Below, one piece after another: positions 1-64,000 of a stretch of 64,000 bases of DNA; the first letter of the stretch is position 1, and each line of letters begins with the position of its first letter. Both the position numbers and the translations under genes were made by a program. The notes under the pieces are model-generated. The model saw nothing but the letters and a program-made list of their open reading frames with translations, had not been told where the DNA came from and ran no database searches. This DNA comes from Bradymonadia bacterium (GTDB lineage Bacteria; Myxococcota_A; Bradymonadia; UBA7976; UBA1532), in NCBI GenBank assembly GCA_046290225.1, contig JBKAGE010000070.1:1-64000 (forward strand), given 5' to 3'.

Positions 1-101
1 CACCAGTTGAGTTCGAAGAGGCTTACTACAACCGTCAAGCTGCCCAATCCCGGGCCGCCTGACTCATACAAAACCGTCTCCGACGAACCCGGGGCAGTTC
101 A
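1..101 (+). mobile_element. Right end of an IS3-family insertion sequence (IS51/IS6110-like group), cut off by the window edge
   Basis: Frame 3 (3-62) reads PVEFEEAYYNRQAAQSRAA*, the typical C-terminus of IS3 OrfB. It is followed by GTCTCCGACGAACCCGGGGCAGTTCA ending at 101, whose reverse complement TGAACTGCCCCGGG... has the IS3 5'-TG terminal inverted repeat pattern. Confidence 0.9.
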
Positions 102-213
102 CTGTCACCCGCCCCGGCTTCGTCGCGTGCTTGAACTGCACGTGTGAGCCTCTCGTCGCCATCTCGTACCACCCGTCCGCCTTCAGCTTCCTGATGACCT
201 ATCTCGACGACAC
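102..213 (-). pseudogene. hicA: HicA-family toxin pseudogene with an in-frame stop, truncated by the IS3 insertion
   Basis: Minus frame from GTG 213 reads VSSR*VIRKLKADGWYEMATRGSHVQFKHATKPGRVT, then the IS end. The GW...GSH.QFKH..KPGRVT signature is HicA-like. TAG at 201-199 replaces the expected Glu codon. An AAGGGG RBS lies upstream. Not in the ORF track. Confidence 0.88.
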
Positions 214-255
214 TGCTCACACCCCTTGCTCAACAAGACGCCCCACAACACACAT

Positions 256-261
256 ATTATA
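256..261 (-). promoter_or_regulatory. Perfect -10 box (TATAAT) upstream of hicA, within a TGTGTATAATATGTGT segment that may be the HicB operator
   Basis: Forward attata at 256-261 is TATAAT on the minus strand, about 40 nt before the hicA start. No good -35 was seen. Confidence 0.5.
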
Positions 262-425
262 CACATCCATCAATTCTAGAGACCACCCAACCGGCCGCTA
301 AGCCGCATTCCTTCCCCCATCAACCCCTCGAGACATGCCCAGCAGCGCTCCCATGCATGGTATGGACGGTTGGTTGGTGATGATGTGGAGAGTCAGGGTG
401 GTGGGGGCAGGGCGTGGGGCTGCGT

Positions 426-851
426 CTACGGCACGTACACCAAGTGGATGACGAAGCGATAGGTGCTCCCGCGCTCGTACACTCGAATGTTCAACACCAT
501 GTCGCTACACCCGGACTCCTTTGTCCAGAGGTCCACAAACACCTCCCAGTAGCTCCCCATCCACTGCGACACTGAGGTACCCCAGGTGTCCTCAGGTAGA
601 TCAACGAGAGTCTCACCATATGCAGCGATGTACGATTCGATATGATCTGCTGTGTACTCGTCGATGACATCAACACATGGAACCCTACGGCGAAGGCTGT
701 AATCCCCTGATACGAACGCCCTCACGATTGCTTCGAAGACAGGCCGCCAACCCGAAGCTACTGGTTGTTCCTGGTCCTCATCCTTAACGACTGGGACATC
801 AGGCTTGTGGTTGTGGTGCTTCGTCACGATGGCTACTCTCCCCGGCCGCAT
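426..851 (-). CDS. Hypothetical protein (small acidic, immunity-protein-like; true start may be about 10 codons downstream)
   Basis: 141-aa ORF with a protein-like C-terminus, YGETLVDLPEDTW..S...W....W.V.VDLWT.ESG.SD.VL. Confidence 0.7.
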   Translation of the reverse strand: MRPGRVAIVTKHHNHKPDVPVVKDEDQEQPVASGWRPVFEAIVRAFVSGDYSLRRRVPCVDVIDEYTADHIESYIAAYGETLVDLPEDTWGTSVSQWMGSYWEVFVDLWTKESGCSDMVLNIRVYERGSTYRFVIHLVYVP

Positions 852-1169
852 ACCTACCCATCACGAGGCCAGTGCGGCCACCTTCTCTTCGAAGGGTCTG
901 GGGGCGCAAGACGATGGGGATGGGGCTCTGGTAAACTTGGTGCGATTCAATACGCATACCTTCATCGGTGCTTGGAAGAGATGCTGCATACAAGAGGTGG
1001 GCCCTGGGATTACACCCGAACTCGATGTCTTCAATCATGCCGCCCTCCCGTCCAAGCCACTCCTCTGACCCGGAGCTGTTGATGTTCTATGGCCTACTCT
1101 GCCATTTGGTCAGCATCCGGCTGGCCCATATATACCAAAACCGGCCACCCCTCGTGGATATGAGAGTCG

Positions 1170-1514
1170 TTACAGAATCGTCTGAACTGGGGCTTTTGCC
1201 CTCACCGCAACGAAGGCACTTTCATCACCATCTTCAATCTCGAAGTCCACTTCGATGCGACCCTCGTTGACCAAACGAACTTCGCCTTCTCCCTGCACCT
1301 GCTCGCACTCCCAGGCTCCATTCCAGTTAAACGACAGTCCATCTTTCCATGTGGCTGTCACCTGCACCTGAGCCACGAGGTAGTGCATTCGTAGTTGGTC
1401 TTCGGCTCCGGTAAAGGAGATCAGCGCTGGACCCAAAAGATCGAGGTCGTCGTCCACCCAGGCACTGGTCTCGACGATCCGCCACCAGCCTCGTAAGCCA
1501 TCGGGGATGTTCAC
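1170..1514 (-). CDS. Hypothetical small beta-rich protein
   Basis: 114 aa, with G.WRIVE...W..DDLDLLGPA.ISF and F.W.G..E...V.G.G...L...G.I motifs that I recognise from mobile-region hypotheticals. Overlaps the upstream stop (coupled). Confidence 0.75.
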   Translation of the reverse strand: MNIPDGLRGWWRIVETSAWVDDDLDLLGPALISFTGAEDQLRMHYLVAQVQVTATWKDGLSFNWNGAWECEQVQGEGEVRLVNEGRIEVDFEIEDGDESAFVAVRAKAPVQTIL

Positions 1515-1999
1515 TTTACACGCTCCAGCACCTTTTTACCCTTCAACCGCTGTACCCATCGCACCGCTGCGTCACCTCGGGATCGGGTTGTAAGTCGAAC
1601 GGTCCCGTCGGGGCGAAGGACAATGTCAGTCTTCATGCAGCGGCCTCGAATGTAGTCCGCCGTGTACTGGAGTTCGCCGCCCACATAGCGCAGCCCCTGG
1701 AGGAAGTCTGCCACCGTAAGCTGATCTACCTGGACAAAGGATGTGTCTGAAATGCCACGAGAGCGGCTATCGGCAAACGACAGTGTGGCCAAGCAGAACA
1801 TGAACCCCAATCCGCCCTGCTCATGATCCTCTGACCGCCAAGTCTCTTCGCCATCCTCTTCCACTTCACCAAGGGCCAGATCGATCTGCACCCAGACTCC
1901 ACTTTGAGTCTCTTCGACTTTGGTCTCAACAACATCAAAGCTCACCAGGGCACCTGCCTCGATGAGGACATGTCCGGCCAGCAACTCGCTCTCCTTCAA
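1511..1999 (-). CDS. Hypothetical protein
   Basis: 162 aa, with a GGAGG RBS before the TTG start and a 4-nt overlap with the next ORF. Confidence 0.72.
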   Translation of the reverse strand: MKESELLAGHVLIEAGALVSFDVVETKVEETQSGVWVQIDLALGEVEEDGEETWRSEDHEQGGLGFMFCLATLSFADSRSRGISDTSFVQVDQLTVADFLQGLRYVGGELQYTADYIRGRCMKTDIVLRPDGTVRLTTRSRGDAAVRWVQRLKGKKVLERVK

Positions 2000-2464
2000 C
2001 GCAACGCCTCCGTCAGTCGGTTGGACAGCATCGTGTCAAGGAAGTATGTCAGGTTGTAGTGGAGATCAAGCTGTCAAGGACGACAGTCTGTAGGTTCATG
2101 ACTTGGGGAGCTGGCTTTGGCGGGGGTATCCGTCAGGCGTTTCGTGATCTGGTAGGACGAAGTGATACGCTTTGTGACGGAGCTGCGTTGTGGTCGGCGG
2201 CGTACCTACCACATGACTGTCAGGATGAGACGCTTGGAACGTGATCTTGGGCGGCCACCCTACCCCATCGCCCAGCTCTCGGCCTGAACAGGCCCGCACG
2301 ACCGCACAACCATCACTCCCCTGATGGCACCCTGTACTGGAACGATAGGGCAAGCAGGTCTTCGTTTGCCGGAACCCAAGACCAGACACAGGTTGTTCAT
2401 CGCGCAGTACATTCAGGCTGAGCTGAGAGACTGAGCTGAAGCCTCGTCGCACCGTGCGCCCGAT

Positions 2465-3208
2465 TCAGCGATAGCGCTCCTGGTAAAAATAGACCCGCCC
2501 TCTCAATTCCGGAAATGCTCTGAGGATGCCCTGCTTCACATCTGCAGAATCAACTCTGGCGCCATAGGGATACTCTTCGCAGAAGAGCACGGCGATCTCC
2601 TCAGGCGAGATGCCTTGCCCTTCGCCGAGTTGATTGTATGTGTTGAATTCGGTGCCAGTGAACACACGATGAAGCCAGAAGGTTCTTTCGCCTCGGTACT
2701 CGCACTTGCTCTCCCGAGCCTGTAGAAATCCCGAGCAGAGCAGCTTCACCATAGAGGCCAGCACACCCACATCTCCAGGCTTCACAGGATCATCACCCAT
2801 GTATCCAATCAACTCTGCCCATTGACTCGCTGAGAGCTCCAACGTCGGAAGCGTACGGCCGACAGGGCGAACGCCAAGGGCCGCTGCATACCCTTCTCTA
2901 CGCTCCGGACTCAGGCGAAATACACGACACATAGAATCGAGCACCACTCGATTCATCCACGACGCGTCGAGTTGACGCATACTCAGCTCGATACAGCCCT
3001 CTTCGTAAGAGATGTGCAGAGTGTCTGAACTACGCTCGAACGACCAGCTCGCATCTGTTGCCGTCAACACGAACTCTGGCAGGTGTTTCGTCAGGTTCCG
3101 TATGAAATATCGTGCTCGCTTCAGCTCGACGTCGCCGACGATGGCAGTCCCTTGCAGGTATGTGGATGAGGGGTCCGAGCTTGAGCCGGCGGCATCATGC
3201 TGATTCAT
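2465..3208 (-). CDS. Hypothetical protein
   Basis: 247-aa ORF with an ATG start and balanced composition. No recognised motif. Confidence 0.65.
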   Translation of the reverse strand: MNQHDAAGSSSDPSSTYLQGTAIVGDVELKRARYFIRNLTKHLPEFVLTATDASWSFERSSDTLHISYEEGCIELSMRQLDASWMNRVVLDSMCRVFRLSPERREGYAAALGVRPVGRTLPTLELSASQWAELIGYMGDDPVKPGDVGVLASMVKLLCSGFLQARESKCEYRGERTFWLHRVFTGTEFNTYNQLGEGQGISPEEIAVLFCEEYPYGARVDSADVKQGILRAFPELRGRVYFYQERYR

Positions 3209-3340
3209 GGAGTTCTCTTCTGATTCGAGAGCGAGTGTTGAGCACTCACGTGCATTCTACTGCCCTTCGGGCCACCTTGGCCCCCTGCAAGCCTTCCGAG
3301 GAGAAAGGCAGGAAGAGCCAGCAGCTGTTTGGAAAGAGAA

Positions 3341-3482
3341 TGGTGGCGGACCCTGGACTCGAACCAGGATATCTTTTGCGTGTCAGATCACGTGGGCGGC
3401 GACCCTCGGGCCGCGCCCCATCTGGCACGAGATGAACATGTGGATGTAACACATGGCGTTTTCCAATTTTCGCCAGTCCGCC
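3341..3482 (-). ncRNA. 142-nt tRNA-like RNA (class II, Leu-like frame) with a 69-nt variable arm and a non-canonical anticodon loop
   Basis: Acceptor GGCGGAC/GUCCGCC plus ACCA. U8-G9. D arm GCG-AAAAUUGGAAAA-CGC. Anticodon arm AUGUG-UUACAUC-CACAU. T arm CCUGG-UUCGAGU-CCAGG. The 69-nt insert (3437-3369) folds as a long interrupted hairpin. Confidence 0.9.
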
Positions 3483-3492
3483 ATTGCCCAGC

Positions 3493-3520
3493 ATCCTAGC
3501 GCCGGGATTTCTCTCGTCAA
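3493..3520 (-). promoter_or_regulatory. sigma70-type promoter of the tRNA-like gene
   Basis: TTGACG (3520-3515), N16, TAGGAT (3498-3493), then a GC-rich discriminator. The -10 box lies 10 nt before the mature 5' G, as in stable-RNA promoters. Confidence 0.75.
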
Positions 3521-4003
3521 AACTGAAAGCAATCCAGCTACTGCCGGCTACGCATTACGCAGCGCTTGCTCAACGGCTCAGGCGGTCGTGGATCCAAAGA
3601 GAAAGGGCCAGATGGTCGAAACAAAGGGGAAGCGTTTCGTCCATCTGGCCCTGTACGTGCGCTCTCGAACCTGACGAGCACCTGCCCGCCGCCCCCACGC
3701 CCCACCCAATGACGCTCCAAGATGCACTCGGTGATGCTCGAAGACGTTCTGGGCTCGTCGTGCTCTTCTACGAACGCGTTGTCAGCAATGCCCACCAGCC
3801 TGCCTGACATCTCCAAACATCGGCACTGTCCCAGATTGAATCACCAGGTGGGCGTGCAGTGACCCAACTTAAAGAAGCCAACCTCAAATGGGTCGAACCA
3901 AATGAGGTGCCCTCAAGTGAGCCAGACCTGAACAGGTCAGGTCGGTCCGTGAGCAGCCCCTTCAAAGGGTGAGCGCACCGTGATCCAACAGGTGAGCCTG
4001 TCG

Positions 4004-7000
4004 CTACTGATTGGCCACCTGGCCTGAAGGCCCCTCAGCCCCTTCACCCCCGAGGCCCACCAGCGTGTTGCTGGAGTTCCCGCCGTCACCGCCAGGGCCG
4101 CCCGTGGATATGTCGCCTGCGAGTCCGAAGTCGTTCTGGGCTGCATAGTCCGGAGCCAGACCATTCCCGTTGGCCACGAAGACATCGAAGCTCGCACCGC
4201 CCTGGCCACCACCGCCGCCGCCGCCGTGGCCTCCTCGACCCCCGGTGCCGCCAGGGGCACCAGCGAAAGAGCAGAATGGCATGAACAACACCGGGCCTGC
4301 AGGCCCACCATCACCACCCGCGCCACCCTCGCCACCGCCACCGCCATTGCCGCCGCTGCCGCCCTGGCCACCGAGGCCGCGGTTGAGCAGGTTGTCGGTG
4401 ATCAGGGGGAAGCCCGCGACGTTCCCCGGCCCTGCGCCCGAGAACGCTACGAAGATCGCGAAGGAGCCACCGCCGCCGCCGCCGCCCAGGCCAGCGATGC
4501 CCTGACAGCCACCACTGCCGCCGCCGCCACCCGTAGCCCCGAAGTCGTAGACCTGCTGGGGCAACAACCAGAGCACCTCCACCCCACCTGCTGCGCCACC
4601 GCCACCACCGCCACCGCCCGGCTGGCCGTCAACGCCGCCGTTGCCAGTCACGCCAACCCAGTGACCGTTTTGAGTCAGCCCGAAGCCTTCGGCTGCGCCG
4701 TTGCCGCCGCCGCCATCGACACCCGATCCACCATCGAGCCCCGGGAACGGATCAGGCGTGCCAAACTCACTGACTGTGCAGGTGTTGTCGTCGAGAGACA
4801 CCATGTTCCAGCCGCCAAGGCCCCCAGCGGAGCCCTGAGCGCTCAGACCTGCCAGCCCCGAGCCTGCCTGAACGTCGAAGGCTGGGCAGACGCTCACACC
4901 TCCACCACCACCGTTCACTGGCGTCTGCCCACATGTGCGAGAGCCACCCAGGCCCCCGGGGCTGAAGAGGTTGCCACCCGTGGCCACGCACTGCTCGATG
5001 TCAGGGGTGGCCTCGTTGCCGTCGCTGCCGTCTACGCCAGGGAGGCCAGCATCCCCACTGTCACCGGCGACGCCGCGACCACCATCACCCGCGAAGATGC
5101 GGTTGTTGCTGATCTGCAGTGCGCTGTCGCTGTCGAGCACGTAGATGCCGTAGCTGTTCCCGGACTCGAGGGGGGACTCACCGTTGATGACGAAGCCATC
5201 GAGTACAGTGTCGATGCCGGTGATGCCCACGGCGCGCACAGCAGCTTTGTGGGCGCCGGGCTCGGTGTCTCGACCGTTGATGAAGGTCACGTTGAGCTCG
5301 GCGTCACGGATCCAGGTGGTGCGCTGGTGGCCACCGAGCACACTCACACCGGTCTGCATGATCACAGTCTCTCGATAGACCCCGTCGCTCACTCGCACGC
5401 GGCTGCGGTTCGACGCCACAGCTTGCTCGATGCCGAGGTTGATGCGGGCGCAGGGGCGCAGCACTGCACCACAGTCTGCAGCCTCGACCCCACCGTTCTC
5501 TGGTGTAGCCACGTAGATGGCGTCGTCGTCGATCTCGAGCTCACAGCCGTTGGAGGCGCGGCCGTCTGCGTCGAGGAAGCCGTTGATGCAGTCGAAGGCA
5601 CACTGGGCGGCGCCGCCTGAGGCGTCGCAACGAGGCACCACGCCGAAGGTCTCGGGGTTGGGGCTCCACTGAGCCACGCAGTCGGTGCCACAGGCGCCGC
5701 AGTGGCTCAACGTGACATAGCGACCCTGGTCATCAGTGTAGTCCTCGTCGGTCTGGCCATCGCAGTCGTCGTCCTGGAAGTCGCACAGCTCGTCATCGGC
5801 GCCGGAGACGATCTCAGCGTCGCAGATCAGCGCACCTGCGGGGTTGTCGGGGTTGCACACCTGCACCCCCGACCGACGACACAGACCCTGGCCCACCTCA
5901 CAGGCGGTGTTCAGACCTGGGTAATCTTCATCGGCAGTGCCGTCGCAGTCATCGTCCAACCCATTGCATGTCTCGGCTCCGCCCTGTCCAGCCTCTGCGC
6001 TGCAGACGGTGGCGCTGCCATCAGGCAGGCAACGCTGGACGCCGCCGCGCTGACACACGCCGAGGCCGGCGCTGCATGGCGTGTTGAGATCAGGGAAGGT
6101 CTCGTCGAAAACGCCGTCACAGTCATCATCCAAACCGTTGCACAGCTCTTCGATGGGGGCACCGGCCAAGGCATCACAGATGACCGCGTCACCTGCAGGG
6201 CTGCAAATGCGCACGCCACGGCTCAAGCACTGACCCACGCCGACGCTGCAGGTGGTGTTCAGTCCGACGAAGCCCTCGTCGGTGTTGCCATCACAGTCAT
6301 CGTCCAACCCATTGCACAGCTCCTCGACAGGCTGACCCGCTACAGCGTTGCAGGCTACGCCGTCGCCTCCAGCGTTGCACCCGAGCACACCGTTGCGTGA
6401 GCACGCGCCCACGCCTTCATTGCAAACCTGGCCCAGGGTGGGGAACGCTTCGTCAGTGGTGCCATCACAGTCGTCGTCCAACCCATTGCACACCTCGCCT
6501 GCAGGCAAGCCAGGCTCGGCGCTGCACACCACCCCGTCACCGTCGGGGCCACACAACGTAACGCCTGTGGCTCGACACTGGCCCACGCCAGCAGCGCACG
6601 CCGTGTTCAGGCCAGGGAAGGTCTCGTCGGCCTCGCCGTCGCAGTCATCGTCCAACCCATTGCAGGCCTCATCGGCCGGCTCGCCGGCTTCAGCACTGCA
6701 CACCACCCCATCGCCATCTTCGTTGCAGGCCTGGAAGCCCTGACGCAAACACACACCGACACCTGCAGTGCATGGCTCAAGCAAGCCCTCGAAGGTCTCG
6801 TCAGTGCCCCCATCGCAGTCGTCGTCCAATCCATTGCACAGTTCGTCCGCAGGCTGACCCGCCACAGCATCACAGATGACCGCGTCACCTGCAGGGCTGC
6901 AAATGCGCACGCCACGGCTCAAGCACTGACCCACGCCGACGCTGCAGGTAGTGTTCAGCCCGACGAAGCCCTCATCGGTGTTGCCGTCACAGTCATCGTC

Positions 7001-9145
7001 CAAACCATTACAATTCTCTGCCTGAGGTGCTCCGGGCTCCACGTTGCACTCAGTGGCGTCGCCGGCCTCAGTACAGACTCGGAAGCCTGTGCGCTGGCAG
7101 AGACCCTGGCCCACCTGGCACACCTGCAGTTTGTCGGGGAAGGCTTCGTCGGTGCTGCCGTCACAGTCATCGTCCAGACCATCGCAGCGATCGACGTCGC
7201 CAGGGGCCCCAGGCTCAGCGTCGCAGGTCACGCCATCCCCCTCGGCGTTGCAGATCTGTACGCTGGTGCGCAGGCAAGTGCCCACGCCGACGCTGCACAC
7301 CTCACTCAGGCCGTCGTAGCCTTCGTCTGGGGTGCCGTCACAGTCATCGTCAGCGCCGTTGCACACCTCGTCGGCGGGCTCGCCGGCCACGGCGTTGCAC
7401 GCCACGTCGTCGCCCTCGGCGTTGCAGGTGAGGACCCCGTTTCTCAAGCACGAGCCCACCCCAGCCTCACACACCTGGCCGAGAGTGGGGAATGTCTCGT
7501 CGGTGATGCCGTCACAGTCGTCGTCCAACCCATTACACACCTCCTCCACGGGCTGACCTGCAACGGCGCTGCACACCACGCCGTCGCCTGCGGGGCCACA
7601 GAGGGTGACGCCTGAGACGCGGCACTGACCCACACCGATGGCGCAGGCGGCGTTCAATCCAGGGAAGTTCTCGTCTGCAGTGCCATCACAGTCGTCGTCC
7701 AGCCCGTTACACAGCTCGTCAGAGGCCTCGCCAGCCACAGCGCTGCACGCTACGCTGGCACCGTCCTCGCTGCATGCCTGGAACCCCTGCCTCAGACAGG
7801 CGCCGACGCCCGCGGTGCACGGGTCGAGCAAGCCGTCGAAGGTCTCGTCGGCGCTGCCATCGCAGTCATCGTCCAGCCCGTTGCACAGCTCCGCTCCCGG
7901 CTCTGCAGCAACGGCGCTGCACTCCACCGAGGCACCGTCGTCACTGCAGCGGGTGGCGCCTGGACGCTGACACGCACCAACGCCGGCGCTGCAGATCTCG
8001 CCGAGGCCGTCGAAGCCCTCGTCGGTGTTGCCGTCGCAGTCGTCGTCCAAGCCATTGCACAGCTCGTCCGTGGGCATACCCAGCACGGCATCGCAGATGA
8101 CCTCGGCACCATCTTCACTACAGACCTGCACACCCGCTTGCCGACAGGCCCCCTCCCCTACGAGGCAGACCTGACCGAGATCGTCGAAACCCTCGTCGGT
8201 GGCGCCGTCACAGTCATCGTCGAGGAAGTTGCACAGCTCCTCCATGGGCGCAGGAGCGGTGCAGACAGGCTCCTCAGATGCCTGAGTACACACCAGGCGA
8301 CCCGTGCACTCGATATCTCCGTCGTCGGTCTCGACCGTACGGGCGCAGACCTCGCCGATGCCGGGGATGTCGTCGGTGAGGCCATTGCAGTCGTCATCGA
8401 TGAGGTTGCACACCTCTGGCGCGGGTGGCGCTGCGTCACAGGCCGACCAGCCCGATGCGGGATCACACGTCTGACGGCCGTAGCAGACCCCCAAATCGTT
8501 GCCCACCTCGCACAAACGCTGCTCGCCGGCGGTGTCGGGGCCACAGGTGCACGAGCCGGTGGTGGGCACACACTGATTGGGGCGGCCGTCGCCGAAGACA
8601 TCCTCGCAGGCATACCCCTCGGGACAGGCCTCGTCGTCGAGGCAATCGAGGCCGCAGACATTCTGCTCATCGACAGTGAGGCAACGCCCCGTAGGGCAGT
8701 CGCCGTCGTTGAGACAGGCTTTGCAGAGGCGATCTCCAGGGGGAAAGCAGATGAAGACCACATCGGGCTCGGTGTTCTGCACCGCCCGACAGCCCCAATC
8801 ATCGGGGCAGCCCTCATCGAGGCAGGCCTGGGAGCACACGGTGCGATCTTCCCAGGGCACACACCAGCCGCTGGCGCAGTCGAGATTGTCGTTGCAGGGC
8901 TCTTTGAACCGACCCAGGGGGGCAGAATCACCACCGGCTCCCCCAGCGCCGCCGGCGCCGCTGTTGCCACCCACCGACGCGTCGGCAATGGGCGGCAAAC
9001 CACCTCCAGCGCCACCGACGACCCCGCCCCCTGCGCTGGCATCGGCCGCCGAATCACCCGTCGAATCGCTGCTCGCGCAGCCCACGAGCCACAACAGAGC
9101 GCACATCGCCACTGCGTTCTGACGTACCCAGATCAAATCTCTCAC
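4004..9145 (-). CDS. Large Cys/Asp-rich surface lipoprotein with 16 MopE-like putative metal-binding repeats and a C-terminal beta-helix/Gly-rich region
   Basis: Lipobox LVGC. Sixteen C(N/D)xxDDDC(D/N)G units at a period of about 58 aa. PCARINLGI...RVRVSDGVYRE (DUF1565-like), then a PGRS-like tail. Confidence 0.9.
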   Translation of the reverse strand: MRDLIWVRQNAVAMCALLWLVGCASSDSTGDSAADASAGGGVVGGAGGGLPPIADASVGGNSGAGGAGGAGGDSAPLGRFKEPCNDNLDCASGWCVPWEDRTVCSQACLDEGCPDDWGCRAVQNTEPDVVFICFPPGDRLCKACLNDGDCPTGRCLTVDEQNVCGLDCLDDEACPEGYACEDVFGDGRPNQCVPTTGSCTCGPDTAGEQRLCEVGNDLGVCYGRQTCDPASGWSACDAAPPAPEVCNLIDDDCNGLTDDIPGIGEVCARTVETDDGDIECTGRLVCTQASEEPVCTAPAPMEELCNFLDDDCDGATDEGFDDLGQVCLVGEGACRQAGVQVCSEDGAEVICDAVLGMPTDELCNGLDDDCDGNTDEGFDGLGEICSAGVGACQRPGATRCSDDGASVECSAVAAEPGAELCNGLDDDCDGSADETFDGLLDPCTAGVGACLRQGFQACSEDGASVACSAVAGEASDELCNGLDDDCDGTADENFPGLNAACAIGVGQCRVSGVTLCGPAGDGVVCSAVAGQPVEEVCNGLDDDCDGITDETFPTLGQVCEAGVGSCLRNGVLTCNAEGDDVACNAVAGEPADEVCNGADDDCDGTPDEGYDGLSEVCSVGVGTCLRTSVQICNAEGDGVTCDAEPGAPGDVDRCDGLDDDCDGSTDEAFPDKLQVCQVGQGLCQRTGFRVCTEAGDATECNVEPGAPQAENCNGLDDDCDGNTDEGFVGLNTTCSVGVGQCLSRGVRICSPAGDAVICDAVAGQPADELCNGLDDDCDGGTDETFEGLLEPCTAGVGVCLRQGFQACNEDGDGVVCSAEAGEPADEACNGLDDDCDGEADETFPGLNTACAAGVGQCRATGVTLCGPDGDGVVCSAEPGLPAGEVCNGLDDDCDGTTDEAFPTLGQVCNEGVGACSRNGVLGCNAGGDGVACNAVAGQPVEELCNGLDDDCDGNTDEGFVGLNTTCSVGVGQCLSRGVRICSPAGDAVICDALAGAPIEELCNGLDDDCDGVFDETFPDLNTPCSAGLGVCQRGGVQRCLPDGSATVCSAEAGQGGAETCNGLDDDCDGTADEDYPGLNTACEVGQGLCRRSGVQVCNPDNPAGALICDAEIVSGADDELCDFQDDDCDGQTDEDYTDDQGRYVTLSHCGACGTDCVAQWSPNPETFGVVPRCDASGGAAQCAFDCINGFLDADGRASNGCELEIDDDAIYVATPENGGVEAADCGAVLRPCARINLGIEQAVASNRSRVRVSDGVYRETVIMQTGVSVLGGHQRTTWIRDAELNVTFINGRDTEPGAHKAAVRAVGITGIDTVLDGFVINGESPLESGNSYGIYVLDSDSALQISNNRIFAGDGGRGVAGDSGDAGLPGVDGSDGNEATPDIEQCVATGGNLFSPGGLGGSRTCGQTPVNGGGGGVSVCPAFDVQAGSGLAGLSAQGSAGGLGGWNMVSLDDNTCTVSEFGTPDPFPGLDGGSGVDGGGGNGAAEGFGLTQNGHWVGVTGNGGVDGQPGGGGGGGGAAGGVEVLWLLPQQVYDFGATGGGGGSGGCQGIAGLGGGGGGGSFAIFVAFSGAGPGNVAGFPLITDNLLNRGLGGQGGSGGNGGGGGEGGAGGDGGPAGPVLFMPFCSFAGAPGGTGGRGGHGGGGGGGQGGASFDVFVANGNGLAPDYAAQNDFGLAGDISTGGPGGDGGNSSNTLVGLGGEGAEGPSGQVANQ

Positions 9146-9340
9146 GCCTTACCTCCCCAGATCGCTCACCTCCCCAGCGAGCGATGACAGAGTGCCTCAC
9201 GAAGCGCTCATCGTGCGATCAGACCTCGTTTGCTGACCTTATCTGGACTGGGGTGTCTTTCCCAAACGGAACCATTGGAGCCCCCTCACAAAACATCGCG
9301 GATTGCCATATCCTGCAGCTCTTCGATGTGAGGAGAGGCG

Positions 9341-10399
9341 ATGAGTACAGCACCAGACGTCACTGAAGTCTGCACGCTCGAGCATTGGGCATGGAACCAC
9401 ACCTATGCCCCGCTCGCGTGGTACGACGGCACTCTCTATACAGCGAGCGAATATGGTGCTGCGGCAGCCATCGACGACACCACAGGGCAGGTGTTGTGGC
9501 GTGTGGGGTTGCCTGGCCGGGGCAATGGCTTCTGCTCGACACCTCTGTGTGTAGAAGACGATCGCCTCATCGTAGCGAGGCGCGACCGCACCGTGGTCTT
9601 CGATCGCCACACCGGCGACATCCTCTGGACCGTCAAGGGAGAGCAGCCCGGGATGGCTGTGATCATGGGCGACGAGGTCGTCTTCGGTGACTACCACGGG
9701 CTCTACAGCTACAGCCCTTCGGCACGCACCCGTCGTGGGTCGACTCTGAGGGCGTCGAACTGGTCCATCGATCCACCCGGTGTGAGCAAACTGACCCTCC
9801 TTCAGTGGCGGGATCACCTCATCCTCCAAAGCGGCGATTTTTTGCTGTGTATTGATCCTCAGACTCAGACGCAGCTCTGGTCGTCCCCCGTGCTCGACGA
9901 CTACACCTACCCGGTCTGCCTCGATGGCGATCGCATTTATGGGGGCCAGCCAGGCAAGCTCGGACCTGGACACAATGTCTGCGTGGCGTGGGATGCTCAT
10001 ACAGGTGAGATCGTGTGGAAGCAGCACATGCTGCGTGGTGGGCCCCTTGGGAAGCCCGCCGCAGGGCTCGGGATGGTCTTCGTGCGCGACGAGGCCGGTG
10101 GGCTCTCGGCGCTGGATGCAGAGACAGGACAATGCCTCTGGCATCACCAGGCGCCCTCCCCCTGGGCTCGACCTTGGGCTGGGCCGATTCTCCGGGGTGA
10201 GACCGTGCTCTTCACCACACAGGATGGGGCGCTGAGAGGGTATGCAGCGCAGGATGGCACCTTGTTGTGGTCGTTGGATGCTGAGGATGAGAAGGGACAA
10301 TCCCGATTCGGGCGATTCGAGGGTGTCGTGCAGAGCTCAGACGCGATCTTCACAGGTTCAGGCCGTGGGCGACTGATGCGGATCGAGGTGCCCGCCTGA
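9341..10399 (+). CDS. PQQ-like beta-propeller repeat protein (BamB-like repeats)
   Basis: Repeated A.D..TG...W motifs and a GAGAGG RBS. Confidence 0.85.
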   Translation: MSTAPDVTEVCTLEHWAWNHTYAPLAWYDGTLYTASEYGAAAAIDDTTGQVLWRVGLPGRGNGFCSTPLCVEDDRLIVARRDRTVVFDRHTGDILWTVKGEQPGMAVIMGDEVVFGDYHGLYSYSPSARTRRGSTLRASNWSIDPPGVSKLTLLQWRDHLILQSGDFLLCIDPQTQTQLWSSPVLDDYTYPVCLDGDRIYGGQPGKLGPGHNVCVAWDAHTGEIVWKQHMLRGGPLGKPAAGLGMVFVRDEAGGLSALDAETGQCLWHHQAPSPWARPWAGPILRGETVLFTTQDGALRGYAAQDGTLLWSLDAEDEKGQSRFGRFEGVVQSSDAIFTGSGRGRLMRIEVPA

Positions 10400-10404
10400 G
10401 GCCC

Positions 10405-11928
10405 TCAGCGCACGACGCGGAAGCCGAGGTAGGGGCTCTTCTCCGCGGCGGCCTTCGAGGCCCGTCCACGGGTCTTGAGCTGCGGGCCGGCGTTGCCCCA
10501 GCTACCACCGCGGATGGTGTGCACCTTCGAGCTGCCCTCGCGGGGCTTGCCGTCCTGGGGCAGACCCACATAGGTGTCACCCCACGGATCAGCCACCCAC
10601 TCCCAGACGTTGCCTGCCATGTCGCACAGGCCCTGCTCGGTGTGGCCCGCGGCCTTGCTGCACACCGGCGCCGTGTGGCCCGTGCCGCAGCCCGAACCGC
10701 CGTCGGCCATGACCGCGCGGGCGCAGATGGCGGCCATGTTGCCCCAGGGGTACTTCAAGGTCTTGCCTGCGGAGCGCGCAGCGAACTCCCACTGGGACTC
10801 GCTGGGCAGTCGGGTGCCGGACCACTTGGCGAAGTCGTTGGCCTGTGACCAGCTCACGCAGTTCACCGGATGCTGTGCCCGGTCGTCTTTGCCCCAGTTG
10901 CAGGCACCGCCCGACTTGGGTGTGCTGCACTCGCCCGCGTCGACGCAACCTTTGTACTGCGCCACGGTGATCTCGGTCTGGCTGATGTTGAAAGGGGCCA
11001 GCTTCACCGAGGTCTGCATGCTCTGAGCCGGGTGGCCGTCGCCCATGACGTAGACGCCGCCGGCCATGCGCACCATCTTGATGCCGCCCTTCACGGGGCC
11101 CGTACCCTGGCAGCGCTTATCATAGGACGACAAGATCTCTTCCCAGGGCCCGTAGGCGTCGTTGAACTGCTTCTGCAGGGTCTTCTTCTTCTCCATGGAG
11201 AGCACGTCATCCTGCAGACGCATCAGGCGGGCCAGCTTGGCTTTGTCTTTGTCGAAGCGGCCCTTCACCTCTCGGGCGGCGGCACAACGCTGTGCGTTGA
11301 GGGCCGCCTGCTGCTTCTCCAGAGCGTCGGGATCGAGGCTGGTCAGATCGACCGCGCCGGTGCTGCCCATGACCGGCATCGAGGGCAAGCCCACACCGAA
11401 ACCTCCGCCGCCGCCACCACCGGCCACGGCGGCCTTGGGGCCAGGACCACCGATGGCGACGAAGAGTCGAGCCGCGGCGTTTTGAACCTCAGCCTCGAGG
11501 GTCTCGAGATCTTTGGCCGAGCCGTTCTGCTGCCCCTTGAGGGCCGCCGTGGCCGTCTCGTAGAGCTTCATGCTGACCTTGAGCTTGCTGCCGAACTTGA
11601 TGACCTCGCCGGTGACCACGTAGTGCGCACCGAGGTTGCGGCCGGTCTCCACCTCGCACTCACCTTCACAGGCGGCCAGGTCAGTCTCCGGTGGCAACAG
11701 CTCGAGGATGTTCTCCCGGGTCATCACCAGATACTGCTGGCTCGGCAAGCGCAGGGCCTCTGCCCGCACTACATCGCCCACGTAAGCGATCTCCTGCTCT
11801 TTCAGCTCGGCGAAGTTGCGAAACTCCAACACCGCCACCCGCTGCTGAGCACCAGCGATGGCGGGCAGCAACAGGATCAGCAGAACGCCCAACGCGGTGA
11901 GGGCGGTTAGATGGACTCGAGCGCTCAT
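10405..11928 (-). CDS. SUMF1/formylglycine-generating-enzyme family protein with an N-terminal CsgG/TolB-N-like domain, secreted
   Basis: Signal peptide; RVAVLEF; HPVNCVSW..A..F..W...RLPSE.QWEFAAR; GLCDMAGNVWEWV; LGFRVVR. Confidence 0.92.
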   Translation of the reverse strand: MSARVHLTALTALGVLLILLLPAIAGAQQRVAVLEFRNFAELKEQEIAYVGDVVRAEALRLPSQQYLVMTRENILELLPPETDLAACEGECEVETGRNLGAHYVVTGEVIKFGSKLKVSMKLYETATAALKGQQNGSAKDLETLEAEVQNAAARLFVAIGGPGPKAAVAGGGGGGGFGVGLPSMPVMGSTGAVDLTSLDPDALEKQQAALNAQRCAAAREVKGRFDKDKAKLARLMRLQDDVLSMEKKKTLQKQFNDAYGPWEEILSSYDKRCQGTGPVKGGIKMVRMAGGVYVMGDGHPAQSMQTSVKLAPFNISQTEITVAQYKGCVDAGECSTPKSGGACNWGKDDRAQHPVNCVSWSQANDFAKWSGTRLPSESQWEFAARSAGKTLKYPWGNMAAICARAVMADGGSGCGTGHTAPVCSKAAGHTEQGLCDMAGNVWEWVADPWGDTYVGLPQDGKPREGSSKVHTIRGGSWGNAGPQLKTRGRASKAAAEKSPYLGFRVVR

Positions 11929-12016
11929 TCAGGTCTCCTCAAAGCATCGCGCTGACATCAGGGGCGATGTGAGGACTAGGGATAGCCCCTGATGCTTCAA
12001 AGAAGCAACATACCCC

Positions 12017-13945
12017 TCACCAATAAATCACCAGGCCTGCAGCGGCCCGCTGCACATCGCCGTTGCCCCTACCCCCGATCTCCAGCGCCCAGTGATCGCT
12101 CAGCCGACCCCGGAGCACCCCCTCGGCAGACCAGCCCACAGGCTGTAAATCGAGCAGAGACACGCGCCATGCCCCCCGTAACACCACATTCAAACCCGGA
12201 GAGAGCATCAACCTCAGCCCACCCACCGGGCCACCCAGAGGCAGCCAGCGGCCCTGCTTGCTCACCGGGCTGCCCACCCAGACCTCGCCAAGGGCAAACA
12301 GGGTCACCCGAGGGACCAGCCCCCAGACGTTGCCAGAGAGGCTCCCGCCGACCTGCGCAGCGAGCCCCCCGTAAAGTACGTCTTCTTCTTCGATGGGCAG
12401 AGGCTCCAAGCCACCTTGAGCCCCCCACGAGATCGACGGGCTCACGCCGGATACATCAGAGAGACTGAGCACACGAAAGAGCTGGCCGCGCCTCAGCTCG
12501 ACACGCCCCTCGTCATCGACCTGACCCTCGATGCGAGTGAACTCCACCGCGCCGTCGATGGGATAAGCCCCTTGTGGATCGGCGAGGTCGTGCAGCGCCC
12601 ATCGGTGTGCAATGGCGCCCGCAGCCTTGCCATCGAAAACCCCCATCAGCCGCAGACGTTGGGTGCCGTGGCCCGTCTCGGGTGCTGCGAGCCAGGGGCG
12701 ATCCACCAGCAGCGGCGCGGGCGCCTCTCCCACGCTCATCCGCGCCTGCACGAGCGCTCGACGACGACGGCGTACGGCGAGCCGCTCAGGGGTCATCTGC
12801 TCCACCGAGTTTGCTGTGAGCGTATGGGGCCAGAACAGCTCGAAGTGCCGCAATGCGGCGTCGAGGGCCGCCGGAGGCACCTCGTCGACCTCGAGAGGGG
12901 TATTCGGCTCGATCAACTGCTCGAAACGCAGTCGCTCTGATGCGTCGAGAGACTCGACTCGAGCGACATAGAGGCGCCTCATCGAGGGCTGGTGCTGCAC
13001 CGCGCCGACGAGTTCGGGCCGCTTGGCCACCGCCAACAGCAGCTCCACCGGCATGATCACCACACCAAAATCGCGCTTCAACTGCAGCCTGGGTGCGGCT
13101 GCGTCGAGTAAACCAGCGAGGTGATAGGCGCAATTCTCGTCGAAGAAGTAGTAGTCGAAGAACGCCTGCTGCATCGCCCACAGGTGCAATACGAGGCGCT
13201 TCACCTCTGCTTCGGTCAACGTCAGGTCGTAGGTCCAGAGATCGCGGTGTTCGAAGTGGGCGTAGGTGCGCACCTTCTCGTGGTGGCTCTCCAAACCAAA
13301 GCGCCCAGGAAAGCCGCCGAGGGCGCCGAGCAGCATGTACGCCACCGGATCAGCGTTGCCAGTATCGGCAGAGAAATTGACGGCGGTGTCGAGCAGCTCT
13401 GGCGAGGCGCCTTCGTCTACACCGCCCTGACGGAGCCGAAGGAACACGTGGCCCAGCGCCGAGGCAGGGTTGTTCAGAAAATAATGGGAGAACACCAGAC
13501 TCACGGCACTGGGCCTGACTCGGCGTAGATACGCGTCGAGGGCCGGGCACGGCCCTCGCGGCGCGGACCACCGCTCCATCTGGGCCACATAGTTGTACCG
13601 ATCAGGCCAGCGGCACTGCGGCCTCTCGTCAGGGGTGCCCCGCCAGCGCCTGCCCTCTTCAAAGGCGGCCCGGGTGGCGTGGTACTCCGCCAGCGGATCG
13701 CCAACCCCCTCAGGAGAGATGAAGAACTCGGGGCTGTCGATCTCGCTCATGTGGCCCATGCAGTCGGGGCGCATGTGCAGCAACGCCAGCCACTGCGGGT
13801 GAGTGGCCTTTTCGGCATCATTCCGGGCCACATCGTTCGTGTCGAGGTCCAGAGTCTCGCCGCAGCTCGGTGAGGCGAAACAGACAGATGGAATGCAGAG
13901 GAGAAGAGAGATGACGAGGGGCAAAGCCTGTCGGCCAGCACGCAT
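12017..13945 (-). CDS. DUF4105 / Lnb-like protein with a C-terminal beta-barrel-like region
   Basis: W.ALLH, SEIDSPEFF, CRWPDRY, PASALGHVFLRL, RDLWTYDLTLT, YYFFDENCA. Start reset to ATG 13945, which gives a signal peptide. Ends in an aromatic residue. Confidence 0.88.
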   Translation of the reverse strand: MRAGRQALPLVISLLLCIPSVCFASPSCGETLDLDTNDVARNDAEKATHPQWLALLHMRPDCMGHMSEIDSPEFFISPEGVGDPLAEYHATRAAFEEGRRWRGTPDERPQCRWPDRYNYVAQMERWSAPRGPCPALDAYLRRVRPSAVSLVFSHYFLNNPASALGHVFLRLRQGGVDEGASPELLDTAVNFSADTGNADPVAYMLLGALGGFPGRFGLESHHEKVRTYAHFEHRDLWTYDLTLTEAEVKRLVLHLWAMQQAFFDYYFFDENCAYHLAGLLDAAAPRLQLKRDFGVVIMPVELLLAVAKRPELVGAVQHQPSMRRLYVARVESLDASERLRFEQLIEPNTPLEVDEVPPAALDAALRHFELFWPHTLTANSVEQMTPERLAVRRRRRALVQARMSVGEAPAPLLVDRPWLAAPETGHGTQRLRLMGVFDGKAAGAIAHRWALHDLADPQGAYPIDGAVEFTRIEGQVDDEGRVELRRGQLFRVLSLSDVSGVSPSISWGAQGGLEPLPIEEEDVLYGGLAAQVGGSLSGNVWGLVPRVTLFALGEVWVGSPVSKQGRWLPLGGPVGGLRLMLSPGLNVVLRGAWRVSLLDLQPVGWSAEGVLRGRLSDHWALEIGGRGNGDVQRAAAGLVIYW

Positions 13946-14018
13946 CAGTTTGTGCACGGTGGGGTGAGGCGGGCGGTGAGAGATGGTCAGGATATCTGAC
14001 GGCCCCGCTGAAAAGGGC

Positions 14019-14636
14019 TCAGGCCGCCCGGGCCTCAAGGACACGCTCGGCGAACTCCACCAGCGTACCCGACTGCAGCCAGACCTGTTGCAGGTGATCC
14101 ACAGCCACGGGGCGCTCGCCATCAGTGACCGAGAGCATGGTCATCAGGGCGTCGACGTACTGGCCCTCGCCCACGGAGAGCTCGCGCACCAGGGGCTCGT
14201 GGTTGAGGAGCACGAAGGCCCGCAGGCGCTGCTCGGCGATCCAGTTCTGCTCTTGCTCGGGGGTCATGGCCACGGGCTTGAGATCAGCGAAGAGGTTCGA
14301 CGGCGCGAACTCGTACATGGCCCCGGTGGCGGCGTCGGTGGTGCTGCCGAAGGTGCCTCCACAGAGGATGTTGCCCCAGAAGGCCACGGTCACCTTGCTG
14401 TTGAGGGAGAAGCTCTGCTCCACATAGCCCTCTTTGCGCACGATGATGGTGGCGTCGTTGGAGTCTTTCTCGATCTTCCGGGTCAGAGGGGTGACCCCGA
14501 TGACCTCGCCGTTCATCACCACCTCAGCCCCGGTGACGCTGGAGTTCACCGAGAGGGACTGCTTGGAGCCCTCGATGATGGTGGCACACCCGGTGGCAAA
14601 GGCCAGCCAGGCAACACACAGCGAAACCCACTTCAT
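14019..14636 (-). CDS. Lipoprotein with a PEGA-like domain and a DUF3015-like C-terminus
   Basis: Lipobox ATGC; IGVTPL...IIVRKEGY; C-terminal FV..N...L.RELSVGEGQYVDAL resembles DUF3015. ATG 14636 follows a GAGGAG RBS. Confidence 0.8.
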   Translation of the reverse strand: MKWVSLCVAWLAFATGCATIIEGSKQSLSVNSSVTGAEVVMNGEVIGVTPLTRKIEKDSNDATIIVRKEGYVEQSFSLNSKVTVAFWGNILCGGTFGSTTDAATGAMYEFAPSNLFADLKPVAMTPEQEQNWIAEQRLRAFVLLNHEPLVRELSVGEGQYVDALMTMLSVTDGERPVAVDHLQQVWLQSGTLVEFAERVLEARAA

Positions 14637-14904
14637 GCTCACGGCGCTCTCCTCCCCGCGTCGACGGCGGCGTTGAAGACATTCAATCTTTTTCACAAGG
14701 TTTTCGCCCAGATACGCGGGCGAGCCTCGTGCGTTTCACGGCGGGTGGACCATAGCCGATGTCGACCACGATTCACAACGCCCACCGAGCGCCCCCACGC
14801 AAGCACCTCGCAACGCGATGAATTCCCCATCTTCGAACGGGATCATTGGCATCCTCGAGGCAGCCATCGTATCTCCACCACATCTCGATCACAGGAGATG
14901 CACG

Positions 14905-16023
14905 ATGGACACGATCACCCAAGCTGTTCTCGGCGCCGCCGTGGGTCAGGCCGTCGCCGGGCCCACCCTCGGCCGCAAAGCCCTCGTCTGGGGTGCCATC
15001 GGCGGCACGATCCCCGATCTCGACGTGATCGCAGGGGCCCTCGTGGGGCCCTGGCAACAGCTGCTCTGGCACCGCGGGCCCACTCACGCCCTCTGGTTCG
15101 GCCCCGTGGTGGGTCCCCTCGTGGGGTACGCCGCGTGGCGCTACACAGGCTGGCGCAGTCGCCGATTCAACACGCGGTTCCCGAACCAGCCCCAGCGAGA
15201 GCCCGGACCACTCAAGGCGTGGATCTGGCTCATGATCCTGGCGATCCTCACCCACCCGTTGCTCGACGTATTCACAACCTATGGCACACAGCTTTTGTCG
15301 CCCTTCGACGACACTCGGTTCGCCTTCAATGGTGTGGGCATCATCGATCCCATCTATACGCTCGTACTCGCAGGGGCCCTCGTGGCGCGAAGATTCTGGC
15401 CCGACACTCAACGCCGGAGCGCCCTCGTCGCTCTCACGCTCACCACAGGGTACGTGCTCTGGGGCACCTGGCTGAATCACCGCGCCGAATCTCTGGCGCA
15501 GACTCAGCTCGCCGAGGCGGGGCACGGCGACGTACGCGTCCGGGCTTACCCGACGATCTTTCAGCTGTTCTTGAGACGGGTGGTGGCCGTGCCGGCGAGC
15601 GGCGACGATCTGCAGAGCGGCGAGGTGCACGTGGGCTATATGACCATGTGGAGACCTCACCCCATCGCCTTCAAGACCGTCGAGCCTCACCGTCACGCTG
15701 CAGTAGACGCCGTGCTCGCCCACCCCCATGGTGAGCTGTTCCGCTGGTTCGCCATGGACATGCTCCTGCCCACGGTGACCCCTGGCCCTGCTGAAGGTGT
15801 GCCCGAGGGTCAGGTGAAGGTGGAGCTGGACGATTTGCGCTACGGGTTCCCCGAGACCCCACGGGAGAGCATGTGGGGCATCTCGGCTCTCGCTCTGGAC
15901 GACGGCACCCTCGTGGATGAGCCAGCCCGCTTCCGCCGGCCGACCCCACCAGACATGTCGGGGAAGGCAAAGGCCATCTTCACCATGGCCTTCGGCGACG
16001 ATCTCCAGCCTGCGGCGCCGTGA
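14905..16023 (+). CDS. Inner-membrane metal-dependent hydrolase (YdjM family)
   Basis: MDTITQAVLGA, TIPDLD, HRGPTH, THPLLD.FT.YGT, IIDP.YT. Confidence 0.92.
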   Translation: MDTITQAVLGAAVGQAVAGPTLGRKALVWGAIGGTIPDLDVIAGALVGPWQQLLWHRGPTHALWFGPVVGPLVGYAAWRYTGWRSRRFNTRFPNQPQREPGPLKAWIWLMILAILTHPLLDVFTTYGTQLLSPFDDTRFAFNGVGIIDPIYTLVLAGALVARRFWPDTQRRSALVALTLTTGYVLWGTWLNHRAESLAQTQLAEAGHGDVRVRAYPTIFQLFLRRVVAVPASGDDLQSGEVHVGYMTMWRPHPIAFKTVEPHRHAAVDAVLAHPHGELFRWFAMDMLLPTVTPGPAEGVPEGQVKVELDDLRYGFPETPRESMWGISALALDDGTLVDEPARFRRPTPPDMSGKAKAIFTMAFGDDLQPAAP

Positions 16024-16033
16024 GGATGTGCGC

Positions 16034-19000
16034 TCAGTCGGGCATCACGTACCGCGTCCCCCGGCCCCGACCCTCTACGCGCAGCCATCCCTTCTCGGCC
16101 CAACCTTTCAGGCGCGCTCGTGCCGTGGGTGTAGAGCACCCCAGGCATATCGAGAGCCTGCTGGAGGTGATGCTACCCTCCTCGGACAAGATCGCCCGTA
16201 CAGCAGGAGGTAAGCTCTGGTGTGGTACCAGGCTGGATGGTGCAGTGACGATCTTGGCACCCTCCTGCTCTAGGGGGGTATCGGAGGTCGCCGTCCCCGC
16301 TGCCGTCAGAGCCGCCCGCTCTGACACAAGAGGCTCTGCGAAGCCGCCCTGGCCCGCTCCCTCGAAGACCGCCTCAAGATCGGCCTGAGAGAGGGCATCC
16401 ACCATGACCCGGCCCTCGTCCACAGCCGCTTCGAAGAGGGCCCTCTTGCGGTCTTGCAGCTCGATGATCTTCTCCTCGACGGTCTCCCGGGCCACGAGCT
16501 TGTAAACTGTCACCGGTTTGGTCTGCCCCATGCGATGGACCCGATCAGTTGCCTGGGCTTCCGCTGCGGGGTTCCACCACGGATCGAGGTGGATTACGTG
16601 ATCAGCGGCGGTGAGGTTGAGACCGGTGCCTCCTGCCTTGAGGCTGATCAAGAAAATCGGCGGACCCTCAATATCTTCGAATCGATCGATGAGAGCCTGC
16701 CGATCCCGGGTACCGCCGTCGAGATAGAGGTGCTCGACGTTCATACGGCTGAGGCGGGGCACCACGCGCCTGAGCAGCGAAGGCCACTGACTGAAGATCA
16801 GCGCTTTGTGGCCCTCAGCAACCACCGAGTTCAAGATCTCCTCAAGGAGATCGAGCTTCGCTGATCCGTCAGCGCCACTGCGCAGCTCCACTGGCAGCAA
16901 CGCCACATCACAGGCCGCCTGCCTTAAGCGCATCAGCGCCTCGAGGATCTCCAACGACGAGCGTCCCATGCCTTTTGACGCAACCGACGACATGATGCGA
17001 TCACGCCACGCCTCTTTGACCCCCTCGTACACCCTGCGCTGCGGTGCCGGCAGCTCGCAATACAAGATCTGTTCGGTCTTCGGCGGCAGTTCGAGGGCCA
17101 CCTCCGACTTCAAGCGCCTTAAAATGAAAGGACGCACGCGGCGCCTGAGACCGGACATGGCGTCCTCGTCCTGGTCTTTGTGGATCGGCTTGGCGAACCG
17201 CTCTCGAAATGCCCGCTGGCTGCCGAAGAAGCCCGGCATCAGCGCTTCGAAGAGGCTCCACAACTCGAACAGGTCATTCTCCAGTGGGGTGCCAGTGAGA
17301 GCGAGACGCCAGCCCGCCTTGAGGCCTCTCACAGTCTGGGCGAGCTGGCTCGAAGGGTTCTTGATGGCCTGAGCCTCGTCGAGTACGAGGGCGCCCCATT
17401 TCACGGCGCCGATCAGCTCAGCGTCCTGACGGAGGATCGGGTAGCTGGTGACGACGAGCTGAGCCCCAGTACGCAAGGCCTTCACGTCTTCATCGCGGGG
17501 GCGTCCATGATGCACCTTCACCTTCAGCTCCGGGGTGAAGCGCGCTGCCTCCCTGGCCCAGTTGTGCACCACAGAGGTAGGGGCCACCACCAGCACGGGG
17601 GCCTTGCGCCCCTTCTGGTTGAAGATCCATTGCAAGGCTGCGAGGACCTGCACAGTCTTGCCCAAGCCCATGTCGTCAGCGAGCACCCCTCCGAAGCCGA
17701 TCTCTTTGAGAAACGTCAGCCACCGAAACCCCCGCTGTTGATAGTCCCTCAACGTGCCCTGAAACTGCTTGGGCACCCGACGGGCAGGCACGCCCTCGAT
17801 CTGGCTCAGGCGTGTCACGCGCTCACGCCACGCCTTGAGGTTTGCGCGGGTCTCCTCGGCGATCTGCTCTCCAGCCTCATCGACGAGATCGCCCACCAGG
17901 GGTGCCGCGAAGGCGCCGATGCGCTTGCGCCGCCCGCGGAGATCCTCGAGGGCCTCGACCTCCACCCCATGGCGGGCGAGCCACGCCTCGGGCAGCCGCA
18001 CCACCCGGCCGCTGCTGAGCCGGTGGTAGCGTCTGCCCGCTCTGCGCGCGGCCATCAACGCCTTGAGAGGTACACTCACCCCCTCCGCCTCGAAGCTGAC
18101 CTCGAGTTCGAACCAGTCGATGCCGCTGTCGATCTTCACCCGGCTCGTGAGCGGGGTGCGCACCATCTTGCCCGCGAGGGTGGTGTCGCCCCGCAGTTCA
18201 AAGCCCGCCTGTTGCAAATCGATGAGGCCATCGAACATAAAGTCGAAGGCCCGCTCACCCACTAGGCGCGCCGGCAGCGGGCCCGTCCAGCGGTGGATGC
18301 GCTCGGCGGCGGCCTGCTCAGCCTCGCGCTGTCGCTGCACGAGCTGAGGCCCCTCGGCGACGTCGAAGGTGATCAGCGAGCCCGGCGCCGAGGCAGAAAT
18401 CACCGCCTCGGCGCCCTGATAGCGGTAGAGGGCTCGCAGATCGACGTCCACCCCCTCTTTAGTCTCGGTCAAGATCACCTGCGGATGCATCGGGGCGTCA
18501 GCAGTGGTGGCCACCAAGTCCGTTTGTGACAAGTCGACGGCGACCTGCAAGGTCGGCAGGGCCTCGGAGATGAAGTCGGGCACCTGCGCTGAGGGGATCC
18601 GAGGGACCACAGGGAGCCCGCCGATTTGGCGCACGGTCTCAGCGATCTGCCCATCAAGAGGGCTAAAACGCAGATCTTGAGTGAGCATCCAGGGCGGATC
18701 AGCGGGGTAGACGCCGATGGGGTCTGGCGACCAGCTCACCTTCAAGTCATCGCCGCGCTGCTCGATCTGCATGACCGGTTTGATGGGGTCCAGCTCGACG
18801 CTCACCTCGGGCCCACCCACGGCGCCGAGGGTGATACGCTCGCACTTGCTCAGCGCGCTGAACAGCAGATGACGGGTCACGTCGAGCTCAGCGCTCTCTA
18901 TCACCCCGTGCCCCCCACGCAGTTGATCGACGAGCTTCGTGCCCACCTGTACCACCCTGGCGATTTCGTCGTCTGCCTCGGTGCCCTGCATGCCCCACGC

Positions 19001-19591
19001 CCCCGGCGGCTGCTTGAAGGACGCTTGGACCGGCTTGAGGGTTTTCCCAGTCAGCTCGCTGGTGCGGGTTCTCCATCGCTTGATGCCCAAGATCTCAATG
19101 AGCTTGCGGCTTTGGGAGATCCCCAATGGCTCACGGATATCTCGGAGGGTGTACTGAAACCGCTCCTGAGTCTTGGCCTTGGGCGTATCTTTCGGCGCCG
19201 CCCGCATCAGCCCACCGAGCATCAGCCGCCACAGCGGCGTTTGGAGCAGCACGTCGAAATCTTGGACGTATGACCACGCCCAAACCAGCGCCGCGGCCAT
19301 CTTGTGCGGACAGAGTTGATCCACACATGCGCAGTTGTGGGCACGAATCATGGGCGGCGCGTTGATGTAATAATCCATCAACACGACCTCTTTCCCATCA
19401 ACCTCGAGCCGAGTTTGAAGGCCGCCGCGATCGACCACAGTGATCCCCGCCTGTGCCATCTTCACGGCTTCGGTGGTGTCGACCTCAAGGAACGCGCTGA
19501 ACTCATCATCGAAGACGCTGTTGATGGCCAGACGGGCCACAGTGGGGTCGATGTCGAGTCGAGGAGGAATCCGAAGGCGCTTTTTTGTCAT
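16034..19591 (-). CDS. SWIM-zinc-finger SNF2-family helicase with a C-terminal winged-helix
   Basis: CAC....CPH (SWIM); LRDYQ; LADDMGLGKT; LDEAQAIKN; LTGTPLEN; LISLKAGGTGLNLT; QATDRVHRMGQ; C-terminal G.GRGTRY. Confidence 0.95.
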   Translation of the reverse strand: MTKKRLRIPPRLDIDPTVARLAINSVFDDEFSAFLEVDTTEAVKMAQAGITVVDRGGLQTRLEVDGKEVVLMDYYINAPPMIRAHNCACVDQLCPHKMAAALVWAWSYVQDFDVLLQTPLWRLMLGGLMRAAPKDTPKAKTQERFQYTLRDIREPLGISQSRKLIEILGIKRWRTRTSELTGKTLKPVQASFKQPPGAWGMQGTEADDEIARVVQVGTKLVDQLRGGHGVIESAELDVTRHLLFSALSKCERITLGAVGGPEVSVELDPIKPVMQIEQRGDDLKVSWSPDPIGVYPADPPWMLTQDLRFSPLDGQIAETVRQIGGLPVVPRIPSAQVPDFISEALPTLQVAVDLSQTDLVATTADAPMHPQVILTETKEGVDVDLRALYRYQGAEAVISASAPGSLITFDVAEGPQLVQRQREAEQAAAERIHRWTGPLPARLVGERAFDFMFDGLIDLQQAGFELRGDTTLAGKMVRTPLTSRVKIDSGIDWFELEVSFEAEGVSVPLKALMAARRAGRRYHRLSSGRVVRLPEAWLARHGVEVEALEDLRGRRKRIGAFAAPLVGDLVDEAGEQIAEETRANLKAWRERVTRLSQIEGVPARRVPKQFQGTLRDYQQRGFRWLTFLKEIGFGGVLADDMGLGKTVQVLAALQWIFNQKGRKAPVLVVAPTSVVHNWAREAARFTPELKVKVHHGRPRDEDVKALRTGAQLVVTSYPILRQDAELIGAVKWGALVLDEAQAIKNPSSQLAQTVRGLKAGWRLALTGTPLENDLFELWSLFEALMPGFFGSQRAFRERFAKPIHKDQDEDAMSGLRRRVRPFILRRLKSEVALELPPKTEQILYCELPAPQRRVYEGVKEAWRDRIMSSVASKGMGRSSLEILEALMRLRQAACDVALLPVELRSGADGSAKLDLLEEILNSVVAEGHKALIFSQWPSLLRRVVPRLSRMNVEHLYLDGGTRDRQALIDRFEDIEGPPIFLISLKAGGTGLNLTAADHVIHLDPWWNPAAEAQATDRVHRMGQTKPVTVYKLVARETVEEKIIELQDRKRALFEAAVDEGRVMVDALSQADLEAVFEGAGQGGFAEPLVSERAALTAAGTATSDTPLEQEGAKIVTAPSSLVPHQSLPPAVRAILSEEGSITSSRLSICLGCSTPTARARLKGWAEKGWLRVEGRGRGTRYVMPD

Positions 19592-19656
19592 GGAGTGGTC
19601 GTTAGCTGACTCTCACCTTCTGTGTAAAGGCCCCATGACATGGTCGTTCCACGCCC

Positions 19657-20928
19657 TCAACTCAGCCGTAGCACCAGATAGCCCACGGCGACGGCGGCGA
19701 GCATCGTGATGCCAGCCCAGCTCACAATCTGAAGACCCTTCGAGGGGCGATGCTCCGGGGGCACCTCGTCACCGAGGATGGCCCGGTGGTTGAGCCACGC
19801 CAGCAGTGGCGCCGTGAGGCATGACAGGATGGTGGCGAGATCCACCATGGCCTTGAGGCTGCCGATGAACAGCGTGATCACCGCCAGCGAGCCCGCGCCG
19901 AGGACCGCGAGGCTCACCCAATACGCTGTGTTGAAACGCCGATCTCCCTTCGTGGGCGCCCAGGCCTGCTCAGGGCCCCGCATGCGCTCGGTGAGTACGG
20001 CGAGGGCTCTGGGGAACCCGTCCACGACGGTGAAGGTGGTGGTGAACATGACCGCAAAGGCGCAGCCTCCGATCATGGGCCGGCTCCACTCCCCAAGAGT
20101 GCTGGCATAGAGTTCGATGATCTGCCCGGCGAAGCCGCCGGCGCTGTTGGCCAGCTCGACGCCGCTGCCGTGCATGACCCCAGCGCCGAGAATCACGAAG
20201 CACACAGCGAGCCCCGCGGCCCCCCAATATCCCAGATGGAAGTCGGCGAGCACGGCCTTCACGGTGGGGCGCTCACCGACATCTTCGCTCCGGGCCAGGG
20301 TCCACATGGAGTGCCACGCGGCGACGTCGATGGCCGAAGGCATCCACCCCACGAGGGCGGCGCAGAAGAACAGATCTTTGGCTTCGATGCCCTGAGGCCA
20401 GAAAGCGAGGGCGCTGAAGTCGAGCTTGGGCAGGGCGAGTGCGGTGGCGGTGACGGTGCTCAGGGTGAGGGCCACCACCATGACTTTGTTGATCCGGTCG
20501 AGCCACCGATACCGCCCAAGGGCGAGCAACGCCGCGCACACGGCCATGGTGCCCCCGGCGATGACCACGGGGGTGCCGGGCAGCCCGAGGGCTTTCTTGG
20601 CGAGGCCCGCGGTGACGAGGGCCACGGCCCCTTGCACGGTGAACATGGTGCCCACGGTGAGCAGGCCGTACACGCCGAGGGCCCACTTGCCCTGCCGCCG
20701 ATAGCCCTCGAGCAGGCTGGTGCCGGTGGCGGCGGCATATTGGGGACCGAATCGAAACGCAGGGTACTTGGCCACGTTGGCCAGCAGCACGAGCCACAAC
20801 AACGCGAAGCCATAGACAGCGCCTGCTCTGGTGGACTGAACGAGATGGCTGACGCCGACGGCGGCGCCAGCGAGCAGCAGGCCAGGACCGAGGGCTCGCA
20901 ACAGACCTCTAGGGGGGTTGGACGACAA
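19657..20928 (-). CDS. NRAMP-superfamily (APC) membrane transporter, putative divalent cation transporter
   Basis: LGPGLLLAGAAVGVSHLVQSTRAGA, GWMP.AID, about 11 hydrophobic segments. Confidence 0.88.
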   Translation of the reverse strand: MSSNPPRGLLRALGPGLLLAGAAVGVSHLVQSTRAGAVYGFALLWLVLLANVAKYPAFRFGPQYAAATGTSLLEGYRRQGKWALGVYGLLTVGTMFTVQGAVALVTAGLAKKALGLPGTPVVIAGGTMAVCAALLALGRYRWLDRINKVMVVALTLSTVTATALALPKLDFSALAFWPQGIEAKDLFFCAALVGWMPSAIDVAAWHSMWTLARSEDVGERPTVKAVLADFHLGYWGAAGLAVCFVILGAGVMHGSGVELANSAGGFAGQIIELYASTLGEWSRPMIGGCAFAVMFTTTFTVVDGFPRALAVLTERMRGPEQAWAPTKGDRRFNTAYWVSLAVLGAGSLAVITLFIGSLKAMVDLATILSCLTAPLLAWLNHRAILGDEVPPEHRPSKGLQIVSWAGITMLAAVAVGYLVLRLS

Positions 20929-20947
20929 CAGCGGTGCTCCTGGTCAG

Positions 20948-21347
20948 GCGGACGATCCCGCCTTCGGCGCGATCTGTAGCGGACGCCTGCGCTTCGCGCA
21001 AAGCTGTAGCGGACGCCTGCTTCGGCTGCGCCTTGCAGAGCTGTAGCGGACGCCGAGTCTGCCTCCGGCAGCCTGAGCTGTAGCTTTCTAAGAGAGTTAT
21101 GGTGTGTCTGGTGGGCTTCTCAACCCCGATTGGGGCTTACGCCGGCACTGGTACGTCAAAGGCCACAACGTTCGCGGTAGACGAGCCCACGCCCCCAAAG
21201 TGATCTTCAAAAAGCTACAGGGAATTTGCCGTAGGCAAATGAGCGTCCGCTACAGCTCTGCGCGAAGCGCAGGCGTCCGCTACAGGCTGTCGCCGTAAGG
21301 CGATGACCGTCCGCTACAGGCGGTGCCAAAGGCACGGCCGTCCGCTA
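20948..21347. repeat. Palindromic element E1: five direct copies of (CTGTA)GCGGACG(CC), a central core of about 123 bp, then five inverted copies
   Basis: CTGTAGCGGACGCC at 20974, 21004 and 21041, with partial copies at 20948 and 21078. Inverted CGTCCGCTA(CAG) at 21244, 21274, 21308 and 21339, with a partial copy at 21211. Each 16-23 nt spacer carries its own mini-hairpin. Confidence 0.95.
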
Positions 21348-21758
21348 TTCGCTCGCGTAAGAGCGAATGCGCTCTACCATACTGAAGAAGCCATTCCGCC
21401 GGTTGAAGCTCAGGTGACTCTGCAACCCCAGCTGCTCGAAGAGCGCGTCGATGTCGATGCCTCGAATCTCGGCCCTGGTCTTGAAATTGTAGGTGGCCAG
21501 CAGCACGGCGATGAGGCCCTTGACGATGTGGGCGTCGCTGTCTGCGGTGATGGCGATGGCCTCGGCGCCGTCGGTGTCACGGCTCACCGTCTCGGAGGTC
21601 ATCCACACCTGACTGACGCAGCCCCGTACGCGGGTCTCTTCGTTTTTGTCGCTCTCGGGCATCGGCGGCAGGGCCTTGCCGAGATCGATCAGGTAGCGGT
21701 AGCGGTCTTCCCAGTCGTCGAGCAGCTCAAAGTTCTCGATCAGCTCTTGCAGGCTCAT
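21345..21758 (-). CDS. sufE: SufE-family Fe-S cluster sulfur acceptor
   Basis: F..LDDWEDRYRYLIDLG, VRGCVSQVW, ADSDAHIVKGL, LS.NRRNGF. Confidence 0.95.
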   Translation of the reverse strand: MSLQELIENFELLDDWEDRYRYLIDLGKALPPMPESDKNEETRVRGCVSQVWMTSETVSRDTDGAEAIAITADSDAHIVKGLIAVLLATYNFKTRAEIRGIDIDALFEQLGLQSHLSFNRRNGFFSMVERIRSYASE

Positions 21759-21859
21759 GTGCTCTCTCAATGCGTCATGTTCGAGGGCGCTATGATGGCG
21801 CCACGGGGTGAGATACACCAGAGCCTGTCGACGTTCCGAGAGCCTTCAATGAGGACGAG

Positions 21860-22339
21860 ATGAGCAACGCCCAACACGACATCCGTTTCGCCACCCCCGA
21901 TGACGCCCAGACGATCCACCGCTTCGTCTGCGAGCTGGCGGTCTACGAAAAAGAGCCTGACGCCGTAGAGGTGACCCCGGAGATTCTGCGTGAGCAGCTG
22001 AACTCGGACCGACCGCCCTTCGAATGCCTCATCGCCGAAGACGGCGACGAGCCCGTAGGTATGGCCCTGTTTTTTCATAATTACTCCACATGGCGAGGCA
22101 AGCGGGGGCTGTACCTCGAAGATCTCTACGTGACGCCGAGCGCCCGAGGTCGTGGATTTGGTCTGGCGCTGTTGAAGGCCCTGGCCCGCATCGCCCGAGA
22201 GCGCGACTGCGCCCGGATGGAGTGGAGCGTGCTCGACTGGAACACGCCAGCCATCGAGTTCTACGAGGCGCTGGGGGCAAAGCCCATGAGCGAGTGGACG
22301 ACGTTCAGGCTGACTGGGGAAGCCCTGGAGAAACTTTGA
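21860..22339 (+). CDS. GNAT N-acetyltransferase (diamine/SSAT-like)
   Basis: ELAVYEK, FFHNYSTWRG..GLYLEDLYV, RGRGFG, EWSVLDWNTPAI.FY. Confidence 0.95.
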   Translation: MSNAQHDIRFATPDDAQTIHRFVCELAVYEKEPDAVEVTPEILREQLNSDRPPFECLIAEDGDEPVGMALFFHNYSTWRGKRGLYLEDLYVTPSARGRGFGLALLKALARIARERDCARMEWSVLDWNTPAIEFYEALGAKPMSEWTTFRLTGEALEKL

Positions 22340-22351
22340 GGTGGTTCAGGC

Positions 22352-23884
22352 TCAATTCGGAAAATCTTTGGGCAGCAGCGCTCCGCCAAGGTGGGCGCCC
22401 TGCAATGCCCCCGGCTCCAGATGCTTGACCTTGCTGAGATCTGCCCCGGTGAGATCGGCGCGATGCAACCGGGCGCCCTGTAGATCCGAGTGGCTGAAGT
22501 TCACGCCCTTGAGGTTCGCGTACATGAGCGAAGCGCCGTTCAACCAGGCATGCACCTGAGCCCCCTCGAGATCTGCGTCGGTGAAGTCAGCCCCCTGTAA
22601 TTTCGCGAAGGACAACGACGCACCCATCAACTGCGTCCGCCTGCAGGTGGCGCCCTGCAGGTTGGCGTTGTTGAGGCGCGCGCCACACAAATCAGCCTGA
22701 CTCAGCTCTGCGCCCTGTAGATGGGCCCACGTAAGGTTGGCCCCATTGAGGTTCACGCCCTGTAGATGCGCGCCCATCAGGCGGGCGCCGGCCAGATGGG
22801 CGTCGGGCATCTGTGTGCCAGGCAATCGCGCCCCTCGCAGTTCGAAGTCTGTGACCGACAGCCCGGGGAGTTCACGCATGTGGGTGCGCTGAATGCGCTC
22901 AGCCAACAACCCACGGCGCAAACGCCCCTGCTCGTCGAGGCCCAGGTGAATCCAGGGCGGCAAGCCTTGGGCATCTATCAGACGGGCACACTCGAGCGAA
23001 TTGAGGGGAGCGAGGCCATCCTCAAAGCCGAACCGGGCGCCGGTGAGATCTGCGCCGTTGAAGTCTGCCAAAGCCAGCTGAGCACCCGTGAGATCAGCGC
23101 CCCTCAAGTTCGCGGCCTTGAAGCGGGCATACTTCAACTGTGCTCCACTCAGATCAGCGCCCTCCAGACACGCACGTGAGAGATCAGCTTCATCGAGCAG
23201 GGCATTCGAGAGATCAACCCCAGGCAGCCAGGCGGCCTTCAGCTTGCTTCGTCGAAGATCCAACTGTTCGTGATTGGAGGCAAACGTCCTGATCGCCTCG
23301 ATCAGCGCACGTCGCTGAAACGGTGTGCCCTTTTTGCTCAGGCTCCACGTCACCCAGTTCGGCAGGCCTGTGGCGCCGTGGAAACGCGCACGCCCGATGG
23401 ACACAGTTCTCAAATCGACGTCTGTCAGATCTGCCTCATCGAATCGAGTTCCGTGCAAGCGCGCATATGAGATGTGAGCCCCCTCGAGCCGGGCTCGACG
23501 CAGATTGGCGTCGGTGAGATCGGTGCTGCGCAGATTGGCCCTGGTCAGATCAGCGTCTCGTAAATCGGCGCGCGGCAAAGCTGATCGGCTGAGATCGGCC
23601 CCTTGGAGGTTCGCACCTCTCAAGGCGACACCGGACAGATGTACCCCGGTGAGCTTGAGAGTGAGACTCAAGCCGTAGACATCAGTCCAGACATTTTGAG
23701 GTGATCGACCGTCCCACCCAGCCTCTGGATCGAAACCACTGCGATGTGCAGCGAGGGTCAAGAGAGAGCCAATATCCTCGGAGGCCGGCTGGTAACCAGG
23801 ATCTTCGAGTCGCTTGAAGGACAGCAACGCCCAGGCATGAGCAGCGTTCTCTCTTGTGATCTTCAACTCGCCGAAGAGGCTCAT
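22352..23884 (-). CDS. Pentapeptide-repeat protein
   Basis: Extensive A(D/N)LxG repeats. Coupled to the upstream paralog by an ATGA overlap. Confidence 0.9.
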   Translation of the reverse strand: MSLFGELKITRENAAHAWALLSFKRLEDPGYQPASEDIGSLLTLAAHRSGFDPEAGWDGRSPQNVWTDVYGLSLTLKLTGVHLSGVALRGANLQGADLSRSALPRADLRDADLTRANLRSTDLTDANLRRARLEGAHISYARLHGTRFDEADLTDVDLRTVSIGRARFHGATGLPNWVTWSLSKKGTPFQRRALIEAIRTFASNHEQLDLRRSKLKAAWLPGVDLSNALLDEADLSRACLEGADLSGAQLKYARFKAANLRGADLTGAQLALADFNGADLTGARFGFEDGLAPLNSLECARLIDAQGLPPWIHLGLDEQGRLRRGLLAERIQRTHMRELPGLSVTDFELRGARLPGTQMPDAHLAGARLMGAHLQGVNLNGANLTWAHLQGAELSQADLCGARLNNANLQGATCRRTQLMGASLSFAKLQGADFTDADLEGAQVHAWLNGASLMYANLKGVNFSHSDLQGARLHRADLTGADLSKVKHLEPGALQGAHLGGALLPKDFPN

Positions 23885-25323
23885 CGATCAGCTCGATGTA
23901 ACGCGCTCATCTCTTCGACGCGCGCAATCCCCCAAGCAGTCTCGGCCCATACCCGCGCGTTGCGGTGATGGGTCAACCAGCGGGACAACGCTCGGCGCTC
24001 TGATTCTGCCATCAACAAAAGATCTGGCGCCGGGCAGCGGGCGCCGTCGTACTTGGCCCCGAAAGAGCTCTGAGCCATCCAAGGCCGGGCCCCTTCGAGA
24101 TCAGCCCCCTTCAAGACCGCATGGTTGATGCGCACACCAGTGAGATCTGCCCCTCTCAAACACGCCCCCTCCAACTGCACCTTCCACAGGCTTACCCCCG
24201 AGAGCTTCGCACCTGAGAGGTCACTCTCGGGCATATAGGCCAGCGTGAAGTCTGCCCCGCTCAGATCAGCGCCGACGAGTTGCGCCTTGGGGATGTGCGC
24301 TTTCTGCAAATTGGCCCATCGGAGGTCGTGCACCGATCCGTTTTGCATTGCCTGAGCCAGGGTGCTGCGGGTATATCGGCCATCCGCTCTCAGACCCGCC
24401 TGGGCCCAATCGGGCAAGCCGATCACCCCTGGCAGGGCCACGTCAGAGAAGTTCATGCCGTCGATGCGTGCGTCGGTGAGATTCGCGCCCCGTAAATCAC
24501 CACCTTGAAGATCGAGCCCGCGCAGATCAGCTCCGCTGAGATCCGCCCCACGCAAATCAGTGGCCCGGAGTCGCGCCCCCTTCAAACGCGCCTTGCGTAA
24601 ATCAGCCCCATCCAGCTTCGAGCGATAGAGCATGGCCCCTTCGAGCACGGCGCCAGCGAGGGGTATGCCAGAGAGGCTTGCCCGCTTAAGACGCAGGCCA
24701 GTCAAGTCAGCACCGTCGACTTCACCAGGAGCGAGCTGTTTCAATGACATGAGCAGAGCAGCTTTGGCGTATTGCCCCTCTGAGTTCAGGGCGAGGGCGA
24801 TCCAGGCTGGTAGAGCACGCGCATCATCGAACCGGGCCCCAGATAATTCGAGGTCGTGCAGGCTGAAGGTCGATACATCGAGGGCGCTGAAGTTCGCCCC
24901 CTGCACATCGCACCCCATCAGCCTCAGGCCAGCTGTCTGCGCCCCCCTGAGGCTGGCCCCCTCCAAACGGCAGCCGATGAACGTGGCATATCGTAAATCG
25001 GCATCAGACAAGTCGGCCCCACTGAGATCTACGCTGCCGAACTTCAGCTCTCGCAGGTTTGCTCCTGAGAGCGGCGCAGCCCTGAAGTCGGCACCATCGA
25101 GGGGCATCGACCATGTGCCGTAGGCCTGGTGCCAGATCTCGATGGGGCGCTGTGACTGCCAACTCTCGTAGGGGTCCAAGTCAGCCTTGAAAGCCGCGGC
25201 GACGAGGAGGGGCAGCACCTCATCTTCGTAAGGCTGCCAGCCACCATCCATGCGCGCTCGCGCAGCGGCCACGACATCAGGTGCGGATGCGCCATCGACG
25301 CACTGGCCCTCGAACTCGATCAT
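23881..25323 (-). CDS. Pentapeptide-repeat protein (paralog of the neighbouring gene)
   Basis: A(D/N)LxG repeats in three blocks. Shares an N-terminal domain with 22352-23884. Confidence 0.9.
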   Translation of the reverse strand: MIEFEGQCVDGASAPDVVAAARARMDGGWQPYEDEVLPLLVAAAFKADLDPYESWQSQRPIEIWHQAYGTWSMPLDGADFRAAPLSGANLRELKFGSVDLSGADLSDADLRYATFIGCRLEGASLRGAQTAGLRLMGCDVQGANFSALDVSTFSLHDLELSGARFDDARALPAWIALALNSEGQYAKAALLMSLKQLAPGEVDGADLTGLRLKRASLSGIPLAGAVLEGAMLYRSKLDGADLRKARLKGARLRATDLRGADLSGADLRGLDLQGGDLRGANLTDARIDGMNFSDVALPGVIGLPDWAQAGLRADGRYTRSTLAQAMQNGSVHDLRWANLQKAHIPKAQLVGADLSGADFTLAYMPESDLSGAKLSGVSLWKVQLEGACLRGADLTGVRINHAVLKGADLEGARPWMAQSSFGAKYDGARCPAPDLLLMAESERRALSRWLTHHRNARVWAETAWGIARVEEMSALHRADR

Positions 25324-25330
25324 CGTGAGA

Positions 25331-27499
25331 TCATTCGTCGTCGTCGAACTTGAGGGCGGGCATCTCCATCGACGGCAGGATCGCCGACGCTCTGGCGGGA
25401 TCCTGATCTACGGGGGTGAACTGCGGCAACAGCGCCCCTCTCGGTGGGCTCGGCGGAGACGGCATCACAGTCTTCGGCGCCTCTTGGGCGACATGCCCCA
25501 CGGGCGCAGGCGTCGCGCTGATGCGTTGCATGTGCTCCGCCTCGAGATAATCCTCGAGCAAGCGAGAGGCGATCTCCATGAAGTCGTAGCTCGTCACCAG
25601 ACCTACGAGCTGGTTGCCTTTGTCCACCACGGGCAGGCTCGAGACCCGGTACTCCCGCATGATGCGCAGCGCTTCGTTGGTGGGCGTATCGGGTGACACG
25701 TGCACAGGATTCGGGCGCATCACCTCCTCGACGATCACCCCCTCGAAGGCGTCTTCTGTGGTGAAGTCCACCGACTCGCCGGGGGTGTGGTGGAACAGGC
25801 GCTTCACCATGCGCAGGATCGACCGGAACGACACCATGCCCACGAGGTGGCCCTGGTCGTCTTCCACGGGCACGTGGCGCACCCGCTGCCAGTCCATCAT
25901 GCTCACGGCGAGCTCCATCGGATCGCTCGGGCGCACGGTGACCAGATCGGTGGTCATGAACTGCCCCACGGTCCGGTAGCTGGGGAACCAGTCCTGAGAA
26001 TGATGCAGGCGCGCCAGAGGCCACTTGTGGATCGGCTTGCGCTCTTCTGGTGCCTTGCTCAAAGCCTGATGCTCGCACAGCGACGAGACCAGGCTACGCA
26101 TGCGCACGTCGAGGGGGGCCTGGGTCATGCCCGCCATCGATTTGAGGGCCCACTGCGAGCCCGTCTGGCGGCTCTCCACCCGCTCCTCGAGGGTGCCCAG
26201 ATAGGTGTCGATGTCGCTGCTGTCGATGCCGCGGGCGGCGAGGCCTTGCCGGGCCAGGGGCAGCAAGTGCTCCAGGATCAGCGTCTGGGCGGTGTGGGCC
26301 TGGCCGTTGATCCAGGTGAATTGTGCCTTCAGGCCGTGGCGGGCGGCGGCGTAGAAGTTGTTCTTGGCGTCGTCGAACTCCATGACCTCGTGGATGTCGG
26401 GGTACTCCTCGGCGAGGCCGATCATGAGGCCGAAGTAGAACGCCGCGTTGGCCACCTCGTCGCGGACCGTGGGCCCCGAGGGCAGGATGCGGTTCTCGAT
26501 GCGCAGGTGGGGCACCACCCCGTCGCTCCCGTAACAGGGGCGGTTCCAGCGCCAGACGGTGCCAGCGTGCATCCCCAAAGCCTTCAGGCCAGGGATCCCA
26601 CCGCGCGCGAGCACCTGCAGGGCGTCTTCCTCCCGATCAGTGGCGAGCAAAATACGGAACCGGGCGATGTTGTCTTTGTAGATCTCGAGGACCGAGCGCC
26701 TGATCCAGTCGTCGCCGAAGCTCACCCGCGGTGGGGTGCTCCGAGCCCTCTGCACCTTCGAGCGGCCATCGACGGAGTGCTGGAACAGCGCCACCCGGGT
26801 CTCGTGCCAGAGCCGCCGCCCCATGAGCAGGGGTGAGTTCACCGCCGCGGCGAGCACCGGAGCAGAGACCGCCTGGGTGAGGTTGTAGAGCCTGGGGAAC
26901 TCCTCGGGGCCCACCTGAAAGTGCACCTGGAAGCTGGTGTTCGCCGACTCGAGCATCACGTTGTCGTGGGTGATGTCGATCTCGTCGAGCCCCTTGATCA
27001 TGATGTTGAACTGGCTGTTGTTCAGCTCGGAGCACACCTGATTGAGTTGCGCATAGCGCGGGCTCGGGGTCATGTAGTCGAGGGTCAAATGCGGGGTGCG
27101 CAGCGTAGGCAGGATGCCTGCGAGCACCACTTGAGCGCCGAGGCCCCGGGCAGCCTTGTCGGCCTTGGCCACCACCTCGTTGATCTCCCCCTCCATGGTG
27201 CTCAGGCACGCGCCACCGAAGACCTGTGGGGTCAGGTTGGCCTCGAGGTTGTAGAGAGCGAGCTCGTGGGTCAGCCGCGGATCATCAGCCTTCTTCAAGA
27301 TCTCCATGGCCATGGGGGTGGGCTGCCGACTCTCGTCGACGAGGAACATCTCCTGCTCGGCGCCGATGCGCCGCACTCCGGTCTCGAACCGGCCCTCCTC
27401 GATCATCTGGGTCATGGCCTCGAGGTCACGGAGCAAGGCCCGCGTAAAGGCCCGCATCTGTTGGTTGGTGACCTGGGTGTTGACGTTCTGCTCGCCCAT
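25331..27499 (-). CDS. Glutamate-cysteine ligase family 2 (GCS2) protein with a C-terminal CBS pair
   Basis: IGAEQEMFLVD, ELALYNLEANL, SFQVHFQV, NSPLL.G.RLWHETR, WRWNRPCY, HLRIENR; CBS motifs VRHVPVED and SLPVVD. Confidence 0.92.
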   Translation of the reverse strand: MGEQNVNTQVTNQQMRAFTRALLRDLEAMTQMIEEGRFETGVRRIGAEQEMFLVDESRQPTPMAMEILKKADDPRLTHELALYNLEANLTPQVFGGACLSTMEGEINEVVAKADKAARGLGAQVVLAGILPTLRTPHLTLDYMTPSPRYAQLNQVCSELNNSQFNIMIKGLDEIDITHDNVMLESANTSFQVHFQVGPEEFPRLYNLTQAVSAPVLAAAVNSPLLMGRRLWHETRVALFQHSVDGRSKVQRARSTPPRVSFGDDWIRRSVLEIYKDNIARFRILLATDREEDALQVLARGGIPGLKALGMHAGTVWRWNRPCYGSDGVVPHLRIENRILPSGPTVRDEVANAAFYFGLMIGLAEEYPDIHEVMEFDDAKNNFYAAARHGLKAQFTWINGQAHTAQTLILEHLLPLARQGLAARGIDSSDIDTYLGTLEERVESRQTGSQWALKSMAGMTQAPLDVRMRSLVSSLCEHQALSKAPEERKPIHKWPLARLHHSQDWFPSYRTVGQFMTTDLVTVRPSDPMELAVSMMDWQRVRHVPVEDDQGHLVGMVSFRSILRMVKRLFHHTPGESVDFTTEDAFEGVIVEEVMRPNPVHVSPDTPTNEALRIMREYRVSSLPVVDKGNQLVGLVTSYDFMEIASRLLEDYLEAEHMQRISATPAPVGHVAQEAPKTVMPSPPSPPRGALLPQFTPVDQDPARASAILPSMEMPALKFDDDE

Positions 27500-27713
27500 C
27501 GGTGTTCCCCTGGTTGGGTTCGGTCTCTCTCCCCGAACAGGGATACTAGAGCACCGATGAGGTTCTCTCCAATTGGTTCAGATCTTTGGAAAAGAGAGCT
27601 CTGAGCACACATAGGGACCTGCCCGCGCTTGTGACAGAGAGTTGATGGATGAATATGAACCTCATCCCTCCTGTTGTGCGTATGGTGGATGTGCACCACC
27701 AGGGAGGGAGTTC

Positions 27714-28790
27714 ATGGACAGCACAGATTTGCTCACCGTACCCGTTGACCCCGCGCCGGCGTCGCCCTTTTTGTCGCCGCTCACGCGGGCGTTGCCGCTG
27801 GTCTGCGCCGCAGTGGGTGTGGCCGCGGTGTGGTTCGGGGTGCAGCTCGCCCCCGTCGACAGCCGACTCTCGGAGCTGGTGCTGCAGCGCGGGTGGATCC
27901 CGCCGCTGGTGCTTGGGCTGTTCTTCTGGGGGCTGGGCCATGCGCTGCGGCGGTGGTTGATTCAGCTCGGTGAGCATCGTGCTCTTGTCTACTGCAGAGA
28001 CCTCATCTCCACCGATCTGCAGCGTGGGCGCATCGACGCCATGCAGGGTGCGCTGCACCCGCTGAAGTCCAGCCTCGCGGCGCCGGTTCTCGGCGCCGTG
28101 CTCAGCTACTTTCGAGGCGCCCGGCCCGCTCGGGACGAGGTCCTTCGGGTGGCGGGCCAGGCCATGGATCGGGCCTATGACAGCGTCGAGTCCGATTACA
28201 AACCGCTCTCGGCGTGTATGTGGCTGCTGCCCCTCACCGGGTTTCTGGGCACCGTGGTGGGCATGGCTGCTGCCATCGGGGCCTTCGATGGCCTCGTGGG
28301 CAGTATGGATGCCTCGATGGGCCAGGGGCTCGCAGCCCTGACCCCCGCGGTCTCCGGGCTCTCCACCGCCTTCGACACCACCCTGCTCGCGTTGATCCTC
28401 GTGTTGCCGCTCAAGCTCGTGGAGGTCACCCTCGAGGGTCGGGATCGCAGGCTGCTCGACCGCATCGACGCCACAGTAGGCGCTGGGTGGATCAGGAGCC
28501 TCGACCTCGGCGGCCTCGCCCAACAGACCCCCGAAGAGGCCGCCCTCGACCGTGTGAACCAGAGCCTCGAGCGTATGGAGTCGAACTTGATGCAGATCGA
28601 CCGGGCCCTCGCTCGGGTCTCTGCCCGTCTCGCCAGCATGCCCGACGTGGGTCAGGGGGTAGATCTCGTGCTCCATGCCGCCCACACCACCCATCAGGTG
28701 TTGCCGGAGCTGGTCAAAGAGGTGAAGGCGCTCCGCGCTCAGGGTGATCAGCCCCTGGTCATCATGCGAGGCAACGGAGACAAATCGTGA
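27714..28790 (+). CDS. MotA/TolQ/ExbB proton-channel family protein
   Basis: LPLTGFLGTVVGM, GLSTAFDTTLLAL; GGGAGGGAG RBS before ATG 27714. Confidence 0.9.
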   Translation: MDSTDLLTVPVDPAPASPFLSPLTRALPLVCAAVGVAAVWFGVQLAPVDSRLSELVLQRGWIPPLVLGLFFWGLGHALRRWLIQLGEHRALVYCRDLISTDLQRGRIDAMQGALHPLKSSLAAPVLGAVLSYFRGARPARDEVLRVAGQAMDRAYDSVESDYKPLSACMWLLPLTGFLGTVVGMAAAIGAFDGLVGSMDASMGQGLAALTPAVSGLSTAFDTTLLALILVLPLKLVEVTLEGRDRRLLDRIDATVGAGWIRSLDLGGLAQQTPEEAALDRVNQSLERMESNLMQIDRALARVSARLASMPDVGQGVDLVLHAAHTTHQVLPELVKEVKALRAQGDQPLVIMRGNGDKS

Positions 28791-29920
28791 GGCGCCGCCG
28801 CAAAGGGCGATGGCAAGACGGCGAGAGCTTCGGGACCAGCCTCGCCGACATTTTGACCTCGGCCCTCGGGTGCGTGCTGTTGTTGTTCATGGTGGCGGTG
28901 ATGCATGTGCGCACATCGCTCGCTGATGCTCAGGCGAAGACCCTGCAGGCCATCGAAGATCTCGCCGCCCGAGAGCAAGCTCGCAAGGAAGCTGATCAAC
29001 TCCGGGCCCTGGAAGCCTCGGAGCGTGCAGCAGCTGAGCGCCGCCTCGCCATGGAGGCCCTCGCTCGGGACGAAGCCATCGGCGCCCTGACCACCGCCGA
29101 GGAGAAGATCCTGGCGCTGCAGGCCCGGGTGAACGCAGCAGAAGCCGCAGCCGCCGCAGCCCTCGAAGCCCAACAGGCCGCCGAGCGTGACCGCATCCAG
29201 ATCCGCACCGCGGCGAGCACCACCCTCGCCGAGCTCGACCCTCGCACCGCCCGACCTGTGGATGTGATGCTGGTCATCGACGGCACGCGCTCGATGGACG
29301 AGAGCCTCGACGCCACTCGCCAGAACCTCAACAGCACCCTCAAGGCGTTGCGGGTGGTGAGCCCCACGGCCCGGGTGGGCGTGGTGGTGTTTCGCGACAA
29401 ACGGGAGCGCGCCGACCTGCGTCTGCAGCGGCACCCGCTCACCGCCGACGCCGCATCGCTCAGGAGCTTCCTCGAGGGCATCGAGGCCACCAGCACCGGC
29501 CGGGATCGAGACATGCCCGAGTGGTTGTGTGGTGGCATCGCTGATGCCGCCGGAGCCAAATGGCGTGACGAGGCCATCAAGCTGATGATCGTGGTCTCTG
29601 ATGCAGGGGCGCAGTCGCCGAAGGCCAAAGCGTGCATCAAGTCAGTCCAGAGCTTCCGAGCCGAGGGTGGTCAGGTGCACATGTTGTCGATGCGACCCCC
29701 GGGCTACGAAGACAGCACAGCCGTTCAGGGCCTCTATGAGGGGCGAGTGATCCCCGAGCACTCGGCCATCGCTGCCGCCGGCGGAGGGCTGCACATTCGC
29801 GATGCTCAGTCAGATGCGCTGCTCACCGAAGTGCTTCAGGCCGCCTTCCGCAGCCGCACCCGGGCCCCCATCGATCGCCTCCGCAAAGCGCTGGAAGATG
29901 CTCAGGACACGACGCCTTAG
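28787..29920 (+). CDS. Single-pass MotB/ExbD-like membrane protein with a coiled coil and a C-terminal vWA domain
   Basis: Basic N-terminus, TM segment with Asp (FGTSLADILTSALG), Ala/Glu coiled coil, MIDAS-like DVMLVIDGTRSM, RVGVVVFRD, IVVSDA. GTGA overlap with the exbB-like gene. Confidence 0.88.
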   Translation: MRRRRKGRWQDGESFGTSLADILTSALGCVLLLFMVAVMHVRTSLADAQAKTLQAIEDLAAREQARKEADQLRALEASERAAAERRLAMEALARDEAIGALTTAEEKILALQARVNAAEAAAAAALEAQQAAERDRIQIRTAASTTLAELDPRTARPVDVMLVIDGTRSMDESLDATRQNLNSTLKALRVVSPTARVGVVVFRDKRERADLRLQRHPLTADAASLRSFLEGIEATSTGRDRDMPEWLCGGIADAAGAKWRDEAIKLMIVVSDAGAQSPKAKACIKSVQSFRAEGGQVHMLSMRPPGYEDSTAVQGLYEGRVIPEHSAIAAAGGGLHIRDAQSDALLTEVLQAAFRSRTRAPIDRLRKALEDAQDTTP

Positions 29921-30014
29921 AGAAGGCCCCCTACCTACCCCTCACAGAGTCATCCACCTCAATCCGGCTCAGCGCAAATTGAGTCAGCGTCAAGCAGGAA
30001 AAACCTTACCCCAC

Positions 30015-30043
30015 CTAAAGATGCGAACATTCACCTCCGATGA
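30015..30043 (+). promoter_or_regulatory. Putative sigma28 (FliA)-type promoter
   Basis: CTAAAG, with TAAA-N16-TCCGATGA, upstream of the operon ending in an MCP gene. Confidence 0.5.
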
Positions 30044-30087
30044 TTGTTGCACACGAGCAACATTCTCATGGAGAGGGAGGTCCGCTG

Positions 30088-31356
30088 ATGCACAAGGGCA
30101 GCATCACATTGGGGCGCTGTACGCTCTTGGCGCTGACGCTGTGCGCTTTCGAAGCGCAGGCTCAGGAAGAAGCTGACGAGTCACAGGTCGTGCGCATCTA
30201 TGGTTTCATCGACTCGTACTTCGAGAAGGTGGCCCAGACGCCAGCGAGCATCGACGCCAACGGCGACACGGTGTACGAGGACAACCCATATGAGTTCGAC
30301 GTCCCGAATCTGCACTTGATGGTTCAGGGTGTCATCGGTGGCAAGTACCGATACTTCCTCAACCTCGCGGCGCCAGGCTCTGGCGGCATCGGCGGTGACG
30401 AAGGCCTCGCGGTCCGCAACGCCTGGGTGGAGGCCCCCATCGCCGGGAACGCGCTTCAGGTGCGCTGGGGCAAGACCTACCGGAGATTCGGACTCTACAA
30501 CGAGATCCTCGACGCGGTGCCCACCTTCATCGGCATCGAGGCCCCCGAGCTCCTCGACAAGGATCACCTCATCGTGACCCGCACCACCAACCTGATGGTG
30601 CATGGCAGCATCCCCTTCGGCGACAACGCAGTGCAGTACGCGCTCATGACGGGGAACGACGAGCGCACCGACGGTGCCTTCCCTCTTGGGGGCGATCTGC
30701 GCTTCAAGATCGGCAGCGGCATCCAGTTCGGTACCAGCGTCTACAGCTCAGGTGGCAAAGCCTCCCCGACTCGAGGGGTCGGCGACGGCTCACCACGCGG
30801 CGGGGTGCTCAACTGGATGACAGAGGACGAGTACCTCGTCTTCGGTGGATACGCAGAGCTCAAACAGGATGGCCTGATTCTGCAGGCGGCCTTCTGGCAG
30901 GCCAGCCACGAAGGCACCCGTGATCCGAGCTCAGTGTTGTCCCTGATCGACGCCGGGCTCAACGAGCGCCAGCTCGCTCGCTTCGGCCTCAACGGGCCAA
31001 ACCCCACCGAGGCCGACGTCGTCACCGAGGCCAATTATGACATCATCACGTACTACGTCCGGGCTGGTTACGCGATGGAGACCAGCGTAGGTGAGTTCAC
31101 CCCCTACCTGCAGTGGGACCACTACGAGAACCCTGAGACCATCGCCTCCAAGTCTTTTGGCGGCGACGGAGAGGCTGGCCTCACTGACGATGGTGCCTTC
31201 GACAAGGCCACCATCGGCACCATCTGGCGCCCGATCTCGCCGGTGGCGCTCAAGCTCGATGGCAGCGCCCATATTCAAGACTTCAACGGTAAGCAGGAGA
31301 TCTACCCCGAGGTCCGGCTTTCCTTCTCCTACTTCTGGCAACTGGAGGAGCTGTGA
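30088..31356 (+). CDS. Outer-membrane beta-barrel (porin-like) protein
   Basis: Signal peptide (AQA), amphipathic strands, NAWVE...LQVRWGK....FGLYNE motif, C-terminal LSFSYFW. Confidence 0.8.
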   Translation: MHKGSITLGRCTLLALTLCAFEAQAQEEADESQVVRIYGFIDSYFEKVAQTPASIDANGDTVYEDNPYEFDVPNLHLMVQGVIGGKYRYFLNLAAPGSGGIGGDEGLAVRNAWVEAPIAGNALQVRWGKTYRRFGLYNEILDAVPTFIGIEAPELLDKDHLIVTRTTNLMVHGSIPFGDNAVQYALMTGNDERTDGAFPLGGDLRFKIGSGIQFGTSVYSSGGKASPTRGVGDGSPRGGVLNWMTEDEYLVFGGYAELKQDGLILQAAFWQASHEGTRDPSSVLSLIDAGLNERQLARFGLNGPNPTEADVVTEANYDIITYYVRAGYAMETSVGEFTPYLQWDHYENPETIASKSFGGDGEAGLTDDGAFDKATIGTIWRPISPVALKLDGSAHIQDFNGKQEIYPEVRLSFSYFWQLEEL

Positions 31357-31829
31357 TGAAGACGCACAATCCGCTTCGTCGTGTCTCTCTGACGTGCGCG
31401 CTGTGGCTGCTGGCCATGGGCGCTGCCTTCGTGGCCACCGCGAGCCCCGCCCTCAGCCAGGAGCTGGTCGCCGTGGTGCACGAAAGCAACCCCGCGAGCA
31501 GTCTGTCCACGGACGACGTCAAGCGCTTCTACCTCGGCCAGACCACTAACTGGTCATCTGGCGGCATCGTCGCCCTGGTTGTGCAGCCCCCGAGCAGCGC
31601 TTCGTCGAAGGCGCTGTTCAAGCGCTTGTTGAAGATGGCCCCCAGCCGCTTCAAGCACATGTGGCAGGAGAAGGCCCTCTCGGGTCAGGGCGTGGCGCCC
31701 AAGAAGGTGGGTGGCTCAGCCAGCGCACTGATCTCCAAGGTCTCGGAGAAGCCCAAAGCCCTCGGCGTGTTGCTCAAGTCCGAGGTGCCCGCCGAGGCAT
31801 CTGGCGTAAAGTTCATCCCCATTCAGTAA
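31353..31829 (+). CDS. Small periplasmic PBP-like (PstS-related) protein
   Basis: Signal peptide; LVAVVH.SNP..SLS..DVKR.YLG....W; V...P.ALG. Confidence 0.85.
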
Positions 31830-31839
31830 GGGCAGTGTC

Positions 31840-33459
31840 ATGGCGACCCCTTTGAGCAAGCTCACGATCCGTGGGCGCATCTTCGCCCTATGCGCCGCCA
31901 TCGTCACGGCCATGGTGGCGTTCCAGGTGGTGTGGTTCCCCGCACGGGAGATCAACACGCTTTCTGAGGCCTTGGGCCAGAAAGCCCGCTCGCTGTCGTT
32001 GGTGCTCTCGCACAGCGTAGGCGAGGCCCTCGAGTATGAAGACAAGGACCTCATGAAGCGGTTCTTCGAGGGCGCCAAGGCTGATCCGGACTTCGCGGGG
32101 ATCGCTGTCACCACAGCAGAGGGCAAGGCCTTTCTGCTCGAGGGTGAAGAGGCGATCACCACTCAGCTCTCCGGCCTCGACGCCGAGAGGCTCACCACCG
32201 AGCAGCTCGCCATGGCCCGCGCGCCCATCGAGAGAGAGGGCAAAGCCATCGGCTATCTCTCGGTGGCGCTGTCAACCATGAACGCTCAGACGAGCGCCAG
32301 CGCTGCACGACAAGAGGTGCTGTTGCTCGGCCTCGGCATCCTGGCGCCTACGTTGCTTTTGGGCTTCCTCCTCGCCCGCTCCTCCACTCGGCCCTTCATG
32401 GCCAAGCTCGAAGAGCTGAGCGAGGTCGCCCAGGCTATCGCTGACGGTGACATCAACCGCTCGGTGAGAGAAGAAGGGAGCGCTGAGCTGGTGCGGATGA
32501 GCGAGGCCATGAATCAGGCCAACGCCGCCATCCGTGCTGCGATCGGCGCTCAGGTAGAGGCGGAGCAAAAGCGGGCCCTCTCGGCTCAGCAAGAGGCCCG
32601 CCGCAACGCCTTGCTCACCATGGCCGACGATCTGGAGTCCAAGGTCAGGGGGGTCGTGCAATCGATGGATCAGATGATCGCCTCGCTCTCTGCGCAGGCC
32701 ACCGAGATGAACGCAGTGGCCGCTCAGACGAGCGCCCACTCCCGTGAGGCCTCCGAGCACGCCGAGCGGATGTCGAGCAACGTGAACGTCGTCTCGGACA
32801 AGGCCCGAGATCTCGACGCCGCCAGCAACGAGATCGGACAGCAGGTGCAACTCTCGACGCAGAGCACATCTGAAGCCGCGGATGTGGCCATCTCGACCCA
32901 AAGCGTGGTGGAGCAGCTCTCCAGAGACACTGAGCAAATCAACGAGGTCTTGTCCCTGATCAACGAGATCGCTGAGCAGACCAACTTGTTGGCGCTCAAC
33001 GCCACCATTGAGGCCGCTCGGGCCGGCGACGCCGGTAAGGGCTTCGCCGTGGTGGCCGATGAGGTCAAAAACCTCGCCACCAAGACCCAACAGGCCACCG
33101 AACAGATCACCGCGCGCATCACCAACGCCCGCAAAGCCACCGAGCAGACGGTGGCGTCGATCCATCAGATCCACTCCACCATCAACGCGGTGCAGGACAT
33201 CGCTCAGCTCATCGCCCAGCGGGTGGCCACGCAGATGGACACGCTCCACGAGGTGAATCACAGCGTCAGCTCGGCCAGCGCAGGCTCGAGTCAGGTGGGT
33301 CAGTACATGCAGACCCTCTCCCAGGGGGCCCTCGAGACTCAGCAAGCGGCTCAAGCCGTCGATGAGACCACCCACCACCTCTCGCGTATGTCGGCAGATC
33401 TTGACGCCACCCTCAGCGGCTTCCTCGGCGAGCTTCGCCAAGGGGCTGCTCAGGGCTGA
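31840..33459 (+). CDS. Methyl-accepting chemotaxis protein (2 TM, HAMP)
   Basis: [37 protein letters not shown]. Confidence 0.97.
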
Positions 33460-35954
33460 GGTTCACTCTGAAATGTGTTGAGCTTCAACACAAAGCGCAC
33501 ACGACGATTCTGATCTCGCGCCCTCTGTAGCGCCTCGTCACTCAGCCCCTCGATGGCCACCCTCGGTCGGGTTTCTCCGTAGCCCACCGCCCTCACCCAA
33601 TCCGGTGAGATCCCCGATTCGATCAAGAGTCGGCGAACCGCGTTGGCCCGCGCCGTAGAGAGCTGCATGTTGAGGGCCTCGGTACCCACGTCGTCGGTGT
33701 GACCCTCAACAGTAATGCCGACGATTTGAGGGTTGCTCTGGATGATGGTCACCATCTCTTCGAGCACCGCCCTGGCATTGTCGGACGGCGTGACACTCTT
33801 GAAGGGGAACTCCACGGTGATGTTGATGTCGTTGCAGCCGTCCCACTGACGAATGCCCACGCTGTTGGGGCATCGATCCTCGTGGTCGAGCACGCCGTCG
33901 GCGTCATTGTCGGGCTCAGGGCAGCCATCTGTATCCTGATAGCCATCGTGATCCTCAGGCACCTTCGGACACTGATCTCCCTCGGTGATGCCATCTTCGT
34001 CTTCGTCGAGCACGACGGGTGGCGTGATCACCGGGGGGGCCTGCACGACTGGAGGAGGCTTCACGGGCAGTGTGTGATGCACGTCGAGCGCAGCCTCGAC
34101 CCCCCACGTTAAACGCAGCAACAGATCCACCTGAGTGATCTCGGCGGCGTAACGGGTCACCTTGGCCCCCACTTCCCACGAGAACCCGCTCGGGGTGATT
34201 TGACCCACGAGGCCCGCTCCACCATAGAGTCGCGGATCCTCGAAGTCATCGAGTGGGTACTCACCAAAGGCTTCGGCCCCCACTTGCCAGTCATGCTGCA
34301 GATGCCATGTGGCGCCGAGGCCGGTCTCCACGATGGCCTGAAGTGGCTGTGCCCGGTCGAGTTCATCCTCGATGTGCACTCCGAGGTTGGCCCTCACATC
34401 AGTCTGAGCGAGGTGGACCTCACCCACCCCAACAGTGCCCAGGCGCAAGCGCCCTGTAGAGACTGCGTCTGTGGTGCCCGTGGGCAACAAGATGGGGATC
34501 ACCAACCCCGCGCCGAACGGATGCTCTGCCCCATCGACGGCGAGGGCTTTCAGCCGCAAGGCGATGTCGCCTAGAGCGCTCTCGTCGCCGGAGGCGATGC
34601 CTCCAGCGCTCAAAGCGGACTGGCTCTGGGCCATCCCGTCGCCCCGCATACGCTGAGGCCGGACCACCGGGCCACGCAGCTCATCCTGCTCTGCGAAGAT
34701 CGACGGGATCTCCACCGACAGCTCGAGGTCGTCGAGGATGGCCACCGCCACGCCAACCCCCACCATCATGGCTTCCACCTCGTCAGAAGGATGTACTGCA
34801 GCCTGGCCCACCTCGAGGGTGAAGGTCAGATCGGCCTGCTCACCGATCTGGCCAGAGTCAACGCTATAGACCGCCTCAGGGCTCTGCACGGCTCGGCGTC
34901 GAAAAGCGAAGGGGCCCACGCCCGTGAAAGCCGGCGCCCTGAGCAAGAGGCGCCATCGAGCCGAGGGGCCACGGCCACCCCATGGCCCTGGCTCGAAGGC
35001 CTGACCGCCGCCTGCCCAGTCCACTGAAGCCATGCCGCGCCACGTAGGCGCACCGAGCCCTCGACTGATGGCTCGGCCACCGCCGAGGCGCACGCTCATA
35101 CCATTCTGGAAGGCATACTCCAATCCGCCGAGAGCCTCCGCAGGGCTCCCTCGGTCATCATCGGCCACCAGCGTCAAATCATCCGGATCACGGCTCTCCC
35201 CACTGGAGATCGAGCCAAAGGCCACGGCGAAGGCCCGGAGCCCTCTCCAGCCTAGAGGGGCCCTTGCGCCAAGGCGCCATCGCGTGGCGTCGTCGAGCAC
35301 GATGTTGTGCAGGCGCATGGGGTTTTGCAGCTGATGGCCCACAGATCCAGCCACCTGCCAGAGCCGCTTTCGCCAGCCCACGATGAGCTGAGGCTCCATG
35401 CGCAAACCGCCACCGCTGTTGAAGGTGGTGCCGTCTCCCGTGGCGAAGTAGAGCGGCGTGGCCACGGCGGCACTGAATCCAGCGACGGGGCGAAACAGCT
35501 GTACCTTGGGCACGATGCGAAAGTCGCCGGCCACCACCCCGTCGAAGTCGCTGGACTGCAGATTGAAAATGTCTGGCGCCGGGGCGCTTTGATGTACCAC
35601 CACGGGCAAGGCGAAGTTCAGGCTGGCCACCCCGAAGAGGCCCAAGGCCCCCACCACCTCGCAGCGACTCTGGCTCTCCAGCGCCTCAAGCTGCTCTCCC
35701 CCAGGGGGCACGAGGATGACCGGCTGATGCGTGTGATGACATACGAGTCCCGCAGCAGTGCTCAGATGCGCGCGCACCTCGGGCCCTGGCACGTTGACGA
35801 TGTTCACAGTGGGATCACCGAGGGGCTCGAAATGCTCCAGCTGAAACGACGGGCTGCGCGCCCCGACCCCTTGAGGGGGGTTTTGGGCATGCACCGCGCC
35901 GCCGAACACACCAGAGCAGAGCGCCAGGGCCATCCACGGCCCAGCCCACCTCAT
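33450..35954 (-). CDS. OmpA-family outer-membrane protein with TSP3 repeats (TraB-like architecture)
   Basis: Signal peptide, barrel-like strands with GD.R/GD.AL motifs, [25 protein letters not shown]....N..LS.ARA, GYGETRP, NRRV.F. ATGA overlap with the upstream gene. Confidence 0.92.
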
Positions 35955-37675
35955 CGGCGTCGCCTGAGCACGGGCACCATCAGCAACAGCAGCCACCAGA
36001 AGGCGTGCTGCCCGCCCTGAGCGCAGCCGGCGCCTTGCAGCGCAAAGCCATTGTCAAAGCTCAAATCAGCATCGCAGACATCGCCATTGCCGTCTTCGTC
36101 ACCATCAAGCTGATCCGGGTTCGCGGCCCGGGGGCAGTTGTCATCGTCGTCGAGTACAGCGTCACCGTCTCGATCGGTGTCACAGATGTCACCGATGCCA
36201 TCACCGTCGAGATCTGCTTGCTCGGGGTTGGCCACCAGCGGGCAATTGTCGCGCTCTGCCAATACACCATCGCCGTCATCGTCGGGATCACACAGCGCCC
36301 CCTGATCGTCACCGTCGAGATTCAGCTGATCGGGATTGGCCACCTGTGGGCAGTTGTCGACAGCATCTGCCACGCCATCACCGTCGAAGTCTCCCTCACA
36401 GAGATCCCCCACCCCATCGCCATCCGTGTCGGTCTGATCGGGGTTGGCCACCTGCGGGCAGTTGTCGTCCGACTCGAAGCCATCACCGTCGACGTCGGCA
36501 TCACAGCCATCTCCCGTACCATCACCATCGAGATCGGGCTGCTCGGCATCGAAGAGGTCAGGGCACAGATCGACGACGTTGGCCACCCCATCACCGTCGC
36601 GATCGTCATCGCATGCGTCTCCCACGCCGTCCTCATCGCGATCGAGCTGAGTGGTGTTGGCCACGGCTGGGCAGTTGTCGGAGCGATCGACGACATCGTC
36701 GCCATCAATGTCAATGTCGCAGACATCACCCACTCCATCCTCGTCGGTGTCGACCTGATCGGCGTTGACATCGCTGGGGCAGTTGTCGTCGGTGTCGAGG
36801 ATGCCGTCTCCATCCAGGTCGGCCACCTCGCACAGATCACCGATGCCATCGCCGTCCTCGTCTGCCTGATCGATGTTCGCGGCTTCAGGGCAATTGTCGA
36901 TCTCTGCATGGATCCCATCACCGTCAGCGTCGAGCAGGCACTTTGGATTACACGTGGCCCACCCTGTCGCGAACTGGGCCATCCGCCAGATGCCGGGCAC
37001 CGAGATGTTCGACCCGAGGCAGAGCGCGCCGCCGACGAACGAATCGCCATCCCCAGAGCTGGGCAACACGGGGGCGAAGGGCACGCGGAGAATCCCCGCC
37101 TGGCCGTCCGAGATGAATTCGTCTTCCATGCCCGCGGACCAGTTGCACTCCGAGTATCGAAACTCGATTTGAAAGTCACCTGGGGTGGTCGCATCGAACT
37201 GACTGAACAGCGCCTGAAAGGTGTTGGCCGCGTCTGCGTTGCCAAAAGGGCGAATCCGATACCAGGTCAACACCAGCCAGCCATCTCCCGAGGCGATGTA
37301 CACCGCATTTTCATCATCAGGGATGCCATCACGGCGGCTGAGATCAGCGTCCGCCCAATAGGGCGCGACGAGCACTGGGCGATCTGCAGGCTGCACCATA
37401 TGAAGTGGCCCGGTGGGCGGCGGTGCGCCGATGCCCATCACACCATCAGCGCCCACCCACAAGTCGATGGTGCCACCAGGGGTCACGGCCCCCAGCGGGA
37501 ACACCGCAGCGGTGTCCACGAGGGCGACGTCGATGCCCGGCGCGAGCACCAGCTGTTCACCAAAATCAACGGGACCACCGAACCCTGTCAGCAGCGGCGC
37601 AGCCTGTGACGTGGTGCACAGCGCACACGCCCACATGACCGCGAGCACAGCGCACTCGAAGATACGAGACATCAT
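35951..37675 (-). CDS. Surface protein: nidogen (NIDO)-like domain, thrombospondin type 3 repeats, MYXO-CTERM
   Basis: VAPYWADAD, LVLTWY, NTFQA, DFQIEFRY..C.W; about nine DNCP..N.DQ.D.DGDG.GD.CD repeats; GAGC...WWLLLL...RRRR tail. Confidence 0.92.
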   Translation of the reverse strand: MMSRIFECAVLAVMWACALCTTSQAAPLLTGFGGPVDFGEQLVLAPGIDVALVDTAAVFPLGAVTPGGTIDLWVGADGVMGIGAPPPTGPLHMVQPADRPVLVAPYWADADLSRRDGIPDDENAVYIASGDGWLVLTWYRIRPFGNADAANTFQALFSQFDATTPGDFQIEFRYSECNWSAGMEDEFISDGQAGILRVPFAPVLPSSGDGDSFVGGALCLGSNISVPGIWRMAQFATGWATCNPKCLLDADGDGIHAEIDNCPEAANIDQADEDGDGIGDLCEVADLDGDGILDTDDNCPSDVNADQVDTDEDGVGDVCDIDIDGDDVVDRSDNCPAVANTTQLDRDEDGVGDACDDDRDGDGVANVVDLCPDLFDAEQPDLDGDGTGDGCDADVDGDGFESDDNCPQVANPDQTDTDGDGVGDLCEGDFDGDGVADAVDNCPQVANPDQLNLDGDDQGALCDPDDDGDGVLAERDNCPLVANPEQADLDGDGIGDICDTDRDGDAVLDDDDNCPRAANPDQLDGDEDGNGDVCDADLSFDNGFALQGAGCAQGGQHAFWWLLLLMVPVLRRRR

Positions 37676-37728
37676 CTCCCCTCCATCCCGCCAAGTCAGA
37701 CGACGCGCTCTCCTCAACGCGTCGACGC

Positions 37729-39062
37729 TCAGCTCAACAAGCCCGACAAAGGCCCGTTGCCGTGTTGGCCAAACCGTTCCACCGGATCACCCATCGCGTG
37801 ACACAGTGCTGCGAGCAGTTCGCCGTGGCCAGTATTCGGCGCATCGTGCAGGCGGCCTGTACGGATCGTCCCTGCACCGCCCCCAGCGAGCACGAAGGGC
37901 ATGTTGTCGTGCAGGTGGGTGTTGCCGTCACAGACTTCAGTGCACAACAGCACCAGGCTGTTGTCGAGCATGGTGCCGTCGCCTTCTGGACGCTCGGCGA
38001 GGCGGCGAAGCAACTCGGCATACTGCGAAACCCACCACACACGCTGAGCGAGATAGTCGCTGAACTCGCGGCGGCCGCGATCATGCCGCGGGCCATAATG
38101 ACTGGCCTGATGGCTGCGCATATCGAAGCCCGGATCATGGAACGGCGTACCTGGGAATCGACTCATGATGAGCTCGCTGGTGTGATGGCCACACTGCATC
38201 ACCCCCACCCGAGTGAGCCCGCACGCCATGGCCTGCACCATGACGTCCATCTGTAGATCGAGCACCTGGGGGAACACCTCAGGGGCATACAGTTCGCCGC
38301 CGAGGGCACCGATGCGAGGATCGTCACAGGTGGCATCGGGCATCATGGGGGCCGCCCCTTGCACCCTGCGCTCCACCTCTCTGAGCGACTCGAGGTGAAA
38401 CTCCAGGCGGGCGCGCTCGGCGCCGCTCACCTGACCCCGCATGCGGTCGAGGTCGGCCTTGACGCCGTCGAGCACGCTCTGGCGTCGGTCAGGCCCTCGA
38501 GGTTGCGGGCTGGGTTGCCCCACGACCTGCTCACCAGGGAACAAGCGCTCAAAGGCCCGGCGTGGATCATCCTCTGGCGGTGTCGTGCGCCCTGGCGCGG
38601 GGTAACTGATGTGCTTGTCACCAGAGGCGTTGTTGGCGTTGGCCTGCACGCCGAGATAGAGCAGCCGGTGGGGATCGTTCGCCCCCACAGTGCGGGCGAG
38701 GTGCTGGTCCACTGAGACGCCGTTGCCGTGGTCGACGGCGGTGAGCAGCTTCACCGCCCCTCCAGGGTGGCTGCCGCTGTCGGTGCCCCCCATGGTGAGG
38801 CCGTTGAAGAACACCGCCTGCTCTCGATACCCCGCCAGGGGCGCGAGCTGTTCACCGAGCCGGAAATCGAACTCACGGCCCTGAGCGTGCCACAGGCTGG
38901 CCTCGCCGTCCTGACTGGGGCCAGCGACCCCATCTGGGAAGTAGAACACGATGAGCCGGCGCGCGACCCTGCCTTGAGCGCTCGCCTCACCCGTGAGCAG
39001 CGGAGTGATGAAGGGCGCCAGGCCTGCGCCAGCGGCGAGCTTGAGGAAACTCCGTCGACGCA

Positions 39063-39063
<1 letters not shown>
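37729..39063 (-). CDS. DUF1552-family Tat-exported protein
   Basis: MRRRSFLK Tat motif; RLIVFYFPDG; SVDQ; P...FERLF; SVLD; MACGLTRV; EGDGTMLDNS; H...MP.VLAGG. Confidence 0.92.
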
Positions 39064-41531
<2,468 letters not shown>

Positions 41532-41619
41532 GGTCTTCGACCTTCCTCTGCCACCCTGTTGCCACACAGGTGTCACAAAACAACTTCCATCAGCACTGGA
41601 TCCACATATCATGTGGGCC

Positions 41620-42345
41620 ATGGCTCAAGACAAAAAGAAGCGCAAGTCCTCCCCTGAACAGCGCCCTTCAGCGCGCGAGCAGCTCGAGGCGACCCTCGAG
41701 ACCTTGCCCGATCACACCCGGGTGGTGCTGGTGGCCAACCTCAAGGGCGGCACGGGTAAGACCACGTTGTCGACCCACCTCGCCGCTTGGATGGCCAACA
41801 CCGGCCAGGTGACCGCCCTCGCCGATCTCGATCCGCAACGCAGCGCCTTGAAGTGGCTCGGCCGCCGCGACATCACTCAACCACCGATCTTCGCCATCGA
41901 CGCCTGCCAGGGCGAGGCGATCCCGCAAGAGGCCGAGTGGTTGATCCTCGATGGCCCCGCGGGCATCTCCGATGCGGTGCTCAAGCCCGCTGTGGACGCA
42001 GCAGATGTCGTGTTGATACCGGTGCTGCCTTCGGTCTTCGACGAGGGGGGTACGGCGCGGCTGATGACCGCGCTCAACGGCTTGAAGCGTTTCCGCAAGG
42101 GCAAGGTGAAGGTGGGCCTCGTGGCCAACCGCATCAAGGCCCGCTCACGGGCAGCCCGACGCATCGAGGCGTGGATGGCGCTGCAGAGCGTGCCCGTGGC
42201 TGGTCAACTCAGAGACTCGTCGCTCTATGCAGATGGCGCCATGAACGGCTCGGCCCTCTTCGATCTGGCACCCTCGCGCATCCGCACGCACATGGCCGAC
42301 TGGGCCTCGATTGTCGACTTCGTTCAAGAGCCTCGCGACGACTGA
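41620..42345 (+). CDS. Orphan ParA/MinD-family ATPase
   Basis: NLKGGTGKTT, DLDPQ.S, ILDGP. Start reset to ATG 41620. Confidence 0.9.
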   Translation: MAQDKKKRKSSPEQRPSAREQLEATLETLPDHTRVVLVANLKGGTGKTTLSTHLAAWMANTGQVTALADLDPQRSALKWLGRRDITQPPIFAIDACQGEAIPQEAEWLILDGPAGISDAVLKPAVDAADVVLIPVLPSVFDEGGTARLMTALNGLKRFRKGKVKVGLVANRIKARSRAARRIEAWMALQSVPVAGQLRDSSLYADGAMNGSALFDLAPSRIRTHMADWASIVDFVQEPRDD

Positions 42346-42355
42346 GCGCTCGTGT

Positions 42356-43486
42356 TTATGAGATGCCCAGCCCCTGCTCCACCAGCGACATGCACAGCGC
42401 GTGAATCGCCTTGCGGTCAGGTGATTTGGGCAATGGGTGCTCCCCCGAGCGATAGATGGCCTCGAGGGCGGCATCTTCGCCCTCGGCCCACTCGATGAGC
42501 TGGTCGTAAGACCACGCCCCCTTCCGAATGGCGATCAACTCTTCGGCGTCGATGTCGCCCCGCCACACGTTCACCTTGCCCGTGGTCAGGATCTCGCGGC
42601 CCATGCGCAACAAACGCACGAGGTGGCCGGCATGCTTCGTGTCGTAGCCATACTTCGCCTCGAGGGCTGCCCGGGTGGGGTTGCGCTCGCGCTTCCACCG
42701 GGCATAGCTCTTGGCCTCGGCCTCGGCGGCCCGGTAGCGACGCTCCTTGTCCATCCACTCGATGAAGTTCTCGTCGTAGCCGATGTGCCGCGCCGCGGCG
42801 AAGAAGCTCTCTTGCTGGCCGATCTCCAGCTCGCTGAGATAGGCGGCCATGCGGCCCTGGATCTCGATCTTGTTCGAAGCCGGCAAGTCGCCGAAGTCGA
42901 TGGACCAGCTGTCGATCTTCTTCTGCACCGCCGCCAGGGCCGCCTGGAGCTGATCTCGAGGCATGAGGCTGCGATCAGGCAGATCGAAGTCGGCCCGGCT
43001 GGGGGCTTTGATCTCCCCGCCGGTGTGCCACCGGTAGTGCAACTTGATGCGCTTGAGCTGCGCGGCGGCATAGCCGGAGAAGGTGTGCTTGGCTTTTGCC
43101 GAGAGGAACATGTCCCGGTGAGCCCGCAGCTGCTCGCCCACGGGGGTCATGCGGCGCACCTCGGCGTCGCGGCTGAAGAGCACGTCGAGGATGTTCGGGT
43201 TCGAGTCGGTGGCGAGCTTGACGAACTTCCTGATCTCGTAGACCGAACCCTCGAGCTTGGTCTCCCGACAGATGACCTTCTCTTCTTCGGTCATGTCGTC
43301 GAAGAAGGCCTGAATCTGGCTGCTCTTGTCGGCCTGTTCGAAGCTGCCGAGGGTGCCGAGGTAGTAGTCTTTCGGCGGCACGGCGACGCCCTTGACGTCG
43401 ACATCGGACCCGTCGGTGTGGATGCCATAACAGCGTGATCCGGTGACCACGAGCAGATGTGTGTGAGCGAGCAGGTCGAAGTTCAC
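42356..43486 (-). CDS. DNA pol beta-superfamily predicted nucleotidyltransferase (YcgL/RlaP-like)
   Basis: GS.CYG.HT..SDVDVKG, NPNILD.L, FSGYA..QL, GYDTKHA.HL.RLL.MG.E.L. Confidence 0.92.
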   Translation of the reverse strand: MNFDLLAHTHLLVVTGSRCYGIHTDGSDVDVKGVAVPPKDYYLGTLGSFEQADKSSQIQAFFDDMTEEEKVICRETKLEGSVYEIRKFVKLATDSNPNILDVLFSRDAEVRRMTPVGEQLRAHRDMFLSAKAKHTFSGYAAAQLKRIKLHYRWHTGGEIKAPSRADFDLPDRSLMPRDQLQAALAAVQKKIDSWSIDFGDLPASNKIEIQGRMAAYLSELEIGQQESFFAAARHIGYDENFIEWMDKERRYRAAEAEAKSYARWKRERNPTRAALEAKYGYDTKHAGHLVRLLRMGREILTTGKVNVWRGDIDAEELIAIRKGAWSYDQLIEWAEGEDAALEAIYRSGEHPLPKSPDRKAIHALCMSLVEQGLGIS

Positions 43487-43597
43487 GTGAGACCTCCTGA
43501 GTCACCAGCGATGAGTGGGGCGCCGTCGGGTAAGATTCCGGGAAGTGTCTCGAAGGTCAAGCGAGACTCGATGAAGTGCCATGCTGGCCTGCAATGT

Positions 43598-44104
43598 ATG
43601 TGGTGGTTGTGCCTGTGTAGGCAGTCGTCGCTTCGCTCCGCCTGCGTAGGCGCCGGGCCTTCGGCAGCCCTGCGGGCCGCCTCGTCTGGCGCGTACACGT
43701 TCGGGCATCCGCTTGCGCGGAACCCCTCCGGGTAGGCAGGGTCGCTCAATGCTAACGCATTGTTTGCTCGCTCCCCTGCGTAAAAAGTCAGTTCTGGTGT
43801 GACTTTGCACTGATTCCGGCGCTGCTGGGGCTTTCGCCGAGCCTTGGGGCTCAGAGGCTTGCACGTTCGCGGTAGGTCGAATCCCGGCGGGGTTCAGCAA
43901 CGAGATACAGAAGAAGCTCTTTACGCAGGGGAGCGAGCGAAAAGGGCGAAGCCCTGAGCGACCCTGCCTACCCGGAGGCCTGCTCGCGCCAGCGAGCGTG
44001 CCGACGTGTACGCAGCTCCAAGGCGGGCCGCAGGCCGGCCGACAGAGCTGCCTACGCAGGCAGAGCGAAGCGATGACTGCCTACCAGGGCTCAGCCACAA
44101 CACA
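43598..44104. repeat. Palindromic element E2: imperfect inverted arms of about 185 bp around a 135-bp core
   Basis: Perfect inverted blocks 43766-43784/43920-43938 (19 bp) and 43725-43748/43955-43978 (24 bp). A near-perfect GTAGGCAGTCRTCGCTTCGCTCYGCCTGCGTAGGC block lies near the outer ends. Unrelated mini-hairpins lie between the blocks. Confidence 0.95.
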
Positions 44105-44229
44105 CGCCACCCCGCCGCATTTGACGCTCGACAACTCGGCCCACGACAGGCCCCTTTGAGGGGCATACAACGACCATGGCCTTCACAAAAAAGCCGGCAT
44201 AGGATGCAGACGCAATGAAGGGGAATGAC

Positions 44230-45687
44230 ATGGGAAGACAACGCACCGAGCGCCTGCTGATGTGGGCCCTTCGAACCACAGTTGTGTTGTCCTTGACGGG
44301 CACCGGTTGTGACGACGAGTCGAGTGACACAACACCTGTCGACATGGGCACGCCCCCTGACTCGGCGACTGTCGACCAGGGGCCTGACCCCAGTGACATG
44401 GGAGCCGATTCTGACGCTGCGTTCGACGAGTCTGACGCGTCGCCGTGGCGCAGCATCGAGGCCGCCAACACCTTGCCTGCAGCTCACCCCCTCGCCGAGG
44501 GGCAACATCGGTTCCTGTATGACACCTTCGGCGTCGAGCTGTACGACGACTGGCCTCCCACCGAGTTCCTCTTGCAGCTCATGGAAGACGAGCCCGAGAT
44601 CTTCGGCGATCAGTTCAGCAGCTTCGGGTTTATCCCTGATCCCGATGATGACCTCCCTGTGGGCTTCAAGCGCGGCGTCACCGATCCGGAGCGGGTCCAT
44701 CACACGTGCGCCGTGTGTCACGTAGGCGCGCTGCCCGATGGCCGACTCTGGCTCGGCGCCCCCAATGGCGCCCTCGACTTCGGTCGATTCAGAGTGGAGG
44801 TCGACCGTCGATGGGTCGCCGCAGGCAACCCCACCACACTCGGCGAGGGCATACCCGAGAAGTTTCTGGCCCTCGGACCTGGCCGCACCAACGCAGCGAG
44901 CAACGATTTCCGGGAAGTGGTGCCAGCGGATTACCCCCCGTACTTCAGGCTCGGCGAGCTCAGCCATTTGAACTACCTGGGCACCGGCCGAAACACCCAG
45001 ACCGAGGTCTACCTGTCGATCTACACCTTCGGCGCCGGCGCCCCCGACGACGAGGAGGCGCCGACGCCGTTTCCCGAAGCAGAGCGCGCCGCAGCGCTCG
45101 TGGACTTCATGGCGCAGATCGAGCCCCCGGCCCCGCCAGCGGAGATGCTCGCCGACGACGACACCATCGCCCGTGGTCGTACGGTGTTCGAAGAGGCTGG
45201 TTGTGGGCTGTGCCATCACCCCGATGACGTGGGTGAGAATGGCGTGACCCCCATCGACAAGGCTGAGAACGGCCGTGACCGCCTGCCTGGAGAAGATGCA
45301 GAGTGGCCCGAGGGCTCTATCCACACCAGCCCGCTGCACCGCGTGCTCATCGATGGTGATGGTGAAGGCGGTGGAGGTGTAGACGAGGGCCGCCTAGCGT
45401 TGATCCGGTTCATCGGACGTCATCGCCTGCGCACTTTGCCCACGGATGGCTATCGCGTGACGCCGCTGCAGGGGCTGTGGGCCACGGCGCCCTACCTGCA
45501 CAATGGCAGCGTGCCCACATTGGAAGATGTGTTGAAGCCCGTCTCAGATCGCCCGACCACGTTCGATCGCAGTGGCTTCACCATCGACACCTCACTGCCA
45601 CCCAACAGCAACCGGGGCCATGCCTTTGGTGTCGACCTCTCTGCTGAGGACAAGGCCGCACTGGTTGCTTATTTGATGTCGCTGTAG
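44230..45687 (+). CDS. Di-heme c-type cytochrome lipoprotein (RoxA/CCP-like C-terminus)
   Basis: Lipobox GTGC; CAVCH and CGLCH; GY...PL.GLWATAPYLHNGSVPTL; SN.GH.FG. Confidence 0.9.
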   Translation: MGRQRTERLLMWALRTTVVLSLTGTGCDDESSDTTPVDMGTPPDSATVDQGPDPSDMGADSDAAFDESDASPWRSIEAANTLPAAHPLAEGQHRFLYDTFGVELYDDWPPTEFLLQLMEDEPEIFGDQFSSFGFIPDPDDDLPVGFKRGVTDPERVHHTCAVCHVGALPDGRLWLGAPNGALDFGRFRVEVDRRWVAAGNPTTLGEGIPEKFLALGPGRTNAASNDFREVVPADYPPYFRLGELSHLNYLGTGRNTQTEVYLSIYTFGAGAPDDEEAPTPFPEAERAAALVDFMAQIEPPAPPAEMLADDDTIARGRTVFEEAGCGLCHHPDDVGENGVTPIDKAENGRDRLPGEDAEWPEGSIHTSPLHRVLIDGDGEGGGGVDEGRLALIRFIGRHRLRTLPTDGYRVTPLQGLWATAPYLHNGSVPTLEDVLKPVSDRPTTFDRSGFTIDTSLPPNSNRGHAFGVDLSAEDKAALVAYLMSL

Positions 45688-45860
45688 CGAGGGCTCAGCG
45701 CCCTTCACAGACACCAGCGATGCACCGAGAATCAAACACACATTTCTCCATCACACACCTGCCCCCACATATTAAGTCATTTGTCGAAACACCTTGCCGT
45801 TCAGATTGCATCTGACAGGGCGCTTCGCCCATATTGGTCCGAACACCTCGTGCTTCGGGA

Positions 45861-46289
45861 ATGTTCATGCACCACCCTCCCCATATTCTGCTCATCGACG
45901 ACGATGATGTAGACGTGATGATCTTCAAACGGGCGCTCAAGCGCTCAGGCATCGAGCACACGCTCAGCGTCGCCTACGATGGAGATGAGGCTTTGGAGCA
46001 GCTGCGAGGCGAGGCATCTGGCAAGCCACTTCAACCCGATGTCATCTTGATGGACGTGAACATGCCACGGATGAACGGGCACGAATGTTTGAGCGCACTT
46101 CGAGCGGATCCTCGGCTCAAGCGCAACGTCGTCTTCATGTTCACCACATCCTCCGACCGCAATGACGTGGAGCGCGCCTTCGATCACAATGTGGCGGGTT
46201 TCATCACCAAGACCGGGCAGGCAGAGCAGTGCGTTCAGATCGCCCAGATGGTCGACCAGTACGCTCAACTCACCCTCTCTCCTTATTGA
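45861..46289 (+). CDS. Single-domain response regulator (Rcp1-like)
   Basis: ILLIDDDDVD, DVILMDVNMPRMNG, FMFTTS, GFITK. Confidence 0.93.
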   Translation: MFMHHPPHILLIDDDDVDVMIFKRALKRSGIEHTLSVAYDGDEALEQLRGEASGKPLQPDVILMDVNMPRMNGHECLSALRADPRLKRNVVFMFTTSSDRNDVERAFDHNVAGFITKTGQAEQCVQIAQMVDQYAQLTLSPY

Positions 46290-46388
46290 GGATCCCTCGA
46301 ACAACGCCCTTCTCTGAATCACGGCTTCTGCTATTTTCCTCGCCGCCGCGTCCAGTATGGGCGCACTTCGGCCCAGGAGCCCCGGACC

Positions 46389-47327
46389 GTGTTTTTCGAA
46401 GGCCCAGAGAAGAAGGTGGAGCTGGTCTCCACTGGAGAGGTCGTCCTCAGAGATCTCGGTGAAGACTGGTGGCGGGCAGTGGCCCTCGCCGCCGGCGCTC
46501 AGATCCTGTCGGTGATTCGCAGCGACGCCTGTGACGCCTACCTGCTCAGCGAGAGCAGCCTCTTTGTGTACGACCACCGCGTGATCATGCTCACCTGTGG
46601 CCAGACCACTCTGGCCCGGGCTGTGGAGATGATGGTGGATCGCCTCGGCGACGCTCAGGTGGCCATGCTGATCTACGAGCGCAAGAACGAGCACTTCCCC
46701 GAGCTGCAGCACACCGGGTTCCTCGACGACGCCCGGGACATTCACCGCCTGCTGCCCGGAGTGGCCATGCGCTTCGGTGATCCCGACAGCCACAGGTTGA
46801 TGCTGTTTCACGCCGCTCGGCCCTATACACCTGCTGACGACGACGTCACCCTCGAGGTGCTGATGCACGGCATCAGCGACGAAGCCGCTCGGCGATTCCA
46901 CGCCCGACCCGGCGAGCGCGTTGATGGCGTCGCGGCCCGTACGGGCATCGCCGAGCTGCTGCCGGGCTTCACCCTCGACGAGCACCTCTTCGAGCCCGCC
47001 GGGTATTCGATGAATGCCCTGCGAGGGGCCGACTACGCGACGATTCACGTGACCCCCGAGGCCATCGGCTCGTATGTCAGCTTCGAGACCAACGTCGACT
47101 ACGGCGCCTCACCTGAGGCGATGGTGAAGCGCGTCGTGGAGATCTTCGAACCGGCGGCCTTCGACGTCATCACTTTCTCGACGCGGGCGGCGCCGGCGCT
47201 GTCGCTGCAAGACTTCACCCTCGTCAACCACGTGGAGCAGGCCATCGCCTGCGGATACAACGTGGGCTTCCGTCATTATCACCGCCCTTCAATGTCGCCT
47301 CGGCGAGCCTTCACGCTCCCGCTGTAG
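46389..47327 (+). CDS. speD: S-adenosylmethionine decarboxylase proenzyme, eukaryote-type fold
   Basis: FFEGPEKK.E, DAYLLSE|SSLFV (pyruvoyl site), LTCG.T.L, F.P.GYSMN, YATIHVTPE...SYVSFETN. Confidence 0.92.
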   Translation: MFFEGPEKKVELVSTGEVVLRDLGEDWWRAVALAAGAQILSVIRSDACDAYLLSESSLFVYDHRVIMLTCGQTTLARAVEMMVDRLGDAQVAMLIYERKNEHFPELQHTGFLDDARDIHRLLPGVAMRFGDPDSHRLMLFHAARPYTPADDDVTLEVLMHGISDEAARRFHARPGERVDGVAARTGIAELLPGFTLDEHLFEPAGYSMNALRGADYATIHVTPEAIGSYVSFETNVDYGASPEAMVKRVVEIFEPAAFDVITFSTRAAPALSLQDFTLVNHVEQAIACGYNVGFRHYHRPSMSPRRAFTLPL

Positions 47328-47361
47328 ACGACACCGTCACCCACCTCCAGGAGCGCTCTTC

Positions 47362-48765
47362 ATGCGAACGCCTCTCCCTCGTGCTCACCTCCAACGGGCT
47401 CGACGCCGCCCGCCCTGCCATTGGGTGCTGGCGCTCGCCGGGCTCTTGCTGGCTCTGGCGCCCGCCTCGGCGCAGGAGCGCATCCTGCCCTTCGCCCACA
47501 CCCTCGATCGCCTCGACAACGGGCTGACGGTGGTGACGGTGCCCACGAACGCCAAGGGCATCATCGCCTACTACTCGGTGGTGCGGACCGGCTCGATGGA
47601 CGAGGTCGAAGAGGGCAAGACCGGCTTCGCCCACTTCTTTGAGCACATGATGTTCCGGGGCACCGAGAAGTACGATCCCAAGGCGTACAGCGCCGTACTC
47701 CAGGGCCACGGCGCCGACGCCAACGCCTACACCACCTCGGATTACACCGCGTATTACATCGTGGCCCCGAAGTCGGCCCTCGACGACATCATCGATCTCG
47801 AGTCCGACCGGTTCATGCACTTGAAGTACAAAGAAGACGACTTCAAGACCGAGGCCGGCGCCGTGCTCGGTGAGTACAACAAGGCCTACCACAGCCCCCG
47901 CATGAAGATGTGGGAGGCCATCTCGGAGACGGCCTTCGACGCCCACACCTACAAGCACACCACCATCGGCTACCTCGACGACATCAAGGCCATGCCCGAG
48001 GGCTTCGAGTACTCGCTCAACTTCTTCAAGCGCCACTACACGCCCGACAACACCACCCTCATCGTCGCCGGCGACATCGATCGCGACACCCTATTGCCCA
48101 AGGTGAAGGCGGCCTACGATGTCTGGAAGGGCACCCACGACGCCCCGAAGGTCACCGCGGAGCCTGCGCAGGCAGAGCCGAAGAAGCGTCACCTGAGCTG
48201 GCCTCGGGCCACGGCGCCGCTGATCACCGTGGCCTGGAAGACCCCGGCGTTCTCCACCGCCAGCACCGACACCGCCGCCCTCGAGGTGGCCGCGGCGCTG
48301 CTCTTCGGCGAGACCAGCCCGCTGTATCAAGATCTGGTGCTCAAGGAGCAGCTGGCAGTGTCGCTGAGCCACTCCGGCGACTGGCACCACCGGGATCCGC
48401 ACCTGCTCATGGTGCAGGTGCGCCTCAAAGACCCGGCGGCCATCGACGGGATCGTCGAGCGCATTCAGGCCGAGGCGACGAAGCTCGCCGAGGGGCAGGT
48501 CGACGCCGAGCGCCTGGCTTCGGTGAAGTCCCACACCCGCTATGGGCAGCTGATGGGCCTCGAAACCCCCAATCAAATCGCCCAGCACCTCGCCGCCATC
48601 TTCGGCGTCGCCGGTGACGTGGCCGCCGCCGAGGGCCACCTTGCGCAAATCGCCAAGGTGCAGGCTGCAGATCTACAGCGCGTGGCGTCGACCTACCTGG
48701 TGCCCAAGGGCAGCACGGTGATCACGCTGTCCCACACCCCCGAGGCCGAGGAGGCGAGCAAATGA
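47362..48765 (+). CDS. M16 family zinc peptidase, catalytic subunit
   Basis: L.NGLTV, G.AHFFEHMMFRGT (HxxEH), NAYTT.D.T.Y, YTPDN..L.VAGD. Confidence 0.96.
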   Translation: MRTPLPRAHLQRARRRPPCHWVLALAGLLLALAPASAQERILPFAHTLDRLDNGLTVVTVPTNAKGIIAYYSVVRTGSMDEVEEGKTGFAHFFEHMMFRGTEKYDPKAYSAVLQGHGADANAYTTSDYTAYYIVAPKSALDDIIDLESDRFMHLKYKEDDFKTEAGAVLGEYNKAYHSPRMKMWEAISETAFDAHTYKHTTIGYLDDIKAMPEGFEYSLNFFKRHYTPDNTTLIVAGDIDRDTLLPKVKAAYDVWKGTHDAPKVTAEPAQAEPKKRHLSWPRATAPLITVAWKTPAFSTASTDTAALEVAAALLFGETSPLYQDLVLKEQLAVSLSHSGDWHHRDPHLLMVQVRLKDPAAIDGIVERIQAEATKLAEGQVDAERLASVKSHTRYGQLMGLETPNQIAQHLAAIFGVAGDVAAAEGHLAQIAKVQAADLQRVASTYLVPKGSTVITLSHTPEAEEASK

Positions 48766-50360
48766 AGATGCACATGATCCCCTCGAGCCTGTTGCTGTTG
48801 GCGGCGCTCTCTCCCCTCGCAGGGTGTGGTGGCGCCCAGACCGAGACCCCTGTGGAGACCCCTGCCCCGACGCCGCCTCCACCGCCTGCCTACGATGGTC
48901 CGCCCCTGGTGCACCAACAGTCGGAGAGCCCCATCGTGGAGTTCCGCCTGGTCTTCGATGCGGGCTCGATCTACGACCCGCCGGGCAAAGAGGGCTTGAG
49001 CAACCTCACCGCGGCCCTGGTGGCTGAGGGTGGCATCGCCGCTGCCGCCGACGGCTCTGGTGAGCTGACCTACGACGCTCTGCTCAAGCGCTTGCATCCC
49101 TGGGCGGCGCAGCTCGGTGTGCAGGTCGACAAATCACAGGTGGTCTTCGTGGGCCGCTGCCACACGGATCACCTGGAAGCCTTCAGCGACTTGCTGATGC
49201 AGGTGATGACGCGGCCCCGCCTCGGCGCGGAAGACTTCGAACGCCTGAAGCAGCAAGCATTGCAGCGCCTAGTGAAGCAGGTGCGCACGGCAAACGACGA
49301 AGAGCTGTCGAAGCTGGTGCTCGAGCAGGTGCTCTTCGAGGTGGCTGCCCCGGCCTATGCCCACCCTGCCCTGGGCACCGAGGCGGGCCTCAACGCCATC
49401 ACCCTCGACGACGTAAAGGCCCACCGTAGTCAGTGGCTCTCAGCGCCCCGCCTCACCGTAGGCCTCGCCGGCGGCATCGACGAAGCGAAAGCGCAGGCCT
49501 TCGCCAAGGGCCTCGCCACAGGACTCGGTGAGCCGGCGAAGCCCCTCACGGTGACCCGCGAGGCACCCACTCAAACCCGGCCGGTGAAGATGGTCATCGT
49601 CGAGCAGCCCGATGCTCAGGCGGCGGCGATCAGCATCGGCCATCGCCTGCCCCTGAACCGCGCCCACGACGACTTCCCCGCCCTGGCCCTCATGGCGAGC
49701 TACTTCGGCGAGCACCGTCAGTTCCATGGGGTGTTGTTCCAGCGTATGCGTGAAGCCCGGGGCATGAACTACGGTGACTACGCCTACGTCGAGGCCTTCC
49801 GCCAGGAGGGTTGGGGCCGCTTCCCGCTGACGAACACGGCCCGTAACCAGCAGCACTTCAGCCTCTGGATTCGTCCGGTGCCGGTGGTGGACGCCCACTT
49901 TGCTACCCGCATTGCCCTCTGGCACCTCAAGAAGATGCTCAAAGAGGGGATCCCCGAGAAGGACTTCGAGGCCACCCGAGGCTTCTTGAGCGGGTATGAG
50001 TATCTGAAGCAGCAGACGAACATGCGCCGCCTGGGCTACGCCCTGGACGATCGCTTCTACGGCCTCGACACCCCTCACGCGGATCGCATGCGGGACATGT
50101 GGGCATCGATGAGCGCCGCTGACGTGAACGCCGCGGTGAACCGCCACATCAACCCCAAAGATCTGGTCATCGTGATCGTCACGAAAGACGCGAAGGCGCT
50201 GGCTCAGAAGATGGCGGCGAACACCGCGAGCCCGAAAGAGTACACCTCGCCCAAGCCGGAAGAAGTCCTCGCCGAGGATAAGATCATCGAGGCGTTCCCC
50301 CTCGACCTGCCCCGCAACCAGATTCGGATCATCAAGTCATCTGAGCTGTTCGCGAAGTAA
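48762..50360 (+). CDS. M16 family non-catalytic partner subunit, lipoprotein
   Basis: Lipobox LAGC; GS..DP.GKEGL; no HxxEH; LFQRMRE.RG..Y; ATGA overlap. Confidence 0.93.
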   Translation: MKMHMIPSSLLLLAALSPLAGCGGAQTETPVETPAPTPPPPPAYDGPPLVHQQSESPIVEFRLVFDAGSIYDPPGKEGLSNLTAALVAEGGIAAAADGSGELTYDALLKRLHPWAAQLGVQVDKSQVVFVGRCHTDHLEAFSDLLMQVMTRPRLGAEDFERLKQQALQRLVKQVRTANDEELSKLVLEQVLFEVAAPAYAHPALGTEAGLNAITLDDVKAHRSQWLSAPRLTVGLAGGIDEAKAQAFAKGLATGLGEPAKPLTVTREAPTQTRPVKMVIVEQPDAQAAAISIGHRLPLNRAHDDFPALALMASYFGEHRQFHGVLFQRMREARGMNYGDYAYVEAFRQEGWGRFPLTNTARNQQHFSLWIRPVPVVDAHFATRIALWHLKKMLKEGIPEKDFEATRGFLSGYEYLKQQTNMRRLGYALDDRFYGLDTPHADRMRDMWASMSAADVNAAVNRHINPKDLVIVIVTKDAKALAQKMAANTASPKEYTSPKPEEVLAEDKIIEAFPLDLPRNQIRIIKSSELFAK

Positions 50361-50397
50361 TCCCCCCTGAGGGGGTGTAGCCAACCGATTGGCAGGA

Positions 50398-50754
50398 TCA
50401 GCCGATCGCCTCGCTGTACTCCGCCTCTTTGAAGCCCACCAGCACCTTCTCGCCCAGCTCCAGAATCGGCCGCTTGATCAGCTTCCCGTCCGCGGCAAGC
50501 GCTGCGTGACAATCTGCCTCGGACATCGTCGGCAGCTTCTCCTTGAAGCCACCGCCGCGGTAGGACTGCCCCGAGGTGTTGAAGAAGCGTTTCACCGGCA
50601 GCCCCGAGCGGCTGTGTAGATCTGCGATGGCCTCCAGTGAGGGTGGCGTCTTCACCAGATCGATGGCCGTGAAGTCCACGTCGTTGGCTTTGAGCCACTT
50701 GATCGCCTTCTTGCAGGTCGAGCAATTTGGGTAATGCCACAGGGTGTAGGACAC
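50398..50754 (-). CDS. ArsC/Spx/MgsR-family protein
   Basis: Y..CSTCKKA.KWL, FFNTSG..YR, LIKRPIL, VGF. Start reset to GTG 50754. Confidence 0.92.
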   Translation of the reverse strand: MSYTLWHYPNCSTCKKAIKWLKANDVDFTAIDLVKTPPSLEAIADLHSRSGLPVKRFFNTSGQSYRGGGFKEKLPTMSEADCHAALAADGKLIKRPILELGEKVLVGFKEAEYSEAIG

Positions 50755-50878
50755 TTGCTGCGCCTTTCGTCGAGTTGAAACCAGAGTTCGAGAAATCACG
50801 GGGGGCATAGCAGAGGGCCATGGGTGGAGCAACCAGCCCGCCAGAGCAACCAGCCCGCCGGAGCGACATCGAGACAGC

Positions 50879-51580
50879 ATGAACACCACACGACACGCAC
50901 TCATCGTCGGCGGCGCCCGGGGCATCGGTCGGGGCCTCGCCAGCAGCCTGCTCGACGACGGCTGGCACGTGACCATCGCCGGCCGCAGCACCCGCGCCGA
51001 AGATCTCGAAGCCCGGGGGGCGAAGTGGCTGCAAGCCGACGTCTCCGACGCCACCGCAGCGCAGAAGCTCGTCGCCGAAGCCGGACCCTTCGACAGCCTC
51101 GTGATCGCAGCGGGCACCTACCATCGGGTGCCGCTGCTGAAAGAGACCCCTGAGGGTTGGCGCAGCATGTTCGCCGACAACCTCGACCCTGTGCTGTTTC
51201 TCGCTCAAGCGGCGATCCCCCAGATGGCCGAGCAGGGCTTCGGGCGTATCTTGACGTTCTCCATCGCCAACGCCGAGCGACTACAGAGCAACCCCTTCAT
51301 CGCCGGTCACTACATCGCCAAAATCGGTGTGCTGGTGCTCACCCGCAGCCTCGCCAAAGTCGCCGGGCCCCAGGGCATCACCGTCAACGCCATCTCACCG
51401 GGCTTCGTCGACTCGGGCACGATCCCCGTGGACGACATGGCCCACATGATCAAACACATCCCCGCCCGGCGACTGGGCACCGTGGACGAGACCGTCGCCG
51501 CGGCGCGCTTTCTGCTCTCAGAAGAGGCGGGATATGTCAGCGGCACCAACGTGGTGGTGTCTGGAGGTTGGGGCCTGTGA
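50879..51580 (+). CDS. Short-chain dehydrogenase/reductase
   Basis: GGARGIG, YIAK (variant YxxxK), GITVNAISPG, V.GG. Confidence 0.93.
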   Translation: MNTTRHALIVGGARGIGRGLASSLLDDGWHVTIAGRSTRAEDLEARGAKWLQADVSDATAAQKLVAEAGPFDSLVIAAGTYHRVPLLKETPEGWRSMFADNLDPVLFLAQAAIPQMAEQGFGRILTFSIANAERLQSNPFIAGHYIAKIGVLVLTRSLAKVAGPQGITVNAISPGFVDSGTIPVDDMAHMIKHIPARRLGTVDETVAAARFLLSEEAGYVSGTNVVVSGGWGL

Positions 51581-52182
51581 GCGTTGACCCCATGAACATC
51601 GATCCCATGAACATCAACTCTGTGCACATTCGTCTGCTCACCCTCGACGATCTCGAAATGGCCGCCGAGCACCTCGAGGTGCACAGCGCCGAGAACGCCG
51701 AGGGCGATCCGTACTTCATGCCGTACGACAGCACCCACCGGATCGAGAAAGAGCCCTACATGGAGAAGCGCCGCCCGCGCTGGTCCGCGGCCCGTGGGGC
51801 CGGTCAGTACTGGGAGCGCATGTGGGGCCTGTTCGTCGATGGGCAGCTCGTGGGCCACGTCGATCTCAACCAGGCGGGCATGGCCACCCAACTGCACCGG
51901 GTGAACCTCGGCGTGGGGCTGCTCAAACCATGGCGGGGTCAGGGGCATGGTCGACGCCTCACCCAGTTCGCCATCGACCAGGCCCGTGCCCTGACCGGCG
52001 TGGACTGGCTCGATCTCGGGGTCTTCGCCGCCAACACCCGGGCGGTGGGTTTGTACCACAGCCTCGGCTTCAAAGAGACAGGCCGAGTCGTCGACGTGTT
52101 CCGCCTCGACGGGATCTCCATCGACGACATCCAGATGACGCTGTGGGTCGGTGATCCACAGGATCCCCGGGCACACCACTGA
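51577..52182 (+). CDS. GNAT acetyltransferase (RimJ/RimL-like)
   Basis: LGVGL...WRGQG.G..L, L.VFA.N.RA..LY..LGF...G. Start is either GTG 51577 (coupled) or ATG 51592/51607. Confidence 0.9.
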   Translation: MSVDPMNIDPMNINSVHIRLLTLDDLEMAAEHLEVHSAENAEGDPYFMPYDSTHRIEKEPYMEKRRPRWSAARGAGQYWERMWGLFVDGQLVGHVDLNQAGMATQLHRVNLGVGLLKPWRGQGHGRRLTQFAIDQARALTGVDWLDLGVFAANTRAVGLYHSLGFKETGRVVDVFRLDGISIDDIQMTLWVGDPQDPRAHH

Positions 52183-52297
52183 GGTTGAACATCGCGCCCA
52201 GAGCGGTTGCCCGGGTTTTCTCAGGATCTGTGCAATCAGCGCCGACCCGATGGGGTCCAACGAGGACGGCATGCACGAAATGACAGAGGGAGTACAC

Positions 52298-55200
52298 ATG
52301 CGTACACGGGGGCGCCATCTGGGGGTGGCCAGTACACTCGTGGCCTCGATGGCCATGATCACCATGACTGTTGAAGACAGCACAGCACAGGTGGCGCCTG
52401 CGGCGAGCTGGCCTGCCACGGACGGGGGGCCAGACCGGGCCCGCCTCGCCCAGGGGCCCGCGCGTCTGACCACCCCGGTGATTCGCTGGAGTGTCTCTGT
52501 GGGGGGCCGCCCAGAAGCAGGCCAGGTCCTCGCTGATGATCTCGACGGCGACGGCACCCTCGACCTCGTGGCCATCCGCGGTGGCCGCATCGAGGCGTAC
52601 ACCGCCACGGGGGAAGATCGCTGGCGCACCACCCCTCTGGGGGCCACCCGCCTCGAGGGGCTGTTCGACTTCAACCTCGACGGGCGGCAAGAGCTCCTGG
52701 TGGTGGCGTCGGAGAGCGTGCGCCTGCTCGATGCCCTCAACGGCGAGGTCTTGTGGACCACCCCTGCAGAGCCCTTTACCCGCATCGGGCGGGTCATGGT
52801 GCGGGATCTCGACGGCGACGGGTTCCCCGAGCTGTACGTGGCTGATCGCGCTTGCGGCTCTGGTGGTCGCGGCCCCGGCATCACCTTCGACTTCGCCGAG
52901 GGCCTCTTCTCTCCCCGCACCCGAGCCACCACCGATAACGAAGCCCGGACCTATGTGTGTGGCATTCATCAGTCCTTCGGTGACATCAACGGTGACGGTG
53001 AGCTCGACCTCATCGTGCCCGACAATGCCCAGGTCCACGCCTTCGACCCATTGACCGGTGCCCGAGTGGTGGAGGGGGCAGATCTCGGCCCGCTGCAGTT
53101 CGGCGTGGTGCCCCACGCCACCGCCGACGTGGACGGTGATGGCGATGACGAGGTGGTGGGTTTCATCGACAACGATCCCGAGCCGGACTTCGACGGCCGT
53201 CGCTCAGTGATCCTGCTCGACTTCACCGATGGCCGGCTCCGGCCCCGCTGGGAGGCGCTGTTTCCTGTGGGCGACGTCATCGAGCCGGCCTCTGGCGCGG
53301 TGCTGCCCATCGGCGAAGGCAACGGCCCCGCCATCGTGGTGAACCACTGGTCCGAGCCCGATGGGCAGTGGTTCATCCGCAGCTTCGATCTGCGCAGCGG
53401 CGCTGCCCTGCCCCTGCTCGCCGACCACCGGCTGATGGGTGTGGCGGATCTCGACGGCGACGGGCGCCCGGAGCTCGTGACCCGCACGGGCGATGGCCAG
53501 GCCCCAGAGCGGTTTGGCGACGTGGCCGTGTACGATGCTGATCTCACACCTCTCTTCTCCCGGCCTTCGGCGCGGGTGTTGCCCACTCAGCCGCAGGCCA
53601 CCGACACCGCTCGCACGCGAGAGGCACGTCAGATCCTGGCCATTGCCCGACCGGCGGGGGGTGAAGCGCTGGTGGTGGCCCGAGACGCAGACGACGACAA
53701 CCTGGTCGATCGCATCGAGACCATCGGGGCGGACGGCGGCGCCCTCGGCGCCTTCGATCTCGTGGGCACCCCCGGCGCCTTTACCCGCAGCCGCAGGCCA
53801 CTACTCGATCCCATGACCCCCACAGGCGGTCTCGGCGTCTGGGCCCTCGCCGATGGGCGCCTCGGCGCCTGGAGTGCTGATCTCACCCTCACCAACGCTC
53901 ACCCTGATGGCCCAGAGGATGTGCCTGGGCCCCAGGCGTCTGGTGGCACCCCCCGGGTGGTGGCGGCCGATCCGGCGGGGACGGGCACCCCCCGACCCAT
54001 CGCCGTGGCCAGCGACGGCCGCGTGGTGTCGTTCGAGAGCACGGGCCTCGTGCGCTGGGCCACGGCCCTCAACGCCAGCGGCTCCACCCTCGAGGCCGGG
54101 CAGCTCAACCCCGGCGGTCCTGTGGAGATCGTCGTGGACGACGGCCGAACCCCCTCCGATGCCGCCTATGTGGCCCTCAACGGCCTCAATGGCAACGTGC
54201 TCTGGCGACACAGCCTGCCTGCCGACGAGTACACCGCCCGCCCTCCGGCTCTGGTGGCCGATCTCGATGGTGATGGCGCCGCCGAGGTGGTGCGCTATGA
54301 CGTCCGCATCTCCGATGACGTCCGAGTGATCACCGCCCTCAACGGCAACGACGGCAGCGAGCGCTGGGTCTCCGAGGTGCCGGTGACGGCCCTGGCCCTC
54401 AGCGGTCAGCCCTCGGCACAGACCTTCGAGGGGGAGACCTCTCTGTACTTCCCCGACGCCCTCCAGGTGTACGCCATTTCCGCCGACGGCATCCTCTCTG
54501 GTGCCAGCCGAAGCAATCAGACCGGCGGCGTAGTCCGGCCCACTGGAGGCACACCGCCTTTGATCCGCGCCGAGGGGGCTCGGCCCCTTCTGACCCTGAG
54601 CGAGCCGCGCTTCGAGGTCTGGCAGGCCGACGCCAATGGTGTGCCCAACTCCGCGTGGGTGGGCCGAAACGCCCTGCCCCTCCCAGGCCGGGAGGTATGG
54701 GTGTCGCCTCAGTCCGGTGCCCCCATCGAGCGCCTGCGTCTGAGCGATGGGGTCTCTGTGGGTCAAATCGGCCTCGGCAATGGCGCCGCGCTGCCGCCGC
54801 CCTTCGACGGCATCGAAGATGTCCGCAAGATGACCGCGGTGCCCGACCTGCTCGGTGACGGCGCCCTCGGGGTCTCGGTCACCACCGACGCCGGTCGGCT
54901 CTACGCCGTCACCGCCGAGGGGCTCGTGGGGTGGAGCCGCAGCTTCAACACCGAGCTGAGCGACGTGGCCTGGGCCGACGTGGACGATGACGGCGAAGTC
55001 GAGGCCATCGTGGGCCTCGGCGATGGCACCCTCGCGATGCTCGACCAGGCCCAGGTCGATGCCCCGGAGTCGGTCTGGGACAACAACGGCGAGGGCCCTG
55101 CCGGGAGCGATGCCGACGACATCGACCTGCTCTTCTCCGAAGGCCAGCTCGGCGCTGATTGGACTGAAGTCCCTGGTGCAGATGCCTACGAGATCAGGCT

Positions 55201-56005
55201 GCTGGGCCCCAACGACACCGTGATCCGCCCCTGGCGTCTCGTCGGCGACGAGACTTTCTCGATCTACGAAGGGGTGTCACTGATCCCGGGCAGCATCTAC
55301 TTCACCGAGGTGAGGGCGCTGGTGCAACAAGGCAACGGGGTCATCTCCCGCTCTGCCCCCACCCGCTCCGACGGTGTGCAGATCGGCGACGAGCAGGCCC
55401 CCATGGTGACGATCAGCGCTGATCCTGACGTGCTGCTCTTTGGCCAGCCCCGTAGCATCAGCTTGCAGGTCGAGGCCTCCGACGAAGATCGTCTCGCAGC
55501 GCTCCGGATCGAGATCTTCGCCTCCGGCAGCGAAACCCTGGTGCGCCGGGTCTTGATCCGCCCACTGGGTGGCGCCCTCTTCTCAGGTACAGCGGTCTGG
55601 AGCGTCGATGATCTCGATGACATGCCAGTGCCTCCAGGCCTCTACCGCGCTCGGGCTTCGGTGGACGACCGGGCCAGCAACCAGGCCCAGGACGAAGTGC
55701 AGCTGGTCATTTGTGACGAAGCGCAGACTGTAGATCCGCGCTGTGAACTGGAGTCCCCTGACATGGATCTGCCGGACATGATGGTGGACGCCGGTATGGA
55801 TCCCGACGTCGAGGTCGATCCCGAGGCCGACATGGAGGTGACCGGAGAGTTCGACGCTGAGCCTGACGACGACATCGGCGCCGAGGGCAATGACGAGGTG
55901 GCGGGGAGCGACTCCTGTGACTGCCGCGCAGGCTCTGGTGGTGGCCCGTTCTGGCCGCTGATGCTACTCGCCCTGGGCATGCGCCTGCGTCGTCGCCGTC
56001 GCTGA
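52298..56005 (+). CDS. Large surface protein with FG-GAP and PQQ-like propeller repeats, FN3/Ig-like domains and MYXO-CTERM
   Basis: Many D(L/V)DGDG..E motifs, an acidic linker, and a CDCR...PFWPLMLLALGMRLRRRRR tail. Confidence 0.9.
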   Translation: MRTRGRHLGVASTLVASMAMITMTVEDSTAQVAPAASWPATDGGPDRARLAQGPARLTTPVIRWSVSVGGRPEAGQVLADDLDGDGTLDLVAIRGGRIEAYTATGEDRWRTTPLGATRLEGLFDFNLDGRQELLVVASESVRLLDALNGEVLWTTPAEPFTRIGRVMVRDLDGDGFPELYVADRACGSGGRGPGITFDFAEGLFSPRTRATTDNEARTYVCGIHQSFGDINGDGELDLIVPDNAQVHAFDPLTGARVVEGADLGPLQFGVVPHATADVDGDGDDEVVGFIDNDPEPDFDGRRSVILLDFTDGRLRPRWEALFPVGDVIEPASGAVLPIGEGNGPAIVVNHWSEPDGQWFIRSFDLRSGAALPLLADHRLMGVADLDGDGRPELVTRTGDGQAPERFGDVAVYDADLTPLFSRPSARVLPTQPQATDTARTREARQILAIARPAGGEALVVARDADDDNLVDRIETIGADGGALGAFDLVGTPGAFTRSRRPLLDPMTPTGGLGVWALADGRLGAWSADLTLTNAHPDGPEDVPGPQASGGTPRVVAADPAGTGTPRPIAVASDGRVVSFESTGLVRWATALNASGSTLEAGQLNPGGPVEIVVDDGRTPSDAAYVALNGLNGNVLWRHSLPADEYTARPPALVADLDGDGAAEVVRYDVRISDDVRVITALNGNDGSERWVSEVPVTALALSGQPSAQTFEGETSLYFPDALQVYAISADGILSGASRSNQTGGVVRPTGGTPPLIRAEGARPLLTLSEPRFEVWQADANGVPNSAWVGRNALPLPGREVWVSPQSGAPIERLRLSDGVSVGQIGLGNGAALPPPFDGIEDVRKMTAVPDLLGDGALGVSVTTDAGRLYAVTAEGLVGWSRSFNTELSDVAWADVDDDGEVEAIVGLGDGTLAMLDQAQVDAPESVWDNNGEGPAGSDADDIDLLFSEGQLGADWTEVPGADAYEIRLLGPNDTVIRPWRLVGDETFSIYEGVSLIPGSIYFTEVRALVQQGNGVISRSAPTRSDGVQIGDEQAPMVTISADPDVLLFGQPRSISLQVEASDEDRLAALRIEIFASGSETLVRRVLIRPLGGALFSGTAVWSVDDLDDMPVPPGLYRARASVDDRASNQAQDEVQLVICDEAQTVDPRCELESPDMDLPDMMVDAGMDPDVEVDPEADMEVTGEFDAEPDDDIGAEGNDEVAGSDSCDCRAGSGGGPFWPLMLLALGMRLRRRRR

Positions 56006-56027
56006 CCCAACTCTCAAAAACTTGGCC

Positions 56028-57137
56028 TCAGCGACGCTGCTCCACCGGCTCGAAGTTGGGGATCGACGTCGGCGAGTACTGCCGCATTTGACGCTGCTCC
56101 TGCATCTGCTCTTGGACCTGGACCGGCGCGGGGCTCTTCTTGAAGTACGAACGGTGCACTGGAGCAGCCTCCGGCGCATCCACCACCATCGAACCTTCCA
56201 CCTCGGCCCCCTCGAAATCGAACACCTTGCCCTGCCCTGATGCCTTCTCGGCGCGGACGTGGGCCGTGTCGGCGTCATTCACGAACGTCTGTGCGGCTTT
56301 GGGGGTGGCTTCGGCAGCCTTCACCTCTCCACCACGACTCGCCCGACCCTCGAGGGCTTCCGCCACATAGCTCCCGATCAGCTTGCCCTCGAGTCGACGG
56401 TACAGACCTGGCGAAGCGAACCAGTCCATCCCTTTCACCTCGCCGTCGATGGCCACCACCACCCCGGCCATCTGCCCCTGAGTGGCCGTACGGGCCAAGA
56501 GGGCCTTGGTGGCAGGATCTGCGAGCTTCATGATCTCGCCCTTGGAGATCGCCTCGCGGTAGGTGTCTGAGTCGTTCTGGGTCTTGCGGTTGGCGTTGCT
56601 CGCCGCCACCTCGGCCCACACATTTGATTGCTGCCCGGTCTGAGCCTGATAGCGCAGCTTGGTGTGGGCCAGGGTCTTCGCCGAGCCGAACTCCAGGCCG
56701 TCACCGGCCTGACGCCATCGGCCGTGCTCCACACAGAAGACCGGGATGGCGAAGTCCTTCACCCCTGGCGGGATCAACGTGTGCTGACCCACGATCCGAT
56801 CCTGCTTGCCGCCGAGGAGCACCTCTCCGGCGAGGGCGTAGATGGGCCGATCAGCGTTGTTGGTCACGTGCAGGGTGTTCACCCGCCCTGAGGTGTCGGT
56901 CTCCTTGATGGCCAGCTGCTTACCGTCGAGCGCAGCATCGAGGGTGAGGTAACCCGGATCCGCCTCAGGGGCTTTGGCGATCATGGGGAACAGCGTCAGC
57001 TCGGGCACAGCGTCCACGGTGATGGGATCACCGAGGGTGGAGACATCGGCGAGAGGCTGTGATGGTCCCGCTGAGGCCCAGGGGGCATAGATGAAGACGG
57101 CAAGCAGAGCAGCGAGGGTGAGATCGGGGCGGCGCAT
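56028..57137 (-). CDS. Secreted DUF6569 (ARPP-1-like) domain protein
   Basis: Signal peptide; LTLFP; YLTLD.AL; V..L.V.N; GEVL.GGKQDR; IPVFCVE.GRW; Q..VW. Confidence 0.82.
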   Translation of the reverse strand: MRRPDLTLAALLAVFIYAPWASAGPSQPLADVSTLGDPITVDAVPELTLFPMIAKAPEADPGYLTLDAALDGKQLAIKETDTSGRVNTLHVTNNADRPIYALAGEVLLGGKQDRIVGQHTLIPPGVKDFAIPVFCVEHGRWRQAGDGLEFGSAKTLAHTKLRYQAQTGQQSNVWAEVAASNANRKTQNDSDTYREAISKGEIMKLADPATKALLARTATQGQMAGVVVAIDGEVKGMDWFASPGLYRRLEGKLIGSYVAEALEGRASRGGEVKAAEATPKAAQTFVNDADTAHVRAEKASGQGKVFDFEGAEVEGSMVVDAPEAAPVHRSYFKKSPAPVQVQEQMQEQRQMRQYSPTSIPNFEPVEQRR

Positions 57138-57189
57138 GGGTTCCTCCGTGGGTCGAGCGTGGCGGTCCAGTTCTGGTCACTGAGGCCGT

Positions 57190-57215
57190 CAACGGAGGGG
57201 GGCGCGAAAAGTTCG
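57190..57215 (-). promoter_or_regulatory. Putative ECF sigma promoter of the DUF6569 gene
   Basis: Minus strand reads GAAC-N16-CGTTG about 55 nt upstream of the ATG. Confidence 0.55.
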
Positions 57216-57277
57216 GTGGGCGTGTCGGCTTTTGCGTTTGTTTTACAAATCGACCCTCAGGTCAGGCTGTGAGGTGG

Positions 57278-57892
57278 TCATCGGATGGTGATCGAGTTGC
57301 TCACCCACGTGTTGCCATCGCCGTCCTTCGCCACGACGCGGAAGTCGAAGCGACGCTCCCCCTGCGTCACCGGCAGCGTGGCGAAGGCGAAGTCGACCGG
57401 CGCCTGATCAGCGAGGATGGTGGTCCAGTCGAGGTGGGTGACCTGACTCTTCACTTGCAGGTCGACCAGCAGATCGTCGGCCCCCTCGGCCCGCCAGTCG
57501 GCCTCCACCTCGGCGGAGAGGCTCCCCCCCACCACCAGCACGCGGATCCGTGCCCCGAGCAGCTCAGCCTCCACATCGGGGATGGCCGGCTCGGGATCCG
57601 GCTCGGGCTGTGGCGCCGGCGACACGTCAGGGGTGAAGTTGTCGGGCACGGGATCATCAAAGGCGTCACCTCGATCGGCGGTGTCTCCCCCACACACACA
57701 CTGATCGAAGCTTTCACCATCTTCGGCGCAGACCTGAGTGCCCATGCCCCCCCCAGGGCACGGGCAGATTTGCACTTCTCCAGGGGTGCACGCCGGCGGA
57801 TCGAGAGCGTCGCCGATCTCTTCGCACCCGAAGAGCGCGCCGCTGCCGATGAACAGGCCGATGATGCTGAGCTTGGAGACAAAAATGTTCAT
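57278..57892 (-). CDS. Hypothetical lipoprotein with a Cys-rich motif
   Basis: Lipobox LFGC; CTPG....C.C.GG..G.Q.C..DG..F..C.C; Pro-rich linker. Confidence 0.8.
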   Translation of the reverse strand: MNIFVSKLSIIGLFIGSGALFGCEEIGDALDPPACTPGEVQICPCPGGGMGTQVCAEDGESFDQCVCGGDTADRGDAFDDPVPDNFTPDVSPAPQPEPDPEPAIPDVEAELLGARIRVLVVGGSLSAEVEADWRAEGADDLLVDLQVKSQVTHLDWTTILADQAPVDFAFATLPVTQGERRFDFRVVAKDGDGNTWVSNSITIR

Positions 57893-58119
57893 GAGGTTCC
57901 CTCTCCTCGGTTGTGGTTTCGAGGCCTTGATACGAGGGCACGCTGCAGAAAGCTCCACCTCAGGTGTTTTTTTGTTGACAATCACATTTGAGCACAATGT
58001 CGGCTTTATTTTCTGAAATACAACCCTTTTACAAATCTCTTAAACCCCACAGACCACCTCGTGCGTAGGGCGGACTACCGTGCAGCTACACCGTAATCCT
58101 ACCCATCGGGAGCCCGCCC

Positions 58120-60300
58120 ATGCGCCCTCTGACTCGACTCTGCCTCGCCTTGGGGCTGGCCTCCGTCCCACTTGGGGCGCAGGCCAGCCTGATCACGCTG
58201 CCCGGCAGCTATATCCTCGATGACACATCTGCTGACGCGCCGGGGCGATACCAGGCGCCCAAGGCGGAAGAGCGGGCCCCTGTGGCCTACATCGAGTACA
58301 TCGGCCTCACCGGCGACGTCTCCGACGCACTCGCCACGCTGCACGTAGAGATGACCCTCGCCGGGCCCGCTGAAGGGGCCACGCACACTGTGGGGATCCT
58401 GCCGCTGCCTTCGGGCACCAGAGCCGATCAGGTCAATGTGTCGATCAACGGGCACACACCCACGAGTCGGTTCCTCGATGCCAAGGGGGCCAACGCCCTC
58501 TATGGTCAGCTTGGCAAGGCCCTCGACAGCACCCGGCTACTGGCTTACGCCGGTCAGCCTGCGCTCTTGATCCCCACCTTGCCTCTGCTCCGCAGTCAGC
58601 AGATCGACATCCGTATGCAGTTGCCGGTGAAAGGCAATGGTGGTTTACAGGCCCTGAGCGCTCCGCTGCTGCACGAGGGCTTCACCCGGGCGGCGACCCA
58701 ACGGCTCACCGTGGCCCTCAAACTGAAGACCGACAAGCCCCTCAAAGGGGTCTTCAGCCCCAGTCTGCCCTTGCAGGTGAAGCGACAGGGCACCCACGAG
58801 GCCCTGCTCACGGCCAACCTGCGCGGTGTCGATGGCGGCAGCGATCTGAGCCTGTTCTTCGGCGCAGATGACGACGCCCTGGGGCTGCGGGTGCTCACTC
58901 ATCGAGAAGAAGGCGAAGACCAGGGCTACTTCATGGTGCTCGGCCAGCCCGCAGCAGAAGCCGACAGCCCACGGATCCCCAAGGATCTGGTCCTCGCCAT
59001 CGACACCAGCGGCAGCATGCGGGGCGAGAAGTGGAGCCAGGTACAGGCGGCGGCCCTTGAGGTCCTCGATCGGCTCAACCCTGGTGATCGCTTCAACCTG
59101 ATCGCCTTTGGCGACGACGTGATCTCCCTCTCTGACGACGCGCTGCTCGAGGTGAACGCCGATGGCTTGAAGCGCGCTCAGGGCTTCCTCGACGGCCTCA
59201 CCCCCACAGGGCGCACCAACATCGCCGGGGCTCTGGCTCGAGGCCTCGCTCTGACGAAGACCGACCGACCCCACATCCTGATCTTCCTCACTGATGGCGC
59301 CCCCACGGCGGGCGAGCGGGATCCCGCGAAGATCGTGCAAATGATCCCCGGGCTCAACAAAGGCCGCGGGCGCATCTTCTCCTTCGGCGTGGGCCACGAT
59401 GTGAACACCCACCTGCTCGATCAGATGTCGAGCCTCACGGCCGGTGAGTCTCACTATGTGGTGGAAGGCGAGCCCATCGACGTAAAGATGGCGGCGCTCA
59501 CCGATGGCCTGCGCCGCCCGGTCCTCACCGAAGCCAAGGTGGCCTGGGGCGGCCTCGAGGTGGAGCACACCTACCCCGAGATGCCCACGGAGCTGTTCGC
59601 TGGCCGTGAGGTGTTGATGGTGGGTCGCTATGCCGGCGGTGGCCGCTACACGGTGTCGATCTCCGGCAAGGCCAACGAGGGGCAGCGCTCTTTCTCGGTC
59701 ACTGCCGACTTCCCCAAGAAAGCCCAGCCCGAGCACGAGTTCCTCGCCCCGCTGTGGGCCGCCCGGCGCATCGGTGATCTGCTGCACGATCTGCGACTCA
59801 AGGGGGCCGATGCCGAGAAGATCGCCGAGGTGGTCAAGCTGAGCCGCCGCTTCGGCATCTACACCGAGTACACCGGCTTCGTGGCCCAGGCAGGAGGCAA
59901 CATCAACGACGCCGATGCCACCGCTCAGGCCACCGTGCTCCTCGAGAAGGCCAATATGCAGTCTTCCGGCGCCTGGGCGGTGCGGCAGGCGGACAATGAG
60001 CAGTCCTTGCGGAAGCGGAAGGTGTCGTCGATGACCTCGAACACCTACGTGGACCGCCGAGGCAACGTGCAGAAGGCCGAGAACCTCAAGCAGGTAGGCC
60101 GACGCACCTTCTACAAGCGCGATGGCCGCTGGGTGGAATCGGCACCGGCGGCGAAGCGGCCTGCCAAGAAGCGCCGTGTGAAGCGCTTCAGCCGCGAATA
60201 CATGGATCTCGTGGAACAGAACAAGGACTTCGCCAAGGCCCAGAGCCTCGACGGCGAGATCGAAATCAACCTCGGTGACGAGCAGGTAGAGGTGTACTGA
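58120..60300 (+). CDS. Secreted VIT/vWA (inter-alpha-trypsin-inhibitor-like) protein
   Basis: PKDLVLAIDTSGSM.G.K, DRFNLIAF, G.TNI..AL, IFLTDG.PT.G, FSFGVG.DVN..LL, LWA.RRI..L. Confidence 0.93.
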   Translation: MRPLTRLCLALGLASVPLGAQASLITLPGSYILDDTSADAPGRYQAPKAEERAPVAYIEYIGLTGDVSDALATLHVEMTLAGPAEGATHTVGILPLPSGTRADQVNVSINGHTPTSRFLDAKGANALYGQLGKALDSTRLLAYAGQPALLIPTLPLLRSQQIDIRMQLPVKGNGGLQALSAPLLHEGFTRAATQRLTVALKLKTDKPLKGVFSPSLPLQVKRQGTHEALLTANLRGVDGGSDLSLFFGADDDALGLRVLTHREEGEDQGYFMVLGQPAAEADSPRIPKDLVLAIDTSGSMRGEKWSQVQAAALEVLDRLNPGDRFNLIAFGDDVISLSDDALLEVNADGLKRAQGFLDGLTPTGRTNIAGALARGLALTKTDRPHILIFLTDGAPTAGERDPAKIVQMIPGLNKGRGRIFSFGVGHDVNTHLLDQMSSLTAGESHYVVEGEPIDVKMAALTDGLRRPVLTEAKVAWGGLEVEHTYPEMPTELFAGREVLMVGRYAGGGRYTVSISGKANEGQRSFSVTADFPKKAQPEHEFLAPLWAARRIGDLLHDLRLKGADAEKIAEVVKLSRRFGIYTEYTGFVAQAGGNINDADATAQATVLLEKANMQSSGAWAVRQADNEQSLRKRKVSSMTSNTYVDRRGNVQKAENLKQVGRRTFYKRDGRWVESAPAAKRPAKKRRVKRFSREYMDLVEQNKDFAKAQSLDGEIEINLGDEQVEVY

Positions 60301-62741
60301 TGAAGCTCTCAAAGAAAGCCCTGAGCCTCTGCTTCGCCACTGCGGGCGCGCTCTGTGTCGCCCTGCCGGCCATGAGCGAGCCGCCACAGCGCCGCAACCG
60401 CCGTCAGGTGCAAAAGCGCATCATGCCGCAGCAGCTCGGCAACGCCGGCTGGGGCAACAACATTCAGCTGAACAACGAGCTCAACAACATCGGCAGCTTC
60501 GGCCGGGGGGGTGTGCAACAGGCCGGCTTGGCAGGCTTCGACGGCCAGCTCTCGGCCCGGGCGATTCAGCGGGCCATCAACGACGCCGCGGTGTACCTCG
60601 AGAGCCGTCAGGCAGAGGACGGCAGCATTGGTGAAGGCAGCTACGCCCGGGGCGGCGCCACGGCCCTGGCCACTCTGGCACTGTTGGCCTCGGGTCGTGA
60701 TCCGGTGGCTGATCCGACCCTGAAGCGGGCCCTGGACTGGCTGCTCGGCCAGGAGGCCCCCGGCGGTCAGGATCCCTTCAACAACACCTATGTCCGGGGC
60801 ATCCGCGCCAACGTCTGGGAGTATGCCTTGCGCAAGGCGCCCTACGACGATCGCTTCCGCAAGGCCCTCAAAGAGGACTTCGACTGGCTGCTCGAAGCCA
60901 TGAACGACGAGGGCTGGCGCTACAACAAACAGAGCCGCGACTGGGACAACTCCTGCACACAGTACGGGGTGCTGGGCATCTGGGCCGGCACCCGGGCTGG
61001 CCTCGAGCCCGGCCCGAAGTTCTGGGAGAAGATGTCGGCCCACTTCCGCAAGACCCAGAACTCAGACGGCGGCTGGGGCTATGTGCAGAGCAGCAGCTCC
61101 ACCCCGAACATGGCCACTGCGGGCCTCGCGAGCCTGTTCCTCGTCTTTGACATGCACCACGGCCGCAAGGCCTGGAGCCGCGAGAACCCTCAAGCATTCT
61201 CCTCTGGTGAGGCCGCAGAGGTGCTGACGGCGCTGGAGCGCGGCATGACCTGGCTGGGCCAGTCGAGGGGCGATAAGGGGAACGCCTACTACCTGTACGG
61301 CATCGAGCGGGCGGGGGTGGCCAGCGGTCGCCAGCGCTTCGGCGGCGAGGACTGGTTCGAAGAGGGCGCCAAACGGGCCCTGTCTCAGCAACGCACCGAC
61401 GGCTCGATCCCCATCGGCTACACCCCAGAGATCGGCACCGCCCTCACCACCCTCTTCATGGTGTACGGCGGTGCCCCTACGGCCTTCGCCAAGCTGTCCC
61501 ACGGGGTCGAGGGGGCCGACAGCACCGCCTGGAACCCGAACCCTCGCGATCTCGCCAACCTCTCCCGGGCCCTGTGGTCGGCGTATGAGCGCCCTCTGAA
61601 CTGGACGATTGTGGAGCCCGAGGCCCTCGACACAGCCCGCGTACCGGTCCTGTTCCTGAGCGGCGCCGGCAAGGTAAGCTTCTCCAAGGACGAGATCACT
61701 GCCCTGCGGCGGTACGTGCAGCGTGGAGGCACCATCCTCGCCGAGCCTGCCGATGGTGATGAGGCCTATCGCGCTTCGATGGAAACTCTGCTCGCAGAGA
61801 TGTTCCCCGTCTCTGCGCACCCCGAGGCGCAGCTGAAGCCTCTGTCTTCGGATCACGGGGTGTATCGGGTGCAGCCGGTGACCTGGCGCAACGGCCCGCC
61901 GAAGCTCCGAGGTGCCGGCGACGGCATGCGCACCTTCTTCTTCATCTCCGAGGGGTACATGTCGTCGAAGTGGCAGGTGAACGACGTGGAGGATGACGCC
62001 TTCGCCCTTGCCCGCAACCTGCTGTTCTACGCCACAGATCTCGGCGCCCTCGAGGGCCGCTTCTCTACAGCGCTGCCTCCGGGCAAGGGGGCCCCAGAGG
62101 CGGGTTTGACTGTTCAGGTGGCCCGAGTGAAACACGGCCTCGAGAGCAGCCACCCCAGCGACTGGGACGCCGCCCCTCTCCTGTGGTCCTCCGTGGCGCC
62201 CTACGTGAAGCACCTCTCTGGCGTACACGTACAAGAGGCAGAGGCTGTACAGCTCGACAAGGGCGCGCTCGACCCGAAAAAGGTGAGATTGCTTCACCTC
62301 TCCGGGCGCAGGGCGCTCAACCTGAGCGACGCTGAGGCGCAGAGCCTGAAGTCATATGTCGAAGGCGGTGGCACCGTGCTCGTCGAGGCCTGGGGTGGCT
62401 CCGAGGCCTTCAGTCAGTCCGCCCGAGCCCGTCTTGAGGGGTTGCTTGGCCAGATCGAAGCCCTCGACGAGACCGCCCCTCTCGCTCTGGGACGCTTCGC
62501 CGGTGGCTCCGATCTCACCACCGAGGCCCCCATCACCCTCGCAGCTCGCAAAGCTCGAGGTCGGGGCCTGCCGCTGCACGTGATCAACGTCGGCGGTCGC
62601 CCTGGGGTGGTGTTCTCCCCCATCGACCTCAGCGCCGGTGCCACTGGGGTGGCCATCCACCAGAGGCAGGGCTACACCCCCGAAGGCGCTCGCCGCGTGC
62701 TCACCAACATGGTGGCCTGGCTGGGTCGGGGCCGATCATAG
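60300..62741 (+). CDS. Prenyltransferase/squalene-cyclase-like repeat protein with DUF4159 domains
   Basis: YL...Q..DGS, GWRY, DNS.TQY.VLG, Q..DGGWGY, YYLYGIERAG; two P.LFLSG / LR.YV..GGT modules. Confidence 0.88.
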   Translation: MKLSKKALSLCFATAGALCVALPAMSEPPQRRNRRQVQKRIMPQQLGNAGWGNNIQLNNELNNIGSFGRGGVQQAGLAGFDGQLSARAIQRAINDAAVYLESRQAEDGSIGEGSYARGGATALATLALLASGRDPVADPTLKRALDWLLGQEAPGGQDPFNNTYVRGIRANVWEYALRKAPYDDRFRKALKEDFDWLLEAMNDEGWRYNKQSRDWDNSCTQYGVLGIWAGTRAGLEPGPKFWEKMSAHFRKTQNSDGGWGYVQSSSSTPNMATAGLASLFLVFDMHHGRKAWSRENPQAFSSGEAAEVLTALERGMTWLGQSRGDKGNAYYLYGIERAGVASGRQRFGGEDWFEEGAKRALSQQRTDGSIPIGYTPEIGTALTTLFMVYGGAPTAFAKLSHGVEGADSTAWNPNPRDLANLSRALWSAYERPLNWTIVEPEALDTARVPVLFLSGAGKVSFSKDEITALRRYVQRGGTILAEPADGDEAYRASMETLLAEMFPVSAHPEAQLKPLSSDHGVYRVQPVTWRNGPPKLRGAGDGMRTFFFISEGYMSSKWQVNDVEDDAFALARNLLFYATDLGALEGRFSTALPPGKGAPEAGLTVQVARVKHGLESSHPSDWDAAPLLWSSVAPYVKHLSGVHVQEAEAVQLDKGALDPKKVRLLHLSGRRALNLSDAEAQSLKSYVEGGGTVLVEAWGGSEAFSQSARARLEGLLGQIEALDETAPLALGRFAGGSDLTTEAPITLAARKARGRGLPLHVINVGGRPGVVFSPIDLSAGATGVAIHQRQGYTPEGARRVLTNMVAWLGRGRS

Positions 62742-62820
62742 AGGCTTGAAAGTCCAGCGTTTCTGGTTGCTCTGGTGGCCCCTTCCACTCGATTGAGGGA
62801 AACTTTTGGTCTCGACGCGC

Positions 62821-62848
62821 TCAATCTTTTGGGCCTCGCTGCCGAACA
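62821..62848 (+). promoter_or_regulatory. Possible sigma28 (FliA)-type promoter
   Basis: TCAA-N16-GCCGAACA upstream of the PAS-MCP gene, with the same spacing as the site at 30016. Confidence 0.4.
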
Positions 62849-62888
62849 AAAACATCACAATATGAAGATTGATGTTCAGGACCAGCGC

Positions 62889-64000
62889 ATGGACCAGTTC
62901 TCCGCCCCAGTACCCGAAGTGTCTATCGATCGCGAAACCCTCGAGCGTCTTCAAAAGCTCGAATCGCAAGTCAACGCCATCAGTCGCTCTCAGGCGGTGA
63001 TCGAGTTCGATCTCGACGGCACAATCCGCACCGCCAACGCGAACTTCCTCGGCGCAGTCGGCTACGCGCTGGACGAGATCGAAGGCCGGCATCACCGTAT
63101 CTTCGTGGATCCTGCGGAGTCGAAGACCCCTCAATACCGTCAGTTCTGGGAGAAGCTCCGGAGCGGTACCTTTCACTCTGGTGAGTACCGCCGCATCACC
63201 AAGGATGGTGACGAGATTTGGATCCAGGCCACGTACAACCCTCTGCTCGATGCCCAGGGCCGCCCTGTGGGGGTGATCAAGTTCGCCACCGACGTGACGA
63301 CCCGTCGAAAGGCGGTGGAGGCCCTCGCCGAGGTGGCTGAGGGCCTGTCTCAGGGCGATCTGACCTGTGAGATGTGGGGGGAGTACGATGGTCAGTTCGG
63401 GCAGATGCAGAACGCCATCAACCATGCCATGGGCACCTTGCGGGGCCTGATCGGCTCTGTGCAGACCTCTTCACAGCAAATCACCGAAGGCAGTGAGCAG
63501 ATCGCTGCGGGCAATCAGGAGCTCAGTCAGCGCAGCCAGACGCAGGCCGCGAACCTGGAAGAGATCAGCGCCACGGTGGAGGCCCTCGCCCAGAGCGTGC
63601 GCCTCAACGCCGATGGGGCCAAGCAGGCCCAGGGGCTGGCCAGCGAGGCACGGAAAGTGGCCGCCAAGGGTCAAGCCCTCGTGGAGAGCACGGCGAAGGC
63701 GATGCAGGCCCTCACGGTCTCGAGCAAGAAGATGTCAGAGATCATCGAGGTGGTGGACGGCATCGCGTTCCAGACGAACTTGCTGGCCCTCAACGCCGCC
63801 GTAGAAGCGGCCCGTGCCGGGGAAGCCGGGCGGGGCTTCGCCGTGGTGGCCTCAGAGGTACGCAACCTCGCTCAGCGCTGCGCTGGAGAGGCCAAGGAGA
63901 TCAGGGGTCTGATCGACAGCAGCAACGAGCAGGTGAGCGAAGGTGCCCGCCTGGTCTCGGCCTCCGGTGACACCCTCGCGGAGATCGTCAACTCCAGCGG
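62889..64000 (+). CDS. PAS-domain cytoplasmic methyl-accepting chemotaxis protein, cut off by the window edge (alternative in-frame ATG at 62862)
   Basis: Translated by hand: [83 protein letters not shown]. Confidence 0.95.

Follow-up and report, generated by a model that had tools for sequence, protein, structure and literature searches.

The window analysed here, 64,000 nt in length, is the start of a contig (C70) of an 8.6-Mb Bradymonadia genome that is 99.4% complete. Close to the contig end lies a genuine RNA gene on the minus strand, its first base at 3482 and its last at 3341. The initial annotation had described a 142-nt gene with a 69-nt variable region and a series of tRNA-like stems and loops, and all of these parts are in place, as set out below in the direction of reading.

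3493..3520, minus strand: sigma70-type promoter-like site, TTGACG-16-TAGGAT (9 of 12); the copy in public run X1 has another -35-like hexamer at equal spacing
3341..3482, minus strand: tRNA-Leu-type cloverleaf RNA gene, 142 nt, recognized by its fold and by near-identical copies in runs X1 and X2
3476..3482, minus strand: 5' strand of the acceptor stem with an unusual C7 (C7:G66), by pairing; found in none of 73 ordinary tRNAs
3455..3475, minus strand: U8 and Leu-type D arm of 3-4 bp (A14, A15, G18G19, A20a)
3438..3454, minus strand: anticodon arm of 5 bp with loop UUACAUC; nominal anticodon ACA at 3447-3445, U37 at 3444
3369..3437, minus strand: variable region of 69 nt, folded as a single interrupted hairpin, last base U48
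3378..3383, minus strand: ACACGC, which weakly resembles the 3' motif of an RNA family associated with a Ro60-like protein
3352..3368, minus strand: T arm (C49:G65, C50:G64, U51:A63; loop UUCGAGU)
3341..3351, minus strand: 3' strand of the acceptor stem, discriminator A73 (3344) and encoded CCA
426..3208, minus strand: low-G+C block of small uncharacterised ORFs, downstream to the contig end, listed as context with no link to the RNA implied

The minimum-free-energy structure of the 142-nt RNA is the cloverleaf itself (-60.3 kcal/mol, z -3.09, equalled by 1 of 200 shuffles), all 43 proposed pairs are standard, and the variable arm folded alone has a z of -2.5 (equalled by 10 of 500 shuffles). 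Pair probabilities reach 0.94-1.0 in the acceptor and T stems and mostly 0.96-1.0 in the distal arm (0.51 at G69), and are lower in the AUCU/AGAU helix (0.50-0.58) and the anticodon stem (0.43-0.75); an optional fourth D-stem pair, G9-C26, has a probability of 0.8. A strict cloverleaf scan gave 84 matches in the genome and none in each of four controls, consisting of the reversed genome and three local shuffles. ARAGORN makes no tRNA call anywhere in the 64-kb window, and an Rfam search with E values up to 5-10 returned chance matches only for the 142-nt RNA, not even RF00005, in agreement with the earlier view that it belongs to no described Rfam family. As standard tRNA finders and Rfam both miss this RNA, genes of its kind are under-counted.

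The promoter-like site at 3520-3493 ends 10 nt ahead of G1, and from the sequence we infer that a G+C-rich 7-mer and then a leader of few nucleotides follow it. It is the sole such site within 3000-4000; because shuffles average 0.3 sites in the same interval, the promoter evidence is weak taken alone, so that of the original claim of a dedicated promoter the site just upstream stands and its weight is reduced. Downstream, the G+C content of the block is 0.55-0.59, as against 0.61-0.71 further on, and its small ORFs match no informative family, one of them being DUF7668; for ORF 2465-3208 no family was found. Upstream, ORF 4004-9145 (minus strand) encodes a lipoprotein-like protein of 1713 aa that contains 14 MopE-type repeats and is Gly-rich at its C-terminus.

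The wider genome is well furnished with unusual tRNAs and tRNA-like RNAs. Accessory tRNA arrays grouped by amino acid occur at C37:77269-79067, C42:92366-93501, C79:72099-73132 and C20:227-1226, and include tRNAs with U37 as well as a tRNA-Thr(UGU) whose long-arm body resembles that of tRNA-Tyr. A 73-nt tRNA with a CUA anticodon and an ordinary class I body (C14:27995-28067, minus strand), which ARAGORN labels Pyl, is a possible amber suppressor or accessory tRNA. RNA-repair-type genes comprise two TROVE and three RtcB genes, the TROVE genes being confined to C34 and C35, contigs other than that of the 142-nt RNA. These TROVE genes are preceded by tRNA-like RNAs, three on C34 and two on C35, with non-permuted bodies of 110-145 nt and an anticodon-arm insert ending in UUACUUCG; the C34 set also has GUCCGAC. 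Genes and RNAs together occupy L123:6633-7090 and 8001-9767 on C34 and L124:6975-7365 and 7804-9414 on C35. Labelled tRNA only by Rfam, they are candidate Y-like RNAs.

Two public runs contain near-identical copies of the gene. In run X1, 161 nt are matched (3343-3503) with 3 differences, none listed away from contig ends; the copy departs inside the promoter spacer, identity being lost some 20 nt ahead of the gene, and its loose end offers TTGCAT at an equal 16-nt spacing, assuming a -10 box positioned as here. In run X2, an RNA library, 131 nt are matched (3343-3473) with a single difference, C85 to U, which sits at a bulge and leaves the fold energy unchanged; the 3' flank differs and the final CA is missing, so the encoded CCA is not kept there. 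The X2 contigs have a depth of 3.4 and come from a library that may hold DNA, and hence are not expression evidence, and the word shares of both runs are small and uninformative on habitat. Both copies have flanks unlike those of the window. Gene identity of 98-99% amid such flank turnover implies selection or recent transfer, and judging from these sequences the gene is probably under selection rather than decaying, as the initial annotation had argued from the intact stems.

More distant relatives proved elusive. BLAST-type searches gave only short partial matches in 41 relatives, 28 family genomes, phages and plasmids (in phages, 29 nt of the T arm matched tRNA-Tyr in 12 records), no clear ortholog was found among 27 family and 112 class genomes, and BLAST-type, pattern and RNA-model searches of relatives, phages and plasmids yielded no ortholog at intermediate distance. 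Exact element patterns had no match in metagenome or viral contigs, a loose 15-nt pattern in genome contigs gave no tRNA-like locus among the 120 matches listed, and long cloverleaves were absent from two sets of viral stretches (0 of 19 and 0 of 52). Within the genome, the longest match to the RNA is 15 nt, inside the range of 14-17 nt for 20 shuffles, and no target emerged; a role as antisense regulator, one of those offered earlier, thus finds no support. The 3' end recurs over 15 nt elsewhere on the contig; this repeat was rejected as an att site, as it lies upstream in coding-like sequence with an E value of 0.87.

The body of the RNA speaks for leucine, its anticodon loop for something other than decoding. 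The leucine determinants of E. coli tRNA are A73, A15:U48, G18G19, A20a and D-T contacts, the anticodon and variable arm of tRNA-Leu being dispensable for leucine identity (PMC9976931, in part). The 142-nt RNA has the LeuRS identity set complete (A73, A15:U48, G18G19, A20a, U54:A58), which bears out the proposed Leu-type scaffold in terms of that E. coli set (PMC9976931, in part) and makes leucylation plausible; by sequence, the RNA is probably a LeuRS substrate. A Leu anticodon and a purine at position 37 are both missing (ACA, U37). That a purine at this position is near-universal, as had been assumed, holds for 87 of the 91 tRNA calls in the genome, three of the four exceptions being accessory-array tRNAs. 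EF-Tu affinity is set by pairs 49:65, 50:64 and 51:63, and C7:G66 with C50:G64 make up two of the three EF-Tu antideterminant pairs of tRNA-Sec (PMC11231383, in part). Among 73 ordinary tRNAs of the genome, C7:G66 occurs in none, U51:A63 in 2 and C49:G65 in 4. Since 8 credible tRNA-Leu genes already cover the five isoacceptors in this genome, the 142-nt RNA is a spare and not needed as a decoder. U37, the atypical 7:66 and T-stem pairs and this spare status uphold the suggestion that its role is non-decoding, and the RNA is probably unable to read codons.

Comparison with known RNAs delimits the element further. With class II tRNA-Leu (RF00005) it shares A73, A15:U48, G18G19, A20a, the D-arm sequence and the 7/5 branch, and it differs by its 69-nt variable region, ACA with U37, C7:G66 and U51:A63, position 51:63 being G-C or C-G in all 8 Leu genes of the genome. 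The allo-tRNAs, selC* (PMC5389517, in part) and tRNA-Sec likewise combine a long variable arm with an anticodon unrelated to identity, and tRNA-Sec also shares C7:G66 and C50:G64; however, the 142-nt RNA has a 7/5 rather than an 8/4, 9/3 or 8/5 branch, A73 rather than G73 or U73, a Leu-type D arm and a far longer arm. Allo-tRNA identity was rejected on the acceptor branch and discriminator (PMC5389517, in part), and a Sec system on the failure to find SelB in the genome. The phage T4 species 1 and 2 RNAs (rnaC, rnaD) are also stable RNAs of 120-140 nt, from a tRNA cluster, and a T arm forms the end of the annotated rnaC. Neither folds, as annotated, into a cloverleaf of Leu type with a 7-bp acceptor, and the phage search detected no similarity between them and the 142-nt RNA.

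At best, a functional parallel is offered by the bacterial Y RNAs (YrlA, Yrn1; partners of Ro60/Rsr), which likewise join a tRNA-like D/T/acceptor module to a long stem (PMC4201824, in part). In YrlA the termini lie in the anticodon-side stem, the acceptor is closed by a loop, GNCGAAN0-1G occurs near the 5' end, and Rsr is encoded within about 4 kb on the same strand (same source, in part). The 142-nt RNA, in contrast, has an open 7-bp acceptor with A73-CCA, its long stem is the variable arm, its D-arm GGCGAA is followed by AA and not G (by eye), and no Ro60 gene lies nearby in the sequence covered, which stops 3.3 kb downstream at the contig end and so falls 0.7 kb short of the YrlA distance on that side. 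Membership in YrlA was therefore rejected on three counts: topology, motif and gene neighbourhood. Ro60 together with Y-like RNAs has been described in phages (PMC12135203, in part), PMC7824862 (in part) mentions ROT/TROVE proteins of jumbo phages and a tRNA-like partner, and the portions of PMC7954030 and PMC11143913 consulted add nothing on such RNAs. In the literature searched, mostly the main texts of open-access papers, no report was found of an open cloverleaf with a giant variable arm.

A family of look-alike RNAs emerged with R1, a model built from the 142-nt RNA alone. Among 27 other genomes of the family, R1 matched three tandem RNAs of 136-137 nt in a single one (G004), scoring them at 44-48 bits and an ordinary tRNA-Leu at 42.9. 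When run over 113 class genomes, R1 recovered its own copy only and missed the G004 RNAs, and is thus insensitive at that scale; R2, built from 7 family members, even missed the element's own copy among class genomes. The G004 RNAs lie upstream of a gene for a 629-aa protein with 1236 homologs. The model of this protein (pLDDT 90) has as its top 10 PDB matches exclusively Ro60/TROVE chains (E 4.7e-9 to 1.5e-6, TM by query 0.30-0.40, 13-15% identity), and the protein family has no TROVE Pfam match. Six of the 301 genomes sampled from the phylum encode the protein, as do 79 viral loci, many of these in contigs >200 kb (loci L133:681-3504, L136, L142, L293, L294, L296, L298, L326 and L406-L484). 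At one further locus, L295:985-1260 (G287), an ACGC-rich low-complexity repeat takes the place of the tRNA-like RNAs upstream of the Ro60-fold gene.

A strict scan detected 23 long tRNA-like RNAs at 11 of the 79 viral loci, and 32 RNAs in all could be assembled from bacteria and jumbo phages, most of them next to the gene for the divergent Ro60/TROVE-fold protein. Seven of them covary, with 93% of cells paired and 19 of 31 pairs compensated in a structure drawn from one of the seven aligned RNAs. The body plan consists of an intact anticodon stem, a drifting anticodon and a long variable arm: the 21 members with a 7-nt anticodon loop carry 17 different anticodons, so that relatives of the same build do show the variable anticodon for which a search had been suggested. 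A73 is present in 21 of the 32 and C7:G66 in 2, and ACA(C/A)G(C/U) precedes the T stem in 30. The ACA(C/A)GC and CUCG pair also occurs, by eye, on acceptor-extended and YrlA-like permuted RNAs ahead of Ro60-fold genes (L293, L294, L296), so that three topologies are known for family RNAs, namely those with a variable arm, those with an extended acceptor and permuted ones. The likeness of the family to YrlA thus extends to the Ro60-fold neighbour gene and, at L294 and L296, to the permuted form. Detached copies exist as well, one RNA of G085 lying on a contig other than that of its Ro60-fold protein gene. The variable-arm RNA family is apparently undescribed.

The evidence on whether the 142-nt RNA belongs with this family points both ways. 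The two have in common the open cloverleaf, 5-bp anticodon stem and long variable arm. R2 scores the 142-nt RNA at 51.6 bits, new members at 72-86 and ordinary class II tRNAs at up to 59.1. R3, built from the 32 members with the 142-nt RNA excluded, gives it 58.0 bits, a small margin over the top-scoring ordinary class II tRNA (54.0) and below a held-out member (75.4), and ranks it above all 51 non-member matches listed, the tRNAs among which had been chosen as top R2 scorers. The R3 alignment places ACACGC in register with the 3' motif of the family; the motif scores 4.8 bits, compared with 11.7-16.7 in members, and is reached by 484 of 5000 shuffles. CUC is reached singly by 857 of 5000, and both motifs in the right order by 41 of 5000, with matrices drawn from 18-19 phage members only. 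This stricter test is preferred to a first one (0 of 3000 shuffles, 0 of 84 viral RNAs), whose seeds had been picked after the resemblance was seen. Moreover, CUCG lies 6 nt from the anticodon stem in the 142-nt RNA and 17-25 nt in members, outside the positional range of the family, and ACAC is predicted to be paired rather than looped as in members. A cognate Ro60-fold protein was not found in the 99.4% complete genome, which gave matches to the VWA part only; the tRNA-like RNAs of its two ordinary TROVE genes carry motifs different from those of the family.

The reading we favour, although we would put its chances at no better than even, is that of a non-decoding tRNA mimic, Y-RNA-like without being a YrlA, whose arm docks a protein: a diverged orphan of the Ro60-fold-associated family that acts in trans. 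The RNA would be transcribed from its own promoter and matured by RNase P and by 3' trimming or CCA addition, as would be expected of an acceptor, T and D half that is a correct tRNA. Its identity elements suggest that it is probably charged by LeuRS, and the atypical 7:66 and T-stem pairs, degenerate anticodon loop and bulk of the arm may exclude it from translation. The 69-nt arm would then be the module that docks a protein, mounted on a stable scaffold of tRNA type and comparable to the Ro60-binding stem of Y RNAs, with the tRNA half supplying processing, stability and probably leucine. Its origin would most likely lie among the variable-arm RNAs that accompany the divergent Ro60-fold protein, and it may act in trans on a putative RNA-quality-control or repair protein. 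Of the roles offered at the outset, that of protein scaffold gains evidence from the position of the look-alike family beside the Ro60-fold gene.

The alternative that survives best, unlikely as it is, is a decoy or stress tRNA in which the tRNA half acts as a sink for nucleases that attack tRNA or as a signal of RNA damage, the arm being no more than a stabiliser; the 142-nt RNA would then be akin, with the same low probability, to phage Leu-scaffold RNAs with free middles. Such RNAs are common in viral contigs, where a pattern requiring a Leu D arm to be followed after 65-95 nt by a T arm returned at least 119 stretches. Both acceptor and T stems close in 88 of the 120 matches listed, and among the 84 distinct viral RNAs listed U48 is present in 79 and A73 in 65, neither of which the pattern required. 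Rfam recognizes these loci as RF00005 only, in 20 of them. A looser Leu-scaffold pattern was found in 7 of 401 phylum genomes, including the source genome, and oversized Leu scaffolds are therefore a recurring design. The viral RNAs (L171-L289) measure 115-146 nt and have hypervariable middles, 30 of the 84 listed beginning AGUCAGG. Oversized tRNA-like units, two or more per locus, were also seen at L164:1330-1580, L327:1154-1291, L329 and L330; they follow a conserved ORF (starting approximately KLNQIIAVEK) in at least three phylum genomes, with only the RNAs seen at L330. The richness of the source genome in accessory tRNA arrays and repair genes would also suit a decoy. However, a canonical anticodon arm (5-bp stem, 7-nt loop) is present in none of the 84 viral RNAs listed and sets the 142-nt RNA, with its intact anticodon stem, apart from them; its arm is nearly invariant between copies; and its ACA/U37 loop matches no host anticodon loop.

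It is still less likely that the gene is a dead tRNA-Leu gene with an inserted hairpin, recently spread or kept only as an integration site. The degenerate anticodon loop, the lack of a clear ortholog in the 27 family or 112 class genomes and the low-G+C block and changing flanks beyond the 3' end are what such a relic would show, but all 43 pairs are intact, identity in X1 ends about 20 nt upstream of the gene with promoter spacing apparently kept, the genome has no second copy of the arm, and the covariance-model searches for orthologs were insensitive, one of them missing the element itself. We regard as improbable a non-ribosomal leucine donor for an aminoacyl-transferase of Aat, Fem or CDPS type: full Leu identity alongside EF-Tu-unfriendly pairs is what a donor would need, yet no aminoacyl-transferase is present among the 7 neighbouring ORFs scanned, a 69-nt arm has no evident use, and just 21 of the 32 look-alike RNAs have A73.

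A missense tRNA that places Leu at UGU Cys codons in the manner of allo-tRNAs is very improbable. The seven-nucleotide loop with U33, the intact stem and the Leu identity would permit it; U37, the atypical T stem and the size of the arm disfavour use by the ribosome, where even an arm of tRNA-Sec size can clash with the A-site finger (PMC11231383, in part). Recoding of UGU was rejected because TGT serves as a normal Cys codon next door, encoding 9 of 16 conserved repeat cysteines of the adjacent MopE-repeat gene. An intron-containing pre-tRNA spliced to about 85 nt is scarcely credible, as the fold lacks a 3-4-3 bulge-helix-bulge and the ACA/U37 loop would remain after removal of the arm, despite the RtcB ligases of the genome and the true anticodon-loop insertions of phages, one of them apparent in a tRNA-Leu(UAA) at L174.

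Returning to the protein-docking mimic, it is enticing to extend it to a chromosomal cargo-arm tRNA, rather doubtful as this extension is: a scaffold chargeable by LeuRS and excluded from EF-Tu, with an exchangeable docking arm, which would have left a Ro60-type operon to act in trans and would tie an RNA-quality-control complex to leucine charging. If this were true, a single docking element would have been attached to tRNA bodies in different ways, by grafting onto the variable arm, onto the acceptor ends or onto a permuted form. From the look-alike family, the divergent Ro60-fold protein, which is widespread in jumbo phages, gains candidate RNA partners in three topologies, and a natural tRNA with a 69-nt arm allows the tolerance of LeuRS, EF-Tu and the ribosome to be probed. 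The Y RNAs known so far have a permuted layout, and most of them cannot be aminoacylated. Judged by its sequence, an open, CCA-ended version with Leu identity could be aminoacylated, and a chargeable version would make the purpose of the tRNA module of Y RNAs (PMC4201824, in part) directly testable.

What the first reader, a model, noticed from the sequence alone, without database searches (positions are those of the whole stretch)
21095..21180. Two different palindromic elements 22.7 kb apart share one gap-free 86-nt core scaffold
Seen: 21095-21180 (centre of E1) and 43790-43875 (centre of E2) align with no indels as AGTTMTGGTGTG-N24-TGGGGCTTWCGCCG-N12-CARAGGC-N4-ACGTTCGCGGTAG. The four blocks match at 43 of 46 positions, while the intervening segments keep identical length but match at only 10 of 40 (background). 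The enclosing inverted arms have different sequences (GTAGCGGACG vs GTAGGCAG types) but the same architecture. Knowledge: REP/REPIN/BIME and MITE families normally conserve the ends and vary the interior, which is the reverse of this pattern. Inference: a family of non-coding elements in which a fixed-geometry core is the functional unit. It could be phased protein-binding sites (origin, recombination site, invertible promoter) or an RNA scaffold carrying variable guide-like segments, acted on in trans because no cognate enzyme is adjacent. I do not recognise the motif.
Basis: partly seen in the sequence, partly recalled or inferred. Interest (0 to 1): 0.9.

Follow-up and report, generated by a model that had tools for sequence, protein, structure and literature searches.

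The report
Shared centre of two hairpin-repeat families
The two look-alike 86-base stretches are the conserved middles of a roughly 70-copy, gene-less hairpin repeat that fills gaps between genes in one uncultured myxobacterial genome, a variant of the known REP/BIME-type bacterial repeats and not a guide-RNA system.

Summary
In detail: window 21095-21180 and 43790-43875 align without gaps at 53 of 86 positions, 43 of 46 in the four blocks and 10 of 40 between them.

It is not a two-copy curiosity. A profile finds 70-71 copies in this 8.6-Mb genome. It finds none in 27 genomes of the same family and nothing credible in 112 of the class. All copies are intergenic and they favour gaps between convergent genes.

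There are two subfamilies, about 27 E1-like and 42 E2-like. Their arms are unrelated in sequence. Both are arrays of small hairpins headed by GTAG, inverted around a homologous asymmetric centre of about 130-140 nt.

The closest known kind is GTAG-tagged REP dimers or clusters with a conserved spacer, that is BIME/REPIN-type repeats (PMC3733652). No RAYT, IS110 or Rfam family matches.

The guide-RNA reading fails. There is no shared fold, no match of the variable segments to their flanks, and no orientation bias.

The E2-type arms also carry a broken four-helix-bundle (23S-IVS-type) gene once, so arms and centres are exchangeable modules. The scan has noted this repeat family and such frames before.

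The function of the centre is inferred, not shown. Verdict: new variant of a known kind, moderate interest.

The parts
20946..21347 (.). E1, whole element of subfamily A (about 400 bp), between the stop of a SufE gene (21345-21818, minus strand) and the predicted start of an Nramp gene (19657-20928, minus strand)
   Evidence: Sequence read; ends taken from the alignment of 27 A copies; fold z = -13.2; neighbours.
20946..21084 (+). E1 left arm: head-to-tail array of GTAG-headed units. Each unit is a 12-nt constant part plus a different small hairpin with a UNCG-type loop. The arm ends in a lone GTAGC next to the centre.
   Evidence: The 10-mer GTAGCGGACG occurs 208 times in the genome, 160 of them within 450 nt of a core.
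21085..21213 (+). E1 asymmetric centre (129 nt), homologous to the E2 centre over its whole length
   Evidence: Alignment A2 of 32 copies.
21095..21180 (+). The reported 86-nt core of E1. Blocks at 21095-21106, 21131-21144, 21157-21163 and 21168-21180.
21214..21347 (-). E1 right arm: the same kind of GTAG-unit array in inverted orientation. The constant 12-mers pair with those of the left arm. The small hairpins between them differ from those on the left.
43600..44101 (.). E2, whole element of subfamily B (about 500 bp, plus roughly 40-60 nt of poorly conserved outer sequence on each side), between divergent genes 42356-43486 (minus strand, RlaP-like) and 44215-45687 (plus strand, cytochrome c)
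   Evidence: other copies align to 43600-44101; neighbours.
43600..43782 (+). E2 left arm: long-range pairing segments that begin with GTAG/GTAC/GTAA, interrupted by local hairpins
43783..43921 (+). E2 asymmetric centre (139 nt). Its length is 138-141 nt in the 25 core-bearing B elements whose inner arms are intact on both sides.
43790..43875 (+). The reported 86-nt core of E2
43922..44101 (-). E2 right arm, inverted partner of the left arm

Best explanation
E1 and E2 are one member each of two subfamilies of a single, lineage-restricted, gene-less intergenic repeat with about 70 copies. Each element is a long DNA palindrome. Its arms are arrays of REP-type hairpin units headed by GTAG, and the two arm arrays face each other across an asymmetric centre of about 130-140 nt.

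Shown: the copy number, the intergenic location, the two arm types, the homologous centre, and a conservation pattern in which four blocks of fixed spacing are the slowest-changing part.

Inferred: the whole hairpin-forming unit was copied around the genome as a non-autonomous element, in the manner of REPIN/BIME-type repeats. Arms and centres are exchangeable modules, because the same B arms once carry a four-helix-bundle gene instead of the centre. The four blocks are a cis-acting protein-binding module. Most likely they are the site read by whatever factor copies the element. Failing that, they are a nucleoid-protein site like the IHF site in the middle of E. coli BIME-1. The segments between the blocks are length-constrained filler that drifts and is reshuffled between copies by gene conversion.

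Sitting mostly behind gene ends, the hairpin arrays probably also act as 3'-end hairpins or terminators for the neighbouring genes. In subfamily A a T-run follows the last hairpin of each arm on the inward-reading strand.
For: - Copy number: 70 copies by nhmmer and 71 by model R1.
- Arms: inverted arms were detected for 65 of 70 copies. The other five are C75_189065, C47_50918, C82_48597 and C46_38054, with no collinear arm, and C69_145 at a contig end.
- Location: 0 of 70 copies overlap a predicted gene. Flanking genes are convergent in 33, co-directional in 30, divergent in 5 and undetermined in 2. Random gaps would give about 25/50/25%.
- Arm units: both arm types are built of GTAG-headed hairpins, and the hairpin modules are used in different combinations in different copies.
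- Literature: the description of GTAG REPs, their head-to-tail clusters and head-to-head dimers with conserved spacers (PMC3733652, sections 5, 7 and 14) fits this layout.
- Conservation: within B the blocks are 0.80-0.94 identical and the two long spacers 0.65-0.66. Between A and B the blocks are 0.64-0.85 and the spacers 0.24-0.37.
- Fixed geometry: the centre is 138-141 nt long in 25 B elements.
- Centre integral to B: of 26 B frames with intact inner arms, 25 hold the centre and 1 holds a PF05635 pseudogene.
- Mosaic reshuffling: alleles of the variable segments reassort among copies.
- Recent, private expansion: 0 of 27 same-family genomes hold the centre or the A arms. The B arms give only two short matches of 36-43 nt.
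- Terminator-like feature: a hairpin plus T-run was called on the inward-reading strand of the E1 right arm.
Against: - No mobilising enzyme was identified. There is no Y1/RAYT, no IS110, no IS630-type DDE, and no multi-copy IS in the assembly. The only candidates present are 4 TnpB genes, 1 DDE_Tnp_1, 2 RTs and 8 integrase-type hits, none linked to the repeat.
- No clean target-site duplication was seen for A. Only a few B copies have CTAG-like ends.
- No empty site could be recovered. Relatives are about 39% identical in the flanking protein and not syntenic.
- Protein binding to the blocks is pure inference.
- Some single-strand signal exists. Two local hairpins in B keep pairing through G-T only on the plus strand. 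One helix in A shows a C-G to T-A exchange, 14 against 9 copies. The one invariant hairpin has a loop that reads GNRA on the minus strand. An RNA or single-stranded-DNA role is therefore not excluded.
- The assembly is a metagenome bin of 83 contigs, so a repeated transposase gene could be missing.
Confidence: 0.55

Rival explanations
1. The centre is a small structured RNA. Read-through or own transcription produces the long arm-arm stem. A double-strand RNase such as RNase III cuts the stem, as in 23S rRNA intervening sequences, and releases the centre of about 140 nt as a stable RNA.
For: - The same B arms enclose a four-helix-bundle (PF05635) gene, the classic cargo of RNase III-excised 23S IVS hairpins (PMC4990558 passages).
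- Local hairpins H0 and H1 in B are 0.86-1.00 canonical on the plus strand but fall to 0.38-0.65 at three pairs on the minus strand.
- One compensatory pair is seen in A.
- The loop of the invariant hairpin varies only at the N of a GNRA reading.
Against: - No fold is shared by A and B beyond a 3-bp hairpin, at -3.5 kcal/mol with a covariation term of -0.04.
- The strand hints conflict: wobble favours the plus strand, the GNRA reading the minus strand.
- The wobble counts rest on few independent events.
- There is no orientation bias in co-directional gene pairs, 16 against 14.
- G-T and A-C mismatches between the arms are balanced, 107 against 130 in A and 286 against 293 in B.
- No sigma-70-like promoter was found.
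- No Rfam family matches.
Confidence: 0.15
2. The centre is itself a miniature mobile insertion that targets hairpin tips, for example a gene-less relic of an IS110-type element whose non-coding end encodes a bridge-type guide RNA. This would explain one centre in two different palindromes and 'guide-like' variable loops.
For: - One centre occurs in two unrelated arm sets.
- The spacers between blocks differ between the arm sets.
- IS110-family elements are known to insert into REP sequences (recalled, not checked here).
- The four-helix-bundle cargo in the B frame at C77 is flanked by an 8-bp direct repeat, so insertion into a frame tip does happen (sequence).
Against: - There are 0 hits to either IS110 transposase domain in a 99.4%-complete genome.
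- The arms are homologous over about 200 nt per side within each subfamily, so the whole palindrome is the copied unit, not the centre.
- No centre is found outside these two frames.
- The variable segments do not match local flanks above control.
- No conserved fold was found.
Confidence: 0.05
3. The elements are host-kept insulators or terminators between genes. The centre has no function of its own. The block pattern reflects uneven mutation or patchy gene conversion rather than selection.
For: - Copies are enriched between convergent genes, 33 of 68.
- Hairpin arrays with T-runs face inward in A.
- Extensive module reshuffling shows that gene conversion is active.
- There is no orientation bias relative to genes or GC skew, 33 against 30.
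Against: - 43/46 against 10/40 identity at constant length is hard to obtain without constraint on the blocks.
- Block identity between A and B equals that within A.
- The centre is present in 25 of 26 intact B frames.
Confidence: 0.2

Closest known systems
GTAG-tagged REP elements, their head-to-head dimers and clusters (Di Nocera, De Gregorio and Rocco 2013, PMC3733652); REPINs; BIMEs of enterobacteria
   Same: - Small GC-rich hairpins carry an unpaired GTAG at one end.
- Copy number is high and the location is extragenic, preferentially behind genes and between convergent or co-directional genes.
- Units sit in inverted orientation and can fold into one large stem-loop.
- Stems change in a complementary way and G-T pairs occur.
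- Head-to-head dimers have conserved spacers.
- Families are species-specific.
   Different: - The spacer is 130-140 nt, against 20-100 bp in the paper.
- It has four conserved blocks and is shared by two unrelated arm families.
- Each arm is a head-to-tail array of 3-4 units with different hairpins, not a single REP.
- No RAYT gene is present in the genome.
- The host is a Bradymonadia genome; the paper's text has no myxobacterial example ('myxococc' 0 hits).
BIME-1 / RIB-RIP elements of E. coli (two inverted REPs around a central IHF site). Recalled from memory. IHF recruitment by REPs was seen only in the abstract listing of PMC3479197.
   Same: Palindromic REP arms surround an asymmetric, conserved, non-coding centre that acts as a protein-binding site. 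Tens of copies lie between genes.
   Different: No IHF-type consensus was recognised in the centre. The centre here is several times longer. Binding is untested.
23S rRNA intervening sequences and other hairpin cassettes carrying an S23p / PF05635 four-helix-bundle gene (PMC4990558, passages read)
   Same: Long complementary ends form a stem around a cargo. In this genome a PF05635 pseudogene sits in a B-type frame (C77) and an intact PF05635 gene sits in a 1.1-kb palindrome with 288-nt arms (C72).
   Different: E1 and E2 carry no gene and are not in rRNA. Their centre has no similarity to the resident PF05635 genes or cassettes.
MITEs such as Correia/NEMIS elements
   Same: Gene-less, hundreds of bp, inverted ends, many intergenic copies, lineage-specific.
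   Different: No parent IS was found. There is no consistent target duplication. The interior, not the termini, is the conserved part.

Membership tests
GTAG-tagged REP (Di Nocera 2013) | Small palindromic unit (20-40 bp) with an unpaired GTAG-type tetranucleotide at one end | tested here: met
   A arms consist of a 12-nt constant part containing GTAG plus an 18-25-nt hairpin per unit. B arm segments start with GTAG/GTAC/GTAA. The definition was read.
GTAG-tagged REP (Di Nocera 2013) | High copy number, extragenic, mostly behind genes | tested here: met
   The A 10-mer occurs 208 times and the B 10-mer 95 times. 0 of 70 elements overlap predicted genes. 33 are convergent and 5 divergent.
REPIN | Two inverted REPs plus spacer copied as one unit | tested here: met
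   Copies are homologous from arm to arm within each subfamily.
REPIN | A cognate RAYT (Y1 HUH transposase) gene in the genome, itself flanked by the REPs | tested here: not met
   PF01797 gave 0 matches in a 99.4%-complete assembly, while the control genomes were detected. The assembly has 83 contigs, so loss in assembly cannot be fully excluded.
BIME | REPs in regularly alternating orientation separated by conserved motifs | tested here: not met
   Units run head-to-tail within each arm and invert only once, across the centre.
MITE | Terminal inverted repeats plus a target-site duplication, and a related transposase-bearing parent | tested here: inconclusive
   Inverted ends: yes. Duplication: none seen for A, and CTAG-like ends in only a few B copies. 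Only 6 of 35 B copies have symmetric outer ends of at least 71%. No parent IS was found.
IS110 bridge-RNA / seekRNA locus | Adjacent or genomic IS110-family (DEDD) recombinase and a conserved two-loop RNA fold | tested here: not met
   PF01548 and PF02371 gave 0 matches. No conserved fold was found.
Any Rfam 15 family | Match at the gathering score | tested here: not met
   0 matches in the window. At E up to 10 there were only 3 implausible weak hits, all in the arms. No tRNA or tmRNA was found.
23S-IVS-type hairpin cassette | PF05635 gene enclosed by a long stem | tested here: not met
   E1 and E2 have no ORF conserved across copies. The feature is met only by the sister elements at C77 (frameshifted) and C72 (intact).

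The most novel reading that the evidence does not exclude
Hairpin 'frames' and their centres are separable modules, and the four-block centre is what makes a frame multiply. It would be a new kind of non-autonomous element whose mobilisation or retention signal lies in the interior rather than at the ends. It would be read by an unidentified factor, possibly the four-helix-bundle (Avd/S23p-like) protein that is the only gene ever found inside such frames in this genome. The centre occupies 25 of 26 intact B frames and about 27 A frames, whereas two-armed A palindromes without it are few (three seen).
Probability: 0.12. Interest if true: 0.7.

Novelty: new variant of a known kind. Interest (0 to 1): 0.35.

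Why it matters
It gives a clean natural example in which the interior of a bacterial palindromic repeat, not its ends, is the constrained part, and in which the same interior has been combined with two unrelated sets of hairpin arms.

With the sister elements that carry four-helix-bundle genes, it supports a picture of modular 'frame plus cargo' hairpin elements. That picture links REP/BIME repeats with the poorly understood 23S-IVS-type cassettes.

It also shows GTAG-type REP arrays expanding in a genome with no detectable RAYT, which bears on how such repeats spread.

On present evidence it is not a new RNA-guided system.

Tried and rejected
- **Gapped motif scan of the window and public collections:** Occurrence in viral or metagenome contig collections therefore stays unchecked.
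- **Rfam:** nothing at gathering or permissive thresholds. ARAGORN found nothing.
- **Coding:** no frame is open in all copies. Single-base length differences between copies occur inside the centre.
- **Consensus RNA fold on either strand:** only a 3-bp hairpin is common to both subfamilies. Mutual information in B mainly shows linked haplotypes.
- **Guide-like matching of the spacers:** no better than controls against own flanks. Only chance-level 12-14-nt matches elsewhere in the genome.
- **Centre as a decayed fragment of the resident four-helix-bundle genes or cassettes:** no nucleotide or protein-level similarity.
- **Centre or arms in relatives:**
  - BLAST of the E2 centre: 0 of 40 relatives.
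  - Model R1: 0 of 27 family genomes.
  - Model R1 on the class: 5 of 112 other genomes gave one weak hit each (E 0.0015-0.0098). None sits in a long palindrome; one has only a 20-nt, 80% inverted pair around it.
- **Plasmid and phage collections:** no match.
- **Empty-site test for E2:** homologues of the left gene are about 39% identical and the right gene is not nearby, so the test says nothing.
- **Strand bias:** none relative to neighbouring genes (16 against 14), to GC skew (33 against 30, 7 weak) or in arm mismatch types.
- **Expression:** no RNA holder was listed for the window stretch.
- **TnpB-only elements:** their ends are unrelated to the repeat.
- **Sigma-54 and ECF promoter readings of the blocks:** considered by eye and dropped because the spacing does not fit. 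No tool test was run.

Full report
**1. Observation**

Window 21095-21180 (E1) and 43790-43875 (E2) align without gaps at 53 of 86 positions.

| Segment | Matches |
|---|---|
| Block 1 | 11/12 |
| Block 2 | 13/14 |
| Block 3 | 6/7 |
| Block 4 | 13/13 |
| Spacer N24 | 6/24 |
| Spacer N12 | 4/12 |
| Spacer N4 | 0/4 |

That is 43/46 in the blocks against 10/40 in the spacers, exactly as reported. The best unrelated ungapped match to E1 in the window is 42/86. Both stretches lie in the middle of long imperfect palindromes. Single-strand folds of 441 and 491 nt give z = -13.2 and -15.0 against shuffles.

**2. It is a large family**

- The window lies in an 8.58-Mb assembly of 83 contigs, 99.4% complete.
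- Iterated nhmmer seeded with the two cores finds 68, then 70, 70 and 70 copies. An Infernal sequence model built from 30 copies (A3, R1) finds 71.
- Inverted arms around the core were detected for 65 of 70 copies. Four had no collinear arm and one lies at a contig end.
- Whole-element alignments show two subfamilies:
  - about 27 E1-like copies (A, 370-430 bp);
  - about 42 E2-like copies (B, about 470-570 bp).
- My sorting rule put one A-like copy (C75_159768) among the B copies. A few copies are hybrids or truncated.
- Six aberrant copies were dropped before the identity counts: C82_48597, C78_372682, C35_508066, C46_38054, C47_50918 and C34_360978.

**3. Anatomy**

- *A arms.* These are head-to-tail arrays of units made of a constant 12-mer containing GTAG plus a small hairpin. 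The hairpins come from a limited set, are used in different orders in different copies, and differ between the two arms of one copy. The constant 12-mers of the two arms pair with each other. The element ends in a short inverted sequence with no visible target duplication.
- *B arms.* These have long-range pairing segments that begin with GTAG, GTAC or GTAA, interrupted by local hairpins. The local hairpins vary by complementary changes.
- *Outer ends of B.* The outermost 50-60 nt of B are poorly conserved. Only 6 of 35 copies have outer ends at least 71% symmetric.
- *The centre.* The homologous centre is longer than 86 nt. It runs from just inside the last GTAG-type unit on the left to a TACAG-ending stretch on the right. 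It is 129 nt in E1 and 139 nt in E2. In the 25 core-bearing B elements whose inner arms are intact on both sides it is 138-141 nt.

**4. Conservation pattern**

| Comparison | Blocks | Long spacers (N24, N12) | Short spacer (N4) |
|---|---|---|---|
| Within B | 0.80-0.94 | 0.65-0.66 | 0.78 |
| Within A | 0.73-0.87 | 0.79 | 0.56 |
| Between A and B | 0.64-0.85 | 0.37, 0.30 | 0.24 |

- Within B the adjoining arm ends are 0.85-0.91 identical.
- Within A the long spacers are as conserved as the blocks, so they are not 'variable' there.
- Between A and B the blocks are about as similar as within A.
- Within B the spacer sequences form a handful of alleles that occur in different combinations. This, like the arm modules, points to frequent exchange between copies.
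- The contrast between blocks and spacers at strictly constant length argues for constraint on the blocks.

**5. Where the copies sit**

- None of the 70 overlaps a predicted gene. Genes were called with a simple GC3-based ORF caller of my own.
- Flanking genes are convergent in 33 cases, co-directional in 30 (16 in the core's orientation, 14 against it), divergent in 5 and undetermined in 2.
- Elements typically fill the gap up to the neighbouring stop codons.
- Core orientation does not follow local GC skew: 33 against 30, with 7 weak.
- E1 lies between a SufE stop and an Nramp start. E2 lies between an RlaP-like gene and a cytochrome c gene. No mobile-element enzyme is adjacent.

**6. Distribution**

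- The centre was not found in 40 relatives by BLAST or in 27 same-family genomes by model R1.
- Among 112 other genomes of the class, five gave one weak hit each (E 0.0015-0.0098). None lies in a long palindrome.
- The A arms were found in 0 of 27 family genomes. The B arms gave only two matches of 36-43 nt.
- No plasmid or phage record matches.
- The genus is represented by this genome alone.
- Earlier notes of this scan call the organism an uncultured Bradymonadia. I did not verify the name.

**7. Tests of the RNA and guide ideas**

- Rfam: nothing.
- Consensus folding of 32 or 63 copies on either strand leaves only one invariant 3-bp hairpin.
- Within B, two local hairpins stay paired through G-T changes on the plus strand. 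One pair, A-T/G-C/G-T, exceeded all 500 shuffles.
- Within A, one 7-bp helix between the first spacer and the sequence right of the core shows C-G in 14 copies and T-A in 9.
- These helices are not at homologous positions in A and B, and they rest on few independent events.
- The invariant hairpin's loop varies only at one position, which reads as the N of GNRA on the minus strand. This conflicts with the plus-strand wobble.
- Arm-to-arm mismatches are balanced between the G-T and A-C types: 107 against 130 in A and 286 against 293 in B.
- The spacers match their own outside flanks no better than those of other copies.
- No sigma-70-type promoter was called. One terminator-like hairpin plus T-run was called on the inward-reading strand of the E1 right arm. 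The matching T-run on the left arm is visible in most A copies.
- No RNA run was available.

**8. Enzymes**

- Absent from the assembly: Y1/RAYT, IS110 domains and IS630-type DDE.
- Present: four TnpB genes, three of them in a 1.33-kb TnpB-only repeat whose ends are unrelated to this family; one DDE_Tnp_1; two RT genes; eight integrase-type hits.
- Self-comparison shows no multi-copy IS. The B element itself is the most abundant repeat.
- A bin of 83 contigs may have lost repeated genes.

**9. Frames and cargos**

- One element with B arms (C77:107000-107860) has, in place of the centre, about 470 bp with a frameshifted PF05635 (23S_rRNA_IVP, four-helix-bundle) gene. An 8-bp direct repeat that copies the inner end of the right arm flanks it.
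- The only other PF05635 gene (C72:82618-82929, intact) lies in the middle of a 1.1-kb palindrome with 288-nt arms, 96% complementary.
- The terminal 60-88 nt of that palindrome include a run of a 6-nt repeat. At least 14 gene-less elements of about 340 bp share them but have a different centre.
- Two-armed A palindromes and a B palindrome without any centre also exist.
- Arms and centres therefore behave as exchangeable modules. The reported 'one core in two palindromes' is an instance of that.
- The core has no similarity to the PF05635 cassettes.

**10. Comparison with the literature**

- I read the abstract and sections 5, 7 and 14 of Di Nocera et al. 2013 (PMC3733652). They describe:
  - REPs with an unpaired GTAG tag;
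  - families private to one species;
  - head-to-tail clusters;
  - head-to-head dimers 20-100 bp apart that 'as a rule' have conserved spacers;
  - a preference for gaps between convergent and co-directional genes;
  - frequent G-T pairs;
  - REP dimers embedded in longer palindromes.
- All of this fits, except for the size and block structure of the spacer, its sharing by two arm families, and the absence of a RAYT.
- I read passages of Warrier et al. 2016 (PMC4990558) for the IVS design: a stem cut by RNase III around an S23p ORF, and the old idea that the ORF serves mobility.
- REPIN, RAYT and IHF papers were seen only as search listings. The BIME-1/IHF and IS110 bridge-RNA comparisons are recalled.
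- Searches for such repeats in Bradymonas or myxobacteria returned nothing relevant.

**11. Verdict**

- The most likely reading is a non-autonomous hairpin element whose centre is a cis-acting protein-binding module. This is inferred; my confidence in it is about 0.55.
- The RNA-scaffold-with-guides idea is not supported.
- Earlier notes of this scan had already met this family in other pieces of the genome:
  - One follow-up concluded that such repeats are later insertions (e1-4901905; not retested here).
  - Another called a 0.7-kb palindrome an orphan with no second copy (e1-733408). It shares 11 of 56 words with the E2 centre, so it is probably a family member, which contradicts 'orphan'.

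Noticed in passing
G000:C77:107000-107860 (locus L032): An element with subfamily-B arms carries about 470 bp holding a frameshifted PF05635 four-helix-bundle gene instead of the centre. The cargo is flanked by an 8-bp direct repeat that duplicates the inner end of the right arm, as if it had been inserted into the tip of an empty frame.
   Followed up: partly
G000:C72:82266-83361 (locus L034 1149-2244): The only intact PF05635 gene of the genome sits in the middle of a 1.1-kb palindrome with 288-nt arms, 96% complementary. The arms are built of two units of about 100 nt plus a terminal run of a 6-nt repeat.
   Followed up: partly
G000, for example C2:1885-2238, C71:7331-7680, C80:58949-59300, C70:216408-216746 (outside the window): A further gene-less palindromic family of at least 14 copies, about 340 bp each. 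Its terminal 60-88 nt, including the 6-nt repeat run, are shared with the C72 four-helix-bundle element, but its centre of about 190 nt is different.
   Followed up: partly
G000:C79:178175-181443 (locus L069 1676-4943): Two convergent, paralogous reverse-transcriptase genes (540 and 453 aa ORFs). Between them lies a solitary hairpin made of the outermost B arm unit alone.
   Followed up: no
G000:C35:142914-144199, C64:11624-12956, C35:39977-41313: Three copies of a 1.33-kb TnpB-only (IS605-type) element with their own hairpin ends, although no Y1 transposase was found in the genome. A fourth TnpB gene lies at C45:38100.
   Followed up: partly
G000:C50:55530-57157: A 1.6-kb stretch with inverted ends of about 95 nt encloses the genome's only DDE_Tnp_1 gene. 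It is probably a single intact IS.
   Followed up: no
window 20928-20946 and 21345-21347: E1 ends 18 nt before the predicted TTG start of the Nramp gene and touches the SufE stop codon. The element therefore occupies the whole gap of a co-directional gene pair and must lie in the upstream region of the Nramp gene.
   Followed up: no
window 21133-21142 and 43828-43837 (and all copies): The one invariant hairpin of the centre has a 4-nt loop that varies at a single position. On the minus strand it reads as a GNRA tetraloop in nearly all copies, while wobble pairs in neighbouring hairpins favour the plus strand. The conflict is unexplained.
   Followed up: partly
G000:C49:26734-27032, C35:489988-490122, C77:18807-18941: Two-armed palindromes of the B type (one) and the A type (two) lack the centre. 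The B case has also lost the inner arm ends.
   Followed up: partly
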